Assembly: GCA_964554135.1 (NCBI GenBank)
Contig: CAZKNM010000004.1
Coordinates: forward strand, 1 to 53,838
Source of the DNA: an uncultured Melioribacteraceae bacterium
Lineage (GTDB): Bacteria > Bacteroidota > Ignavibacteria > Ignavibacteriales > Melioribacteraceae
Length of the DNA: 53,838 bases
Direction: 5' to 3'
Shown here: positions 1 to 53,838 of the stretch, one piece after another
How positions within the stretch are numbered: the first letter of the stretch is position 1
Layout of the letters: the number at the start of each line of letters is the position of its first letter
Notes under the pieces: generated by a model
The model's input: only the letters and a program-made list of their open reading frames with translations
What the model was told of the DNA's origin: nothing
Databases searched by the model: none
Position numbers and translations under genes: made by a program

Positions 1-144
1 AACGTCAAAATAATTAGCACTTATTAATTCTTTCCCAGTTGTTTCTGTAAAAGTACCCAATTTTTTAGAAACAAACCCATCTTCCCCTTTTACAAAATGA
101 ACGAATATAGGATTGGCATTTTCTGAAGTAGTCCCATTTGTCAA
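1..144 (-). other. Unassigned open frame running off the left window edge (minus strand)
   Basis: The minus-strand frame has no stop from 180 down to 1. It reads ...LTNGTTSENANPIFVHFVKGEDGFVSKKLGTFTETTGKELISANYFDV. The only in-frame start candidates are TTG codons at 144-142 and 60-58. I do not recognise a family. It overlaps the start of the murD fragment. Confidence 0.25.
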
Positions 145-1033
145 GGAAGAAGAATATGTTTCACTCGAGGTATCGAGTTTTCAGCTTGATCACATAGAAA
201 CCTTCAAACCGAAATTTTCTTTGCTTCTGAATATTACACACGACCACTTAGATAGATATGAAAATAAATTTAATAGATATGTGCGTGCTAAGCTGAATAT
301 CGCACGTAATCAAGATGAAACGGATTATTTTATTTATTGGCAGGACGATACAAACATTCCTGCTGAAATTGGTAATAATAAGGTAAAAAAATATTCATTC
401 TCTTTATCCGATACCGTCGAGAACGGAGCCTTCTATAAAGACGGCAAAATGTGGTTCGTTGAAAACGGTAATGTAGAAGAAATATGTGCGGGAAGTGAAT
501 TGAGTATAAAAGGTGAACATAATATTGCCAATGCCCTTGCTGTTTTAACGGTTACAAAAATTTTGAATCTCCCTAATGAAAAGATAAGGAAGGCATTCAG
601 TAATTTCCCCGGAGTTGAACACCGTCTCGAACTTGTGCGGGAAATTGAAGGAGTACAATACATCAATGACTCGAAAGCAACAAACGTTGATTCGGTATGG
701 TATGCTCTTAGAAGTTTCGATAAACCGATTTACCTGATACTCGGCGGAAAAGATAAAGGCAACGATTACAATCGCATAAAAGATTTAGCAGTAAAACATG
801 TTAAAAAGATATATGCAATTGGTGTGTCTGCACAAAAGGTATTTGACTTCTTCAAGAATGTCGTCGAAACGGAAAAAGTGGAGTCGCTCGAAGAGTGTGT
901 GAATATTGCAAGACGGGAAGCTAAACCGAATACAATTGTATTGCTATCCCCGGCTTGTGCCAGTTTCGATATGTTCGATGATTTCGAACATCGCGGTAAA
1001 ATATTTAAAGAGGCAGTTAATAAAATAAACTGA
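113..1033 (+). CDS. murD: UDP-N-acetylmuramoyl-L-alanine--D-glutamate ligase MurD, 5-prime truncated (central and C-terminal domains only)
   Basis: By eye it aligns to MurD from the GNIG motif onward: TNIGLAF begins at 101, followed by LEVSSFQLD, NITHDHLDRY, GEHN, HRLE, INDSKATN and LLSPACASFDMFDDFEHRG. Its stop overlaps the ftsW start (TGATG). All three + frames contain stops within 1-100, so the N-terminal domain and the GxNGKT P-loop are not encoded upstream. Confidence 0.85.
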   Translation: MAFSEVVPFVKEEEYVSLEVSSFQLDHIETFKPKFSLLLNITHDHLDRYENKFNRYVRAKLNIARNQDETDYFIYWQDDTNIPAEIGNNKVKKYSFSLSDTVENGAFYKDGKMWFVENGNVEEICAGSELSIKGEHNIANALAVLTVTKILNLPNEKIRKAFSNFPGVEHRLELVREIEGVQYINDSKATNVDSVWYALRSFDKPIYLILGGKDKGNDYNRIKDLAVKHVKKIYAIGVSAQKVFDFFKNVVETEKVESLEECVNIARREAKPNTIVLLSPACASFDMFDDFEHRGKIFKEAVNKIN

Positions 1034-2142
1034 TGAAAATTTTGTTAAGAATATTGATCGTTTGTGTTATCGCGCTGATTCTTTTAGGTGCATTGCTTGT
1101 GCTAAGTGCAAGCGGCACCTATAGTGCAATTCGGTTTAATAATATTTATCACTTGTTCCAATCACACCTTTGGAAGGTAGTGGCGGCATTTGCGTTAATG
1201 ATAATTTTTTCCCTGATACCATACGATTATTATAAAAACTACAGCAAACCTCTTCTCTTCTGGATGGTGTGGATTTTACTGCTGACATATGTTGTTGCTC
1301 CGGAAGTTAAAGGAGCGGCAAGATGGTTGAATTTGGGCCTATTCAAATTTCAGCCCTCTGATTTAGCAAAAATTTTATTGATAATACATCTTGCCAATTT
1401 AATCGAGAGGAAAGGTGAAACTATAAAAAGTTTTAAGAGAGGATTGTTATATCCTTTAGTGTGGGTATTTCTTGTTGCCGGATTAGTGTTGATACAACCG
1501 AACATCAGTACTGCAATTATAATGGTGATAACATCTTTTATACTTCTTTATGTGGGAGGTGCCAAGTTTAAGCATATCAGTTTTATCTCGATTTTCGGTG
1601 CGGCAGCGTGTTTTGGAGCAATGATGTTGTTCTCACACTCCAGAGAAAGAATCTTTACTTATATCAATAATCTATCCAGTGGTGGAATTTTGAACATTCA
1701 GGTGAATCAGGCAAAGATAGCATTGGGAACTGGTGGATGGGCTGGTATCGGATTAGGACACAGCAGGCAGAGCGATCTTTTCCTTCCAGAATCCTACGGA
1801 GATTTTATTTTTTCAGTTCTTGGAGAAGAACTTGGATTTATTGGTGCTATCGCGGTTCTCTTTGCATTTCTTTTGATTTTTTTAATTGGACTTGTTATTG
1901 CGTTGAAGGCAAATGATAAATATGGACAACTTCTAGCATTCGGTATATCAATTAATATTATTGTCGGTGCTTTTATTAATGCTTCCGTTGTAATGGGCCT
2001 TGTTCCAACAACGGGAATAACTCTGCCGTTCATAAGTTTTGGCGGAACGTCAATAATTCTTTTTGCGATATCAATTGGAATTTTGTTGAATATAGCTTTT
2101 CAATATCAAAAACGTAGAGAAATAGGATACGCTCAAGCATGA
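1033..2142 (+). CDS. ftsW: SEDS-family peptidoglycan glycosyltransferase / cell division protein FtsW
   Basis: 369-aa polytopic membrane ORF. It carries the SEDS motifs GLGHSRQSDLFLPESYGDFIFSVLGEELGFIG and PTTGITLPFISFGGTS. It sits in the canonical slot between murD and murG. Confidence 0.9.
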   Translation: MKILLRILIVCVIALILLGALLVLSASGTYSAIRFNNIYHLFQSHLWKVVAAFALMIIFSLIPYDYYKNYSKPLLFWMVWILLLTYVVAPEVKGAARWLNLGLFKFQPSDLAKILLIIHLANLIERKGETIKSFKRGLLYPLVWVFLVAGLVLIQPNISTAIIMVITSFILLYVGGAKFKHISFISIFGAAACFGAMMLFSHSRERIFTYINNLSSGGILNIQVNQAKIALGTGGWAGIGLGHSRQSDLFLPESYGDFIFSVLGEELGFIGAIAVLFAFLLIFLIGLVIALKANDKYGQLLAFGISINIIVGAFINASVVMGLVPTTGITLPFISFGGTSIILFAISIGILLNIAFQYQKRREIGYAQA

Positions 2143-3242
2143 ATGGTACGAGTTCAATATATCGATTTGTTTTTGCTGCCGGAGGTACGGGAGGCCACAT
2201 ATATCCTGCAGTTGCTGTGGCACAGAAACTTAAAGAACTAAAGCCGGAATCGAAAATATTGTTTGTGGGTACGAAAAATAAACTTGAATCAAAAGTTATT
2301 CCCCAATTGGGATTTGATTTTAAATCTGTATGGATAAGCGGCTTTTCACGGAAGATGAACGTAAATAATCTTTTATTCCCGGTTAAACTTTTTGTATCAA
2401 CTATTCAGTCTTTGATTTTATGTATGAAATTCAAACCACGAGTTGCAATCGGAGCAGGAGCTTATGTTGCTGGTCCGGTTGTTTGGGGAGCGTCGGTTCT
2501 AGGTGCAAAAGTGATTTTACTCGAACAAAATAGTTATCCGGGTATAACCAACAGATTATTGGAGAAGAGAGCAAACCAAATACATTTGACGTTCGAGGAT
2601 TCCAAAAAATATTTTCGTTTGAAAGATAAATTGATGATAACAGGAAATCCTGTCCGGATCAACTTAAAACACATTGAGAAAAATGATGCATTGAAAAAGT
2701 TCGGTTTGAATACTTCCAAAAAAAACTTACTGATTTTAGGCGGTAGCGGAGGCGCTTTATCTATAAATAATGCAATTGCCGAAAATATTTCCAGGTTGAC
2801 GGATGCCGGAATACAATTAATCTGGCAGACCGGAGAAGTTTATTATGATATGTTTTGCAAGTATCAAAGTGAGGATGTTAAAATTTTCCCGTTCATTGAA
2901 GATATGTCTGCAGCATTTTCCGCGTGCGATTTGCTCCTGGCAAGAGCCGGCGCTACTACTATTGCAGAAGCATCGCAGCTTGGAATCCCTGTTGTGTTTA
3001 TTCCATCTACCAATGTTGCTGCTAATCATCAATATATGAATGCAAAGTCACTGCAGGAAGCCGATGCTTGCATATTGATTGAGGATAAGAATTTGCAAAC
3101 AGAATTAATGGAAAAAGTTCATTCAATTATTTATAGCGAAGAAAAATTGAGAGAATTGAAAGAGAATATTAAAAAACTTTCCAAACCCGATGCAGCAAAA
3201 GTTGTTGCTGAGAATGCAATAATGCTGGCAGAAAAGGAATAA
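2139..3242 (+). CDS. murG: UDP-GlcNAc:lipid I N-acetylglucosaminyltransferase MurG
   Basis: It has the N-terminal G-loop FAAGGTGGHIYPAVAVA and the C-terminal ARAGATTIAE. Its start overlaps the ftsW stop by ATGA. Confidence 0.92.
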   Translation: MNGTSSIYRFVFAAGGTGGHIYPAVAVAQKLKELKPESKILFVGTKNKLESKVIPQLGFDFKSVWISGFSRKMNVNNLLFPVKLFVSTIQSLILCMKFKPRVAIGAGAYVAGPVVWGASVLGAKVILLEQNSYPGITNRLLEKRANQIHLTFEDSKKYFRLKDKLMITGNPVRINLKHIEKNDALKKFGLNTSKKNLLILGGSGGALSINNAIAENISRLTDAGIQLIWQTGEVYYDMFCKYQSEDVKIFPFIEDMSAAFSACDLLLARAGATTIAEASQLGIPVVFIPSTNVAANHQYMNAKSLQEADACILIEDKNLQTELMEKVHSIIYSEEKLRELKENIKKLSKPDAAKVVAENAIMLAEKE

Positions 3243-3266
3243 GAAGAAATTTAGGAGTGTCCGGTT

Positions 3267-4640
3267 ATGATGATGAATACCATAAAAAAGGTTCACTTTG
3301 TAGGGATAGGAGGAATCGGTATGTCGGGTCTCGCAGAAATTTTACTTAGTCAGAATTTTGAAATTTCGGGCTCCGATATGGCTCTTTCGGAAATTACAGA
3401 AAGTCTTAGAGGAAAAGGTATAAAAATATACGATGGACATTCTGTCGAAAATCTAAAAGATGTTGATGTTCTTGTTTACTCCTCGGCTGTTAAGCTGGAT
3501 AATCCCGAAGTGAAAGCGGCGTTGGAAAGAAAAATTCCCGTGATAAAAAGATCTGAACTGCTTGCCGAATGTATGAGAATGCAGTATGGAATTGGCATTG
3601 CCGGTGTACATGGTAAGACAACCACTACTTCTATGGTCGGATTAGTTTTAACTGAAGGTGGTATTGACCCGACTATAATAGTCGGAGGCAAGTTAAGCGG
3701 ACTTGGAGGTACAAATGCCCGGTTAGGAAAAGGTGAATTTATAGTTGTGGAAGCCGATGAGTTCGACAGATCGTTTTTAAGATTATCACCAAGCATTGCT
3801 GCACTCACAACTTTGGAAACAGAACATCTTGACACATATAAAGACTTGGAAGATTTGAAAACAGCCTTCACGGAATTTGCCAATAAAGTTCCGTTCTTCG
3901 GATTTGTTGTTTTATGTCTCGATGAACCAGCATTGCAGGAGATCATCCCTGAAATAAATAAAAAAGTTTTTACATATGGCATAACTCCGCAAGCCGATGT
4001 CCGTGCAATTGACATTGTTCACGAGAAAAGAACAAGCACGTTCACTGTTGTTTACAAGGGAGAAAAGTTGGGTAAAATTAAATTAAGTATCCCTGGGCTT
4101 CATAACGTGAAAAATTCTCTAGTGGCAGTTTGCATTGGAAAAGAACTCGGAGTTGATTTTATTACGATTAAAAAATCACTCGAATCTTTTACCGGTGTCT
4201 ACCGCAGATTTGAAATTAAATATGATAAAGAAGTAATGGTCGTTGACGACTATGCTCATCATCCTACTGAAATTGATGTAACTCTATCCGGAATAAGAAA
4301 CGGCTGGAAGAGGAGATTGGTCGCAGTATTTCAACCGCACCTATTTAGCAGAACAAAAGATTTTTATGCAGAGTTCGGGCGCTCCTTTTTAAACTCGGAT
4401 GTCTTTATCTGCACCGATGTTTATCCTGCGAGAGAGAAATCGATTGGGGGGGTTAGCGGAAAGATGATTACAGATACGGCTAAGAGTATCGGTCATAAAA
4501 ATGTTTTTTATGAACCGGATAAAAATAAATTACCCGAATTGTTAAAGGGCATTTATAAAAAAGACGATATCATAATAATGATGGGTGCCGGTGATATCTG
4601 GAAGTATTGCGATAGGTTTGTCGACTTAATAAAAGGATAG
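3267..4640 (+). CDS. murC: UDP-N-acetylmuramate--L-alanine ligase MurC
   Basis: Motifs present are FVGIGGIGMSGLAEIL, the P-loop GVHGKTTTTSM and DDYAHHPTEI. Its 457-aa length is typical for the Mur ligase family. Confidence 0.93.
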   Translation: MMMNTIKKVHFVGIGGIGMSGLAEILLSQNFEISGSDMALSEITESLRGKGIKIYDGHSVENLKDVDVLVYSSAVKLDNPEVKAALERKIPVIKRSELLAECMRMQYGIGIAGVHGKTTTTSMVGLVLTEGGIDPTIIVGGKLSGLGGTNARLGKGEFIVVEADEFDRSFLRLSPSIAALTTLETEHLDTYKDLEDLKTAFTEFANKVPFFGFVVLCLDEPALQEIIPEINKKVFTYGITPQADVRAIDIVHEKRTSTFTVVYKGEKLGKIKLSIPGLHNVKNSLVAVCIGKELGVDFITIKKSLESFTGVYRRFEIKYDKEVMVVDDYAHHPTEIDVTLSGIRNGWKRRLVAVFQPHLFSRTKDFYAEFGRSFLNSDVFICTDVYPAREKSIGGVSGKMITDTAKSIGHKNVFYEPDKNKLPELLKGIYKKDDIIIMMGAGDIWKYCDRFVDLIKG

Positions 4641-4670
4641 TATTCAACTTTATAATCGAGTAATAATATT

Positions 4671-5090
4671 TTGAAAAAGGGTGCTAAAATATTAGGTATT
4701 ATGTTTTTGCTGACAATTATTCTATTGATTATATATCTATCTATAGATGTGAAATATGAGCAAGGATATAAAATTAGTGTGATTAAAATCAGTGGTAACT
4801 CTCATCTTTCGACGGACGTCTACTATAAATTTGCTAATCTTAATGATAGGATTGCATATAGTTCATTGAGTATTCAAATTATAAAAGATAGAATTGAAAA
4901 ACATCCTTATGTTAAAAGAGCAGATGTTAGATATGAAGGGGAAGGAAAAGTTGTTGTAAATATTTTCGAAAAAAATTTTCAATCTGTATTATTTACAGCC
5001 GATGAAAGATACCTAATTACCGAGGAAATGGAAGTCCTTCCTATACTTCCTTTCACCAAAAATCTTGATTATCCTATAATCCCAATTTGA
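4671..5090 (+). CDS. ftsQ: Cell division protein FtsQ, N-terminal part (TM helix plus POTRA domain); reading frame broken at 3-prime end
   Basis: It has a TTG start, one N-terminal TM helix, and a POTRA-like segment ISVIKISGNSHLSTDVYY...KHPYVKRADVRY...VNIFEKN. It ends DYPIIPI* at the point where FtsQ homologs continue. Confidence 0.75.
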   Translation: MKKGAKILGIMFLLTIILLIIYLSIDVKYEQGYKISVIKISGNSHLSTDVYYKFANLNDRIAYSSLSIQIIKDRIEKHPYVKRADVRYEGEGKVVVNIFEKNFQSVLFTADERYLITEEMEVLPILPFTKNLDYPIIPI

Positions 5091-5440
5091 GCGGAAAGAT
5101 TTCTTTGATGTCGAGTTTGAAAAGCAATAAAGAAATAGTTACAGCATTTAAAATAATTTCCACATTAGAGCTGACTAATCCGGAACTTTACGATAATTTA
5201 TCGGAGATTGACTTTCGAAACAGGGAGAGCATAGTTGTATTCTTTTCTCTTGTGGGATATCCAGTCTGGGTGGACCGAAATAATGAAGTAAAAAAAATGA
5301 TTTATTTCAACAGTCTCTGGAATTTATTAAGGGGGAAAGAAGTAAATAAATATTTGGACTATGTCGATCTGAGATTTGAAAACCATGTTTACTTGGGATT
5401 TTCAGCCGAACGATTAGAAGAAAAGGAAATCCGGTCATGA
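5087..5440 (+). CDS. ftsQ: Cell division protein FtsQ, C-terminal part (-1 frame relative to the N-terminal part)
   Basis: This frame is open from 5069. The product LSGKISL...FKIISTLELTNPELYDNLSEIDFRN...VDLRFENHVYLGF matches the FtsQ beta domain. The two parts total 256 aa, a normal FtsQ length. Its stop overlaps the ftsA start (ATGA). Confidence 0.75.
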   Translation: MSGKISLMSSLKSNKEIVTAFKIISTLELTNPELYDNLSEIDFRNRESIVVFFSLVGYPVWVDRNNEVKKMIYFNSLWNLLRGKEVNKYLDYVDLRFENHVYLGFSAERLEEKEIRS

Positions 5441-6681
5441 AAAGAAATATTAAAGCAGGTTTGGATTTAGGTACAACAAAAGTTTGCGCAGTTATTTCAG
5501 AGCATACCGACTCGGGAGTTAATATTTTGGGATTCGGAGTTGCACCATCTGAAGGTTTACATCGCGGTCTGGTTGCCAACATTGCAAAAACTGCCGAGGC
5601 AATTCGCGAAGCTATGAGTATTGCTTCCAACCGGGCGGGATTCAATGTAAAAGAATTAACGGTGGGTGTTGCAGGTGAACATATCACAAGCTTGCGGCAC
5701 CGTAATTATGTTACAATAAGCAGTCCCGAAAAGGAAATCGTCAAAGAAGATTTGGATAGGCTTCGTGCAGATGTAAAGACGATCAGGATTCCTTCAGATA
5801 AACAGATACTTCATATCATACCGGAGGAATATTTTGTCGATTATCAAGGGGGTATTGAAAATCCGATTGGAATTTACGGTTCGCGTTTAGAAGCAGTTAA
5901 TCATGTTGTGCTGGCATCTGTGCCTGCAATACAGAATATTAGAAAATCTGTTGAACGAGCCGGATTTACTGCGACTGAATTGGTACTTCAGCCGATTGCT
6001 TCAAGTGTTTCTGTTCTTGATGAGAATGAAAAAGATTTGGGTGTCGTTCTGATCGATATTGGGGGTGGAACAACAGACGTGGCAGTCTTTCACAACAAAA
6101 CCATCAAATATACAAAGGTAATAGGTGTTGCCGGCAATCAGGTTACTAATGATATAAGAGAAACACTGGGAATCGTTACAAGCGATGCCGAACAAATTAA
6201 AAAGCAATATGGCTATGCAACCGAGGATGCAGTCATCCGGAATGAGGATATCTACCTGAAAGGTGTTGGAGCCAGAGGAAATATAAAAATACCAATAACA
6301 TTATTGACACAGATTATTAGTATTAGGATGAGAGAGCTCTTTTCATTAGTAGATAATGAATTACGTCATGCTGGGTTTAAAAGTAAAATAAAAGCCGGTG
6401 TCGTGTTAACCGGCGGTGGTTCGTTGCTGCAAGGTTGTACGGAATTAGCAGAGGAAGTTTTCGGAATGCCGGCACGAATGGGCGTTCCCCTTGAACTCGG
6501 ATCAGGATTGTCAAAGGAAATCGGGAGTCCTGAGTTTGCTACGGTTGCCGGACTTATTAGAGGAATGCCCGGTTCATCGGAAGAACAAAATTTTATAAAA
6601 ATAAAGCAGAGGAAATTTCGCAGCCCGTTCAATTTAATTGCGATTATTAAACAGATACATGAATTCTTTGATAAATTATAA
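5437..6681 (+). CDS. ftsA: Cell division protein FtsA (actin-like ATPase)
   Basis: It has the phosphate-binding motifs GLDLGTTKVCAV and LIDIGGGTTDVAVF. A C-terminal amphipathic segment FNLIAIIKQIHEFFDKL is present. It sits between ftsQ and ftsZ. Confidence 0.93.
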   Translation: MKRNIKAGLDLGTTKVCAVISEHTDSGVNILGFGVAPSEGLHRGLVANIAKTAEAIREAMSIASNRAGFNVKELTVGVAGEHITSLRHRNYVTISSPEKEIVKEDLDRLRADVKTIRIPSDKQILHIIPEEYFVDYQGGIENPIGIYGSRLEAVNHVVLASVPAIQNIRKSVERAGFTATELVLQPIASSVSVLDENEKDLGVVLIDIGGGTTDVAVFHNKTIKYTKVIGVAGNQVTNDIRETLGIVTSDAEQIKKQYGYATEDAVIRNEDIYLKGVGARGNIKIPITLLTQIISIRMRELFSLVDNELRHAGFKSKIKAGVVLTGGGSLLQGCTELAEEVFGMPARMGVPLELGSGLSKEIGSPEFATVAGLIRGMPGSSEEQNFIKIKQRKFRSPFNLIAIIKQIHEFFDKL

Positions 6682-6704
6682 ACAACCACAACAAGGAGGT
6701 TAAA

Positions 6705-7964
6705 ATGACAAAATTCGTAACTCTTGACCGTGAACAACCATTATCGGCAAATCTCAAAGTTGTCGGAGTTGGCGGTGGAGGTTGCAATGCTATCGACAGC
6801 ATGATTAAGAGAGGTTTAATAGGTGTTGAGTACATTGCAATTAATACCGATTCACAGGTGCTTGAGAAAAGCGCTGCAACACATAAGATCCAAGTTGGAA
6901 AAAATATTACGCGCGGACTTGGTGCCGGTGCCGATCCAAATGTTGGACGAAAAGCTGTAGAGGAAGATCGGGAAAAAATTGCTGAGATTCTTAGCAACGC
7001 AGATATGGTTTTCGTTACAGCAGGTATGGGGGGAGGAACCGGTACGGGAGGTGCACCTATTGTTGCATCCATAGCAAAAAGTATGGGTGCATTGGTAATA
7101 GGAATAGTGACCAAACCTTTTAAGTGGGAAGGCAAAAAGAGAATGCTAAATGCCGAAGAAGGAATACATGAGCTGCGCCAGTTTGTGGATAGTTTAATTG
7201 TAATTCCTAACGAAAGAATACTCAGTATTTTGGACGGTTCGGTTTCGGCTCTGGCTGCTTTCGATAAACCAAACGAAGTGTTGTATGAAGCTACAAGAGG
7301 TATTGCAGATATAATAACTGTTCCGGGAATAATAAATGTGGACTTTGCCGATGTACGATCCGTAATGAACCAGAGTGGTGAAGCTTTAATGGGCTGTGGA
7401 ATTGCCAGCGGTGATAACCGTGCAATTGAAGCCGCACAGAAAGCAATTTCTTCACCTCTGCTTGAAGGTGTTAATATACGAGGGGCAAAAAATATTCTAT
7501 TGAACGTCACCGGTTCTACAAGTCTTACAATGCAGGAAGTTGAAGAAGGGAACAAAGTTATTTATGAAGCTGCCGGGGAAGAAGCAAATGTTATCTTCGG
7601 ATTAGTTAATAAAGAAGAAATGAACGAATATGTATCTTATACGGTAATAGCAACCGGATTTAGTGCAAAAGGTGCTATGGCAGATTATTCGAGCCAGGTG
7701 TCGAGGGAGAACAAAGAAAAAGTTCGAAAGATTTATTCCGGTGGATTCCCGATGAAGAAATTTGATTTTGAGAAAGAAGAGGATTTGGATATTCCTACAA
7801 TCTTCAGAGTAAAAGGTTCTAAGAGCGGTTTAAGGAATGATGAAAATGTTTCAAGCAGCGGAATATATGATCAAATTGATGCATTCGAAAATGATGAAGA
7901 CCTAAGTCGCAAGGAAAAGAAGGAAGAGGACAGTTCATCTTTCCTGAAAATGATGATGGATTAG
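6705..7964 (+). CDS. ftsZ: Cell division GTPase FtsZ
   Basis: It has GVGGGGCNAI and the tubulin signature GMGGGTGTGGAP. An AAGGAGG SD lies 6 nt upstream. A CTP-like motif DLDIPTIFR is present near the C-terminus. Confidence 0.97.
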   Translation: MTKFVTLDREQPLSANLKVVGVGGGGCNAIDSMIKRGLIGVEYIAINTDSQVLEKSAATHKIQVGKNITRGLGAGADPNVGRKAVEEDREKIAEILSNADMVFVTAGMGGGTGTGGAPIVASIAKSMGALVIGIVTKPFKWEGKKRMLNAEEGIHELRQFVDSLIVIPNERILSILDGSVSALAAFDKPNEVLYEATRGIADIITVPGIINVDFADVRSVMNQSGEALMGCGIASGDNRAIEAAQKAISSPLLEGVNIRGAKNILLNVTGSTSLTMQEVEEGNKVIYEAAGEEANVIFGLVNKEEMNEYVSYTVIATGFSAKGAMADYSSQVSRENKEKVRKIYSGGFPMKKFDFEKEEDLDIPTIFRVKGSKSGLRNDENVSSSGIYDQIDAFENDEDLSRKEKKEEDSSSFLKMMMD

Positions 7965-7996
7965 TAATAAATTCAAATATTCTGGCAAATACCGGA

Positions 7997-8057
7997 AAGC
8001 CGAATTGATTACCCCTTGTTGTGGTAACATAGGTTAATTATCAATTCGGCTTCTTTT
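7997..8057 (+). terminator. Putative intrinsic terminator after ftsZ
   Basis: A 13-bp perfect inverted repeat, AAGCCGAATTGAT (7997-8009) / ATCAATTCGGCTT (8040-8052), is followed by CTTTTATT. The 30-nt loop is unusually large for a terminator. Confidence 0.45.
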
Positions 8058-8145
8058 ATTCTTACTAATCGATAGGTATTTTTATTTTTGAATGAATTAA
8101 GAAATATTTATTTTGAAAAAACTAAAATCGGATTTAATATAAAAT

Positions 8146-8874
8146 ATGCAAAAAACTCGTTATATCATTATCATGTTGCTTTTCGCCACTAGTCTTTCTG
8201 CTCAAACTATGGATGAGGTCGGATTAATTTCAAAGTTCGGACTTGCCGGCGGATTTACTCCAATTTGGTTTTCACCTGGTGTTAATGCAATAAATGAAGA
8301 ACTTATTGCCTTAGGAATTCCAGCTTTTTCGGAAAGTGGCATCATTACTTACGGCGGTGGGGGATATGCATATATAATGTTTTTCGACAACGTACGCATC
8401 GGTGGAATTGGATTCAGCGGCTCCTCCTCCCGTGAAGCTTTTGTGAACGGGAAAAACCGAGAAGCGAGATATTCGATCGGCGGCGGCGCATTGAGTATTG
8501 AATATACTTTCCCTTTTATTAAAAATATTGCTGTTTCAATAGGTGTTTTGGTAGGAAGAGGGGCGTTTGAAATCGATATTTATCAGAACAGCGATTCCGT
8601 TTCGTGGGATGATGTATGGACTGAATTTTCAGGTCCAACAGAAAATATTAGTAGGAAAATTTCGAACAATTATTTTATATTTGCTCCGACGGTTAATGTT
8701 GATATTCCACTTAATAGATTTATCGCTTTGAGATTGGGAACTGGTTACCAGTTCACTTTTGCCAACAAATGGGAGGTAGATAACGAACAAACTTTACAAA
8801 ATGTTCCTGCCGGCTTGAATGGTGATTCATTTTTTATTCAGACTGGTTTGTTTATTGGTTTCTTTGCATTTTGA
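8146..8874 (+). CDS. Outer-membrane beta-barrel protein (function unknown)
   Basis: It has a signal peptide MQKTRYIIIMLLFATSLSAQ. The body shows alternating hydrophobic, Gly- and aromatic-rich strands. The C-terminus FIGFFAF ends in the Phe typical of OM barrels. Confidence 0.6.
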   Translation: MQKTRYIIIMLLFATSLSAQTMDEVGLISKFGLAGGFTPIWFSPGVNAINEELIALGIPAFSESGIITYGGGGYAYIMFFDNVRIGGIGFSGSSSREAFVNGKNREARYSIGGGALSIEYTFPFIKNIAVSIGVLVGRGAFEIDIYQNSDSVSWDDVWTEFSGPTENISRKISNNYFIFAPTVNVDIPLNRFIALRLGTGYQFTFANKWEVDNEQTLQNVPAGLNGDSFFIQTGLFIGFFAF

Positions 8875-8883
8875 GGTGTAGTT

Positions 8884-9894
8884 TTGAAAAACATTTTAGT
8901 TACAGGCGGTGCCGGGTTTATTGGCAGTAACTTTGTTCGCTATCTAATTAATAAGAAAGACGATCTGAAGCTGATAAATCTGGACAAACTTACCTACGCA
9001 GGCAATCCGGAAAATCTCCAGGACGTCGAATCAAATCCTAATTATTATTTTGTAAAAGGTGATATTTCTAATGTTGAATTAGTTAATTACATATTTGGAA
9101 AATTCTCTATTGAATGTGTTATTAACTTTGCAGCAGAATCTCATGTAGATCGCAGCATTCTTGGATCTGAAATTTTCTTCAGAACAAATGTTATCGGTAC
9201 TAATGTGTTGTTGGAGGCATCAAGGCGTTTCGGAGTTGAAAAATTTGTTCAGATCTCAACAGATGAAGTATACGGAAGTCTCGGCCCCGAGGGATTATTT
9301 TCTGAGAAAACTCCTTTGTCGCCGAACAGCCCCTATTCTTCAAGTAAAGCTTCTGCGGATTTGATGGCTTTGTCGTTTTATCATACCTATGATGTTCCGG
9401 TTGTGATAACACGTTGTTCAAATAATTATGGGCCGTACCAATTCCCGGAAAAATTAATTCCTTTAATGATTATTAACGCGATGAACAATAAAAAATTACC
9501 AGTCTACGGCGATGGGTTGAATGTAAGAGATTGGATTTATGTAGAAGATCATTGTATTGCTATTGAAAAGGTAATGGAGAAGGGACGAGCGGGAGAAGTA
9601 TATAATATTGGCGCAAGTTGTGAAATGAAAAATATAGAAATTGTGAGGTTAATTTTAAGCATTCTTGAAAAGCCGGAAGAATTGATTGAATTTGTAAAAG
9701 ACAGACCCGGTCACGACAGAAGATATGCGGTTGATTCCGCTAAAATCCGGAATGAGCTGGAATGGAAACCATCACAAAAATTTGCAGACACCCTAACGGA
9801 GACTGTTGAGTGGTATCTAAATAATATGTCTTGGTGGGAAAAAATTATGTCGGGTGAGTATGTAAATTACTATCAAACCCAATATGGGCATTAA
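8884..9894 (+). CDS. rfbB: dTDP-glucose 4,6-dehydratase
   Basis: Motifs present are VTGGAGFIGSNFV, YSSSKASAD (YxxxK) and DRPGHDRRYA. It has a TTG start and is 336 aa long. Confidence 0.9.
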   Translation: MKNILVTGGAGFIGSNFVRYLINKKDDLKLINLDKLTYAGNPENLQDVESNPNYYFVKGDISNVELVNYIFGKFSIECVINFAAESHVDRSILGSEIFFRTNVIGTNVLLEASRRFGVEKFVQISTDEVYGSLGPEGLFSEKTPLSPNSPYSSSKASADLMALSFYHTYDVPVVITRCSNNYGPYQFPEKLIPLMIINAMNNKKLPVYGDGLNVRDWIYVEDHCIAIEKVMEKGRAGEVYNIGASCEMKNIEIVRLILSILEKPEELIEFVKDRPGHDRRYAVDSAKIRNELEWKPSQKFADTLTETVEWYLNNMSWWEKIMSGEYVNYYQTQYGH

Positions 9895-9927
9895 TTAAAA
9901 TATTTTACAAAATTAATTTGAACCGTT

Positions 9928-11424
9928 ATGAAAGTATTAATCAGATTTGTATCACTATATCTCTTCCTTTTTACAATTAACAATTTTGCACAAGAGGATA
10001 ATTCAGATACCCAGAAAAAACTTATGGGTGTCAGCCCAACAACAGTGATTAGTGTTTCGGTTGGTGGAGAATTTTTCATCAATGGTACTTTTACTGCTCT
10101 TATTAATGAAAGGCTGGATCATTTTTTATCGAGAGTACTTTTGAGTGCATTAGAAAGTGACAAAGGGAGCAATAAGAAAGATAAGGATAATTCAAATAGT
10201 AATGGGAATTCCAACGGTGAGTCGGAAATGGAGAAAAAAATTAGAATGACTCATAAACGGAATATCACCCTTATCAGGGCTACTGGCGAAAAACTGATCC
10301 TTGATCTAGAAAAATATTATCTTACCGGTGATTTATTCCAAAACCCTTATCTGAAACAGGATGATGTAATTATCTTCCCTAAAATAAATTTGGAAACAAA
10401 TTATATTGTCGTCGACGGTGCAGTTAATAAACGTCTTAGGTTTCCATATATACAAGGGGATAAAATAAGCGATGCAATATTATTCGCCAGAGGAATTGAT
10501 CCTGCCTATAAGAATGTTAGTTATGCTGAGATCGTTAGAATCTCGTATGACGGTACTTCTACAACGAGGGATACAGTTAATCTAAAATATGCCGATCAAT
10601 ATGAACTTGAGAGTGGTGACATTGTCAGAATTTTGGGTGAGGAATATCAGAAGAGAGATTATAAAGTCTTAGTTGTTGGTGAAGTTAACAAACCCGGTTA
10701 TATTTATATTACAAAACGTAACACAACACTTAGAGAGGTAATACAAAGAGCAGGAGGATTCAAGGAAAACGCATGGCTGGAATACGCAGAACTAGTAAGA
10801 GGGACAACTCCTGATCAGGAAGTATTTCGTGAATCGATAATCAGCGCTTACGATATTGAGGCTACTGCTGAAAATACATTTGTACAATCGTTCCGTCCGA
10901 GCCCTGAGTGGGAAAGATGGAAAATGATCCGTACTGCAAATCTTTATGAAGATCAAAATGATTATTTCAGGCTGGATGCTGATCTGGCTCTGATGGCGAA
11001 AAATAAACTTGTTGATTTCGACGCTCTAACTGAAAAAAATGCAGTTGAGTATGATTTTGTTGTGGAAGACGGAGATGTAATTTATGTCCCTGTAAAGATG
11101 GAATTGGTTTATGTGATGGGACAAGTTGCAAAACCAGGGCAGTATGCTTACGAAAAAAGTTATAAGTATAGAGATTATCTTTACCGAGCCGGCTGGTTAA
11201 GTCAGGCTGCCGATAGCGATGAGGAAGTATATATTTTGAAAGGTAAATCTTACAATTGGATTCAAGCGGATGATTTAATCGTGATTGAACCAGGTGATTA
11301 TATTTGGGTAAAGAAAGATCCTGCTAGATCGTTTAATTTTTATCTTTCGCGTGTTTCAGCAGTTACTGGTATAATAGGCAGTATCGCCACAATTGTTTTG
11401 CTTGTTACGCAGCTTGTTAAATAA
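9928..11424 (+). CDS. Polysaccharide export protein (Wza-like, SLBB repeats, C-terminal TM helix)
   Basis: It has a signal peptide. Two SLBB-like units are visible (VLVVGEVNKPGYIYITKRNTTLREVIQRAGG and VYVMGQVAKPGQYAYEKSYKYRDYLYRAG). A C-terminal hydrophobic helix is present. It sits directly upstream of the Wzz-like gene. Confidence 0.6.
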   Translation: MKVLIRFVSLYLFLFTINNFAQEDNSDTQKKLMGVSPTTVISVSVGGEFFINGTFTALINERLDHFLSRVLLSALESDKGSNKKDKDNSNSNGNSNGESEMEKKIRMTHKRNITLIRATGEKLILDLEKYYLTGDLFQNPYLKQDDVIIFPKINLETNYIVVDGAVNKRLRFPYIQGDKISDAILFARGIDPAYKNVSYAEIVRISYDGTSTTRDTVNLKYADQYELESGDIVRILGEEYQKRDYKVLVVGEVNKPGYIYITKRNTTLREVIQRAGGFKENAWLEYAELVRGTTPDQEVFRESIISAYDIEATAENTFVQSFRPSPEWERWKMIRTANLYEDQNDYFRLDADLALMAKNKLVDFDALTEKNAVEYDFVVEDGDVIYVPVKMELVYVMGQVAKPGQYAYEKSYKYRDYLYRAGWLSQAADSDEEVYILKGKSYNWIQADDLIVIEPGDYIWVKKDPARSFNFYLSRVSAVTGIIGSIATIVLLVTQLVK

Positions 11425-11449
11425 TTTTTAAAATATTTGTATTGGAATC

Positions 11450-12712
11450 ATGGAGAAAGATATGAAAAAAAATTCCAACTTTGAAAAAGATCAGCTTAAT
11501 ACGGTTGGAAGTTCATTTGTAGAATTTCTTGTAATGACTGTCAAATATAGAAAATTTTTATTCTGGCTGGTATTTATCAGTACCATTGGGGCTACTACTT
11601 ATGCACTGCTTGCACCAAAATGGTATAAATCGGTTGCATCGGTTCTTCCTGCAGAAAGAACCGACTTCCTAAGTTCATTGAGCGGATTGAACAATTTAGT
11701 AAAGAATTTTTCTGCAACAGGCGGTGGATTATCTGCATTAACCAGTCTTGATGAAAGCGATAAATATGTTGCCATTGTAAAGAGTGCTACGGTCAGAGAT
11801 GACGTGATTAGGAAATTTGATTTGAGAAATGTTTACGATTTAGAAGATGATTATTACGAAAAAGTTATCAAAGAGTATGAATCGAATGTTGAGATTGAAA
11901 TTGCCGACGAAGGTAATCTGACTGTAACCGTATATGATAAAGATCCTCAGCGTGCTGCTGATATGGCGAATTTCATGATGGAAAGATTGAATGATATCAA
12001 TACCGAGTTAAGTATCACAACAGCAAAAGCAAACAGGGAATTTATCGAGAAGAGATATTTGCAGAATAATCACGAGATTGACAGTCTTGAAAATGCGATG
12101 CAGAATTTTCAAACCAAATACGGCATAGTTTCTATGACCGATCAGGTCGAAGCATCTATTAAGGCAATGACTACGATTTATGCATCCCTTGCTGAAAAGG
12201 AAATTGAGTTCAACGTTTTAGAAAGAACTTATTCTTCCAGCCACCCACTTGTTCAGAGTGCAAAAATTGAAATTGAAGAATTGAATAAAAAAATTAATCA
12301 GATTAATGCAGGCGTCGATTCTTCACAGCAGGAGTTAAATCTGATCATTCCTTTTAAAAAAGCTCCAAAACTGGGAAACGAATATATTAAGATATACCGT
12401 AACCTTGAAGTTCAATATAAGATACTAGAGTTTGTTACTCCTCTTTACGAACAAGCTAAAGTAGAAGAAGTAAGAAATACTCCCTCGGTTCTCCTGCTGG
12501 ATAAAGCTTACCCCGCTGATAGGAAAGCAAAACCGAAAATTTTATTATACTTTTTGCTGTCTTTTGTAATTTCCACATCCGTTGCTTTTATAATTCTTAT
12601 TGTAATCGAAAGTTTCCATCGTATCCGAAATGCGGATAGTAGTCGTGTTGATCAGATGATTAATATTGTTAAGTCCGATCTCCGGCGAATTAATATTTTC
12701 CGTAGAAAATGA
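11450..12712 (+). CDS. Polysaccharide chain-length determinant (Wzz/PCP family, no kinase domain)
   Basis: The first TM helix is followed by PKWYKSVASVLP, then a long coiled-coil periplasmic region. A Pro-rich AYPADRKAKPK segment precedes the second TM helix. The in-frame ATG at 11462 has the better SD (GGAG) and may be the true start. Confidence 0.65.
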   Translation: MEKDMKKNSNFEKDQLNTVGSSFVEFLVMTVKYRKFLFWLVFISTIGATTYALLAPKWYKSVASVLPAERTDFLSSLSGLNNLVKNFSATGGGLSALTSLDESDKYVAIVKSATVRDDVIRKFDLRNVYDLEDDYYEKVIKEYESNVEIEIADEGNLTVTVYDKDPQRAADMANFMMERLNDINTELSITTAKANREFIEKRYLQNNHEIDSLENAMQNFQTKYGIVSMTDQVEASIKAMTTIYASLAEKEIEFNVLERTYSSSHPLVQSAKIEIEELNKKINQINAGVDSSQQELNLIIPFKKAPKLGNEYIKIYRNLEVQYKILEFVTPLYEQAKVEEVRNTPSVLLLDKAYPADRKAKPKILLYFLLSFVISTSVAFIILIVIESFHRIRNADSSRVDQMINIVKSDLRRINIFRRK

Positions 12713-12728
12713 GATGGTCTTATAGTTA

Positions 12729-14159
12729 ATGTTGACAGCGCATACCTCGATATGGAAAAATTCTATGTTCGTTTTTTTTTCACAAGTCATCCGATTGTTT
12801 ACGAACTTTTTAATTTTCGTTGGAATTGCACGATTGTATGGTCCGGAATCGGTTGGGCAGTTCTCTCTAGCCTATACTGTTGCAGGAATATGTTTGGTTT
12901 TTGCGGATTTCGGATTCGATGTTTTACTGACTACCGAAGTAGCTAAAAATCGCAAGAATGCGGTTAACATTGTAAGAAGATATTTCTCGATGAAAATAAT
13001 TTTTGTCGGGATCAGTTCGCTTATAATGATAGCTATTCCGAGTTTGCAGAATTTTAGTCAAAACAGTCGTATACTGATATATACATTAACATTATATGTT
13101 GTGTTTACCTCCTTTGCAAACTTCTTCTATGCAATCTTCCGTGGTTTTGAGAAATTTGAGTATGAAACAAAAATATCTTTTGCAACAAATCTAATTCTTT
13201 TGATATTGATGGTTGTATTCGGATTTTTTAAAACCCCACTTGTATTTTTGATAATGTTATTTGTCTTTGCACGATTAATTGGTGTAGTGTTGTGCATAGT
13301 GAAGGTTACATCATTAATTGGAGAGAAAATATTAAAAATTGATTTTTCAGAGTGGAAGTATCTTATTCGACAGGTTTTGATATTCGGAATCCACTTTTTG
13401 TTTGGCAATCTTTACTTTCAATTAGACACAATATTGTTGGGTCTTTGGAAAGGTGATGAAGCAGTAGGAATCTATCAATCTGCATTTAAGATAATGCTGC
13501 TCTTGTTGCTTATTCCGGATATTGCTGTGAACACCTTGCTTCCGGTTTTATCACGTTTGTATGTTGAAAATATTGAAAAATGGAAGGTTCTAAGTCGCTT
13601 ATTGTCAAAGGTACTCATGCTTATTGTCCTGCCAATATCCATTGTAATATATTTTTATTCTGAGCAGCTTATCTCTGTTGCATATGGTAAAGAAAATTTT
13701 AGTGCTGCGATTCCTATCCTGCAGATTTTTTCTATAATTATTTTGATCCGTTTTATTGTTGAACCATATGCTTTAATGATTACAACTTCAAAACGCCAAT
13801 ATATCAGAATGATTATTGTTCTTTTTGCTACTGCAGCTAGTTATGGTTTGAATCTTTTTATTATTCCTCGGTATGGAATTTATGGTGCTGCTCTTGTATC
13901 GCTTGGAGTTAATATTTTTGTCGGGCTCGGATATATATTTGTTAACAACTTTAATTTTTTCAAATGGACATTTGAGCTGCGAAATATTGTGGTGTTCCTT
14001 TCAGTTATCCTAATGATTGCTTTAGTAAAATATTTTCATGCTGAATTATTCGTACTCGGTATATTAATATTGCTCTACACTGTACTGGTGTATTTTGTTG
14101 GATTAACTAGCGAAGATCGGAAAGTTATTTTTGCGGATTTTATCATCCAGAGAACTTAA
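12729..14159 (+). CDS. Wzx-type oligosaccharide flippase (MOP superfamily)
   Basis: 476-aa ORF with about 12-14 TM segments. The N-terminus follows the MOP pattern KNSMFVFFSQVIRLFTNFLIFVGIARLYGPESVGQF. Confidence 0.7.
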   Translation: MLTAHTSIWKNSMFVFFSQVIRLFTNFLIFVGIARLYGPESVGQFSLAYTVAGICLVFADFGFDVLLTTEVAKNRKNAVNIVRRYFSMKIIFVGISSLIMIAIPSLQNFSQNSRILIYTLTLYVVFTSFANFFYAIFRGFEKFEYETKISFATNLILLILMVVFGFFKTPLVFLIMLFVFARLIGVVLCIVKVTSLIGEKILKIDFSEWKYLIRQVLIFGIHFLFGNLYFQLDTILLGLWKGDEAVGIYQSAFKIMLLLLLIPDIAVNTLLPVLSRLYVENIEKWKVLSRLLSKVLMLIVLPISIVIYFYSEQLISVAYGKENFSAAIPILQIFSIIILIRFIVEPYALMITTSKRQYIRMIIVLFATAASYGLNLFIIPRYGIYGAALVSLGVNIFVGLGYIFVNNFNFFKWTFELRNIVVFLSVILMIALVKYFHAELFVLGILILLYTVLVYFVGLTSEDRKVIFADFIIQRT

Positions 14160-14168
14160 AAAATTGTA

Positions 14169-15419
14169 ATGAGTTGGATATCAATCATATCGTTTGCTTT
14201 ATGCATTGTGATCGTTGCTTTTTCTTTTAGACCGAAGTCGGATGTATTATCACCAGGACGTGTATTTGCTTTTGTTTGGTTGTTAGTCATCGGTTTAACG
14301 GAATTGAAACTCAGCAGGCTCCAGCATGATTGGTCAGTTGAGGTTTGGCTACAGGTATTGATTGGCCCTGTCGCTTTTATGATCGGCGTGATGTTGGTAT
14401 ATATTTTTAAATTTGATAAAAATGTGTGGCGCATTGATTACCTTAGAATATACAAAGGATTTTTTGAAATTGACAAATACAAACTATTCAGAGTAATACT
14501 GGTTCTTTTCATTTTGTTTGTTGTTAGTTATATCGTAATTTTTTTGAAGACTGGAGAAATTCCGGTTTTCGCTGCTAAACCTTGGAAAGCACGCGCAGAA
14601 TTCACAATGTTTGGTGTTGGTCTATTCCTTCATAATGTTGTTTTAATAGTATTTTTTTCGGGCGTTTATTTTGTTCTGGAATCCGGCAATAAGTTTCGAA
14701 AGTTCATTTTAATTTTACTTTCATTGATTTCGATTGTTTTGTATGCTGCAACTCTTCAGCGATACCAAATATTCTTAGCCATCTTTATGGTTGTTGCTCT
14801 CTTGTATTACTCTACTTCTCGAATCAATTTTAAAACAACTCTAATTACAGGAGTAATCATTGTAGGATTTTTCTATTTAGTATCTTCCTTTAGATTAGGT
14901 GAATTCGTTATTTACATTTTATATCAGATATCTAAAATGAAGTTCTCTCCTGATTATGCAATTTTTACCGAACCTTATATGTACGTAGTTATGAATTTGG
15001 AAAACTTTGCAAGATCGATTACTAAAATAGATTCATATACTTACGGCTATTATACATTCGATTTTTTAACGGCTATAACCGGTATCAAGCATTGGATAAG
15101 TGAATATTTCTATTTGAATGAGACACCATTTTTAATAAGCAGCTTTAATACATATTCTGCATTTTGGACTTTTTATCGAGACTTCGGGGTATTGGGAATT
15201 TTTATCATTCCGTTTGTCGGTGGAATATCGATTAGCTCTTTCTACTATTCATTTAGATTAAAACCGACTTTGTTGAGATGTGCTCTTTATGGAATGCTGA
15301 TGTTCGGAATAATTTTTTCCTTTTTCAACAGCTTATTTGGATTTTTATGGTTTATATACAATTTTTTAGTACTCATCGTTGTGATTAAGTATGTTTCTCC
15401 GGATAATGTTCAATATTAA
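14169..15419 (+). CDS. Wzy-like oligosaccharide repeat-unit polymerase (polytopic membrane protein)
   Basis: 416-aa ORF with more than 10 TM segments and very low GC. The call rests on its position next to wzx and the glycosyltransferases. I could not verify any catalytic motif by eye. Confidence 0.5.
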   Translation: MSWISIISFALCIVIVAFSFRPKSDVLSPGRVFAFVWLLVIGLTELKLSRLQHDWSVEVWLQVLIGPVAFMIGVMLVYIFKFDKNVWRIDYLRIYKGFFEIDKYKLFRVILVLFILFVVSYIVIFLKTGEIPVFAAKPWKARAEFTMFGVGLFLHNVVLIVFFSGVYFVLESGNKFRKFILILLSLISIVLYAATLQRYQIFLAIFMVVALLYYSTSRINFKTTLITGVIIVGFFYLVSSFRLGEFVIYILYQISKMKFSPDYAIFTEPYMYVVMNLENFARSITKIDSYTYGYYTFDFLTAITGIKHWISEYFYLNETPFLISSFNTYSAFWTFYRDFGVLGIFIIPFVGGISISSFYYSFRLKPTLLRCALYGMLMFGIIFSFFNSLFGFLWFIYNFLVLIVVIKYVSPDNVQY

Positions 15420-15440
15420 TAAAGAAAAATTTTTCGGGCA

Positions 15441-16364
15441 ATGATGTCATCTATCGATATAATAATTGTAAATTGGAATTCAGGCAGTTATTTAGCTGAG
15501 TGTTTACTATCGATTGAATCATCTTTAAAGAACAATTTTAAGTTGAATCGAGTTATTGTAATTGATAACGCTTCTACTGATGGTTCGTTTGAAAATATAA
15601 ACCAAACATTGCTGCCTGTAACAGTAATAATGAATTCCGAAAATCTAGGTTTTGCAAAAGCTTCGAATCAAGGAGCTTATAAAAGTGAAGCCGACTTTTT
15701 ATTGTTTCTTAATCCAGATACACGACTCTTTGAGAATTCATTATCGGAATCGATTTCATTTATGATGAAAGTGGAGAACGAAGAAATAGGAATTTTGGGA
15801 ATTCAAATTATTAATGAAGCTGGGGAAATAAGTCGGAATTGTGCCCGATTTCCTTCTACTTGGAGTATCGTTTATACATCATTAGGGCTTGATAAATTAT
15901 TTCCCACAGTTTTTCCAGGACACTTTATGATGGATTGGGATCACAATAGTAGTCGTGCTGTTGATCAAGTGATGGGTTCATTTTTTTTTGTGAGAAGAAA
16001 TCTTTTTGAAAGACTTAGTGGTTATGATGAAAGGTTCTTTGTTTATTATGAAGATCTTGACTTTGCATTTAGAGCACGAAAAATAGGTTATCATTGTTAT
16101 TTTCTTAGTACAGCTCAAATGTTTCATAAAGGAGGCGGCACAACGGAAAAAATAAAAGCAGAAAGACTTTTTTACATTTTACAGAGTAAACTTCTTTTCT
16201 GCCGGAAACATTTCAATAAATGTTCTTACTTCCTTATTTTTTTCATATCACTTTTACTTGAACCTTTTGTGAGAATTTTTGGAGTTTTTGTGAAAGGATC
16301 GTTTAGTGAGGTCGGCGAAATCATAAGAGGTTTTAAGAAATTTATTTTGCAGTGTGTCAAATAA
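15441..16364 (+). CDS. Family 2 glycosyltransferase
   Basis: GT-A motifs present are IIIVNWNS, VIDNASTDGS, NLGFAKASNQG, LNPD and YYEDLDF. Confidence 0.8.
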   Translation: MMSSIDIIIVNWNSGSYLAECLLSIESSLKNNFKLNRVIVIDNASTDGSFENINQTLLPVTVIMNSENLGFAKASNQGAYKSEADFLLFLNPDTRLFENSLSESISFMMKVENEEIGILGIQIINEAGEISRNCARFPSTWSIVYTSLGLDKLFPTVFPGHFMMDWDHNSSRAVDQVMGSFFFVRRNLFERLSGYDERFFVYYEDLDFAFRARKIGYHCYFLSTAQMFHKGGGTTEKIKAERLFYILQSKLLFCRKHFNKCSYFLIFFISLLLEPFVRIFGVFVKGSFSEVGEIIRGFKKFILQCVK

Positions 16365-16385
16365 GCATTAGAATATATTGACAAT

Positions 16386-17450
16386 ATGAAAATATTAATT
16401 TTAACAAGATATGATTCTTTAGGAGCCAGTAGTCGTTATCGCTTCTATCAATACATCCCTTTTCTGAGGCAACAAGGTTATGAAATTACTATTCAACCAC
16501 TACTTACTTCAAACTATATAAATTATCTGTATCACGGAAAATCACTTCCATTTGTTGAAATAATAACACGATATTTTAAAAGAGTATTTTTACTTTTGCG
16601 GAAGAATAATTATCAACTTATTTGGCTTCAGCAAGAAGCATTTCCTTGGATTCCTTCTTGGTTCGAAAAAATCTTAGTTAAATCTAATATACCGTTAATA
16701 GTAGATTACGACGATGCATCCTTTCATAGATACGACCGACATGAAAACAGTTTCGTAAAATTTCTTCTCAAAAATAAAATTGATGATGTGATGAGTTATG
16801 CCGATGTTGTTCTAGCAGGTAATAGATATCTTTCAGATCGGGCGTATGTAAATAAATGTAAGAGTGTAACTATTTTACCAACTGTTGTTGATACAGATCG
16901 TTATATATATGATTTTAAACCACATAGTAAACTATTTACAATCGGCTGGATTGGATCGCCGCCCACTGCAAAATATCTTTATGAAATCAGAAGTGCATTG
17001 AAAGAGTCTTATAATGAAGGTGGGGTCAAATTTGTTTTTATTGGTACCGGTGAATTAATTATGGAAGGAATTTCTTTTGAGATTATGGAATGGAGTGAAG
17101 CAAATGAAGTTAATGACATTCAGGGTTTCGATGTTGGAATAATGCCTTTGATCAATAGCGATTGGGAAAAGGGCAAATGCGGATTTAAACTTATTCAATA
17201 TATGGCCTGTGCAAAACCTGTGATTGGATCGCCGATTGGGATCAATTCAGAAATAATAAATAACGGAGTAAACGGATTTCAAGCAAATAGTAATGAGGAG
17301 TGGATTAAATATTTACGAATTCTTAAGGGCAATCCCAACCTAAGGAAAGAAATGGGACTTAACGGGAGAAAGTTGGTTGAAGAAAAATATTCATTACATG
17401 TAAATGCACCTAAATTAATTCAAGTATTCAATAACGTTTTACAGAGCTGA
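16386..17450 (+). CDS. GT-B fold glycosyltransferase (GT4-like)
   Basis: The C-terminal half resembles GT1/GT4 enzymes (KCGFKLIQYMACAKPVIGSPIGINSEIINNGVNGF). It lies within a run of glycosyltransferase genes. Confidence 0.65.
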   Translation: MKILILTRYDSLGASSRYRFYQYIPFLRQQGYEITIQPLLTSNYINYLYHGKSLPFVEIITRYFKRVFLLLRKNNYQLIWLQQEAFPWIPSWFEKILVKSNIPLIVDYDDASFHRYDRHENSFVKFLLKNKIDDVMSYADVVLAGNRYLSDRAYVNKCKSVTILPTVVDTDRYIYDFKPHSKLFTIGWIGSPPTAKYLYEIRSALKESYNEGGVKFVFIGTGELIMEGISFEIMEWSEANEVNDIQGFDVGIMPLINSDWEKGKCGFKLIQYMACAKPVIGSPIGINSEIINNGVNGFQANSNEEWIKYLRILKGNPNLRKEMGLNGRKLVEEKYSLHVNAPKLIQVFNNVLQS

Positions 17451-18628
17451 TGGTGGACAAAAAAAGAATAAAAGTTTTGAACGTCATAACGTTGTTTAGT
17501 ATTGGTGGAGCTACAGAAACAGTCGTTCTGATGGCTGAGGGTCTGAAGCAAAAAGGTTACGAAGTTCACGTTGCAACAGGGCCGAATATACCCGCCGAAG
17601 GAAGTATGTATGAGATAACCGAAAGATTGAATATTCCTGTTTATACGTTTCCACATTTGAAACGAGCAATTACACCTTTTAGCGATTTATTAATTATCTA
17701 TCAACTTTTTCGTTTCATAAAAAAAAATGATTATGATATTGTCCACACTCATAGTTCGAAAGCCGGCGTAGTAGGAAGAATAGCTGCTTGGTTAGCTGGA
17801 ACCCCTGTGCGTATTCATACTATCCATGGTTTGCCTTTTCATAGATATCAAAACTGGTTTATACGAAGCCTCTTTAAATTGATTGAAAAATTCGCTGCAT
17901 CAATTAGTCATAAGCTTGTCTCCGTTACTCACACGATTGTCGATGTAATGACGAAGAATAACCTTGCTCCTCCAAGCAAGTTTGTTGTAATAAGAAGCGG
18001 ATTTGCTATCGAGAAGTATTTAAATTTTCGCGAAGACACATCCTCAATTAGGAAAAAATATAACTTGAGAAATGACGACATAATCATCGGTAAAGTCTCT
18101 CGCATTTCAATACTAAAAGGTCATAAGTATCTTATCAATGCATTCGATATTGTTTGTAAAAAAATTTCGAATGCTAAATTATTGTTGGTGGGGAATGGGG
18201 AATTTGAAAATGAATTGAGAGAAATTATTTCCCGGAAGAATTTAAATGATAAAGTCGTTTTCACCGGATTAGTATCACCGGCTGAGATTCCGACGGTGAT
18301 ATCGATTTTGGATATCTTAGTGCACACTTCGCTGCATGAAGGACTAGCCCGTGTATTACCCCAAGCTATTATGATGGGGAAACCCTTGATCTCTTTCGAT
18401 CTTGATGGTGCTCATGAAGTTATTAAAGACAGCGTTACCGGTTATTTAATCGAACCAGAGAATGTTAATGCACTTGCCGATCGAATTATCGAACTGGCAA
18501 GCAATTTGGAAAAATCAAAACGGTTTGGAGAAATAGGTAAAGAGTTTCTGCGGGATGAATTCAGTCATAAGAAAATGATTGAACAGATTGATACATTGTA
18601 TAGAAAATTACTATCCGATTCCAAATAA
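17450..18628 (+). CDS. Family 4 glycosyltransferase
   Basis: Motifs present are HTHSSKAGVVGR and the EX7E-like region HTSLHEGLARVLPQAIMMGKPLISFDLDGAHEVIKDSVTGYL. Its start overlaps the upstream stop (TGATG). Confidence 0.8.
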   Translation: MVDKKRIKVLNVITLFSIGGATETVVLMAEGLKQKGYEVHVATGPNIPAEGSMYEITERLNIPVYTFPHLKRAITPFSDLLIIYQLFRFIKKNDYDIVHTHSSKAGVVGRIAAWLAGTPVRIHTIHGLPFHRYQNWFIRSLFKLIEKFAASISHKLVSVTHTIVDVMTKNNLAPPSKFVVIRSGFAIEKYLNFREDTSSIRKKYNLRNDDIIIGKVSRISILKGHKYLINAFDIVCKKISNAKLLLVGNGEFENELREIISRKNLNDKVVFTGLVSPAEIPTVISILDILVHTSLHEGLARVLPQAIMMGKPLISFDLDGAHEVIKDSVTGYLIEPENVNALADRIIELASNLEKSKRFGEIGKEFLRDEFSHKKMIEQIDTLYRKLLSDSK

Positions 18629-18690
18629 TCATTCAAATTTGCGGAGATGATTCAATTCAAAAAATAACCAAAAATGTATTTTCACTCTCT

Positions 18691-20097
18691 ATGGGTCAGG
18701 GGATTTCTCTCATTCTGAATTTTTTTACCTTTATTCTCGCTGCTAGATTTTTAGGTGTTCAGGGATTTGGTGAGTTTGGAAATTTAGTTGCAATAGTCGG
18801 AATTTTATCCAAAGTAGTTGATTATGGATTAGGACCGATTGTGTTCCGCGAATCTTCCAAAAATAAAAATGCGAATAGATATCTTAATAGTGCGATCGTA
18901 ATAAGATTAATTATTTTTTTAGTGACCGTGGTTCTGTTGAATTTTATTTGCTATATCATAAAGTTAAGCACTCAAGAAGTTGTAATACTTAATATTCTTT
19001 CCTTTAGTATAATAATTTCAACGAGGATGGCGAATATCCGCGAGCTGCTTGCAACACCTTTCAAGGTGCAACTGAAAATGCATTATCCTATGATTCTTAC
19101 TGTTCTAGATAATTTTTTGCTGCTCGCATTTGTTATCATCATGCCTTTTGTAAATGGCGGATTATTTTATTTTGTAATTGTTTACGTAATTTCTGCACTT
19201 CCCGGCTTTTTATTATTGATATTTCTGTTGTATAGAAAGTTCGGATTCAAAGTCAGAATGAAGTTATTCAGAACGGGATGGTTGTTAAAAGAATCCACTC
19301 CACTGGCTGGATTTGTTCTCCTGATTATTTTATTTCAGCAGTTCGACATCGTGCTGTTAAACTCAATGAAAGATTCTTTTGCCGCCGGAATTTATGCCGC
19401 GGCAACACGTTTATCAATGCCTCTCAATATTATCCCGACAGTTATTGTCACTACTGTATTCCCGATATTGGTCCGGAATATAAAAGACAAACGAAAAATT
19501 GTTATGATAAATTCTCTTGTATATAAGGTTTTGTTTCTAATTTCCTTTGTGATGTTCATTTTCATTGCTTTTAAAGCGCAAGATATTGTTGCAATAGTAT
19601 TTGGAGAGAGTTACCGGCTTGCCGGTAATCCAACTATGTTATTATTCTGTTCTCAAATATTTTTATTTGTCAATTTTTTCGCAATTGATTTACTTACAGT
19701 ACATAATAAACAATTTTGGAATTTTGTCTATTCGATTATCCTTGTATTAACAAACTTGTCTCTTAATATGTTATTGATCGATAAATACTCATTTAACGGT
19801 GTTGGTACAGCAAAAATAATCTCCGCCTTTTTCGGATTTTTATTTTTGATTTTTTTACAGTACAAATTCCAAATACAAATAAAAATGATTACGCAAAACA
19901 TCATAATGTGGATTTTTATTGTCTCTGGTGGTATGTATTTTTTGTCATATCTTCCTCTATTATATTATATCTCATCATCAATCGCATTAATTTTTGCTTC
20001 GGTATTCTTGCTAAAATATTTTAATGCAGAAGAATTTAGAATCATTTTTAAGCTGATCAATAAAGAAAAATGGTACAAGAAAATAATAAAGCAATAG
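18691..20097 (+). CDS. Second Wzx-type flippase (MOP superfamily); annotated start probably too short
   Basis: 468-aa polytopic ORF beginning MGQGISLILNFFTFILAARFLGVQGFGEF. The same frame stays open upstream (..IQKITKNVFSLS). An ATG at 18647 lies in the adjacent frame, separated by an A6 run. Confidence 0.65.
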   Translation: MGQGISLILNFFTFILAARFLGVQGFGEFGNLVAIVGILSKVVDYGLGPIVFRESSKNKNANRYLNSAIVIRLIIFLVTVVLLNFICYIIKLSTQEVVILNILSFSIIISTRMANIRELLATPFKVQLKMHYPMILTVLDNFLLLAFVIIMPFVNGGLFYFVIVYVISALPGFLLLIFLLYRKFGFKVRMKLFRTGWLLKESTPLAGFVLLIILFQQFDIVLLNSMKDSFAAGIYAAATRLSMPLNIIPTVIVTTVFPILVRNIKDKRKIVMINSLVYKVLFLISFVMFIFIAFKAQDIVAIVFGESYRLAGNPTMLLFCSQIFLFVNFFAIDLLTVHNKQFWNFVYSIILVLTNLSLNMLLIDKYSFNGVGTAKIISAFFGFLFLIFLQYKFQIQIKMITQNIIMWIFIVSGGMYFLSYLPLLYYISSSIALIFASVFLLKYFNAEEFRIIFKLINKEKWYKKIIKQ

Positions 20098-21020
20098 ACA
20101 TATCCATTATTATAGTTAATTACAACGCTTTTGAATTATTGGATGATTGTATCTCATCTTTAATTAACAAGACTAAGGATGTTTCTTATGAGATAATTGT
20201 AGTCGATAATAATTCTGATGAAGGAGATATCAAAGAGGTAATCGATAAGTATAAAAATATAATTCTTATCCAAAATGATACGAATAGAGGTTTTGCCTAT
20301 GCAAATAACCAAGCTATTAATATTGCAAAAGGGAAATATCTTTTATTCCTAAATAACGACGTACTGTTTATAGAGAATAGTCTTAAAAAAATTTTCGAGT
20401 ATGCGGAAACACTCGAAGGAAATGTTTTTATCGGATGCAGGTTATTTAATTCAGACTTATCTGTTCAAGAATCTATATCAAGGTTTCCTTCGGTATGGAA
20501 TATTTTTACCGAAAGTGTTTTTATATACAGACTATTTAAACGTTCTACTTTGTTAAATAAATATTATCAAAATTATATTAGAGTTGAAAAACCATTTGAG
20601 GTTGATGTTATAAAGGGAGCGTTCATATTTTGCACGAAGGATTCTGTGTTGCAGCTAAACGGTTTTGACGAACGGTTTTTTTTCTATTCCGAGGAGGTCG
20701 ATCTTTGTTTACGGCATCGTAAAATTGGAGGTAGAAATATTTTTTATCCACTCACGTCTGTCATTCATTATGAGGGAAAGAACGATAGTAAAAATCGTTG
20801 GTTCTATTTTAAGAATTTGATGTTGAGTAAAATTCAATTTTATCAAAAGCATTTTAGCTCGCTGCAATTTTTCTTCGCTCAAGTTTTTCAATATTTGGGG
20901 ATTCTGTTGAGAATACCTGTTTATATCGCTCTAGGATTGATAAGTTGGAACAGAATGTTTTTGCAAAAGTCATGGTATTATTTACGACTTTTATTTGTAT
21001 ATACACGAAATAAATTCTAA
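20070..21020 (+). CDS. Family 2 glycosyltransferase
   Basis: GT-A motifs present are [40 protein letters not shown] and YSEEVDLC. Confidence 0.8.
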   Translation: MVQENNKAIDISIIIVNYNAFELLDDCISSLINKTKDVSYEIIVVDNNSDEGDIKEVIDKYKNIILIQNDTNRGFAYANNQAINIAKGKYLLFLNNDVLFIENSLKKIFEYAETLEGNVFIGCRLFNSDLSVQESISRFPSVWNIFTESVFIYRLFKRSTLLNKYYQNYIRVEKPFEVDVIKGAFIFCTKDSVLQLNGFDERFFFYSEEVDLCLRHRKIGGRNIFYPLTSVIHYEGKNDSKNRWFYFKNLMLSKIQFYQKHFSSLQFFFAQVFQYLGILLRIPVYIALGLISWNRMFLQKSWYYLRLLFVYTRNKF

Positions 21021-21043
21021 TTGATGATGGGACTTATTGATTT

Positions 21044-22243
21044 ATGAGAATACTGTTTATATCACCTAAAATACCAATTCCACCGAATGACGGTCACAAG
21101 ATCAGTATTTATGGTGTGATTAAACATTTGAATTTGCGAGGACACAAGATTGACTTTGCAGGATACAGTCAAGGTCTAACTCAAGACGAGTATTTGACGG
21201 AGTTGAAAAATATTTGCATGCCTTACATAGTTAATTATAGAGCAAAGAATAATTTGGTAAAAGAGGTTATTAACTGCTTTGATTCTGTTCCTTACAATGT
21301 TTCCAAATATCGAACAATTAAGATGAAGAGATTAATACTTGACCTATTAATGAAAAGGAAATATGACATCATTCATGTAACAAATATTCATATGGCTTGG
21401 GTTGTGGGTGTGGTTAGACGGGTCACCGATACACCTGTTGTGTTGCGTCAGGAAAATCTGGAGATGATGATAATGAAAAGATTCTATGGATATCAGAGAA
21501 ATCCGTTTATAAAACTGTTTACATATTTTCAATACCGTAAGTTTGTAAAATATGAACCGAGAATGTGTAAAAAGTTCGATTCGTGTGTAATGATGAGCAG
21601 AAACGAAGAGGAAAGTCTTTTAAAATATGATTCCACAATACATACTGCACATATTCCAATCGGAGTTGAGACAAAGCTGCTGTCGGTCAAATCTACACAG
21701 AAAGAAAAATTTTCCATTGTTCATATCGGAAATTTAAGTTGGTATCCGAATTGCGACGGTTTGAATTGGTTTCTGAAAGAAATATTTCCCGAAGTGGTTA
21801 AACAGCAGCCGGATACAAGATTGTATATATACAGCAGCAGGATACCTATATCTTTAAGGATTTCACCTCATTTATTAAAAAATATTACTCAAGCAGGTTA
21901 TGTAGAAGACATCTGGAATGAAATAAAAAATAAGTCTCTTGCAGTCATTCCACTTAGAATCGGGAGCGGAATCAGAGTGAAAATATTGGAGATGCTCGCA
22001 GCCGGTATTAATATCTTGACAACTACTATAGGTAAAGAGGGATTAGAAGTTGAATCTGGGAAACAAATTTTGATAGCTGATCGTAAAGAAGAGTTCGTAC
22101 AAACGATTTTGAATTTCTTTGAAGAAAAATATGATTCTTCGGAGATGGTAAATAAGGGGAAGGAGCTGATTCGTGAGAAGTATACATGGGGGAGAGTGGC
22201 CGATGAATTTGAAATGTTATACAAAAAGATAGCAAGAAACTGA
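21044..22243 (+). CDS. Family 4 glycosyltransferase
   Basis: GT-B pattern: the N-terminus reads ILFISPKIPIPPNDGHKISIY. The C-terminal region reads PLRIGSGIRVKILEMLAAGINILTTTIGKEGLEV. Confidence 0.7.
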   Translation: MRILFISPKIPIPPNDGHKISIYGVIKHLNLRGHKIDFAGYSQGLTQDEYLTELKNICMPYIVNYRAKNNLVKEVINCFDSVPYNVSKYRTIKMKRLILDLLMKRKYDIIHVTNIHMAWVVGVVRRVTDTPVVLRQENLEMMIMKRFYGYQRNPFIKLFTYFQYRKFVKYEPRMCKKFDSCVMMSRNEEESLLKYDSTIHTAHIPIGVETKLLSVKSTQKEKFSIVHIGNLSWYPNCDGLNWFLKEIFPEVVKQQPDTRLYIYSSRIPISLRISPHLLKNITQAGYVEDIWNEIKNKSLAVIPLRIGSGIRVKILEMLAAGINILTTTIGKEGLEVESGKQILIADRKEEFVQTILNFFEEKYDSSEMVNKGKELIREKYTWGRVADEFEMLYKKIARN

Positions 22244-22250
22244 ATAGCCG

Positions 22251-23411
22251 ATGGTATTCGAAGCAATTACAATATTAATCTTAATTATTTTTTTTAACTC
22301 ATTTTTCTTTTATCCCTTTTTGATGTGTATTATTGGTCGCCTGAAGAAAAAAGAAAAAGTTTCTTCTGATGAATATATCCCAACTATAACAATATTAGTT
22401 GCTGCCCATAATGAAGAAGCTGTAATTGGACAGCGTATTCGGAATATTGCTTCGGTCAATTATGATTTCAGTAAAATAAAAGTCTTGATCGGCTCCGATA
22501 ATTCGGATGATAATACAAATGAGATCATCAGAAAACTTGAGAGTGAATATAATTGGTTAAAGGTTTTCATATTTGAGAAGCGGCAAGGCAAAGCTGGTGT
22601 ACTGAATAAATTATATGGATATTGTTCGTCGGAGATACTCCTGTTTACTGATGCAAACACTGAATTTGAACCTGATGCCGTTAAAAAACTAGTGCAAGGA
22701 TTTCAGAATCAGAAAGTTGGCGGTGTTTCCGGAAGACTAATCTTAACTGATACGGAAGTTGATAAAAATGAAAGCGTCGAAGAAAGAAAGTACTGGCTTT
22801 ATGAAACGATGATTAAAAAGTTCGAAGGTAAGTTGGGAATATTAGTCGGTGCGAATGGAGGAATTTTCGCCATTCGTAAAGAGTTGTATGAAACTATACC
22901 GACAACTAAAGCAGTAACCGACGATCTATATATCTCACTCTCCATACTGAGAAAAGGTTATCAATTTTCCTTCCGCGACGATGCAATCGCATTTGAAAAA
23001 GTAGGAAGCGATGTGAAGAAAGAGTATATAAGGAAAGTTAGGTTTTCAGCGACGAATTTTCAGACTCTGATTTTTTTAAATAAATTGTTATTGCAAAAAA
23101 ATATTTTCATTTCGTATGCATTTTTTTCGCACAAAGTTAGCCGGTGGCTGTTGCCATTCATGCTTGTTGCTATATTTATTTGCACCATTCCGGTTATTAA
23201 CAACGGTTTATTTTTCAACATTGTGTTTATTCTTCAATTGATATTTTATTTGTTCGCTCTAGTTGGTTTAATTTTTGCGAAACTCAGTGTAAAAATATCT
23301 ATTTTTTCAATACCTTATTTCTTTATGGTAACTAACGCGGCAATATTTGTTGGTTTTGTTAAATTTCTTTTGGGAAGACATAGTGTGATATGGCAGTCAA
23401 CTCCAAGATAA
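22251..23411 (+). CDS. Membrane-anchored family 2 glycosyltransferase (synthase-like architecture)
   Basis: An N-terminal TM helix is followed by a GT-A core (ITILVAAHNEE, SDNSDDNT, FTDANT). Three to four C-terminal TM helices follow. Confidence 0.7.
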   Translation: MVFEAITILILIIFFNSFFFYPFLMCIIGRLKKKEKVSSDEYIPTITILVAAHNEEAVIGQRIRNIASVNYDFSKIKVLIGSDNSDDNTNEIIRKLESEYNWLKVFIFEKRQGKAGVLNKLYGYCSSEILLFTDANTEFEPDAVKKLVQGFQNQKVGGVSGRLILTDTEVDKNESVEERKYWLYETMIKKFEGKLGILVGANGGIFAIRKELYETIPTTKAVTDDLYISLSILRKGYQFSFRDDAIAFEKVGSDVKKEYIRKVRFSATNFQTLIFLNKLLLQKNIFISYAFFSHKVSRWLLPFMLVAIFICTIPVINNGLFFNIVFILQLIFYLFALVGLIFAKLSVKISIFSIPYFFMVTNAAIFVGFVKFLLGRHSVIWQSTPR

Positions 23412-23424
23412 ATTAACAGTCATT

Positions 23425-24618
23425 ATGAAATATGACATTATTATTATAGGTGCTGGAATAATTGGTTTGGCAACAGGATTAAAATTTCTTGAGAAAAATC
23501 CAAACCTAAAAATTCTTCTATTGGAAAAAGAGAACGGAATTGCAAAACATCAAACCGGTAATAACAGCGGAGTAATTCATTCGGGTATTTATTATAAACC
23601 CGGCAGCATGAAGGCAAGGAATTGTATAAACGGTTACAACCAGCTATTGGAATTCTGTGCAAAGAATGACATAAAATTTGATATCTGTGGTAAGTTGATT
23701 GTCGCAGTTAAAGAAAAGGAAATTCTATATCTAGAAAAATTATTTGAGAGAGGAATTGAAAACGGATTAAAAGGTTTACAGAAATTAACAAGAGAAGAAT
23801 TGAAAGATTTCGAACCTAATGTGAATGGAGTAGCCGGCATATTTGTACCTCAAACTGGCATCATTGACTTTTTGGAAGTATCGAAAAAATATTGTGAAGT
23901 GATTCAGAACTATGGAGTAGATATTAATCTCAACGAGGAAGTTATCGGTATTCAGGTTGCGACTGATAGTTGTGAGGTTATTTCAAAAAACAAAAGTTAT
24001 CAAACAAAAAAAGTTGTAAGTTGTGCCGGATTATTCTCTGATAGAATTGCCAAGATGACCCATCCCGACCTGAATTTAAGAATCATTCCCTTCAGGGGAG
24101 AATATTATAAAATAAAAGCTGAAAGGAAGCATCTCGTAAAAAATTTAATTTATCCTGTACCGGATCCGAATTTTCCGTTCCTTGGTGTGCATTTTACCCG
24201 GACGATAAACGATGAGGTAGAAGCAGGTCCGAATGCAGTGCTGGCATTTCATAGGGAAGGATATAAGAAATCCGATATCAACGTTAAAGATACTTGGGAG
24301 ACATTTACCTGGCCCGGATTCTTAAGTATAGCTAAAGAATATTGGCGGATGGGTTTTGGTGAATTTTATAGATCATATTTTAAAACAGCATTTGTTCATG
24401 CATTACAGAAATTGATTCCGGAAATTACCAAAGAAGATTTGGAACGGGGCGGTTCAGGAGTCAGAGCTCAGGCTTGTGATAAATCCGGAGGGCTTTTGGA
24501 TGATTTTTTTATTGTCGGGAATGATAGAATTCATCATGTTTGTAATGCTCCGTCTCCGGCTGCAACAGCGTCACTTTCTATCGGTGAATATATTGCTGAA
24601 AAAATATTAACGAATTAA
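23425..24618 (+). CDS. lhgO: L-2-hydroxyglutarate oxidase-like FAD-dependent oxidoreductase
   Basis: It is collinear by eye with E. coli LhgO/YgaF. Shared segments are DIIIIGAGIIGLATG, HQTGNNSGVIHSGIYYKPGS, FRGEYYK, IYPVPDPNFPFLGVHFTR, GPNAVLAFHREGY, SGVRAQA and HVCNAPSPAATAS. Confidence 0.85.
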   Translation: MKYDIIIIGAGIIGLATGLKFLEKNPNLKILLLEKENGIAKHQTGNNSGVIHSGIYYKPGSMKARNCINGYNQLLEFCAKNDIKFDICGKLIVAVKEKEILYLEKLFERGIENGLKGLQKLTREELKDFEPNVNGVAGIFVPQTGIIDFLEVSKKYCEVIQNYGVDINLNEEVIGIQVATDSCEVISKNKSYQTKKVVSCAGLFSDRIAKMTHPDLNLRIIPFRGEYYKIKAERKHLVKNLIYPVPDPNFPFLGVHFTRTINDEVEAGPNAVLAFHREGYKKSDINVKDTWETFTWPGFLSIAKEYWRMGFGEFYRSYFKTAFVHALQKLIPEITKEDLERGGSGVRAQACDKSGGLLDDFFIVGNDRIHHVCNAPSPAATASLSIGEYIAEKILTN

Positions 24619-24665
24619 TTTTCATTAATTTTGTGTTCTCATAAAGCTAAATGGATTGAATTACT

Positions 24666-26069
24666 TTGGATAAAAGAATTGAAAGAATTCTTATTCTTCT
24701 TATTGATTTTTTGATGGTAAATATTGCCTGGTTACTCTTTTTTTATTTTCGTGTTGAAACCGGGTGGTTCAATTTACTTACCGAGCCGGAATTCCTTTTT
24801 CCGATGTCTGCAATATATATTTATTGGATCGTGATTTTTACATTCGTCGGGATGTACAGAACCTGGTTTGCTTCATCCCGCATGGAAGAAATTAACACTC
24901 TCTTCAAAGCTTCATTTGTGGGAATTTTTATTCTTTTCTTCATGATACTTTATGATGATTATACTCACGGGGAAGTTTCGACAAACCGGTTTATCATTTT
25001 TATTTATTGGGGGATATTCTTTGTATCCGTGAGTTTTGGGAGATTATTCATCAGAAGTTTACAGCGCAGACTTCTAGTGAAGGGAATCGGGAGACGTAAT
25101 GCAATCATTGTGGGATTTAATCCCAAAGCAAACGATGTCCATGATAAAATTGAGAAGTTCCGTGCCTTCGGATTGGATGTGGCAGCATATGTAGCAGTGA
25201 AAAAGGTTAATGTCGGTAAGAAATATAAAGGAATAAAAGCGGTTAGCACTGTTGCGGATATTGAAAAAATCATCGATAAATATCAAGTGTCGAATGTTAT
25301 TATTGCATTAGAAAAACATGAAGATGAAGTATTGATGAATGTTTTGAGTAAATGCGAAGGTAAAAATGTCTCACTGAAAATCGTACCTGATCTTTATGAG
25401 ATTATAAGCGGGCAGGCAAGAACATCGCAAATCTACGGTTTCCCATTGATCGATATTATGCCTGAATTAATGCCGGAATGGGAAAAGAAAGTTAAGCGGT
25501 TAATGGATATTTTTGTTGCACTAGTAATATTGATTATAACTTCTCCTGTTACATTACTAACTTTGATTGCAATAAAGGTTAATAGCAGAGGCCCTATTTT
25601 ATACAAGCAGGAAAGAATGGGTTTAAGAGGCAAAATTTTTAGGATTTATAAATTCCGATCAATGATTCAAGACGCGGAGAAATTATCCGGACCCGTTTGG
25701 TCATCTAAGGATGATTCCAGAGTTACAAGAGTTGGTAAATTAATTAGAAAAATGAGGATAGATGAAATTCCGCAGGTTATTAATATTTTGAAGGGGGAAA
25801 TGAGTTTAGTTGGACCACGACCTGAAAGACCTTATTTTGTCGAAAAACTAGCCAAGGAAATTCCATTGTATAAAAGAAGATTGAAAGTAAGACCAGGTAT
25901 AACCGGATGGGCTCAAGTAAAACATAAGTATGATGAGAGTATAGAAGATGTTAAAACGAAACTTCGCTATGATTTGTTTTACATTGAGAATATGTCGTTA
26001 AAAATGGATTTGAATATTATTTTTAGGACTATTTTTGTTGTTCTCTTCGGCATGAGGCAGTATGAATAA
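24666..26069 (+). CDS. Undecaprenyl-phosphate hexose-1-phosphate transferase (WbaP-type priming phosphoglycosyl transferase)
   Basis: Four N-terminal TM helices are followed by a central Rossmann-like segment. The Bac_transf core then follows: KFRSM, DSRVTRVGKLIRKMRIDEIPQVINILKGEMSLVGPRPERP and PGITGWAQV. It has a TTG start. Confidence 0.9.
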   Translation: MDKRIERILILLIDFLMVNIAWLLFFYFRVETGWFNLLTEPEFLFPMSAIYIYWIVIFTFVGMYRTWFASSRMEEINTLFKASFVGIFILFFMILYDDYTHGEVSTNRFIIFIYWGIFFVSVSFGRLFIRSLQRRLLVKGIGRRNAIIVGFNPKANDVHDKIEKFRAFGLDVAAYVAVKKVNVGKKYKGIKAVSTVADIEKIIDKYQVSNVIIALEKHEDEVLMNVLSKCEGKNVSLKIVPDLYEIISGQARTSQIYGFPLIDIMPELMPEWEKKVKRLMDIFVALVILIITSPVTLLTLIAIKVNSRGPILYKQERMGLRGKIFRIYKFRSMIQDAEKLSGPVWSSKDDSRVTRVGKLIRKMRIDEIPQVINILKGEMSLVGPRPERPYFVEKLAKEIPLYKRRLKVRPGITGWAQVKHKYDESIEDVKTKLRYDLFYIENMSLKMDLNIIFRTIFVVLFGMRQYE

Positions 26070-26114
26070 CGCTTTTAAGAATTTTTTCTCATAGCTAATG
26101 AAAGTGAGAAGGAG

Positions 26115-26840
26115 TTGTGTAAATTGAAATCACTGGTAATCATACCGACATATAATGAAATCGATAATATCAAAAAACTCATTCCACAACTTTTAAATTT
26201 GTATTCCGATCTAGATATATTGATAGTCGATGATAATTCACCCGATAGAACCTGGGAGTATGTTGAAAAACTCAGTGCTGGGAACATTAAGGTAAAATTA
26301 ATAAGACGCGAAATGAAGTTGGGATTAGGTACGGCTTACGTTGCAGGCTTCAAATACATGCTCGGTCATGGTTATGATATTGCATTTCAAATGGATGCTG
26401 ATTTTTCACACGATCCAAAGGATCTTGCCGACTTTCTCCGACATATTGAGAAATATGATTTGGTAATCGGCAGCAGATATATTTCGGGAGTAAATGTTGT
26501 TAATTGGCCTATAAGCAGATTGCTGCTTAGTTATTTTGCAAATTTATATACGAGAATCATTACAGGATTACCAGTGTATGACTGCACCAGCGGCTTCAAG
26601 TGTATCAGACGAAAAGTATTGGAATCAATCGATCTCGATCAAATACATTCTAACGGTTATTCCTTCCAAATAGAGATGAATTTCAAAACATGGAAAAAAG
26701 GATTTAAAATTTTTGAGTTCCCGATTGTCTTTGTGGATAGATTTCAGGGCAGCTCTAAAATGTCGAAAAAAATTGTCCGAGAGGCTGTGTTCATGGTTTG
26801 GAAACTCAGATTGAAAAGTATTTTTGGTATGTTAAAATAA
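26115..26840 (+). CDS. Polyprenol-phosphate mannosyl/glycosyl transferase (Ppm1/DPM1-like GT2)
   Basis: Motifs present are VIIPTYNE, LIVDDNSPDRT, GLGTAYVAGF, QMDADFSHDP, VIGSRY and DCTSGFK. A GAAGGAG SD precedes the TTG start. Confidence 0.8.
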   Translation: MCKLKSLVIIPTYNEIDNIKKLIPQLLNLYSDLDILIVDDNSPDRTWEYVEKLSAGNIKVKLIRREMKLGLGTAYVAGFKYMLGHGYDIAFQMDADFSHDPKDLADFLRHIEKYDLVIGSRYISGVNVVNWPISRLLLSYFANLYTRIITGLPVYDCTSGFKCIRRKVLESIDLDQIHSNGYSFQIEMNFKTWKKGFKIFEFPIVFVDRFQGSSKMSKKIVREAVFMVWKLRLKSIFGMLK

Positions 26841-26849
26841 TCGATATCA

Positions 26850-28841
26850 ATGAAAACACTTTCTATAATCATTGTTAATTATAATGTAAAAGAATTTCTG
26901 CTTAATCTCCTTAAGTCGATTCGGTATGCGGTTAAGGGAATATCCAATGAAATAATTGTGGTTGATAATGCATCCGAAGACGGAAGTGTTGAAGCGGTTA
27001 AAAAGAAATTTCCGTATATCAAGATAATTAGAAATGAGAAAAATCTGGGTTTCGGATCTGCCAACAACATCGCTCTCGAAAAAGTAAAAGGAAAATATAT
27101 TGTCTTTTTAAATCCAGATGCGATAGTAAAAGAAGATACGTTTAAGGTAATGCTCGAATTCTTTCAAAGAACTCCAGATGCCGGCATAGCGGGTTGCAAG
27201 GTTCTTAATCCTGATGGTACACTTCAATTAGCATGCAGAAGAAGTTTCCCGGGTCCTTGGACATCTTTTACCAAAGTTACTGGTCTTAGTTCGTTATTTT
27301 CTAAAAGCAAACTTTTTGCTCGTTATAATTTAACTTACCTTGATGAAAACCAAACCTACGAAGTTGATGCAATATCCGGTTCTTTCATGATGACGAAAAA
27401 AGAAGTTTATAAAAAGGTAGGTGGTTTCGATCCCCAATTTTTTATGTATGGAGAAGACCTGGATTTATGTTACAGAATTCAGGAGGCGGGTTATAAAGTT
27501 TATTATGTGCATTCAACACAGATCATTCATTATAAAGGTGAAAGCACCAAGCGAAGCAATCTAGACGAGACAAAAGTTTTTTATGATGCCATGCATTTAT
27601 TCGTAAAGAAACATTTTTCTTCATCATTTATAGTCGAAGTAATATTACAATCTGCGATTATCGTAAGGAAATTATTTGCGTTTGCAAATGTATATAAAAT
27701 TATCATTGCAGCTCTTTTCTTTGATTTCATTTTTTACACTCTTGCGGTTCTTCTGGCGGAAAAGTTGTACAGTCCAGGTCAATGGAGCGGTTTCCCTCAA
27801 TTTGTCAAACCGTGGATATACATCATTCCTGCTCTAATACAGATTGTAATATCGAGTTTTTCGGGTGCATATAAGAAGAATTCGCTTTCGGTATTGCGTT
27901 CTCTTTTAGCATTACTGACAGGATTTGTTTTCCTTTCATCTCTAACATTCTTTTTTAAACAATTTGCATTCAGCCGTGCTGTTGTGCTGATAACTTATTC
28001 GTTATCGTTGGTAATGTTTGTGTTCTGGAGAGTCATTGCAAAATTGTTTTTCAGGTTTGGAATTGTCAGTGAGACAGGGAAGATAAGAACGCTGGTTGTA
28101 GGTATAAACAAAAATGCTTCATACTTAGCGCTGAAATTGAAATCAAATTTAACCGATCTTCATCACATAGTGGGATTGATCAGTTTAAAACAAAAAGACG
28201 TCGGCAAACATATAAATAAATTTGAAGTATTAGGAAGTTTGCAGAATATCAAAAAAATTATTATCGATGATAAGATTGACAAAGTTATTTTTTCATCCGG
28301 GGATATCTCTTATAACCAACTATTTTCCGTTGTCTCCAACTGTCAGGGAGAGAAAGTTGAATTCATGGTTGCCGGTAGCGAGCTGGATTATTTGGTGGGA
28401 AAATCATCTGTTACTATGTTGGATCATATTCCTCTTCTTACTATTCGTTATAATATTTCTTCCTTTTCTTACAAGATTACAAAATCTATTTTTGATTTGA
28501 TGTTTTCGCTGCCGATTTTACTTTTAATCTACCCGTTCATATATTTTTCCTCCAATTTGAAGCGGGATAAAAACGATTTCGTTAAGTTTGTACTTCAAGT
28601 TCCGGAAGTTTTAATCGGTAGGAAGAGTTTTGTCGGTCCTTATGCTAAGTTTACATTAGGAGAATTATATTTGGGGAAAATAGGTTTAACAGGTTTATGG
28701 TATACTGAATTGGTTGATTTGAAGGATAAAGATGAGATATATAAACTGAATATTTTTTATGCAAGGAATCAAAATATATGGTTGGATCTTGAAATACTTG
28801 GAAAAACTTTCGCAAAAATGTTTATCACAAAGGAGAAATAA
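26850..28841 (+). CDS. Fusion protein: N-terminal GT2 glycosyltransferase, multi-TM region, and C-terminal degenerate WbaP-like (Bac_transf-remnant) domain
   Basis: The GT-A core comprises [32 protein letters not shown] and YGEDLDLC. About 5 TM helices and a Rossmann-like [14 protein letters not shown] segment follow. The C-terminus reads [16 protein letters not shown]...[13 protein letters not shown]...GLTGLWYTE. This mirrors the neighbouring priming transferase but lacks the KFRSM and DE-containing core. Confidence 0.75.
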
Positions 28842-29791
28842 TGGCAAAAAGCGTATTGGATTTTGAAAAACCTATCATTGAACTTGAGAATAAAATTGCA
28901 GAGATGCGGGAACTTGAAGGTACTCTCGATATAAAAGAAGAAATAACAAAATTGGAGCAGAAGGTAAGCAAATTGAAAAAAAATATTTATGAAAGCTTAA
29001 CACGCTGGCAAAAAGTTCAGCTTGCACGCCATCCCGAACGACCGTACACACTTGACTATATTTATCTAATGACAACGGATTTCATTGAATTGCATGGCGA
29101 TAGGCATGTAAAAGATGATCATTCAATAGTTGGAGGTTTTGCTAAGCTCGATGAATTTAAGGTAATGATTATAGGTCATCAAAAGGGACGAGATACTAAA
29201 TCGAATCTTTATAGAAATTTTGGAATGCCTAATCCTGAAGGATACAGAAAGGCGTTGAGATTAATGAAAACAGCTGAGAAATTTAATCTTCCTGTAATTA
29301 CTCTTTTAGATACACCCGGCGCTTATCCGGGAATTGAAGCTGAACAGAGAGGTCAGGCAGAAGCAATTGCCCGTAATCTTTTTGAGATGAGCAAATTGAA
29401 AGTACCGATTATAGTTGTGATAATAGGGGAAGGTGCAAGCGGCGGAGCTCTTGGAATTGGTGTTGGTGATAGAATATTAATGCTGGAAAATACATGGTAT
29501 TCCGTAATTAGTCCCGAATCATGTTCAAGTATTCTTTGGCGTAGCTGGGAATATAAAGAACAAGCAGCAGAAGCTTTGAAACTCACTTCTCAAGATTTAT
29601 TTGAGCAGGGAATTATCGACCGTATAATTCCGGAACCTTTGGGTGGTGCTCATAAGGATCATCAGAAAATGGCCAATGATTTAAAAAGGATTTTAAAAGA
29701 AGAATTGGATGCACTTATCAATATCAAACCGGTAAAATTAATTGAAGGCAGACTTGAAAAGTTTGGTAAGATGGGTGTTTATTTGGAATAA
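28841..29791 (+). CDS. accA: Acetyl-CoA carboxylase carboxyltransferase alpha subunit
   Basis: Matching segments are [46 protein letters not shown] and [12 protein letters not shown]. Its start overlaps the upstream stop (TAATG). Confidence 0.93.
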
Positions 29792-29861
29792 ATATTTTTA
29801 TTGGATAGCTTTCCACCTGCCAAATAAATTTTGTTTCTTGTAATATTTTTCAGATTATTTT

Positions 29862-30278
29862 ATGTTTTTACACAAGACGATTATCCGTGTACGTTATGCA
29901 GATACGGACAAAATGCAGTTCGTATATAATGGTAAGTACTTTGAATATTTTGAAGTAGGAAGAACTGAATTGCTTCGGAAAGCAGGTTTGGCTTATAAAG
30001 ATGTAGAAGCCGAGGGCTATCATCTTCCTTTGATTGAAGCGGGGATTAAATATATTCAACCGGCACAATACGACGATCTTCTTGAGGTTGAAGCTGTTGT
30101 GAAAGAAATTTATTCACCGAAGGTATATATTGAGTACATTATTAAAAAATCAGATTCGGGAGATTTGATTGCTACCGGATTTACAACACACATGTTCATT
30201 AAGAGTGACACTAAGAAGGCTACACGTCCTCCGAAAATATATTTAGATGCATTAAAACCGTTTTTTACGGAAAAGTAA
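29862..30278 (+). CDS. Acyl-CoA thioesterase, 4HBT/YbgC family (hotdog fold)
   Basis: The N-terminal IRVRYADTDKMQFVYNGKYFEYFEVGRTELLR is typical of the YbgC family. The length is 138 aa. Confidence 0.75.
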   Translation: MFLHKTIIRVRYADTDKMQFVYNGKYFEYFEVGRTELLRKAGLAYKDVEAEGYHLPLIEAGIKYIQPAQYDDLLEVEAVVKEIYSPKVYIEYIIKKSDSGDLIATGFTTHMFIKSDTKKATRPPKIYLDALKPFFTEK

Positions 30279-30334
30279 TTTCACTTTTTAATTTCGAAAT
30301 CGATACTTAGCAATCTATTCTGCTCTTTACTTTT

Positions 30335-31798
30335 ATGATAGATAAAATAAAAGAATTAACCAAAGACACAGCCATTTACGGAATCAGCACAATCGTAGGA
30401 AGATTTCTCGGATTTCTCCTTGTACCTTTCTATACCAACGTATTGTCTCCGGGTGAATACGGAATCTTTGCATATATTTATTCTTACATTGCTTTTTTGA
30501 ACATAATTTATATTTACGGTCTTGATGCAGCTTTTCTGAAATATACTTCTGTAGCATCGGAAGACGAAAAGAAAGATACTTTCTCGACGCCGTTTATATT
30601 TGTAACCTTAACATCGGTTGTTTTTTCTGTATTAATATTTACATTCAGAAATTCTGTAGGTATGGCAATAAATCTTTCTTCGGATCACTCATATCTTTTG
30701 TTCTATGTGATCTTCATTTTATTTTTTGATACACTCGCATTAATTCCCTTTGCCGATCTGAGATTACAAAGAAAAGCTGTGAAATTTGCCGTCATAAAAA
30801 TTTTCAATATTCTCATTAATATTTCACTCAACGTCATTTTGATTGTTTATTATAAATTAGGTATTGAGGCGATCTTTATTAGCAATGTTATCGCATCGGC
30901 TTTTTCTCTTGTAGCATTGTTACCGGATATTCTTAAGAAATTCCATTTAACTTTGGATAAAACTATTTTAAAGAAGATGTTAAAGTTCGGAATACCATAT
31001 TTACCTGCGAGCATCGCTGCAATGATTGTTCAGGTTATAGATCGCCCTATCATGAAATTTATGACGAACGAAACAACGCTTGGTATTTATCAAGCTAACT
31101 ACAAACTTGGTATTTTCATGATGTTATTTGTTTCGATGTTTCAATATGCATGGCAGCCTTTCTTTTTGACAAATGCAAAAGAAAAAAATGCGAAGGAAAT
31201 TTTTTCTAAGGTGCTTACATTATTTGTTTTAGCCGGCAGTATAATTTTGGTAAGTTTATCATTATTCATAGAAGATCTGGCAAAGATTGAGATTTATCAT
31301 GGTCATACAATTATCGGAAAAGAATATCTTGGTGGTATTGCTATAGTCCCGGTTATTTTATTCGGGTATTTCTTTTACGGCATTTATGTGAATTTCAATG
31401 CAGGTCTCTACATAGAAGAAAAAACAAAATATTTTCCTGCTGTGACCGGATTGGGTGCGGTAATTAATATTGTTGTAAATATTTTTTTAATTCCGGTCTT
31501 GGGAATTATGGGTGCTGCACTTGCTACATTGGCAAGCTACTTAGTAATGTCTGTAGGATTGTTCATTGTTTCGCAAAAAATCTACAGGATAAATTACGAG
31601 TATGGTAAGCTAGCTAAAATATTTGTTGTAATACTTCTTGTCGGTTCGGCTTATTACTATTTCCTTAACTTTGGTGGGCTCAACATTCTTGTTAAAATAG
31701 TGATGCTGTTCGCATTTATCGGTTTGTTGTTTCTATTTAGAATTTTAAAGAAGGAAGATTTGTTCTCAATGATAAAACTTGTTCAATCCAAAAAATAA
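30335..31798 (+). CDS. MOP-superfamily oligosaccharide/lipid-linked flippase (third in the window)
   Basis: 487-aa ORF with about 14 TM segments. The N-terminus reads KELTKDTAIYGISTIVGRFLGFLLVPFYTNVLSPGEYG. I cannot separate Wzx-like from MurJ-like by eye. Confidence 0.6.
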   Translation: MIDKIKELTKDTAIYGISTIVGRFLGFLLVPFYTNVLSPGEYGIFAYIYSYIAFLNIIYIYGLDAAFLKYTSVASEDEKKDTFSTPFIFVTLTSVVFSVLIFTFRNSVGMAINLSSDHSYLLFYVIFILFFDTLALIPFADLRLQRKAVKFAVIKIFNILINISLNVILIVYYKLGIEAIFISNVIASAFSLVALLPDILKKFHLTLDKTILKKMLKFGIPYLPASIAAMIVQVIDRPIMKFMTNETTLGIYQANYKLGIFMMLFVSMFQYAWQPFFLTNAKEKNAKEIFSKVLTLFVLAGSIILVSLSLFIEDLAKIEIYHGHTIIGKEYLGGIAIVPVILFGYFFYGIYVNFNAGLYIEEKTKYFPAVTGLGAVINIVVNIFLIPVLGIMGAALATLASYLVMSVGLFIVSQKIYRINYEYGKLAKIFVVILLVGSAYYYFLNFGGLNILVKIVMLFAFIGLLFLFRILKKEDLFSMIKLVQSKK

Positions 31799-31807
31799 TT
31801 TGTTCAT

Positions 31808-32263
31808 ATGGATTTGGTAGATATTAAGATAAAACAGATTTCATCGTCATTCTCCGATATTCCTTTACCGGAATACGCTACCGAAGGAAGTTCGGGACTT
31901 GACTTGAGAGCAGCGATTGATAAATCGATAACGATTGCAGCTGGTACAGTAGCACTTATCCCGACAAATTTAAAAGTTGAAATTCCGGTTGGATACGAAA
32001 TACAAGTTAGACCTCGAAGCGGTTTGGCAGCGAAAAATAACATTGGTGTTTTAAATTCTCCCGGAACAATAGATTCGGATTACAGGGGAGAGATAAAGGT
32101 GATTCTTTTTAATTTCGGTGGAAATGATTTCATTATCAAACGTGGAGATAGAATCGCACAAATGATTGTTTCCAAAGTATACAGAGCAAACCTGGTTAAA
32201 TCGGAAAATTTAAACTCAAGTGAGAGAGGAGAAGGCGGTTTTGGTCATACAGGTAAAGAATAA
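31808..32263 (+). CDS. dut: dUTP diphosphatase
   Basis: Motifs present are GSSGLDLRA, RPRSGLA, IDSDYRGEI and the C-terminal RGEGGFGHTG. Confidence 0.95.
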   Translation: MDLVDIKIKQISSSFSDIPLPEYATEGSSGLDLRAAIDKSITIAAGTVALIPTNLKVEIPVGYEIQVRPRSGLAAKNNIGVLNSPGTIDSDYRGEIKVILFNFGGNDFIIKRGDRIAQMIVSKVYRANLVKSENLNSSERGEGGFGHTGKE

Positions 32264-32292
32264 TTGTTGAATTTATACCGAAAGGATTTTTA

Positions 32293-35200
32293 ATGGGAGA
32301 TTTTGTTCACCTCCACAATCATTCACATTACAGCTTACAAGATGCGGCTTGTACTATAGACAAACTGGTTGAAACTACAGTTGAAATGGGAATGCATTCT
32401 ATTGCACTGACCGATCACGGTGTAATGTATGGTGCTACGGAGTTTTATAAGAAAGCCGTCAAGGCTGGAATCAAACCTATTATCGGGATGGAAGCTTACA
32501 TTGTTATGGATGGTACACGTTTCGATAGAGGGACGGAAAATGTTTCGAACGGCAGACAAAGATCCAAACATTACAACCATCTGATTCTGCTTGCTAAAAA
32601 TGAAACAGGCTATAGAAATCTGATAAAGTTATCATCAATCGGTTTTACGGAAGGATTTTATTATAAACCGAGAATCGATCTCGATGTCTTGAAACAAAAA
32701 TGCGAAGGTCTTATTTGTACCTCCGCATGTCCCGCGGGTGTTGTGTCAACTCATCTTGTTAATGGTGATTATGAAAAAGCAAAACAGACTGCACTATTAT
32801 TCAAAGAGATTTTCGGCAATGACTTTTACCTGGAGATACAAGATCACGGAATGGATATTGAAAAACCGATATTAACCGGGATGCCGAAACTTTCTAAAGA
32901 GCTGGGCATAAAACTGGTCGCTACTAATGATATCCACTACATCGAACAGGAACATTCTATTCCTCACAATGTTCTTTTGTTGCTTTCGGACAAAACAGGC
33001 AATTCCGATTATAGATCCCTTCGCTATAATACCGATCAAGTGTATTTCAAATCAGCTGAAGAGATGAAGAAAATTTTTAAAAATTTTCCAGGTGCAATCG
33101 AAAATACGCTTGAGATCGAAGAGAAGGTTAATTTTGAAATGGACTTTGATACTCATCATTATCCCAATTTTCCAATACCACCAGATGCCCGAGCCCAAAA
33201 TCTGAATGAATATCTCGACATTCTTGCCCATGAAGGTTTGAATAAGAAATTTAAAAAAGTAACTCCGGAAATTTTAGATCGATTCAATTACGAGCTCGAA
33301 GTAATTAAGGGCATAGGATATGCCGGATATTTTTTGATCGTACAGGATTTTATTAATTCTGCTAAGCAGAGAGGAACATCGGTTGGTCCGGGAAGAGGTA
33401 GTGTGGCTGGTAGCTTAGTCGCTTATGTTTTAGGGATTACAAATGTGAATCCTCTTGATTACGATTTGCTATTTGAGAGATTTTTAAATCCCGAAAGGAG
33501 ATCAATGCCCGATATCGATGTTGATTTTGCGGATGACAAGAGGGGAGAAGTAATAGATTATGTAAAAGGAAAGTATGGCGAAAATTCCGTCTGCCAAATA
33601 ATAACATTCAACAGATTATCATCTAAAGCTGTAATAAGGGACGTTGCACGCGTTTTAAAAATTCCGATACCCACAGTTAATAATATCACAAAATGGATTC
33701 CTTCGAAGTTCGGAAGGGTGTATACCATAGATATGGCATTGAATGAAGTACCGGAATTAAAATGGGTCCGCGATTCGGACGATCCCACGTTACAAGAACT
33801 TATTAAATACTCGCGAGTTCTCGAAGGTATGAACCGTAATGCCTCAAAACATGCGGCGGGCGTTGTAATTACGGAAGGAAATGTAAGCGATTATGTCCCT
33901 CTTGCAATTGCCGGAACCGACAACGATCTCGTGACTCAATACAACATGAAAGAGTTGGAAAGTGTCGGATTGTTAAAGATGGATTTTCTTGGTCTAAGAA
34001 CTCTGACAATAATCCGAGATACAATCGAGCTTGTGAAAAAGACAAGGGGAAATGAAATTGATATTGATAATATACCTTTAGATGATAAGAAGACCTATGA
34101 ACTATTTAGTAAAGGACAAACTACCGGCATATTTCAGTTTGAATCTCCTCCGATGAGGGAGTACCTGAAAAAATTAAAGCCGTCTAGTATTAAAGATCTA
34201 GCAGCGATGAACGCTCTTTACCGACCCGGTCCAATGCAATTTATAGATGATTTTATCGCTTGCAAGCATGGGAGGAAATCGATAAAGTATCAACACTCGA
34301 TACTTGAACCGATACTTAGAGAAACCTACGGTATTATCGTTTATCAAGAACAAGTTATTCAAATAGCGAATAAAGTTGCCGGTATGAGTCTGGCCGAAGC
34401 CGATTCACTTCGCCGTGCTATGGGTAAAAAAGATAAAGTAGCAATGGATAGAGAGCGGAAAAAATTTATTGAAGGTGCGATTAAAAATAATTTGACAAAA
34501 AAGATAGCCGAAGATATATACGATGCTATTTTAAAATTTGCAGATTATGGTTTCAATAAAAGTCATGCCGTTGCATACAGCATCGTTGCTTATCAAACTG
34601 CCTATCTCAAATCACATTATCTTGAGGAGTTTTTAGCAGCTAACCTGACTAATGAATTCGGGGATATCGAGAAAGTAACAAAACTCCTGGAGGACTGTCG
34701 GAAGCTGAAAGTAATTGTTCTTCCTCCAAGTGTTAATAAACCCACCGTTTCTTTTATTGTTGAAAACAGAGAAATTGTATTTGGAATGTCTGCTATAAAA
34801 AATGTTGGAGTAGGGGCAGTCCAAGAAATAGCAAGAAGTAATAATAAAATTGGACGAAATTTTAACAATATATATGATTTTTGTTCCTACGTTGATACCA
34901 GAATCGTTAATAAAAGGGCATTAGAAGGATTGGTTTTAGCCGGTGCATTCGATTCAACGGAAGGCTCAAGAGCACAGAATTTTTATGCGATAACAGGCGC
35001 GCTTAATTTCGGGAGTAAGGTTAACAGCGCTAAACTATCTCAAAAAGGAAGTCTATTCGGTAGTGAAGACGATACATTAAAAATTGAAGAACCACCTCTT
35101 CCGAATATTCCAAGCTGGGACAGCAAAACAAGATTGGCAAAAGAAAGAGAGGTATTGGGATTTTATTTGTCCGATCATCCATTATCAAAGTTCAAAATTG

Positions 35201-35751
35201 AATCTGATTCGTTTGCAAATTTCCACCTTGGAGATGCATCAACTTATGAGAATATGGATGTTGTAAGGGTTTGCGGAGTTATTACCGAATTAAGAACAAG
35301 AATGGATAAGTCCGGTAATAACATGGCTTTCTTTAAATTAGATGATCAAACCGGATCGTGCGAATGTATTATGTTTTCAAAAACCTATTCGGAGTATCAA
35401 AAATATATTTCAGAAGAAGCAACAATACTTGTAAAAGGAAAGTTAGAAAGCAGCGGTGATGCAATCAAGTTGCATGCAGAAGAGGTTATTCCTTTGAATG
35501 AAGCAAAGTACAAATTGACGAAGAAGCTCGCTCTTTATATAGATGAACAATTACATGGTGAAAAAGTCATAGAAAATTTAAAGATGTTGTTCGAAAATTA
35601 CGAAGGAAATACTCCGGTATTTCTTCGTGTAAAACAGAATGGTCCATTCCGCGATTTCTATTTAAGATATAAAGTAAAACTATCCGATGAACTCATAAAT
35701 CGAATTTTGGAACTGCTGGGTGACGACAGCATTCATTTTGTGGTAAATTGA
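32293..35751 (+). CDS. dnaE: DNA polymerase III alpha subunit
   Basis: It has the PHP domain FVHLHNHSHYSLQDAA, plus GPGRGSVAGSLVAYVLGIT, PDIDVDF, KMDFLGLRTLT and FNKSHAVAYS. The length is 1152 aa. Confidence 0.97.
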   Translation: MGDFVHLHNHSHYSLQDAACTIDKLVETTVEMGMHSIALTDHGVMYGATEFYKKAVKAGIKPIIGMEAYIVMDGTRFDRGTENVSNGRQRSKHYNHLILLAKNETGYRNLIKLSSIGFTEGFYYKPRIDLDVLKQKCEGLICTSACPAGVVSTHLVNGDYEKAKQTALLFKEIFGNDFYLEIQDHGMDIEKPILTGMPKLSKELGIKLVATNDIHYIEQEHSIPHNVLLLLSDKTGNSDYRSLRYNTDQVYFKSAEEMKKIFKNFPGAIENTLEIEEKVNFEMDFDTHHYPNFPIPPDARAQNLNEYLDILAHEGLNKKFKKVTPEILDRFNYELEVIKGIGYAGYFLIVQDFINSAKQRGTSVGPGRGSVAGSLVAYVLGITNVNPLDYDLLFERFLNPERRSMPDIDVDFADDKRGEVIDYVKGKYGENSVCQIITFNRLSSKAVIRDVARVLKIPIPTVNNITKWIPSKFGRVYTIDMALNEVPELKWVRDSDDPTLQELIKYSRVLEGMNRNASKHAAGVVITEGNVSDYVPLAIAGTDNDLVTQYNMKELESVGLLKMDFLGLRTLTIIRDTIELVKKTRGNEIDIDNIPLDDKKTYELFSKGQTTGIFQFESPPMREYLKKLKPSSIKDLAAMNALYRPGPMQFIDDFIACKHGRKSIKYQHSILEPILRETYGIIVYQEQVIQIANKVAGMSLAEADSLRRAMGKKDKVAMDRERKKFIEGAIKNNLTKKIAEDIYDAILKFADYGFNKSHAVAYSIVAYQTAYLKSHYLEEFLAANLTNEFGDIEKVTKLLEDCRKLKVIVLPPSVNKPTVSFIVENREIVFGMSAIKNVGVGAVQEIARSNNKIGRNFNNIYDFCSYVDTRIVNKRALEGLVLAGAFDSTEGSRAQNFYAITGALNFGSKVNSAKLSQKGSLFGSEDDTLKIEEPPLPNIPSWDSKTRLAKEREVLGFYLSDHPLSKFKIESDSFANFHLGDASTYENMDVVRVCGVITELRTRMDKSGNNMAFFKLDDQTGSCECIMFSKTYSEYQKYISEEATILVKGKLESSGDAIKLHAEEVIPLNEAKYKLTKKLALYIDEQLHGEKVIENLKMLFENYEGNTPVFLRVKQNGPFRDFYLRYKVKLSDELINRILELLGDDSIHFVVN

Positions 35752-35864
35752 AGAATCTCACCTTTTATTTCGACAGGTATATCCTGATAATTGGTTGATT
35801 TGAGAACCCATATTTCTTAAGTTTGGTGCATTCTTTTTAAGACCTATACACGAAAGGAAGTAAA

Positions 35865-36671
35865 ATGGAAAATAGATGGGCGGTAGTTTTAGGTGCCTCC
35901 AGTGGTTTTGGAGGTGCAACTGCGGTTGCGCTTGCCCGAAGCGGTTATCATATATTCGGTGTTCATCTCGATCGTCAGGTTACAATTCCTGAAGTTCAAA
36001 AAATTATTAAGAAGATAGAAAAAACAGGTCATAAAGCAATCTTCTTTAATATCAATGCTGCAGACCCGATTAAAAGAAACGACACGTTGGATGAAATTAA
36101 AGAAAGATTTGCCATAAAAGAACATCCCTTTGTGCACGTTCTTGTTCACTCCCTGGCTTTTGGTACTTTAAAACCTTATATAGCGAGTAATCCGAATGAT
36201 ACGATAACACAAGCACAGATGGCAATGACGCTTGATGTTATGGCTCACTCTCTAGTTTATTGGACACAAGGATTAATTCAAAGAGATCTTTTTGCCGAAG
36301 GGGGGAGGATATTTGCATTAACAAGCGGGGGTTCACATTCAGTAATACCTCATTACGGTGCTGTATCAGCAGCTAAAGCTGCTTTGGAATCCCATATTCG
36401 TCAGTTAGCGTATGAATTAGGTAAAATGAAAATTACTGCTAATGCAATAATGGCGGGTGTTACAGATACTCCTGCTTTGAGGAAAATACCAAGCTATCAG
36501 AAAATGCTCCATATGGCAAAGATGAAAAATCCTGGTGACAGGTTAACTACACCCGAAGATGTTGCCAAAGCAATTGTAATGCTATGCGATGATAAAGCCG
36601 ACTGGATTAATGGAAATGTAATAGGTGTTGATGGTGGTGAATATATTGTAAATTGTGTTGATCGTAAATAA
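35865..36671 (+). CDS. SDR-family oxidoreductase, enoyl-ACP reductase-like (FabL-like)
   Basis: The nucleotide-binding loop is VVLGASSGFGGA. The active-site spacing is Y-x6-K (YGAVSAAKAALE), as in enoyl reductases, rather than the classical Y-x3-K. Fatty-acid genes lie nearby. The specific FabL assignment is tentative. Confidence 0.6.
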   Translation: MENRWAVVLGASSGFGGATAVALARSGYHIFGVHLDRQVTIPEVQKIIKKIEKTGHKAIFFNINAADPIKRNDTLDEIKERFAIKEHPFVHVLVHSLAFGTLKPYIASNPNDTITQAQMAMTLDVMAHSLVYWTQGLIQRDLFAEGGRIFALTSGGSHSVIPHYGAVSAAKAALESHIRQLAYELGKMKITANAIMAGVTDTPALRKIPSYQKMLHMAKMKNPGDRLTTPEDVAKAIVMLCDDKADWINGNVIGVDGGEYIVNCVDRK

Positions 36672-36713
36672 AAATGAAATTAACAGAAATCATTAATTAT
36701 AAAAGGTAAATAA

Positions 36714-37856
36714 ATGTTCGAATTCAAATTCACGGAAGAGCAAAATATGCTGCGGGATATGGTGAGAGATTTTACTACAAATGAGATCAAACCAATCGCA
36801 GCAAAAATCGATGAAGAAGAAAAAATTCCCGATGATCTAATAAAGAAGCTGGCAGAACTCGGGATACTCGGTGTTTCCTTCCCTGAAGAATATGGAGGGG
36901 GTGGATTCGGAGAAGTAGGTTTCTGCATCACTCAAGAGGAAATTGCTCGAGGGTGTCTATCTACATCCACATTGATTGGAGCGCATCAATCGATTGGTGC
37001 AAATGCAATTTATCTCGGCGGTACTGAAGATCAAAAGAAAAAGTATTTAGTTCCCTTAGCGCAAGGGGAAAAGATTGCGGCTTTCTGTTTAACCGAAGCT
37101 CAAGCAGGCTCGGATGCATTTAATCTCAAGACAAAGGCCGTACTCGATGGAAATGAATGGGTAATAAACGGTGAAAAGTTATGGATTACAAACGGTGGTA
37201 TTGCCGGTACACTGTCTGTATTTGCAAGAACAGAAAAAGGTATTAGTGCATTTATTGTTGATGCCGATACTCCTGGTTTTTCTGCCGGTCCACCGGAAAA
37301 GAAAATGGGTATTAAAGGAAGTGTTACTAATGCTCTTACTTTTGATAATGTTCGAATACCTAAAGAAAATCTTCTAGGGGCAGATGGAAGAGGGTTTTTA
37401 CTTGCCATGAAAACACTGGATGCCGGAAGATTGGGATTGGGTGCATGCTGTGTTGGAGCTTCAAAAGAGATGCTCGAGTTATCCACTGTATATGCAGGTC
37501 AAAGAAAACAGTTCGATCAACCGATCAACAAATACCAGGCTGTGCAGTTTATGCTTGCTGAGATGGCTACGATGATTTATAATATGGAATCAATTGTATA
37601 TAGAACCGCTGTAGATTATGATTTGAAGAAAGACATTTCCAAACAATCTGCAATAGTAAAATTATACTGTTCTGAAGCTCTTGATCAAGTAGTTGATTAT
37701 GCAATTCAAATTCATGGTGGTATGGGTTATTCTAAAGAATTACCTATCGAGAGATTCTATAGGGATTCGCGCATCAATAAGATTTTTGAGGGAACGAATG
37801 AGATTCAGAAAGGAATAATTGCTAGAGATATTATCAAAAAGAAGGGTAGAATGTGA
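36714..37856 (+). CDS. Acyl-CoA dehydrogenase
   Basis: Matching segments are FCLTEAQAGSD, WITNGG, QRKQFDQPI, IHGGMGY and RINKIFEGTNEIQ. The length is 380 aa. Confidence 0.9.
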   Translation: MFEFKFTEEQNMLRDMVRDFTTNEIKPIAAKIDEEEKIPDDLIKKLAELGILGVSFPEEYGGGGFGEVGFCITQEEIARGCLSTSTLIGAHQSIGANAIYLGGTEDQKKKYLVPLAQGEKIAAFCLTEAQAGSDAFNLKTKAVLDGNEWVINGEKLWITNGGIAGTLSVFARTEKGISAFIVDADTPGFSAGPPEKKMGIKGSVTNALTFDNVRIPKENLLGADGRGFLLAMKTLDAGRLGLGACCVGASKEMLELSTVYAGQRKQFDQPINKYQAVQFMLAEMATMIYNMESIVYRTAVDYDLKKDISKQSAIVKLYCSEALDQVVDYAIQIHGGMGYSKELPIERFYRDSRINKIFEGTNEIQKGIIARDIIKKKGRM

Positions 37857-37889
37857 CGTGAATTTTTTAAAAGAGGAGAAAAGACATTT

Positions 37890-38210
37890 ATGAAACCAAT
37901 AACCTTTACGGATGATAATTTCGACGCTGAAGTTTTAAAATCTGAGACACCGGTTGTAGTTGATTTTTGGGCAGCTTGGTGTGGTCCTTGTAGAATGATA
38001 GCTCCCATAATGGAAGAATTAGCCGATGAATACAAAGACAAATTGAAGGTAGGTAAACTCGATGTAGATGAAAATCAATTGTCGGCAGTTAATTATGGAG
38101 TAAGAAGTATCCCGACAGTTTTATTCTTTAAAAACGGAAAAGTTCAAGATACAGTTATCGGTGCAGTACCTAAAACTGCTTTCGTTGAAAGAATAAAAAA
38201 GCTTATGTAA
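37890..38210 (+). CDS. trxA: Thioredoxin
   Basis: It has the WAAWCGPCRMIAP active site and is 106 aa long. A GAGGAG SD lies upstream. Confidence 0.95.
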   Translation: MKPITFTDDNFDAEVLKSETPVVVDFWAAWCGPCRMIAPIMEELADEYKDKLKVGKLDVDENQLSAVNYGVRSIPTVLFFKNGKVQDTVIGAVPKTAFVERIKKLM

Positions 38211-38301
38211 CGAAAATTATTTTGTTTGGAATAATATTTCTAATAGGGTCTTTCAATTTTCTCGGCTTCAGTTCCTGATAAACTAACTACCAAGAAATAA
38301 A

Positions 38302-39291
38302 ATGATCAAACATATTCTCTCAATATTGTTGGGGATCGTTTTAACAATAAGTAATATACGCGCCCAGAAAGAGCAGTGGACAATATTTAATACTTATAAT
38401 TCCGGTCTTCCGGTTAATTCTATCCATACCATTGTTATCGATCAATACAATGTTAAGTGGATTGGAACTTGGGGTGGTGGATTGGTAAAATACGACGATG
38501 AATCCTGGTCAGTTTTCGATACAACTAACTCCGGTCTTCCTCATAATACAATTTATACGATAAAGATTGATCGTGAGAATAATAAATGGATCGGAACGTT
38601 TGGTGGAGGAGTTGCCAAGTATGATGATACAAAGTGGATTATTTACGACAAATCGAATTCAGGCTTGCCTCATGATTGGATTTACGCGATCACAATAGAT
38701 AAAACCGGAAATAAATGGATAGGCACATGGGGCGGAGGGCTAGCTGCTTTTGATAATAAGAACTGGGAAATATATAATACTTCTAATTCGCCTTTACCTA
38801 ATATAAAAGTCACAGCACTTGCGGTTGATTTTAAAAATAATATTTGGATTGGTACCAGCGGTGAATTAGTGATGTTTGATGGACGGGATTGGTACAATAG
38901 TATTGATTTAAATATCTATCCTACCATTGAGGGTGTTTATGCTTTTCATGTTGATGAAAATGGAAAAGTCTATATTGGTATAAAGTTCGGAGGAATCAAT
39001 ATAATTGATGGGAAGAAATATAAATCCTTAACTAAAGAAAATTCCGGCCTGCCTTATGACGGAGTCTCATCACTCACTACGGATATAGATGGTAATATTT
39101 GGATAGCAAATTTCGGGTCGGGCTTGATTAAGTATGATGGAATGAATTGGATTGTATATAATTCTTCGAATTCAAGCTTACCTGATGATAATACTTTTTC
39201 AGTTACTATTGATCGGTTTAACAATAAGTGGATAGGTACTTACAGCGGAGGCTTAGTAATTTTTAACGAACAGGGTTACTCATCAAAATAA
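38302..39291 (+). CDS. Secreted seven-bladed beta-propeller made only of two-component-regulator propeller (Reg_prop) repeats
   Basis: A signal peptide is followed by seven units of about 45 aa. Their consensus is NSGLP.n.I..i.iD..NnKWIGT.GGGl..yD...W.iy. No Y_Y_Y, kinase or DNA-binding domain follows. Confidence 0.75.
   Translation: MIKHILSILLGIVLTISNIRAQKEQWTIFNTYNSGLPVNSIHTIVIDQYNVKWIGTWGGGLVKYDDESWSVFDTTNSGLPHNTIYTIKIDRENNKWIGTFGGGVAKYDDTKWIIYDKSNSGLPHDWIYAITIDKTGNKWIGTWGGGLAAFDNKNWEIYNTSNSPLPNIKVTALAVDFKNNIWIGTSGELVMFDGRDWYNSIDLNIYPTIEGVYAFHVDENGKVYIGIKFGGINIIDGKKYKSLTKENSGLPYDGVSSLTTDIDGNIWIANFGSGLIKYDGMNWIVYNSSNSSLPDDNTFSVTIDRFNNKWIGTYSGGLVIFNEQGYSSK
38398..39267 (+). repeat. Seven tandem coding repeats of about 135 nt (Reg_prop blades)
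   Basis: The NSGLP...KWIGT.GGG unit recurs at protein level across the ORF. The DNA copies are diverged, so this is not a recent duplication. Confidence 0.7.
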
Positions 39292-39539
39292 TTTCTGCAG
39301 CAAATCCTCATTTAACCGTCACACTTTTTTACCCTATCAGAATTTAACATCATTATTATAAAGAATATTACGAATCATATTGCTCAATACTCCAGACTCA
39401 GATTAACTTAAATTTAAATTAAATGAATTGTAATTATTATGCACACTTTATGAGGTAAGAGTAAATTTGTTTGGAGTTTCCGTTTGTAATCTCGGAAATA
39501 TTTTTTCCCTTATAATTATTACTTATTCATAATTATTCC

Positions 39540-39568
39540 TTGACAAATAACTTGGCATATGTTAAATT
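39540..39568 (+). promoter_or_regulatory. Candidate sigma70-like promoter in the long leader upstream of the TonB-dependent receptor
   Basis: TTGACA (39540-45) is followed by a 17-nt spacer and TAAATT (39563-68). It lies in a 594-bp AT-rich non-coding region. The promoter rules for this lineage are unknown to me. Confidence 0.35.
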
Positions 39569-39885
39569 CAATTTAAAAATACCAGATATCTTACTACGCA
39601 AGGGTGCTTGAAGTAAGATAAAGTTAGAAAATAAAACAGAATTTCATATTTTTATTCCGTTAAGTTTATGGGGGAATAAAAACATTTTTTCTATACCAAT
39701 TAGACTTATGATAAAAAAATTGTGTTCCATAAGTACCGATTTTTTACCTCGATTATTAGACAAAATTTTTTCTATATAGTAAAAGTAAAATAATAATTTA
39801 ACTAGAAAAGGAGGTGAGGTTGAAAAAAAGTTTACAATTTTTTCATTTCCCAACCCATTTTTAATTAACTAATGAGGAGAAAAAT

Positions 39886-42870
39886 ATGCATCGAAGAATT
39901 TTTTACGTTTTGTTTTTCCTAACTCTTATACCGACTCTTTTGATGGCGGGTACAAGGGGAAGGATTAAGGGGACCGTTGTGGATCTTCAAACGGGGGATC
40001 CCCTAATTGGTGCAAACGTAATTGTAATGGGTACTAGTATCGGCGCTGCAACCGATGCAAACGGGGATTTCCTGCTTCTGAATCTTGAAGCTGGAGTTTA
40101 TGATGTTCGTGCTTCATACCTCGGGTACCAGACAATCACACTTACTAATGTGAGAGTTAATGCTGATTTAACTACTTACATTACCTTCGACCTACCAAGC
40201 GAGGAAGTGCAAGTAGGTACGGTCACAATTATAGCAGAAAGACCTCTTATTCAGAAAGACGCTACAAACGCAACGAGAATTACCTCGAGCGAAGATATTC
40301 AAGCTCTTCCAATAAGAGGCGTTAATAATATTCTTGGTTTAACTGCCGGTGTTGTTCTTCAGAACAATTATGTTTATATCCGCGGTGGTAGAAGAGACGA
40401 AGTTGGCTATTACTTGGAAGGTGTCTCTATTACCAACCCGATGGCTGGAGGTCGTGCAGTTACCATTTCTCAGGATGCATTGGAAGAAATTCAGGTTCAA
40501 TCCGGTGGTTATACTGCTGAATTCGGCGGAGCTAATGCAGGTATCGTCCGTCAGCAGTTAAGATCCGGTAGTACACAATTCAAAGCCAGCTTTGAATACA
40601 TTACTGATAACGTCACTTTCAAGAGCAAAGACGATGCTTTTGACGGTGAAAAAAGATTAGGTGCATTCTGGTGGGGATACAACGAAATTAGTGCTACTTT
40701 AAGTGGTCCTATTTTCGATCCGAAATATAAATTTTTCTTTAATTTTAATAATGTGTACCAAAGAGATGATAATCCTCAACCATGGCCTGGTATTAATTTA
40801 GGTCGGGTTGTTGGAGAAACGGGAGATGTTCTTGAGAACTTCTATATTCCCGCTGGTCCAACGTATGCAAATTCAATGAATGTCTATACTTATTCAGGTA
40901 CAATGAACTTAGATTTCACACCTATTCTAATTAGGTTATCCGGAACTTATACAGATACTAAAAATGATATCGGGCAAAGAGCAGGTCAGTTAAATTTTCT
41001 TAATCCACGCGTTGGAGAACAATTATTGGCCAATGGTGCTTTCTCTGCTAGATTAACGCATGTTCTCAGCCCAACTATGTTTTATGAAATTTCCGGTGGT
41101 TATTTCTTACAAACAAGAACAGATCAAGATCCTTACTTAAAAGATAATTACTGGGCTTACGGCGATAGTCTTGCCAATGCCGATTTTGGTTGGACCTGGA
41201 CAAGGTCAGCCAACGATATTTTAAACGGTGTTGTTGGACGCTATCAAAGACCAACTAGGTTAAATATCCAGGGATTCGATTTCACTGCTCCTGGTGAAGT
41301 TCCCTCTGCTTATTTGTTGCAGGATAGAACATCTTGGAGTGTTAACGGTGCTTTGTCATTCTTGATCGGCAAAGTTCATTCCTTCAAGATTGGTGGTGAG
41401 TATCAGCAATATACTATAAGGCAATGGAATATACCTGGCAACACTGTACAAATGGGATTTGCAGATAAAGTTGCAAGAGGTGATGATCTCACCCAAATCA
41501 TGGTAACCTCAGGTGTTGACAACCTCGGATACGATGTGTTTGCTCAAGAATCTGATGTAGAAGGTCTCTGGGGAGCGAAGAAACCCGTATTTGCCGCAGC
41601 TTATATACAAGACAGAATTGAATTTGAAGATATAATCTTGAACGTCGGTTTAAGATACGATTATATTGATATCGATAACTATACTATGGTTGATCCTTCA
41701 CAACCTGAATTCAGTATCAACTATAATAGTGGCGCAATTGTCGAAGACGGTTGGGTAAAAACCGAAAGCTTCAGCTCTGTAAGTCCGAGACTTGGTTTCT
41801 CATTCCCTGTTACCGACAGAACAGTATTCCATGCTCAGTTCGGTAAGTTCATTCAGCAGCCAAGATTAGGCGATCAATACCAAGGTCCTTATAGAACCGG
41901 TTTCGAATTAAGAGGCGGTTTCCATATTTCTCAGCCTACAGGTAGAGATGTTAGACCTACTCGTACAACACAATATGAGGTTGGTTTCACTCAACAGTTA
42001 ACAGACTTTATGTCGTTCGACATTACCGGTTATTATAGAGACGTAAAGGATCAAGTTATATTTGTATTACAACAGGTTGAAAGAACATCTCCATTTGCCG
42101 GTTATTATTCAATGTCTAACGGTGACTTTGCAACTACAAAAGGTATCGAATTAACATTGAATATGCGTCGTTATGAAAGAATGTCAATGAATGCAACATT
42201 ATCATTCCAAGATGCTAGGGGAACAGGTTCATTCCCGAGCTCCAATAATGGTATTGTAGCAGCACCACTTGATAACGTAACTATATTTACTCCTGCATAT
42301 GTGACACCGCTTTCATATGAGAATGCTTTTTCCGGGAATATTAATATTGATTACAGATTCGGTCCTAACGATGGTCCGGAAATATTGCATGATTTCGGTA
42401 TCTCGGTTCTCGCAACATTTAACAGCGGTCATCCATTTACACGAGGACAAAGTGGCGCATTAAACTATGAAACCGACTCAAGATTCAGACAAGCAATTGA
42501 ACCATTGAACGCCTCGAGCACACCATCTGTTTTCAATGTTGATCTAAGAGTCGATAAGACCTTCCATATTTGGGATAGACTCTCTGCCAATGTTTATGTT
42601 TACGTGATTAACATATTTGATGCTCTTAATCAGTTCAACGTATTCGGCAGAACAGGTTCAACTGAAGATGATGGATATATCACTCAACCGGCAATCCAAG
42701 AAAATCTAGTTGCGAATTACGGCGAAAGCTATCTCGATTTATATAACGCTATTCAGATTGATTATCAGAGAGGATACGGTGGAGGCGGTAGCGCATTCGT
42801 TCCTGCTGAATCAGGTTTCTTGTACGGTCCGCCTCGTCAAATTAGATTTGGCATTAGATTAGAATACTAA
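39886..42870 (+). CDS. TonB-dependent outer-membrane receptor with N-terminal CarboxypepD_reg domain
   Basis: A signal peptide is followed by GRIKGTVVDLQTGDPLIGANVIVMGTSIGAATDANGDF...ASYLGYQT. The plug region contains a TonB-box-like VQVGTVTIIA and IRGGRRDEVGYYLEGVSITNP. The ORF is 994 aa long and ends FGIRLEY. A GAGGAG SD lies upstream. Confidence 0.85.
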   Translation: MHRRIFYVLFFLTLIPTLLMAGTRGRIKGTVVDLQTGDPLIGANVIVMGTSIGAATDANGDFLLLNLEAGVYDVRASYLGYQTITLTNVRVNADLTTYITFDLPSEEVQVGTVTIIAERPLIQKDATNATRITSSEDIQALPIRGVNNILGLTAGVVLQNNYVYIRGGRRDEVGYYLEGVSITNPMAGGRAVTISQDALEEIQVQSGGYTAEFGGANAGIVRQQLRSGSTQFKASFEYITDNVTFKSKDDAFDGEKRLGAFWWGYNEISATLSGPIFDPKYKFFFNFNNVYQRDDNPQPWPGINLGRVVGETGDVLENFYIPAGPTYANSMNVYTYSGTMNLDFTPILIRLSGTYTDTKNDIGQRAGQLNFLNPRVGEQLLANGAFSARLTHVLSPTMFYEISGGYFLQTRTDQDPYLKDNYWAYGDSLANADFGWTWTRSANDILNGVVGRYQRPTRLNIQGFDFTAPGEVPSAYLLQDRTSWSVNGALSFLIGKVHSFKIGGEYQQYTIRQWNIPGNTVQMGFADKVARGDDLTQIMVTSGVDNLGYDVFAQESDVEGLWGAKKPVFAAAYIQDRIEFEDIILNVGLRYDYIDIDNYTMVDPSQPEFSINYNSGAIVEDGWVKTESFSSVSPRLGFSFPVTDRTVFHAQFGKFIQQPRLGDQYQGPYRTGFELRGGFHISQPTGRDVRPTRTTQYEVGFTQQLTDFMSFDITGYYRDVKDQVIFVLQQVERTSPFAGYYSMSNGDFATTKGIELTLNMRRYERMSMNATLSFQDARGTGSFPSSNNGIVAAPLDNVTIFTPAYVTPLSYENAFSGNINIDYRFGPNDGPEILHDFGISVLATFNSGHPFTRGQSGALNYETDSRFRQAIEPLNASSTPSVFNVDLRVDKTFHIWDRLSANVYVYVINIFDALNQFNVFGRTGSTEDDGYITQPAIQENLVANYGESYLDLYNAIQIDYQRGYGGGGSAFVPAESGFLYGPPRQIRFGIRLEY

Positions 42871-42915
42871 TATCTAATTTGAATGAATATTAAATCCATA
42901 TAATAGGAGTAAAAC

Positions 42916-44067
42916 ATGAACATAAAAATAATTAAGTATTTAAGCATCTTCCTATTGATAGCGGTATTTTCCATTCTAAACCTTCGTGCAGAAGGTGTAG
43001 GGGGAAATAAAGCCGAACTTCTGAATAGGACTTTCGGCACTCCCGCTAATACTCACTTTAATATTAACCTGATTTCTACCTGGTTATATTACGATGCAAG
43101 AGGGGATATAAATAACGCCGGTAACTCCGGTTTTGTTTATCCCAAAGGCAGTAACAGAGCTGTATTCTTTCAATCCGGATTTATCTGGGGCGGGGTAGTA
43201 GATGGTGAAATTAGAGTTGGTGGTACTGCATATAGAACAGGTATGACACCGGGTTGGGTTGAAAACGGTGTACCTGCCAGTCCCGATGCAGCCGATGTTC
43301 GTATATATAGAGTAAGACCCGATTATGCAACCGGCGATGTTTCATCAGAATTAGCTGATGGCGATGGTGTATCTATCGAAGCTATTAGAGCACAATATGA
43401 ATTAGACTGGAATCAATGGCCGGCACTTTACGGCGCTCCATACGAAGACGTTGATGGTGACGGCGCGTATGATGCTACGGTCGATATACCTGGTGTTCCC
43501 GGTGCCGATCAAACTATCTGGCACGTATGTAATGACTTTGACCCAGCACAAACCGATTATTTATATGGTTCTCTTCCAATGGGTCTTGAAGTTCAATATA
43601 CTTTCTGGGGATACAATACAGCCGGTGCTCTAGGCAGCACAATGTTCAGAAAGTATACGATGATTAACAAAAATATCGATGGATTGGATATTACCGATAT
43701 GTATGTTTCAATGTGGAGTGACCCTGACTTAGGTGATGCATCCGACGACTTTACAGGTTGCGATACTACCTTAAGTTTAGGATTTATTTATAATGCAAAT
43801 GCTTTTGATGCACAATATGGATATACTCCACCCGCAGGTGGATTCGACTTCTTCCAGGGTCCTATTATTGATGGTCTCCCAAGTGATGAAGCCATTTTCA
43901 AAGGACAAAGAGTTTACGGAAAGATAAACCTGCCAATGTCGGCATATTATTTCTTTATAAACAGTGACCCTGTTTATACCGATCCAACACAGGGCGAGTA
44001 TGCCAGAGGTACATTAGGATTCTACAATCTATTCGACAACTGGTCAGCCATTCCCGGTTCCGGATGA
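42916..44067 (+). CDS. Large secreted T9SS cargo protein of unknown function, N-terminal part (frame broken near 44035)
   Basis: It has an AGGAG SD and the signal peptide MNIKIIKYLSIFLLIAVFSILNLRA. An Asp-rich DVDGDGAYDATVDIPGVPG motif is present. The ORF ends abruptly while the +1 frame continues open. Confidence 0.6.
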   Translation: MNIKIIKYLSIFLLIAVFSILNLRAEGVGGNKAELLNRTFGTPANTHFNINLISTWLYYDARGDINNAGNSGFVYPKGSNRAVFFQSGFIWGGVVDGEIRVGGTAYRTGMTPGWVENGVPASPDAADVRIYRVRPDYATGDVSSELADGDGVSIEAIRAQYELDWNQWPALYGAPYEDVDGDGAYDATVDIPGVPGADQTIWHVCNDFDPAQTDYLYGSLPMGLEVQYTFWGYNTAGALGSTMFRKYTMINKNIDGLDITDMYVSMWSDPDLGDASDDFTGCDTTLSLGFIYNANAFDAQYGYTPPAGGFDFFQGPIIDGLPSDEAIFKGQRVYGKINLPMSAYYFFINSDPVYTDPTQGEYARGTLGFYNLFDNWSAIPGSG

Positions 44068-44137
44068 AGCAGGCGGTGGAACATCAAAATTCTGTCTGTC
44101 TGGTGATCCTATTGCAAGAACCGGCTGGATTGACGGT

Positions 44138-46684
44138 ATGCAGCATCCACCTGGAGATAGAAGATTAGGACAAGTCGCAGGTCCATTTACAATGGCTTAC
44201 GGTGATACTCAGGAAGTTGTTATTGCCGAGATGGCTGCCGGTGCACAGCCGGGAATTGATAGACTTGGTGCGCTTGGTCTTCTAAAATTCTATGACCTCG
44301 AAGCTCAATTAACTTATGATAACTTCTTCAACGTTCCTATTGCTCCTGCGATTCCGCAGGTAAGCGTAACTGAACTTGATAGAGAAATTGTTCTCGATTG
44401 GTCTTTGGATAGAGATGCAGTTGAAGCAACCGAAAGTCATGATCAGTTCGGATTTACTTTCCAGGGTTATAATGTCTATCAATTACCAACGGATTATGCA
44501 ACTATGGCCGAAGCGAGAAGAATAGCTACTTATGATAAATTTGACGGTATTGCTAAAATTGAAGGATTAGCATTCGACATTACATCGGGTGTTGTTACTC
44601 GAAAAGTTCTTCAATTCGGTTCAGACTCTGGTATTCAGAGATATATAAGTATTACAACCGATGCTTTGAGCGGCAGTACTCCTTTAGTAAACGGTACCAG
44701 GTATTATTTCGCAGTTACATCTTATGCATTTAATGCGGATCCTAATGCTGTACCGAACAACTTGGAGAATACATTGGCCCATATTACCGTTGTTCCTCAA
44801 GGACAGCTACCTGGTAACAGAATTTATACGGAAACCAGTGCTGGCGCCGAAGCTGATCAAGCAAGCGGTACGGCAAACGGTGCGTTTGAATGGTGGGTTG
44901 TTGATCCTACAAGAACTTCAGGGCATGAGTATGAAGTATTCTTTGATCTACAGCATTATTATTTGGATGTTGACGGTCATTGGAAGCATACAAATTATCC
45001 CGATAGAGTTGGTAAGAGAGGTGTAACTGATCAGTCAGCAGCCTATCTAACCGGTGCTCTTGTAACATCCACTACTGTAGGAACAGCCAATTTAACACTT
45101 ACCGTTGAGGGTATTGAAGATTCACCCGATTATAACTACGCAGATGGTGTTCTTATAAAATTACCACCGACTGTTGGTATCAATAGTGTTGAAGAACATT
45201 CTTCACGTGGTGGCCTACTTACTGAAATAGATTATGCTAACAATACTATTTTTGTTGGTGACAGCAGTAGATCTGCTTACGGCGGTTTCCAAGGCGGCGG
45301 TGAAACTATAGTTATAAACATCACTATGCCTACTCTTCCATTAACGCTATGGTTTAAGATATATGACGACGGCTGGGCTGAAAGTGATCCTGCATACGCA
45401 GGTTACGCAGCATTGGGCGGCGGACTTGTTGATGGAGAAGGCACATTAACTGTCAGTGAAATTGGTTATTCTTTCAGAACCCAAAATCACTGGAATATAA
45501 AAGACGTTACTGCTGATGAAGTCGTTGTTGAGGATCAAACCGTAATTGGAGGTATCGATTTTTATACGGGCGAGACACACTACGATTTGGATGGACCGAC
45601 ATTCGACGGATTACAAGGTGCGCTTACCGCCGGAAGCTATGAAACACCGATTAATTATTACAGCATTTCACTTGAATCACCTACCGGATTGACTACACTT
45701 TCAACCAGTGCAGGTGCAACAAGTACTAGACTTAGAATAATAAATTACACCTATTTCAGCGGTACTATTTCCAGCTGGGCTTACGATAATTTTGGTTTTG
45801 GTACAACTGTTATTGAAGAACTTCAACAGGATTACGAACTCAGATTTACCGGTGTTTGGGCACAGCGTACTTTAGCAGATGGCAGAACATATCATTACAT
45901 CGAAAGCGGCGGTCAGATGGCAACATTATTCGCAGGATCGAGTGCTGCAGCTGTAGCAGCTCATCCGGATAATCCTACTCCTGGTGTTGACAATGACTTC
46001 TTAGTAAGAATTCCGTTTGAAGTATGGAATGTTGATGATCCGGATAATGAATATCAAGTTAATTTTATGTTCCGAGATCGTGAACAACTTGCAACGTCAG
46101 ATCCAATGTATGCGTGGAATATAGCAAATAGAATGTATGCTGTTATAGTTAATTCACCATATGATGAAGCTACAGTAATTCCCGGTAATGCAAATCCTTT
46201 AAGTGACTTTGCTACCTGGGTTTTAGTTTTCTACGGAACGGATGCTCATTTGGGCGACGTTGTCAGCATTGTTTATGCTAATCCAATTCAGTTAGGTATT
46301 GATACCTGGACATTTACCGCTCCTGCAGCTCAATCATATAATGCTGAATTAGCTAAGCAAGACATACAGGATGAATTGAATGTATTCCCGAATCCATATT
46401 ATGGTGTAAACTCTCAGGAAATAAATAAGTATCAAAGGTTCGTTACATTCTCCCACTTACCGACTACTGCAACAATCAGAATATTCAACTTAGCCGGTCA
46501 ATTGGTAAGAACAATTGAAAAATCTGATGTAGGTCAATTCCAACGTTGGGATTTAATGAACGGAGCTGGACTACCCGTAGCTAGTGGTCTTTATTTAGCA
46601 TATATAGATATGCCAGATTTAGGAACTACTAAGGTACTTAAAGTAGCCATTATCCAGGAACAACAGATTCTGGATAGATTCTAG
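44138..46684 (+). CDS. Large secreted T9SS cargo protein, C-terminal part with type-A T9SS sorting domain
   Basis: This frame is open from 44018, well upstream of the first ATG. An FN3-like segment is visible (PQVSVTELDREIVLDW...FQGYNVYQL). The last 100 aa or so, FPNPYYG...ATIRIFNLAGQLVRTI...WDLMNGAGLPVASGLYLAYI, match the Por_Secre_tail pattern. Confidence 0.7.
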   Translation: MQHPPGDRRLGQVAGPFTMAYGDTQEVVIAEMAAGAQPGIDRLGALGLLKFYDLEAQLTYDNFFNVPIAPAIPQVSVTELDREIVLDWSLDRDAVEATESHDQFGFTFQGYNVYQLPTDYATMAEARRIATYDKFDGIAKIEGLAFDITSGVVTRKVLQFGSDSGIQRYISITTDALSGSTPLVNGTRYYFAVTSYAFNADPNAVPNNLENTLAHITVVPQGQLPGNRIYTETSAGAEADQASGTANGAFEWWVVDPTRTSGHEYEVFFDLQHYYLDVDGHWKHTNYPDRVGKRGVTDQSAAYLTGALVTSTTVGTANLTLTVEGIEDSPDYNYADGVLIKLPPTVGINSVEEHSSRGGLLTEIDYANNTIFVGDSSRSAYGGFQGGGETIVINITMPTLPLTLWFKIYDDGWAESDPAYAGYAALGGGLVDGEGTLTVSEIGYSFRTQNHWNIKDVTADEVVVEDQTVIGGIDFYTGETHYDLDGPTFDGLQGALTAGSYETPINYYSISLESPTGLTTLSTSAGATSTRLRIINYTYFSGTISSWAYDNFGFGTTVIEELQQDYELRFTGVWAQRTLADGRTYHYIESGGQMATLFAGSSAAAVAAHPDNPTPGVDNDFLVRIPFEVWNVDDPDNEYQVNFMFRDREQLATSDPMYAWNIANRMYAVIVNSPYDEATVIPGNANPLSDFATWVLVFYGTDAHLGDVVSIVYANPIQLGIDTWTFTAPAAQSYNAELAKQDIQDELNVFPNPYYGVNSQEINKYQRFVTFSHLPTTATIRIFNLAGQLVRTIEKSDVGQFQRWDLMNGAGLPVASGLYLAYIDMPDLGTTKVLKVAIIQEQQILDRF

Positions 46685-46709
46685 TTATCAAACATCAAGG
46701 AGATTGAAA

Positions 46710-47741
46710 ATGAAAAAAATAAAATTAACATTGTTTTTCGTACTCATTTCCCTGATATCTGCGGGTAGTATTTTTGCCAGCGGTGGAAATAGAAACGGTA
46801 CCGCTGGGGCAATGCAATTGTTGATTCCCGTAGGTGCTCGTGGTATCGCAATGGGAGGCGCTACGCTGACCAATTCTACCGGTATACAGGCACTCTATTG
46901 GAACCCGGCTAATCTCGCAATATCAGACTATACCACCAATGTTCTATTCTCTCATATGAATTATATTGCAGACATTGGTGTTGAATACGGTGCAGTATCT
47001 ACTAGTCTGGAAGGATTAGGTACAATTGCTTTCAGCATTAAAGCATTGAGTATCGATCCGATAATTGTTACAACCATATCAAATCCGGATGGTACAGGCC
47101 AAACATTTACACCAAACTTTATGGTTATCGGTCTAACCTACTCCAGAATGCTTAGTGACCGAATATCGGTTGGTATAACCGGTAATTTGATAACCGAAGA
47201 ACTTGCTTTGGTTAAAGCTAGTGGTGTTTCTTTCGATATTGGTGTTGCATATAGACACTTAGCCAATATTCAAGGATTGAGCCTTGCTATCTGTATGAAA
47301 AACCTCGGACCTCAAATGAAGTACGATGGTTCTGGATTATATATTTCAGCTACAGCAGAGGCATTAGAACGTCCTGCACAGTTCTACAAAATCGAAGCTG
47401 CAGCTTTTGAATTACCTTCGACACTTGAAATTGGTTTGGGATATCAGTACGATTTCAACGAATCCAATTCTCTTCAAGTATCGGGTGTTTTCCAGAACAA
47501 CAACTTCTGGGGTGATGAATATAAATTCGGTGCTGAATATAATTTCGATAACTTCCTTTTCTTTAGAGGCGGTTATCAACTCACACCTGATTTAGAGACT
47601 GAGGACAACATCTACGGATTATCGGCCGGAGTTGGTATTAACTACGACCTCGGTGGTGTTAATCTGAAGATCGACTATGCATACAGACAAGTTGAATACT
47701 TTGATGATAATCATGTAATAACCGTTGGTATTGGGTTATAA
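46710..47741 (+). CDS. PorV/PorQ-family outer-membrane barrel (T9SS cargo shuttle-like)
   Basis: An AAGGAG SD lies 7 nt before ATG 46710; the ORF track starts at TTG 46704. After the signal peptide comes GTAGAMQLLIPVGARGIAMGGATLT...ALYWNPANLA, as in PorV/LptO N-termini. The rest is beta-strand-rich and ends in a short hydrophobic beta-strand-like segment, VITVGIGL. Confidence 0.75.
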   Translation: MKKIKLTLFFVLISLISAGSIFASGGNRNGTAGAMQLLIPVGARGIAMGGATLTNSTGIQALYWNPANLAISDYTTNVLFSHMNYIADIGVEYGAVSTSLEGLGTIAFSIKALSIDPIIVTTISNPDGTGQTFTPNFMVIGLTYSRMLSDRISVGITGNLITEELALVKASGVSFDIGVAYRHLANIQGLSLAICMKNLGPQMKYDGSGLYISATAEALERPAQFYKIEAAAFELPSTLEIGLGYQYDFNESNSLQVSGVFQNNNFWGDEYKFGAEYNFDNFLFFRGGYQLTPDLETEDNIYGLSAGVGINYDLGGVNLKIDYAYRQVEYFDDNHVITVGIGL

Positions 47742-47774
47742 GATTATTGTCGGAGTTTTTAAACTGAATTCTCT

Positions 47775-47814
47775 AACCCGAGCTTTCATATTGAAAGCTC
47801 GGGTTTTTTATTTT
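47775..47814 (+). terminator. Rho-independent terminator
   Basis: A perfect 13-bp stem, AACCCGAGCTTTC (47775-87) / GAAAGCTCGGGTT (47793-805), encloses a 5-nt loop. It is followed by TTTTATTTT. Confidence 0.88.
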
Positions 47815-47976
47815 AAATGGGAATTTTGTGTGGTAATTTTTTCTCTTAGGGAGTGATAGAGTAAATATTTTACATTGATTTTTATTTATTATATAACTAT
47901 TTATTGTCTGCAATATTTCAAAGAACTTTTTTATTAAGGGGAGATACATCTTTTTCATAAAATAAGAGGCAATACC

Positions 47977-49365
47977 ATGTCGAAATTCATTTCATCCCTT
48001 ATTCTGTTGATGATGATTATTGGTTGTAAGTTTACATATGCGCAGGATAATCTAAACTTTGAGTTTGATTATGCAAAGTTTACATATGATTCTACATCTG
48101 TTTTTATGGAGTTTTATTATTCTTTTGATCAAAGAAGCCTTATTCCAACGAAAACCGATCAAGGATTTTTAGTTGAAGCAATTTTGCACTTAGAGATGAA
48201 AAATATTGATACAGAAGAAGATTATATAAACAGAGATTGGAAAGTACAGAATATTTTACCCGATACGTCCATGGCAAGTCTGGATCAAAACTTAGTTGGT
48301 AAGATAGCCTTTGTTATACCTAAAGGGAATTATAATCTGGTAGCGGAAGGGAAAGATGTAAATAACGAAGCATCAATGAAAAAAATTGATGAAACAGTAA
48401 TAGTGCAGCCTTTTGCTACGGATAAAATTGCTGTGAGTGATATTCAGCTTTCCACAAATATAGTTAGGGATGGTGCTAATCCGAATTCGTTATTTTATAA
48501 AAACACTTTGGAAATTATCCCTAATCCGGCGATGTTATACAGCGAAACTTTTCCTGTACTTTTTTATTATACCGAACTTTATAATCTATTGAAGAATAGT
48601 ACTTCAAAATCATATAAGCTTCAAAAGGTCTTATATAATAGTCGTGGTTATACGGTGTATGAAACTTCCCTGCCTTTAGCGGCTAATCAAAATTCGATTG
48701 TTGATGTTGGATTAATCAATTTATCGAAATACCCCAGCGATACTTATAATTTAATACTTAGTGTTACAGATGAATCAACGAGTAATTCTTCATATTCCAG
48801 CAAAAGGTTTTATTTGTATAATCCCGGTGTGGTAGATACATTTGCTGAAAATCTTACGGATGTTGGATTTCTTGAAAGCGAATACTCAGTATTGAATGAA
48901 GAGGAATGTGATGATTTATTCAGCAAATCGCATTATGTACTAAGTGGAGATCAAAGTTCCGAATATAAGAAATTAACATCTCTGGAAGCTAAAAGGAAAT
49001 ATCTATACACTTTTTGGAAAGCAAAAGATATTAATCCCACAACTGCAAGAAATGAATTCAAAGAGTTATATATGGAAAGAATCAATTATGCTAATGAAAA
49101 TTTTAGACACAAGTATAAAGAGGGATATTTAACGGATAGGGGAAGAGTATATATATTGTATGGTGTTCCTGATAATAAAGATTATCACTACAGTGAGATG
49201 AATCTAAAACCATATGAAATTTGGTATTACAATTCTATAGAAGCCGGAGTTCAATTTATATTTGGAGATGTAACTGGATTTTCAAATTATGAACTGATTC
49301 ATTCTTCAAAACGTGGTGAGGTAAAGAACGAAAACTGGCAGGATCGTCTAACAATGTTAAGATAA
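47977..49365 (+). CDS. GWxTD domain-containing protein (secreted, function unknown)
   Basis: It has a signal peptide. The C-terminal region reads EGYLTDRGRVYILYGVPDNKDYHYSEMNLKPYEIWYY...FIFGDVTGFSNYELIHS. This fits the GWxTD domain, with Tyr at the Trp position. Confidence 0.7.
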   Translation: MSKFISSLILLMMIIGCKFTYAQDNLNFEFDYAKFTYDSTSVFMEFYYSFDQRSLIPTKTDQGFLVEAILHLEMKNIDTEEDYINRDWKVQNILPDTSMASLDQNLVGKIAFVIPKGNYNLVAEGKDVNNEASMKKIDETVIVQPFATDKIAVSDIQLSTNIVRDGANPNSLFYKNTLEIIPNPAMLYSETFPVLFYYTELYNLLKNSTSKSYKLQKVLYNSRGYTVYETSLPLAANQNSIVDVGLINLSKYPSDTYNLILSVTDESTSNSSYSSKRFYLYNPGVVDTFAENLTDVGFLESEYSVLNEEECDDLFSKSHYVLSGDQSSEYKKLTSLEAKRKYLYTFWKAKDINPTTARNEFKELYMERINYANENFRHKYKEGYLTDRGRVYILYGVPDNKDYHYSEMNLKPYEIWYYNSIEAGVQFIFGDVTGFSNYELIHSSKRGEVKNENWQDRLTMLR

Positions 49366-49376
49366 TTGTCGATTGA

Positions 49377-50252
49377 ATGCTAAACAGAGATAAACTTGAA
49401 TTTTATGTCTTCAGGGGGTTTGTGTGGATTGCTAAGCTTATTGGCATTACTCATCTAAAATATTTTGCTTTTACAGTTGCAGTAATTTTCTATTATATAA
49501 TTCCAATCAGAAAAAAAGTCGTCTTGAAAAATCTCAGGACGGCTTTTCCATTTTATTCAAATAGACAGATCAAAAAGATAACATTTCGAAATTATTACAA
49601 CTTTACAACGGTATTTTTTGAAATGATGTGTATGTCATATATCTCGCGTGAGACTTTACACTCTTACGTAAATTGCATTAACTTGGAATTGATAAAAGAA
49701 AAGTTTAATATAAATAAAAGACTGGTCTTATTAACAGCACATATAGGTAATTGGGAGCTTGGAGCGGCGTCGGCAAGTTCGCAACTAGGAATTCCTTTTC
49801 ATGTATTGGCTAAACCTCAAAGGAATCCATATATGACCAATTGGTTAAAATCAAATAGGGAAATGTTTGGAAATAAAGAAATCTTGTTGGGTTTATCGGC
49901 TAGAGATATTTTTATTATATTAAAAAACGGCGGGATAGTAGGAGTATTGGGTGATCAGCGGGGTCCGAACGAAAGCCCGAGGGTAAAATTTTTTGGAAGA
50001 GATACGGCTATTAACAGCGGGATAGCTGCGATAGCTTTAAAGACAAAAACACCTGTTGTTGTTGCTATGATTATCAGGCAGCCTAGCGGGTTATATAATG
50101 TTTATTTAGAAGAATTAAAGCTTGAGGAGCTGAAAGGAAACAAAGAAGAGCAAATTATCGAATTTAACCAAAAATATATGCACATCCTTGAAAAGTATGT
50201 AACCAAACACCCCGAACAGTGGTTTTGGATGCATAATATTTGGAAATACTGA
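49377..50252 (+). CDS. Lipid A biosynthesis (LpxL/HtrB-family) lysophospholipid acyltransferase
   Basis: An N-terminal TM helix is followed by the HX4E motif LTAHIGNWELG and GVLGDQRG. The C-terminus PEQWFWMHNIWK is typical of the family. Confidence 0.75.
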   Translation: MLNRDKLEFYVFRGFVWIAKLIGITHLKYFAFTVAVIFYYIIPIRKKVVLKNLRTAFPFYSNRQIKKITFRNYYNFTTVFFEMMCMSYISRETLHSYVNCINLELIKEKFNINKRLVLLTAHIGNWELGAASASSQLGIPFHVLAKPQRNPYMTNWLKSNREMFGNKEILLGLSARDIFIILKNGGIVGVLGDQRGPNESPRVKFFGRDTAINSGIAAIALKTKTPVVVAMIIRQPSGLYNVYLEELKLEELKGNKEEQIIEFNQKYMHILEKYVTKHPEQWFWMHNIWKY

Positions 50253-51271
50253 TGGAAAACAGAAGAGTATTAGTGATTCAAACCGCTTTCCTTGGAGATG
50301 CAATTCTTACTTTACCGATGATTCAGAAATTAAATGAATTGTTACCCGATTCTTTAATTGATGTAGTTTGTATCCCGAGCAGTGAAGAAATTTTCCAATC
50401 ATCCCCTTTTGTTAATAACATCATTGTGTATGATAAACGAGGGAAACACAAATCTTTAATGAATGTTTTCCGTTTAGCATACAAGATTAAAAAGAACGGT
50501 TACGAACGTATTTATGCACCTCATAGATCTTTTAGAACAGCATTGCTGGTTTTGTTATCCGGTGTAAAAGAAACATATTGTTTTGATAAAGCATCTTTCA
50601 GTTTTGTATTTAAACACAAAATTAAATACAGAGTCAATTATCATGAAGTCCAAAGAAATTTGGAATTGATCGGTGTTAATGTTGATAAAGTGAGTTGGAA
50701 AATATTACCAACAGTTCAATCGCAACCGAATTTGAAAGAGAAGGTTGAATCATTAATTTCAAATATTCCGAATAAGAAGTTAATAGCTGTTGCACCGGGT
50801 TCCGTTTGGGCTACCAAAAGGTATGTAAAGGAATATTTTCTTGAAGTCGTTAATTATTTGATTAATAAATCATATACAATAATTTTGATCGGCGGCTTAA
50901 GGGATAGAGATTTATGTTTGGAAGTGAAAAATAATTTTTCTAATTCGGTATATACAGTCGCTGGGGATTTAAGTATAATAGAGTCGATTGAATTACTAAA
51001 ATATTGCAAAGTTCTTATTTCAAATGATAGTGCTCCAACACATTTGGGGATGTGTGCCGATATTCCCACGTTCACAATTTATTGCTCAACCGTTCCATCC
51101 TTTGGATTTTATCCGTACAATGAAAAAAGCATGTGGATCAGTTATGATAACTTGGAATGCAAACCCTGCGGTATACACGGTTTCAAAAAATGCCCGATTA
51201 AGACATTCGATTGTGCTTACAAGTTAAAGCCAGAATTTGTGATTGGGAAATTGGAAAACATGCTTAGGTGA
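50252..51271 (+). CDS. ADP-heptose:LPS heptosyltransferase (GT9 family)
   Basis: Matching segments are RVLVIQTAFLGDAILTLPMIQKL, APGSVWATKRY, LIGG and NDSAPTHLG. ATG 50252 overlaps the upstream TGA (TGATG). The ORF track starts earlier, at TTG 50240. Confidence 0.8.
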   Translation: MENRRVLVIQTAFLGDAILTLPMIQKLNELLPDSLIDVVCIPSSEEIFQSSPFVNNIIVYDKRGKHKSLMNVFRLAYKIKKNGYERIYAPHRSFRTALLVLLSGVKETYCFDKASFSFVFKHKIKYRVNYHEVQRNLELIGVNVDKVSWKILPTVQSQPNLKEKVESLISNIPNKKLIAVAPGSVWATKRYVKEYFLEVVNYLINKSYTIILIGGLRDRDLCLEVKNNFSNSVYTVAGDLSIIESIELLKYCKVLISNDSAPTHLGMCADIPTFTIYCSTVPSFGFYPYNEKSMWISYDNLECKPCGIHGFKKCPIKTFDCAYKLKPEFVIGKLENMLR

Positions 51272-51416
51272 TTTGCCTGCAATTTTTAATTTGTATGGAT
51301 TTATATCATTTTTTATTCTAGACCGAATTATTGTTTTTATATGATCTATTATTTAATTTTGTTTTGGTAGAAGCTAATAAAGATTAACAATTACTTTACA
51401 ATAAGGATATAAAGTT

Positions 51417-52253
51417 GTGAAATTTTTTAATTGGCAAAATCTAAAAAAATCATTTTTATATGTTACACCAAACTTTCCTGCAATTCAAACAAAACGATAT
51501 AAATTTAGTGTTTTGCAACTTGTTTATGTGATATTAGGATATTCATTTTTTACTACTTTATTAGTTATTACACTTTTAGCATTAACACCGGCAAAAGAAC
51601 TAATTTTTATTTTTGAAAATGAGGAATTGAAAAAACAAGCCGCTAAAATAAAAGAACTGGAAACAAAGGTTGTGTTTCTGACATCTAATTTGGAGACATT
51701 AGCTTCAACAAATAAAAAACTTAAATTTGCTATGATGTTAGCAGGTACAGATACACTCGATTCTACTGCTGCTATATATGATTCGTTGCGAATTGATGAA
51801 TTAACTAAAATGCCCGCAGGTGGTAATCTTTTGCAAGCAATTAAAAAATTGTTAAATGGAGATGAAAAGCAACCTGATGATAGCGCAAATTATTTTATTA
51901 AACCGGTAAAAGGATTTATTGTAAATCAATTTAATCCTGAAAAAGGACATATGGGAATTGATTTTGCAGTAAAAAATGGTACTCCTATTTTTGCTACCGC
52001 CGGCGGCTTGGTTCTTTTTGCTGAGTACACAACTGAAGATGGTTATATGTTAATGATACAGCATGACAACAATTTAATTTCGGTTTATAAACATTGTTCA
52101 ATCTTATTAAAAAAGGAGAGAGATTATTTAGTACAAGGAGAACTAATTGCTTTAAGTGGCAATACGGGATATAATACAACCGGTTCACATCTCCATTTTG
52201 AAATATGGAAACAGGGTAAAGTGATTGATCCAACAAAATATTTAATTAATTGA
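51417..52253 (+). CDS. M23-family (LytM-type) metallopeptidase with N-terminal TM helix and coiled coil
   Basis: It has the HxxxD motif GHMGIDFA and the HxH motif GNTGYNTTGSHLHFEIW. A TM helix (LVYVILGYSFFTTLLVITLLAL) is followed by a coiled-coil-like segment. It has a GTG start. Confidence 0.85.
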   Translation: MKFFNWQNLKKSFLYVTPNFPAIQTKRYKFSVLQLVYVILGYSFFTTLLVITLLALTPAKELIFIFENEELKKQAAKIKELETKVVFLTSNLETLASTNKKLKFAMMLAGTDTLDSTAAIYDSLRIDELTKMPAGGNLLQAIKKLLNGDEKQPDDSANYFIKPVKGFIVNQFNPEKGHMGIDFAVKNGTPIFATAGGLVLFAEYTTEDGYMLMIQHDNNLISVYKHCSILLKKERDYLVQGELIALSGNTGYNTTGSHLHFEIWKQGKVIDPTKYLIN

Positions 52254-52271
52254 TATGGGAGTTAATCTAAT

Positions 52272-52637
52272 ATGTCGCAAAAAAGAAATTCCTCGTCTGC
52301 TGAAGATGTAAGTATTCTAAGTAGTGGAGTAAAGATCGAAGGTAAATTATATAGTGAAGGAAATGTACGTATTGATGGTAAACTTGTTGGGGATATTATT
52401 GTAAATGGTAATCTTACATTAGGTGAAGGCTCAGAACTTAGCGGAAAAGTAAAAGCACAGAATATTGCTATAAGTGGTAAATTGGAGGGAATTGTTACCG
52501 CATCTGAAAAACTCATTCTTGAATCAAAGGCTGTTTTGAAGGGTGATATTTCAACAAAAATACTTATAATTGAAGAGGGGGCAAAATTTGATGGCAAAAG
52601 TGTTATGGATTCCTCGCCCCATACTTCAGACGAATAA
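52272..52637 (+). CDS. Bactofilin (polymer-forming cytoskeletal protein, DUF583)
   Basis: The beta-helical repeat pattern is IEGKLYSEGNVRIDGKLVGDIIVNGNLTLGEGSELSGKVKAQNIAISGKLEGIV...LKGDISTKILIIEEGAKFDG. The length is 121 aa. Confidence 0.85.
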   Translation: MSQKRNSSSAEDVSILSSGVKIEGKLYSEGNVRIDGKLVGDIIVNGNLTLGEGSELSGKVKAQNIAISGKLEGIVTASEKLILESKAVLKGDISTKILIIEEGAKFDGKSVMDSSPHTSDE

Positions 52638-52643
52638 GTAATT

Positions 52644-52898
52644 ATGCAAAAAGAGAAATCCACTGAGAAATTTAGTAGAACGTATAGAGAGATTGGACCA
52701 TATTTAGGATTAGGAACTCAGCTTGCAGCTACGGTTATTATCCTATTTTTTGTAGGGTATTGGTTGGATGAGCGTTTTAGTTTATTTCCTTTATTGACAA
52801 TAATATTTTCGTTTCTTGGTGGAATTGTTGGCATTTATAATTTTATAAAAACAGTGATCGTTTTGAATGATAAAAAGAAGAATAGGAAAGATCTGTAA
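52644..52898 (+). CDS. AtpZ/AtpI-family small membrane protein (putative F0F1-ATPase accessory subunit)
   Basis: 84-aa ORF with two TM helices. It contains YLGLGTQLAATVIILFFVGYWLDERF. It sits at the head of the atp operon. Confidence 0.6.
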   Translation: MQKEKSTEKFSRTYREIGPYLGLGTQLAATVIILFFVGYWLDERFSLFPLLTIIFSFLGGIVGIYNFIKTVIVLNDKKKNRKDL

Positions 52899-53262
52899 AT
52901 ATGTAATTGGATTTTTAATAGTTTCATACTTATTTATTTGTATTGTATATAAATTTGATATAATATCTAAACCATTCCTATATGCAGTTCATTATGCTGT
53001 AATAATTAATTTAGTTAATTCATCTATTGCATTTCTTTTATGTGAATTTTCCTTTAGAAAATCCAATAAAACATTTTTAATAAGTGTGATTGGTGGTATG
53101 AGTATAAGATTAATAATTCTACTTGCTGTAATTTTTATTTCCCTCGAATTCTTGAATATTGATAAATATGGGTTTATATTAACATTCTTTATTTTTTATT
53201 TCTACTTATTAATAATAGAAATAAATTATCTGCAAAATAGAGCTAAAACAGAGGAAAAATAA
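52867..53262 (+). CDS. Hydrophobic membrane protein, possibly ATP synthase protein I-like
   Basis: 131-aa ORF with four predicted TM helices, immediately upstream of atpB. It overlaps the preceding ORF by 32 nt. I recognise no motif, so the assignment rests on position only. Confidence 0.35.
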   Translation: MIKRRIGKICKYVIGFLIVSYLFICIVYKFDIISKPFLYAVHYAVIINLVNSSIAFLLCEFSFRKSNKTFLISVIGGMSIRLIILLAVIFISLEFLNIDKYGFILTFFIFYFYLLIIEINYLQNRAKTEEK

Positions 53263-53274
53263 GATTTGTCTTTT

Positions 53275-53838
53275 ATGGTTATTGGTTCGCAAATAACGAC
53301 TGTAGATACATTACAAGTCGCAGTGCAAAAATCCACTGATACTAGTTGGATAATGCATCATGTATTGGATTCTCGCGAACTCGACTTAACTCCGTTTGGG
53401 ATAATTCATCTTCCGGAGATTCATTTATTTGGGATAGATATATCAATAACAAAACACATTGTTTTCATGTGGATTGCGGTATTGTTTCTTGTTGTAATAC
53501 TCACTTACGCAGCAAGATCTTATAGAAAATCAAGAGTACCCAAAGGAGTTACAAATTTAATGGAAGTTCTGATTGTATTTGTTAGAGATGAAATCGCAAA
53601 ACCTACTATTGGAACTGGTTACGAAAAATTTTTACCATACTTGTTGACCTTATTTTTATTCATTCTTACGTGTAATTTTTTAGGATTAATACCCTACGGA
53701 TCAACGGCTACTAGTAATATTTCTGTTACAGCCACATTAGCTGTTTTATCATTCTTTGTAATTCAAATAGGCGGAATAATGAAAAACGGTTTGTTCGGAT
53801 ATTTTAAAGGATTAATTCCTCATGGAATTCCTCTATGG
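53275..53838 (+). CDS. atpB: F-type ATP synthase F0 subunit a (partial, runs off right edge)
   Basis: The frame is open from ATG 53275 to the window end (188 codons) and is absent from the ORF track because it has no stop. It reads IMHHVLDSRELDL..HLPEIHLFGIDISITKHIVFMWIA...LFLFILTCNFLGLIPYGSTATSNISVT. This is typical of subunit a N-terminal halves. Confidence 0.78.
   Translation, partial: MVIGSQITTVDTLQVAVQKSTDTSWIMHHVLDSRELDLTPFGIIHLPEIHLFGIDISITKHIVFMWIAVLFLVVILTYAARSYRKSRVPKGVTNLMEVLIVFVRDEIAKPTIGTGYEKFLPYLLTLFLFILTCNFLGLIPYGSTATSNISVTATLAVLSFFVIQIGGIMKNGLFGYFKGLIPHGIPLW

What the first reader, a model, noticed from the sequence alone, without database searches (positions are those of the whole stretch)
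39886..47814. Operon-like unit: TonB-dependent receptor + 1250-aa T9SS cargo + dedicated PorV paralog (candidate undescribed outer-membrane system)
Three functions are packed head to tail on one strand. The TBDR occupies 39886-42870 and is followed by a 45-nt gap. The cargo occupies 42916-46684 and is followed by a 25-nt gap containing AAGGAG. The PorV-like barrel occupies 46710-47741. The unit closes with the strongest terminator in the window (47775-47814) and is preceded by the long structured leader. From established knowledge, PorV/LptO binds the C-terminal domains of T9SS cargo and shuttles them from the translocon. SusC-type TBDTs work with a surface partner, the SusD lipoprotein. No SusD-like gene is present here. 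My inference is that the giant CTD-anchored protein is the surface substrate-capture partner of this receptor, and that the PorV paralog is a private shuttle or anchor for it. An alternative follows the Myxococcus Oar precedent, where a TBDT is needed for protein export; on that view the barrel would participate in cargo export. No core T9SS genes (sprA, porKLMN) are in the window, so the unit would depend on machinery encoded elsewhere.
Basis: partly seen in the sequence, partly recalled or inferred. Interest (0 to 1): 0.7.

Follow-up and report, generated by a model that had tools for sequence, protein, structure and literature searches.

The report
TonB receptor, surface protein, PorQ-like anchor
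Ignavibacteria keep a three-gene outer-membrane cassette (a TonB-dependent transporter, a large secreted surface protein with an unusual type IX secretion tail, and its own PorV/PorQ-type barrel) that is inherited and duplicated as a block and that I could not find described; it probably forms a surface capture-and-import complex, but that function is inferred.

Summary
Two corrections are needed. The "1250-aa cargo" is split here by a +1 frameshift that lies exactly at an assembly-gap edge, so it is an artefact. The leader is long but not significantly structured.

The unit is real. Among 79 related genome loci, the receptor lies upstream of 60/63 full-length cargo genes and the barrel downstream of 68/71. 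Several genomes carry two or three deeply diverged copies, each with all three genes.

- **Receptor:** a plug-containing TonB-dependent transporter with an Oar-like layout. It is not SusC-type.
- **Barrel:** a PorV/PorQ-superfamily member that aligns over its whole length with PorQ. It scores far below the NCBIfam cut-offs for PorV and PorQ proper.
- **Cargo:** an all-beta protein with no Pfam family and no PorU peptidase domain. Its secretion domain resembles that of PorZ and carries an extra conserved tail, QEQQILDRF. Relatives without a neighbouring barrel lack this tail.

Best reading (about 0.45): the surface protein is tethered by a retained C-terminal domain to its own PorQ-like barrel, next to the transporter it serves. 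The main rival is a PorF/PorZ/PorQ-like secretion or attachment module. I rate it a new variant of known kinds. I found no published description.

The parts
39540..39568 (+). Promoter-like site: TTGACA, 17 nt, TAAATT, with TG before the second hexamer
   Evidence: Consensus scan only. Such sites are no more frequent in this region than in shuffled sequence. It lies in a 594-nt AT-rich spacer, and long AT-rich spacers precede the receptor gene in related loci (median about 500 nt).
39808..39885 (+). Conserved leader element: SD-like AAGGAGGT (39808-39815), short upstream ORF (TTG 39820 to TAA 39864), anti-SD-like AACCCATT (39852-39859) and the true SD GAGGAG (39874-39879)
   Evidence: The element aligns in 10 primary-class loci and is better conserved than the adjacent coding DNA. 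The predicted ACCCTT:AAGGAGT pairing is weak (-1.35 kcal/mol) and shows no covariation. The upstream ORF frame differs in the window.
39886..42870 (+). TonB-dependent transporter, 994 aa: signal peptide, CarboxypepD_reg N-terminal domain (27-114), TonB-box-like VTIIAERP, plug (124-219), large barrel ending in ...RLEY
   Evidence: Pfam hits. Across the family, 45/45 have CarboxypepD_reg + Plug, 16 match PF00593 and 14 match PF25183. The family profile matches the PhuR barrel (4e-10) and the colicin I receptor plug. SusC/RagA scores 65 bits against a cut-off of 368.
42916..46684 (+). Cargo gene, about 1255-1260 aa when repaired. It is read here as ORF A (42916-44067, frame 1) and ORF B (44018-46684, frame 2).
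   Evidence: ORFs. The merged protein matches more than 2,000 proteins; the listed full-length homologues are 1225-1298 aa at 46-74% identity. No Pfam family covers it and the family profile finds nothing among PDB sequences.
44035..44039 (+). Frameshift point (assembly artefact)
   Evidence: An N-gap in GenBank contig MHAE01000199.1 ends exactly at window position 44039. The homologue consensus has about 6 more residues here.
42994..44326 (+). Conserved N-terminal head of the cargo (about residues 27-470): a large, mostly beta domain with many invariant Asp residues
   Evidence: In the AF2 model of homologue P0022, residues 41-720 have pLDDT mostly above 90. Foldseek gives weak similarity to the beta-supersandwich parts of dextran dextrinase, GH116 and GH94 enzymes (E 4e-6 to 1e-3, TM about 0.2). 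The head family has 4,749 representatives at E<=1e-3.
44354..46378 (+). FN3-like domain followed by a variable run of beta-sandwich domains (the stalk)
   Evidence: The AF2 model of ORF B has mean pLDDT 82. Foldseek matches only generic Ig/FN3/macroglobulin chains. The middle part differs between size classes of 750, about 1090 and about 1270 aa.
46379..46654 (+). T9SS-type C-terminal domain, PorZ-like subtype (NVFPNPYY ... GLY ... TKVLKVAII)
   Evidence: The end of NCBIfam PorZ model NF052228 (positions 666-757) matches at 42 bits, in 36/36 family members. TIGR04183 scores 20.7 bits, below its cut-off of 23, and matches 32/36 members. Pfam PF18962 matches only 4/36. Foldseek's top hit for ORF B is PorZ 5M11.
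46655..46681 (+). Conserved C-terminal tail QEQQILDRF, which extends beyond the usual end of a type A C-terminal domain
   Evidence: The tail is present in the triad cargos. Synonymous sites vary freely, so selection acts on the peptide. It is absent from relatives without a neighbouring barrel, which end in KxxLLxK (L023, P0373, P0301, P0297).
46710..47741 (+). PorV/PorQ-family outer-membrane barrel, 343 aa, with signal peptide; SD AAGGAG at 46697-46702
   Evidence: NF033709 scores 186 bits (cut-off 90). PorQ scores 82.9 (cut-off 220, full-length alignment), PorV 73.3 (cut-off 250, N-terminal half only) and PorV2 67.5 (cut-off 325). The pattern is the same in 46/46 family members. The family profile matches F. 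johnsoniae PorV 6H3I_F at 4.6e-23.
47775..47814 (+). Intrinsic terminator closing the unit
   Evidence: 14-bp stem with 7 G-C pairs, a 3-nt loop and a T tract.
38302..39291 (+). Possible accessory gene: secreted single beta-propeller protein with Reg_prop repeats, 329 aa, no C-terminal secretion domain
   Evidence: Pfam Reg_prop. It matches the propeller part of the PorZ model (2.7e-18, 65.8 bits, cut-off 260) and HTCS sensor propellers (3V9F, 3.6e-36). It lies next to the triad in 15 loci, upstream of the receptor or just downstream of the barrel, in either orientation.
47977..49365 (+). Possible accessory gene: GWxTD-domain protein, 462 aa, function unknown
   Evidence: PF20094 and TIGR04514 match. 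It lies downstream of the barrel, usually directly, on the same strand in 24 loci, and follows both triads in L029. In the window the terminator separates it from the triad.

Best explanation
The cassette encodes a three-part outer-membrane complex.

All three proteins carry Sec signal peptides, as their sequences show. The large protein is probably exported by the organism's type IX secretion system, which must be encoded elsewhere. This step is inferred from its C-terminal domain, which keeps the PNP, GxY and Lys motifs.

The C-terminal domain is a PorZ-like subtype with an extra conserved tail, QEQQILDRF. I infer that it is not cleaved. Instead it stays bound to the cognate PorQ-like barrel encoded next to it, as PorZ stays on PorQ and PorU on PorV. 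This would tether a beta-sandwich stalk about 1,100 residues long, with a conserved beta-supersandwich head, at the cell surface beside the TonB-dependent transporter encoded upstream.

The head would capture an extracellular ligand, most plausibly a glycan or other polymer fragment, and pass it to the transporter for TonB-powered import. This step is also inferred. The arrangement would work like SusC-SusD, with a T9SS-anchored protein in place of the SusD lipoprotein.

Shown here: gene order, co-inheritance, co-duplication, domain identities and the special C-terminal-domain tail. Inferred: physical complex formation, retention of the C-terminal domain, the ligand and the direction of transport.
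For: - **Synteny and operon-like spacing.** The receptor is upstream in 60/63 cases and the barrel downstream in 68/71, with median gaps of 35 and 21 nt. The window has a terminator only after the barrel gene.
- **Only these three families are near-universal neighbours**.
- **Co-evolution.** Pairwise identities of the three proteins correlate (Mantel r 0.81-0.90, p = 0.001) and the three genes cluster almost identically (the cargo separates one extra subgroup).
- **Whole-module duplication.** Barrels within one genome are 39-44% identical. Each has a closer counterpart (48-97%) in another genome, and the cargo's best match usually lies in the same or a closely related locus.
- **The receptor is a real TonB-dependent transporter.** The plug and a TonB-box-like motif are conserved in 45/45 members. 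That fits import.
- **The cargo has no recognisable enzyme domain.** It is all-beta. Its head resembles the supersandwich domains of carbohydrate-active enzymes. The same head occurs in other T9SS cargos located next to GH31 and amylase genes.
- **The C-terminal domain is PorZ-like** (36/36) and the barrel aligns full-length with PorQ.
- **The tail correlates with a neighbouring barrel** and is conserved at the peptide level.
- **Published precedents for retained C-terminal domains on cognate barrels:** PorU-PorV, PorZ-PorQ and type B domains with PorP/SprF (PMC10202324, PMC9143113, PMC12618676).
- **Precedent for a TonB-dependent receptor with a surface partner:** P. gingivalis IhtA-IhtB (PMC12094164). 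That IhtB is a T9SS substrate is from my own memory.
Against: - I have no direct evidence of a complex, of C-terminal-domain retention or of any ligand.
- The fold match of the head is weak (TM about 0.2, rmsd about 10 A).
- The head is the most conserved part, even between paralogues. The middle of the protein varies instead. That is not what simple diversification of ligand specificity predicts.
- The primary copy sits in a conserved housekeeping and envelope neighbourhood (dnaE ... triad, GWxTD, lipid A acyltransferase, heptosyltransferase, M23). It is not among catabolic genes or regulators, as polysaccharide utilisation loci usually are.
- No TonB/ExbBD genes are nearby.
- Some tail-bearing cargo copies lack their own receptor and barrel.
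Confidence: 0.45

Rival explanations
1. The cassette is a secretion or attachment module, not an uptake system. The receptor would be a PorF-like or Oar-like helper needed to export, mature or attach the cargo. The cargo, barrel and flanking beta-propeller protein would be the Ignavibacterial counterpart of the PorZ-PorQ arm of the T9SS attachment complex, perhaps handling a surface glycan or LPS.
For: - The cargo's C-terminal domain matches PorZ's, and the barrel aligns full-length with PorQ.
- A Reg_prop propeller protein matching the propeller part of the PorZ model flanks the triad in 15 loci.
- The primary triad is conserved next to lipid A acyltransferase and heptosyltransferase genes.
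- PorF is a TonB-receptor-like T9SS protein. In C. hutchinsonii, PorV co-purifies with SprA and a PorF-like receptor (PMC8564354).
- P. gingivalis porQ, porZ and porF mutants share a partial-secretion phenotype, and PorF is proposed to import glycans for A-LPS attachment (PMC12704123).
- Myxococcus Oar, a receptor with the same domain layout, is reported to be needed for protein export (from my own memory).
Against: - Outside the C-terminal domain the cargo shows no PorZ homology. It scores 42 bits against a cut-off of 260, and the match covers only the C-terminal domain. The model shows no propellers.
- The barrel scores far below the PorQ equivalog cut-off (83 against 220).
- Two or three deeply diverged triads per genome fit substrate-specific systems better than one core machine.
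- The plug is conserved, whereas one paper states that PorF lacks a plug domain (PMC8564354); another cites a database entry that predicts one (PMC12704123).
- I could not test homology to PorF because no PorF sequence or model was available.
Confidence: 0.25
2. The cargo and barrel form a surface adhesin or cell-coat protein with its own anchor. The receptor gene is merely co-transcribed or co-regulated, with no direct hand-over between the proteins.
For: - The cargo is a long all-beta stalk of FN3/Ig-like domains, similar to adhesins and S-layer proteins (one search includes S-layer and biofilm-protein hits).
- The head module also occurs in arrays of small T9SS cargos with no receptor nearby.
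- Tail-bearing cargo copies occur without a receptor (L056 and L077).
Against: The receptor is as tightly linked to the cargo (60/63) as the barrel is. Receptor identity also correlates with both partners (r 0.86 and 0.90). Such persistent linkage through duplication and across a whole class is hard to explain without a shared function.
Confidence: 0.15
3. It is the ordinary porU-porV pair: the roughly 1250-aa protein with a C-terminal secretion domain is the T9SS sortase PorU, followed by the general PorV.
For: Protein size, possession of a C-terminal secretion domain and a PorV-family gene directly downstream all mimic the porU-porV arrangement of Bacteroidota. The arrangement itself is recalled from memory.
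Against: - No PorU or peptidase C25 match appears in NCBIfam or Pfam.
- The family profile finds nothing among PDB sequences, although PorU 6ZA2 is in the PDB.
- Foldseek matches PorU only at E 1.5e-3 with probability 0.5, consistent with shared Ig-like and C-terminal domains.
- The family is multi-copy, and the barrel scores far below the PorV cut-off.
Confidence: 0.02

Closest known systems
PorZ-PorQ and PorU-PorV pairs of the T9SS attachment complex (Porphyromonas gingivalis)
   Same: In both, a surface protein keeps its C-terminal domain and is held on a cognate PorV/PorQ-family barrel (PMC10202324). Here the C-terminal domain matches that of PorZ and the barrel aligns full-length with PorQ.
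   Different: The passenger part is unrelated to PorZ propellers or the PorU C25 peptidase. The genes are adjacent, multi-copy and always preceded by a TonB-dependent transporter. The C-terminal domain has an extra QEQQILDRF tail. The barrel does not reach the PorQ or PorV equivalog cut-offs.
Type B C-terminal-domain cargos with cognate PorP/SprF shuttle or anchor proteins (Flavobacterium johnsoniae, P. gingivalis)
   Same: The logic matches. A specialised secretion-signal subtype is genetically linked to its own barrel paralogue, and some orphan cargos share a barrel (PMC12618676, PMC9143113). The orphan tail-bearing cargos here look similar.
   Different: The barrel family differs: PorV/PorQ rather than PorP/SprF (TIGR03519 scores 24 bits against a cut-off of 90.6). 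The C-terminal domain is type A-like rather than type B. No transporter belongs to those systems.
SusC-SusD (RagA-RagB) nutrient uptake pairs of Bacteroidota
   Same: A TonB-dependent transporter with an N-terminal carboxypeptidase-regulatory-like domain is encoded next to a surface-exposed partner, and the pair is present in several diverged copies per genome.
   Different: The transporter is not in the SusC/RagA family (65 bits against 368). The partner is not a SusD-like lipoprotein. It is a roughly 1250-aa T9SS-type protein that comes after the transporter gene and has its own anchor barrel.
PorF (PG0534) and CHU_1606, TonB-receptor-like proteins linked to the T9SS
   Same: An outer-membrane TonB-receptor-like protein is functionally or physically associated with PorV-family proteins. 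CHU_1606 co-purifies with PorV and SprA (PMC8564354).
   Different: Those genes are not adjacent to a cargo or a barrel gene. One paper reports that PorF lacks the plug domain (PMC8564354), although another cites a predicted plug-domain annotation (PMC12704123); here the plug is conserved. I could not test homology.
Oar-type TonB-dependent transporters (Myxococcus xanthus Oar; abundant in Acidobacteriota and related phyla)
   Same: The domain layout is the same: CarboxypepD_reg, plug and a large barrel. 14/45 family members match the Pfam barrel model PF25183 (OMP_b-brl_4), which I recall being built on Oar-type barrels.
   Different: Oar is not known to be encoded with a C-terminal-domain cargo or a PorV-family barrel. 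Its reported export role is recalled from memory and was not checked here.
IhtA-IhtB of P. gingivalis
   Same: A TonB-dependent receptor is encoded with a surface-exposed outer-membrane protein thought to prepare the ligand for it (PMC12094164).
   Different: IhtB is a small chelatase-like protein with no dedicated barrel gene. The proteins are unrelated to those here.

Membership tests
TonB-dependent transporter (receptor gene 39886-42870) | N-terminal plug domain inside a 22-strand-type barrel | tested here: met
   Pfam Plug scores 33.7 bits (cut-off 23.9) and matches 45/45 family members. PF00593 matches 16/45 (best 1e-30). The family profile hits the PhuR barrel at 4e-10 and the colicin I receptor plug.
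TonB-dependent transporter (receptor gene 39886-42870) | TonB box and dependence on TonB-ExbBD | tested here: inconclusive
   A TonB-box-like VTIIAERP motif lies between the N-terminal domain and the plug and is conserved in the family consensus. No TonB/ExbBD genes are in the window. Energy dependence cannot be tested with these tools.
SusC/RagA family with SusD partner | Match to TIGR04056 above its cut-off and an adjacent SusD-like gene | tested here: not met
   The score is 65 bits against a cut-off of 368, and only the N-terminal 130 positions align. No SusD-like gene is in the window or among the conserved neighbours.
Oar-like TonB-dependent transporter | CarboxypepD_reg N-terminal domain, plug and Oar-type barrel (PF25183) | tested here: inconclusive
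   The layout is present in all members. PF25183 matches 14/45 relatives but not the window protein at E<0.01.
T9SS type A C-terminal-domain cargo | C-terminal sorting domain (TIGR04183 / PF18962) with PNP, GxY and Lys motifs | tested here: inconclusive
   TIGR04183 scores 20.7 bits, just under its cut-off of 23, and matches 32/36 members at E<0.01. PF18962 matches only 4/36. The motifs NVFPNPYY, SGLY and TKVLK are visible in the sequence. Nine residues follow the usual end of the domain.
T9SS type A C-terminal-domain cargo | Export through SprA/PorV and presence of core T9SS genes in the genome | not testable with these tools
   Only this 53.8-kb contig is available and it has no core T9SS genes. 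One paper states that BLAST suggests the possible occurrence of T9SS in Ignavibacteriae (PMC5837995).
PorZ (NF052228) | Two beta-propellers plus C-terminal domain; equivalog cut-off 260 bits | tested here: not met
   The cargo scores 42 bits, over the C-terminal domain only (model positions 666-757). The AF2 models show beta-sandwiches and no propellers.
PorU sortase (peptidase C25) | Gingipain-like catalytic domain | tested here: not met
   No PorU or C25 match appears in NCBIfam or Pfam. The profile finds nothing among PDB sequences. Foldseek matches 6ZA2 only at E 1.5e-3 with probability 0.5.
PorV/PorQ superfamily (NF033709) | Match above the subfamily cut-off; FadL-like barrel related to PorV | tested here: met
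   The score is 186 bits against a cut-off of 90, and 46/46 relatives match. The family profile hits F. johnsoniae PorV 6H3I_F at 4.6e-23, followed by FadL-family TodX.
PorV proper (NF033710) and PorQ proper (NF033711) | Equivalog cut-offs of 250 and 220 bits | tested here: not met
   PorV scores 73.3 bits (N-terminal half only) and PorQ 82.9 bits (full length). Across 46 relatives the best E-values are only about 5e-29 (PorV) and 9e-30 (PorQ), scores that remain well under those cut-offs.
PorP/SprF family (TIGR03519) | Match above 90.55 bits | tested here: not met
   The score is 23.9 bits.

The most novel reading that the evidence does not exclude
The triad is a self-contained export-and-anchor device. 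The plug-containing TonB-type barrel would itself serve as the energised conduit, or an obligatory co-factor, for moving its neighbouring 1250-aa protein across the outer membrane. The PorQ-like barrel would then receive the tail-bearing C-terminal domain. This would be a minimal, SprA-independent relative of type IX secretion and a second example, after Oar, of a TonB-dependent transporter working outward.
Probability: 0.08. Interest if true: 0.9.

Novelty: new variant of a known kind. Interest (0 to 1): 0.62.

Why it matters
If the three proteins work together, a whole bacterial class solves the "surface partner for a TonB-dependent transporter" problem differently from Bacteroidota. Instead of a SusD lipoprotein it would use a type IX-secreted protein parked on a private PorQ-like barrel. 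That would link two outer-membrane systems normally studied apart, TonB-dependent transport and type IX secretion. It would also bear on an open question in the T9SS field: what the TonB-receptor-like PorF does, and why PorV co-purifies with such a receptor.

The finding also defines two things not described in the papers I could search:
- a large cargo head family with no Pfam model (4,749 representatives at 50% clustering);
- a recognisable subtype of the C-terminal secretion domain, with the tail QEQQILDR[FY], that predicts a cognate barrel.

Cultured carriers exist (Melioribacter and Rosettibacter), so the hypothesis can be tested directly.

Tried and rejected
- **porU-porV hypothesis.** Rejected: no C25 domain by sequence or fold.
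- **Frameshift as a pseudogene or programmed shift.** Rejected in favour of an assembly artefact.
- **Structured leader or known RNA.** Rfam finds nothing in the window, there are no tRNAs, and the fold z-score is -1.28. Only a short conserved SD/anti-SD-like element remains.
- **Hairpin at 46650-46677 inside the cargo's 3' end.** It arises from the codons for IQ...LD. Synonymous sites vary across loci, so it is not a conserved RNA structure.
- **Exact-sequence look-up of the barrel protein to find the source contig.** Not on record.
- **Literature searches.** PorV + TonB-dependent + Ignavibacteria, GWxTD and PorV2/PorQ-like gave no description of this cassette.
- **Homology of the receptor to PorF.** Not testable: no PorF sequence or model was available, and NCBIfam gave only generic TonB-receptor hits.

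Full report
**What is in the sequence.**
The + strand carries three genes:
- a 994-aa ORF at 39886-42870;
- a cargo-like gene at 42916-46684;
- a 343-aa ORF at 46710-47741.

The gaps are 45 and 25 nt. AAGGAG precedes the ATG at 46710. A terminator with a 14-bp stem and 7 G-C pairs follows at 47775-47805.

Two points need correcting.

First, the cargo is not one ORF. Frame 1 stops at 44067 and the rest is in frame 2 from 44018. The window is 99.5-100% identical to GenBank contig MHAE01000199.1 from Ignavibacteria bacterium RBG_13_36_8. An N-gap in that contig ends exactly at window position 44039, where the frame jumps. The homologue consensus has about six more residues at that spot. More than a hundred homologues are intact at 1225-1298 aa. 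The frameshift is an assembly artefact.

Second, the 594-nt upstream spacer is not significantly structured overall (z = -1.28).

**What the three proteins are.**

*Receptor.* It has a signal peptide, a CarboxypepD_reg domain and a plug. Across 45 relatives all keep these domains, 16 match the TonB barrel model and 14 match Pfam model PF25183 (OMP_b-brl_4), which I recall being built on Oar-type barrels. The family profile hits the PhuR barrel and the colicin I receptor plug in the PDB. It is a genuine TonB-dependent transporter but not SusC-type (65 bits against a cut-off of 368).

*Barrel.* It belongs to the PorV/PorQ superfamily (186 bits against a cut-off of 90). It is far below the cut-offs for PorV, PorQ and PorV2. 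It aligns with PorQ over its whole length but with PorV over only its N-terminal half. Its profile finds F. johnsoniae PorV at 4.6e-23.

*Cargo.*
- It has no Pfam family and no relative among PDB sequences.
- AlphaFold models of the window's ORF B (pLDDT 82) and of a 1069-aa homologue (residues 41-720 above 90) show an all-beta protein. It has a large N-terminal head, an FN3-like domain, a variable run of beta-sandwiches and a C-terminal domain.
- Foldseek links the head only weakly to the beta-supersandwich parts of dextran dextrinase, GH116 and GH94 enzymes. It links the C-terminal end to PorZ.
- PorU is matched only marginally and no C25 peptidase is present. The obvious alternative, an ordinary porU-porV pair, is therefore rejected.

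**The C-terminal domain is a special subtype.**
All 36 aligned family members match the last 92 positions of the NCBIfam PorZ model. They match it better than the generic type A model, which itself matches 32/36. The Pfam tail model hits only 4/36.

Triad cargos end in ...TK(I/V)LKxA(I/V)IQEQQILDR(F/Y). That is nine residues beyond the KxxLLxK end seen in relatives with the same head but no neighbouring barrel (L023, P0373, P0301, P0297, P0345, P0367). Synonymous codon positions in the tail vary freely, so the peptide itself is under selection.

**The unit is conserved and behaves as a block.**
A scan of one genome per species found at least 585 stretches encoding relatives of the cargo, and the 79 best loci were fetched. 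Most come from Ignavibacteriota. One is from Calditrichaceae, and several MAGs are labelled Bacteroidetes/Bacteroidota.

- Among full-length cargo genes with enough flank, 60/63 have the receptor directly upstream and 68/71 have the barrel directly downstream. Median gaps are 35 and 21 nt.
- In an unbiased clustering of all neighbouring ORFs, only these three families are near-universal. They occur in 80, 75 and 70 of 80 sources, and the next family occurs in 24.
- Pairwise identities of the three proteins are strongly correlated (r 0.81-0.90) and the three genes cluster almost identically (the cargo separates one extra subgroup).
- Several genomes carry two triads, sometimes in tandem (L004, L011, L047, L022, L028, L029). 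Within a genome the barrels are only 39-44% identical. Each has a closer counterpart (48-97%) in another genome, and in four of the five cases the cargo it travels with has its best match in the same or a closely related locus. The whole module was therefore duplicated long ago and its partners stayed together.
- Cargo size classes (about 750, 1090 and 1270 aa) share the head and the C-terminal domain and differ in the middle.
- A few tail-bearing cargo copies have no receptor or barrel of their own (L009, L042, L056, L077). One barrel may therefore serve more than one cargo.

**Context.**
The window runs as follows:
- a cell-division cluster;
- a large polysaccharide-synthesis cluster;
- accA, dut, dnaE, an enoyl reductase, an acyl-CoA dehydrogenase and thioredoxin;
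- a Reg_prop propeller protein;
- the triad;
- a GWxTD protein, a lipid A acyltransferase, a heptosyltransferase, an M23 peptidase, bactofilin and ATP synthase genes.

It holds no core T9SS genes, no SusD and no TonB/ExbBD.

The stretch from dnaE to M23 is conserved around the 'primary' triad in about two dozen loci. Two neighbours stand out:
- The GWxTD gene lies downstream of the barrel, usually directly, in 24 loci and follows both triads in L029.
- The Reg_prop propeller protein lies next to the triad in 15 loci, usually directly, on either side and in either orientation. It matches the propeller part of the PorZ model (2.7e-18).

**How it most likely works.**
Published work shows three things. 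PorU and PorZ keep their C-terminal domains and sit on PorV and PorQ. Type B cargos depend on cognate PorP/SprF barrels encoded next to them. Orphan cargos can share a barrel (PMC10202324, PMC9143113, PMC12618676).

The triad has the same logic: a PorZ-like, tail-bearing C-terminal domain and a PorQ-like barrel. I therefore infer that the cargo is exported by the T9SS and stays tethered to its own barrel.

The transporter is as tightly linked to the cargo as the barrel is, and it keeps a plug and a TonB-box-like motif. The cargo has no enzyme domain. Its head resembles carbohydrate-binding supersandwich domains and recurs in T9SS cargos next to GH31 and amylase genes. The best reading is a surface capture protein feeding a TonB-dependent importer, a SusCD-like arrangement built from T9SS parts (confidence about 0.45).

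**Main rival.**
The parallels to PorF, PorZ and PorQ are notable:
- PorF is a TonB-receptor-like T9SS protein.
- C. hutchinsonii PorV co-purifies with SprA and a PorF-like receptor (PMC8564354).
- porQ, porZ and porF mutants behave alike, and PorF is proposed to import glycans for A-LPS attachment (PMC12704123).

With the flanking PorZ-like propeller and the LPS genes nearby, the triad could be a secretion or attachment module rather than a nutrient system (about 0.25).

Several observations argue against this. The module is multi-copy. The plug is conserved. The cargo has no PorZ homology outside the C-terminal domain. The barrel does not reach the PorQ cut-off. I could not test homology to PorF.

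**Leader.**
The spacer as a whole is not structured. In ten primary-class loci, however, the last roughly 100 nt before the receptor gene are better conserved than the coding DNA. They contain an SD-like AGGAGGT about 85 nt upstream, a TTG-initiated upstream ORF of about 14-22 codons, an AACCCTTTCTT motif able to pair with the true SD, and then AAGGAG-ATG. The predicted pairing is weak and shows no covariation. It is a lead for translational control, not a finding.

**Novelty and verdict.**
Each part belongs to a known kind. The conserved three-gene combination, the tail-bearing subtype of the C-terminal domain and the cargo head family (4,749 representatives at E<=1e-3, no Pfam model) are not described in the literature I could search.

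I rate it a new variant of a known kind, with interest 0.62. Its interpretation is partly supported. Synteny and a dedicated barrel are shown. The capture-and-import function, export by the T9SS and co-transcription remain inferences.

Noticed in passing
window 43801-44039 and 46476-46713; L001 4330-4363 and 6799: The window and GenBank contig MHAE01000199.1 are two assemblies of the same organism. They differ only at N-gaps and at two 238-nt stretches that the GenBank version lacks. The GenBank protein P0005 (778 aa) is a chimera whose C-terminus reads into the barrel gene's signal peptide in another frame.
   Followed up: yes
window 39808-39885; L030-L034, L041, L043, L048, L059, L066 upstream of the receptor gene: A conserved leader of about 100 nt holds a second SD-like AGGAGGT, a short TTG-initiated upstream ORF whose stop overlaps the real SD in most loci, and an AACCCTTTCTT motif complementary to that SD. 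It may mediate translational control. No covariation is seen, and the upstream ORF frame differs in the window.
   Followed up: partly
window 38302-39291: A secreted 329-aa single beta-propeller protein with Reg_prop repeats and no C-terminal secretion domain. It matches the propeller part of the PorZ model and HTCS sensor domains. It sits beside the triad in 15 loci, usually directly, on either side and in either orientation. It may be a fourth component.
   Followed up: partly
window 47977-49365: A GWxTD-domain protein of unknown function lies downstream of the barrel gene, usually directly, in 24 loci, and follows both triads in L029. No paper in the searchable library mentions GWxTD.
   Followed up: partly
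window 46655-46681 and the same position in about 70 loci: The nine-residue tail QEQQILDR[F/Y] after the usual end of the C-terminal domain is nearly invariant at the peptide level. It marks cargos that have, or share, a PorQ-like barrel. The models place it as a short, low-confidence helix.
   Followed up: yes
L081/L082 1-9740; L083 8001-21367: The cargo head module also occurs in arrays of five small paralogues (547-735 aa). The two that were scanned, and the related P0367, have ordinary C-terminal secretion domains. It also occurs fused to BNR/PSII_BNR propellers in a 1788-aa T9SS cargo next to GH31 and amylase/CBM48 genes. No receptor or barrel is nearby in either case.
   Followed up: partly
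L056 9968-14887; L077 1-4575: Tandem pairs of minimal cargo versions of about 750 and 870 aa (head plus tail-bearing C-terminal domain, no stalk), with no receptor or barrel within 10 kb where that much flank is held (L056). They occur in genomes that also hold a full triad elsewhere.
   Followed up: partly
L016 1285-2835 and 7 other loci, directly upstream of the receptor gene: A protein of about 516 aa with a signal peptide, whose sequence looks like an outer-membrane protein, precedes the receptor gene in eight loci of one triad class. I did not characterise it.
   Followed up: no
window 8884-31798: A large surface-polysaccharide synthesis cluster lies between the cell-division cluster and dnaE. 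It includes a dehydratase/epimerase, a Wza-like SLBB protein, Wzz, three flippases, a repeat-unit polymerase, about ten glycosyltransferases and two sugar transferases; accA and a thioesterase gene lie within the stretch. All genes are on the + strand.
   Followed up: no
window 46650-46677: The scan calls a terminator-like hairpin inside the end of the cargo gene. It comes from the codons ATCCAG...CTGGAT (IQ...LD) and is not conserved across loci.
   Followed up: yes
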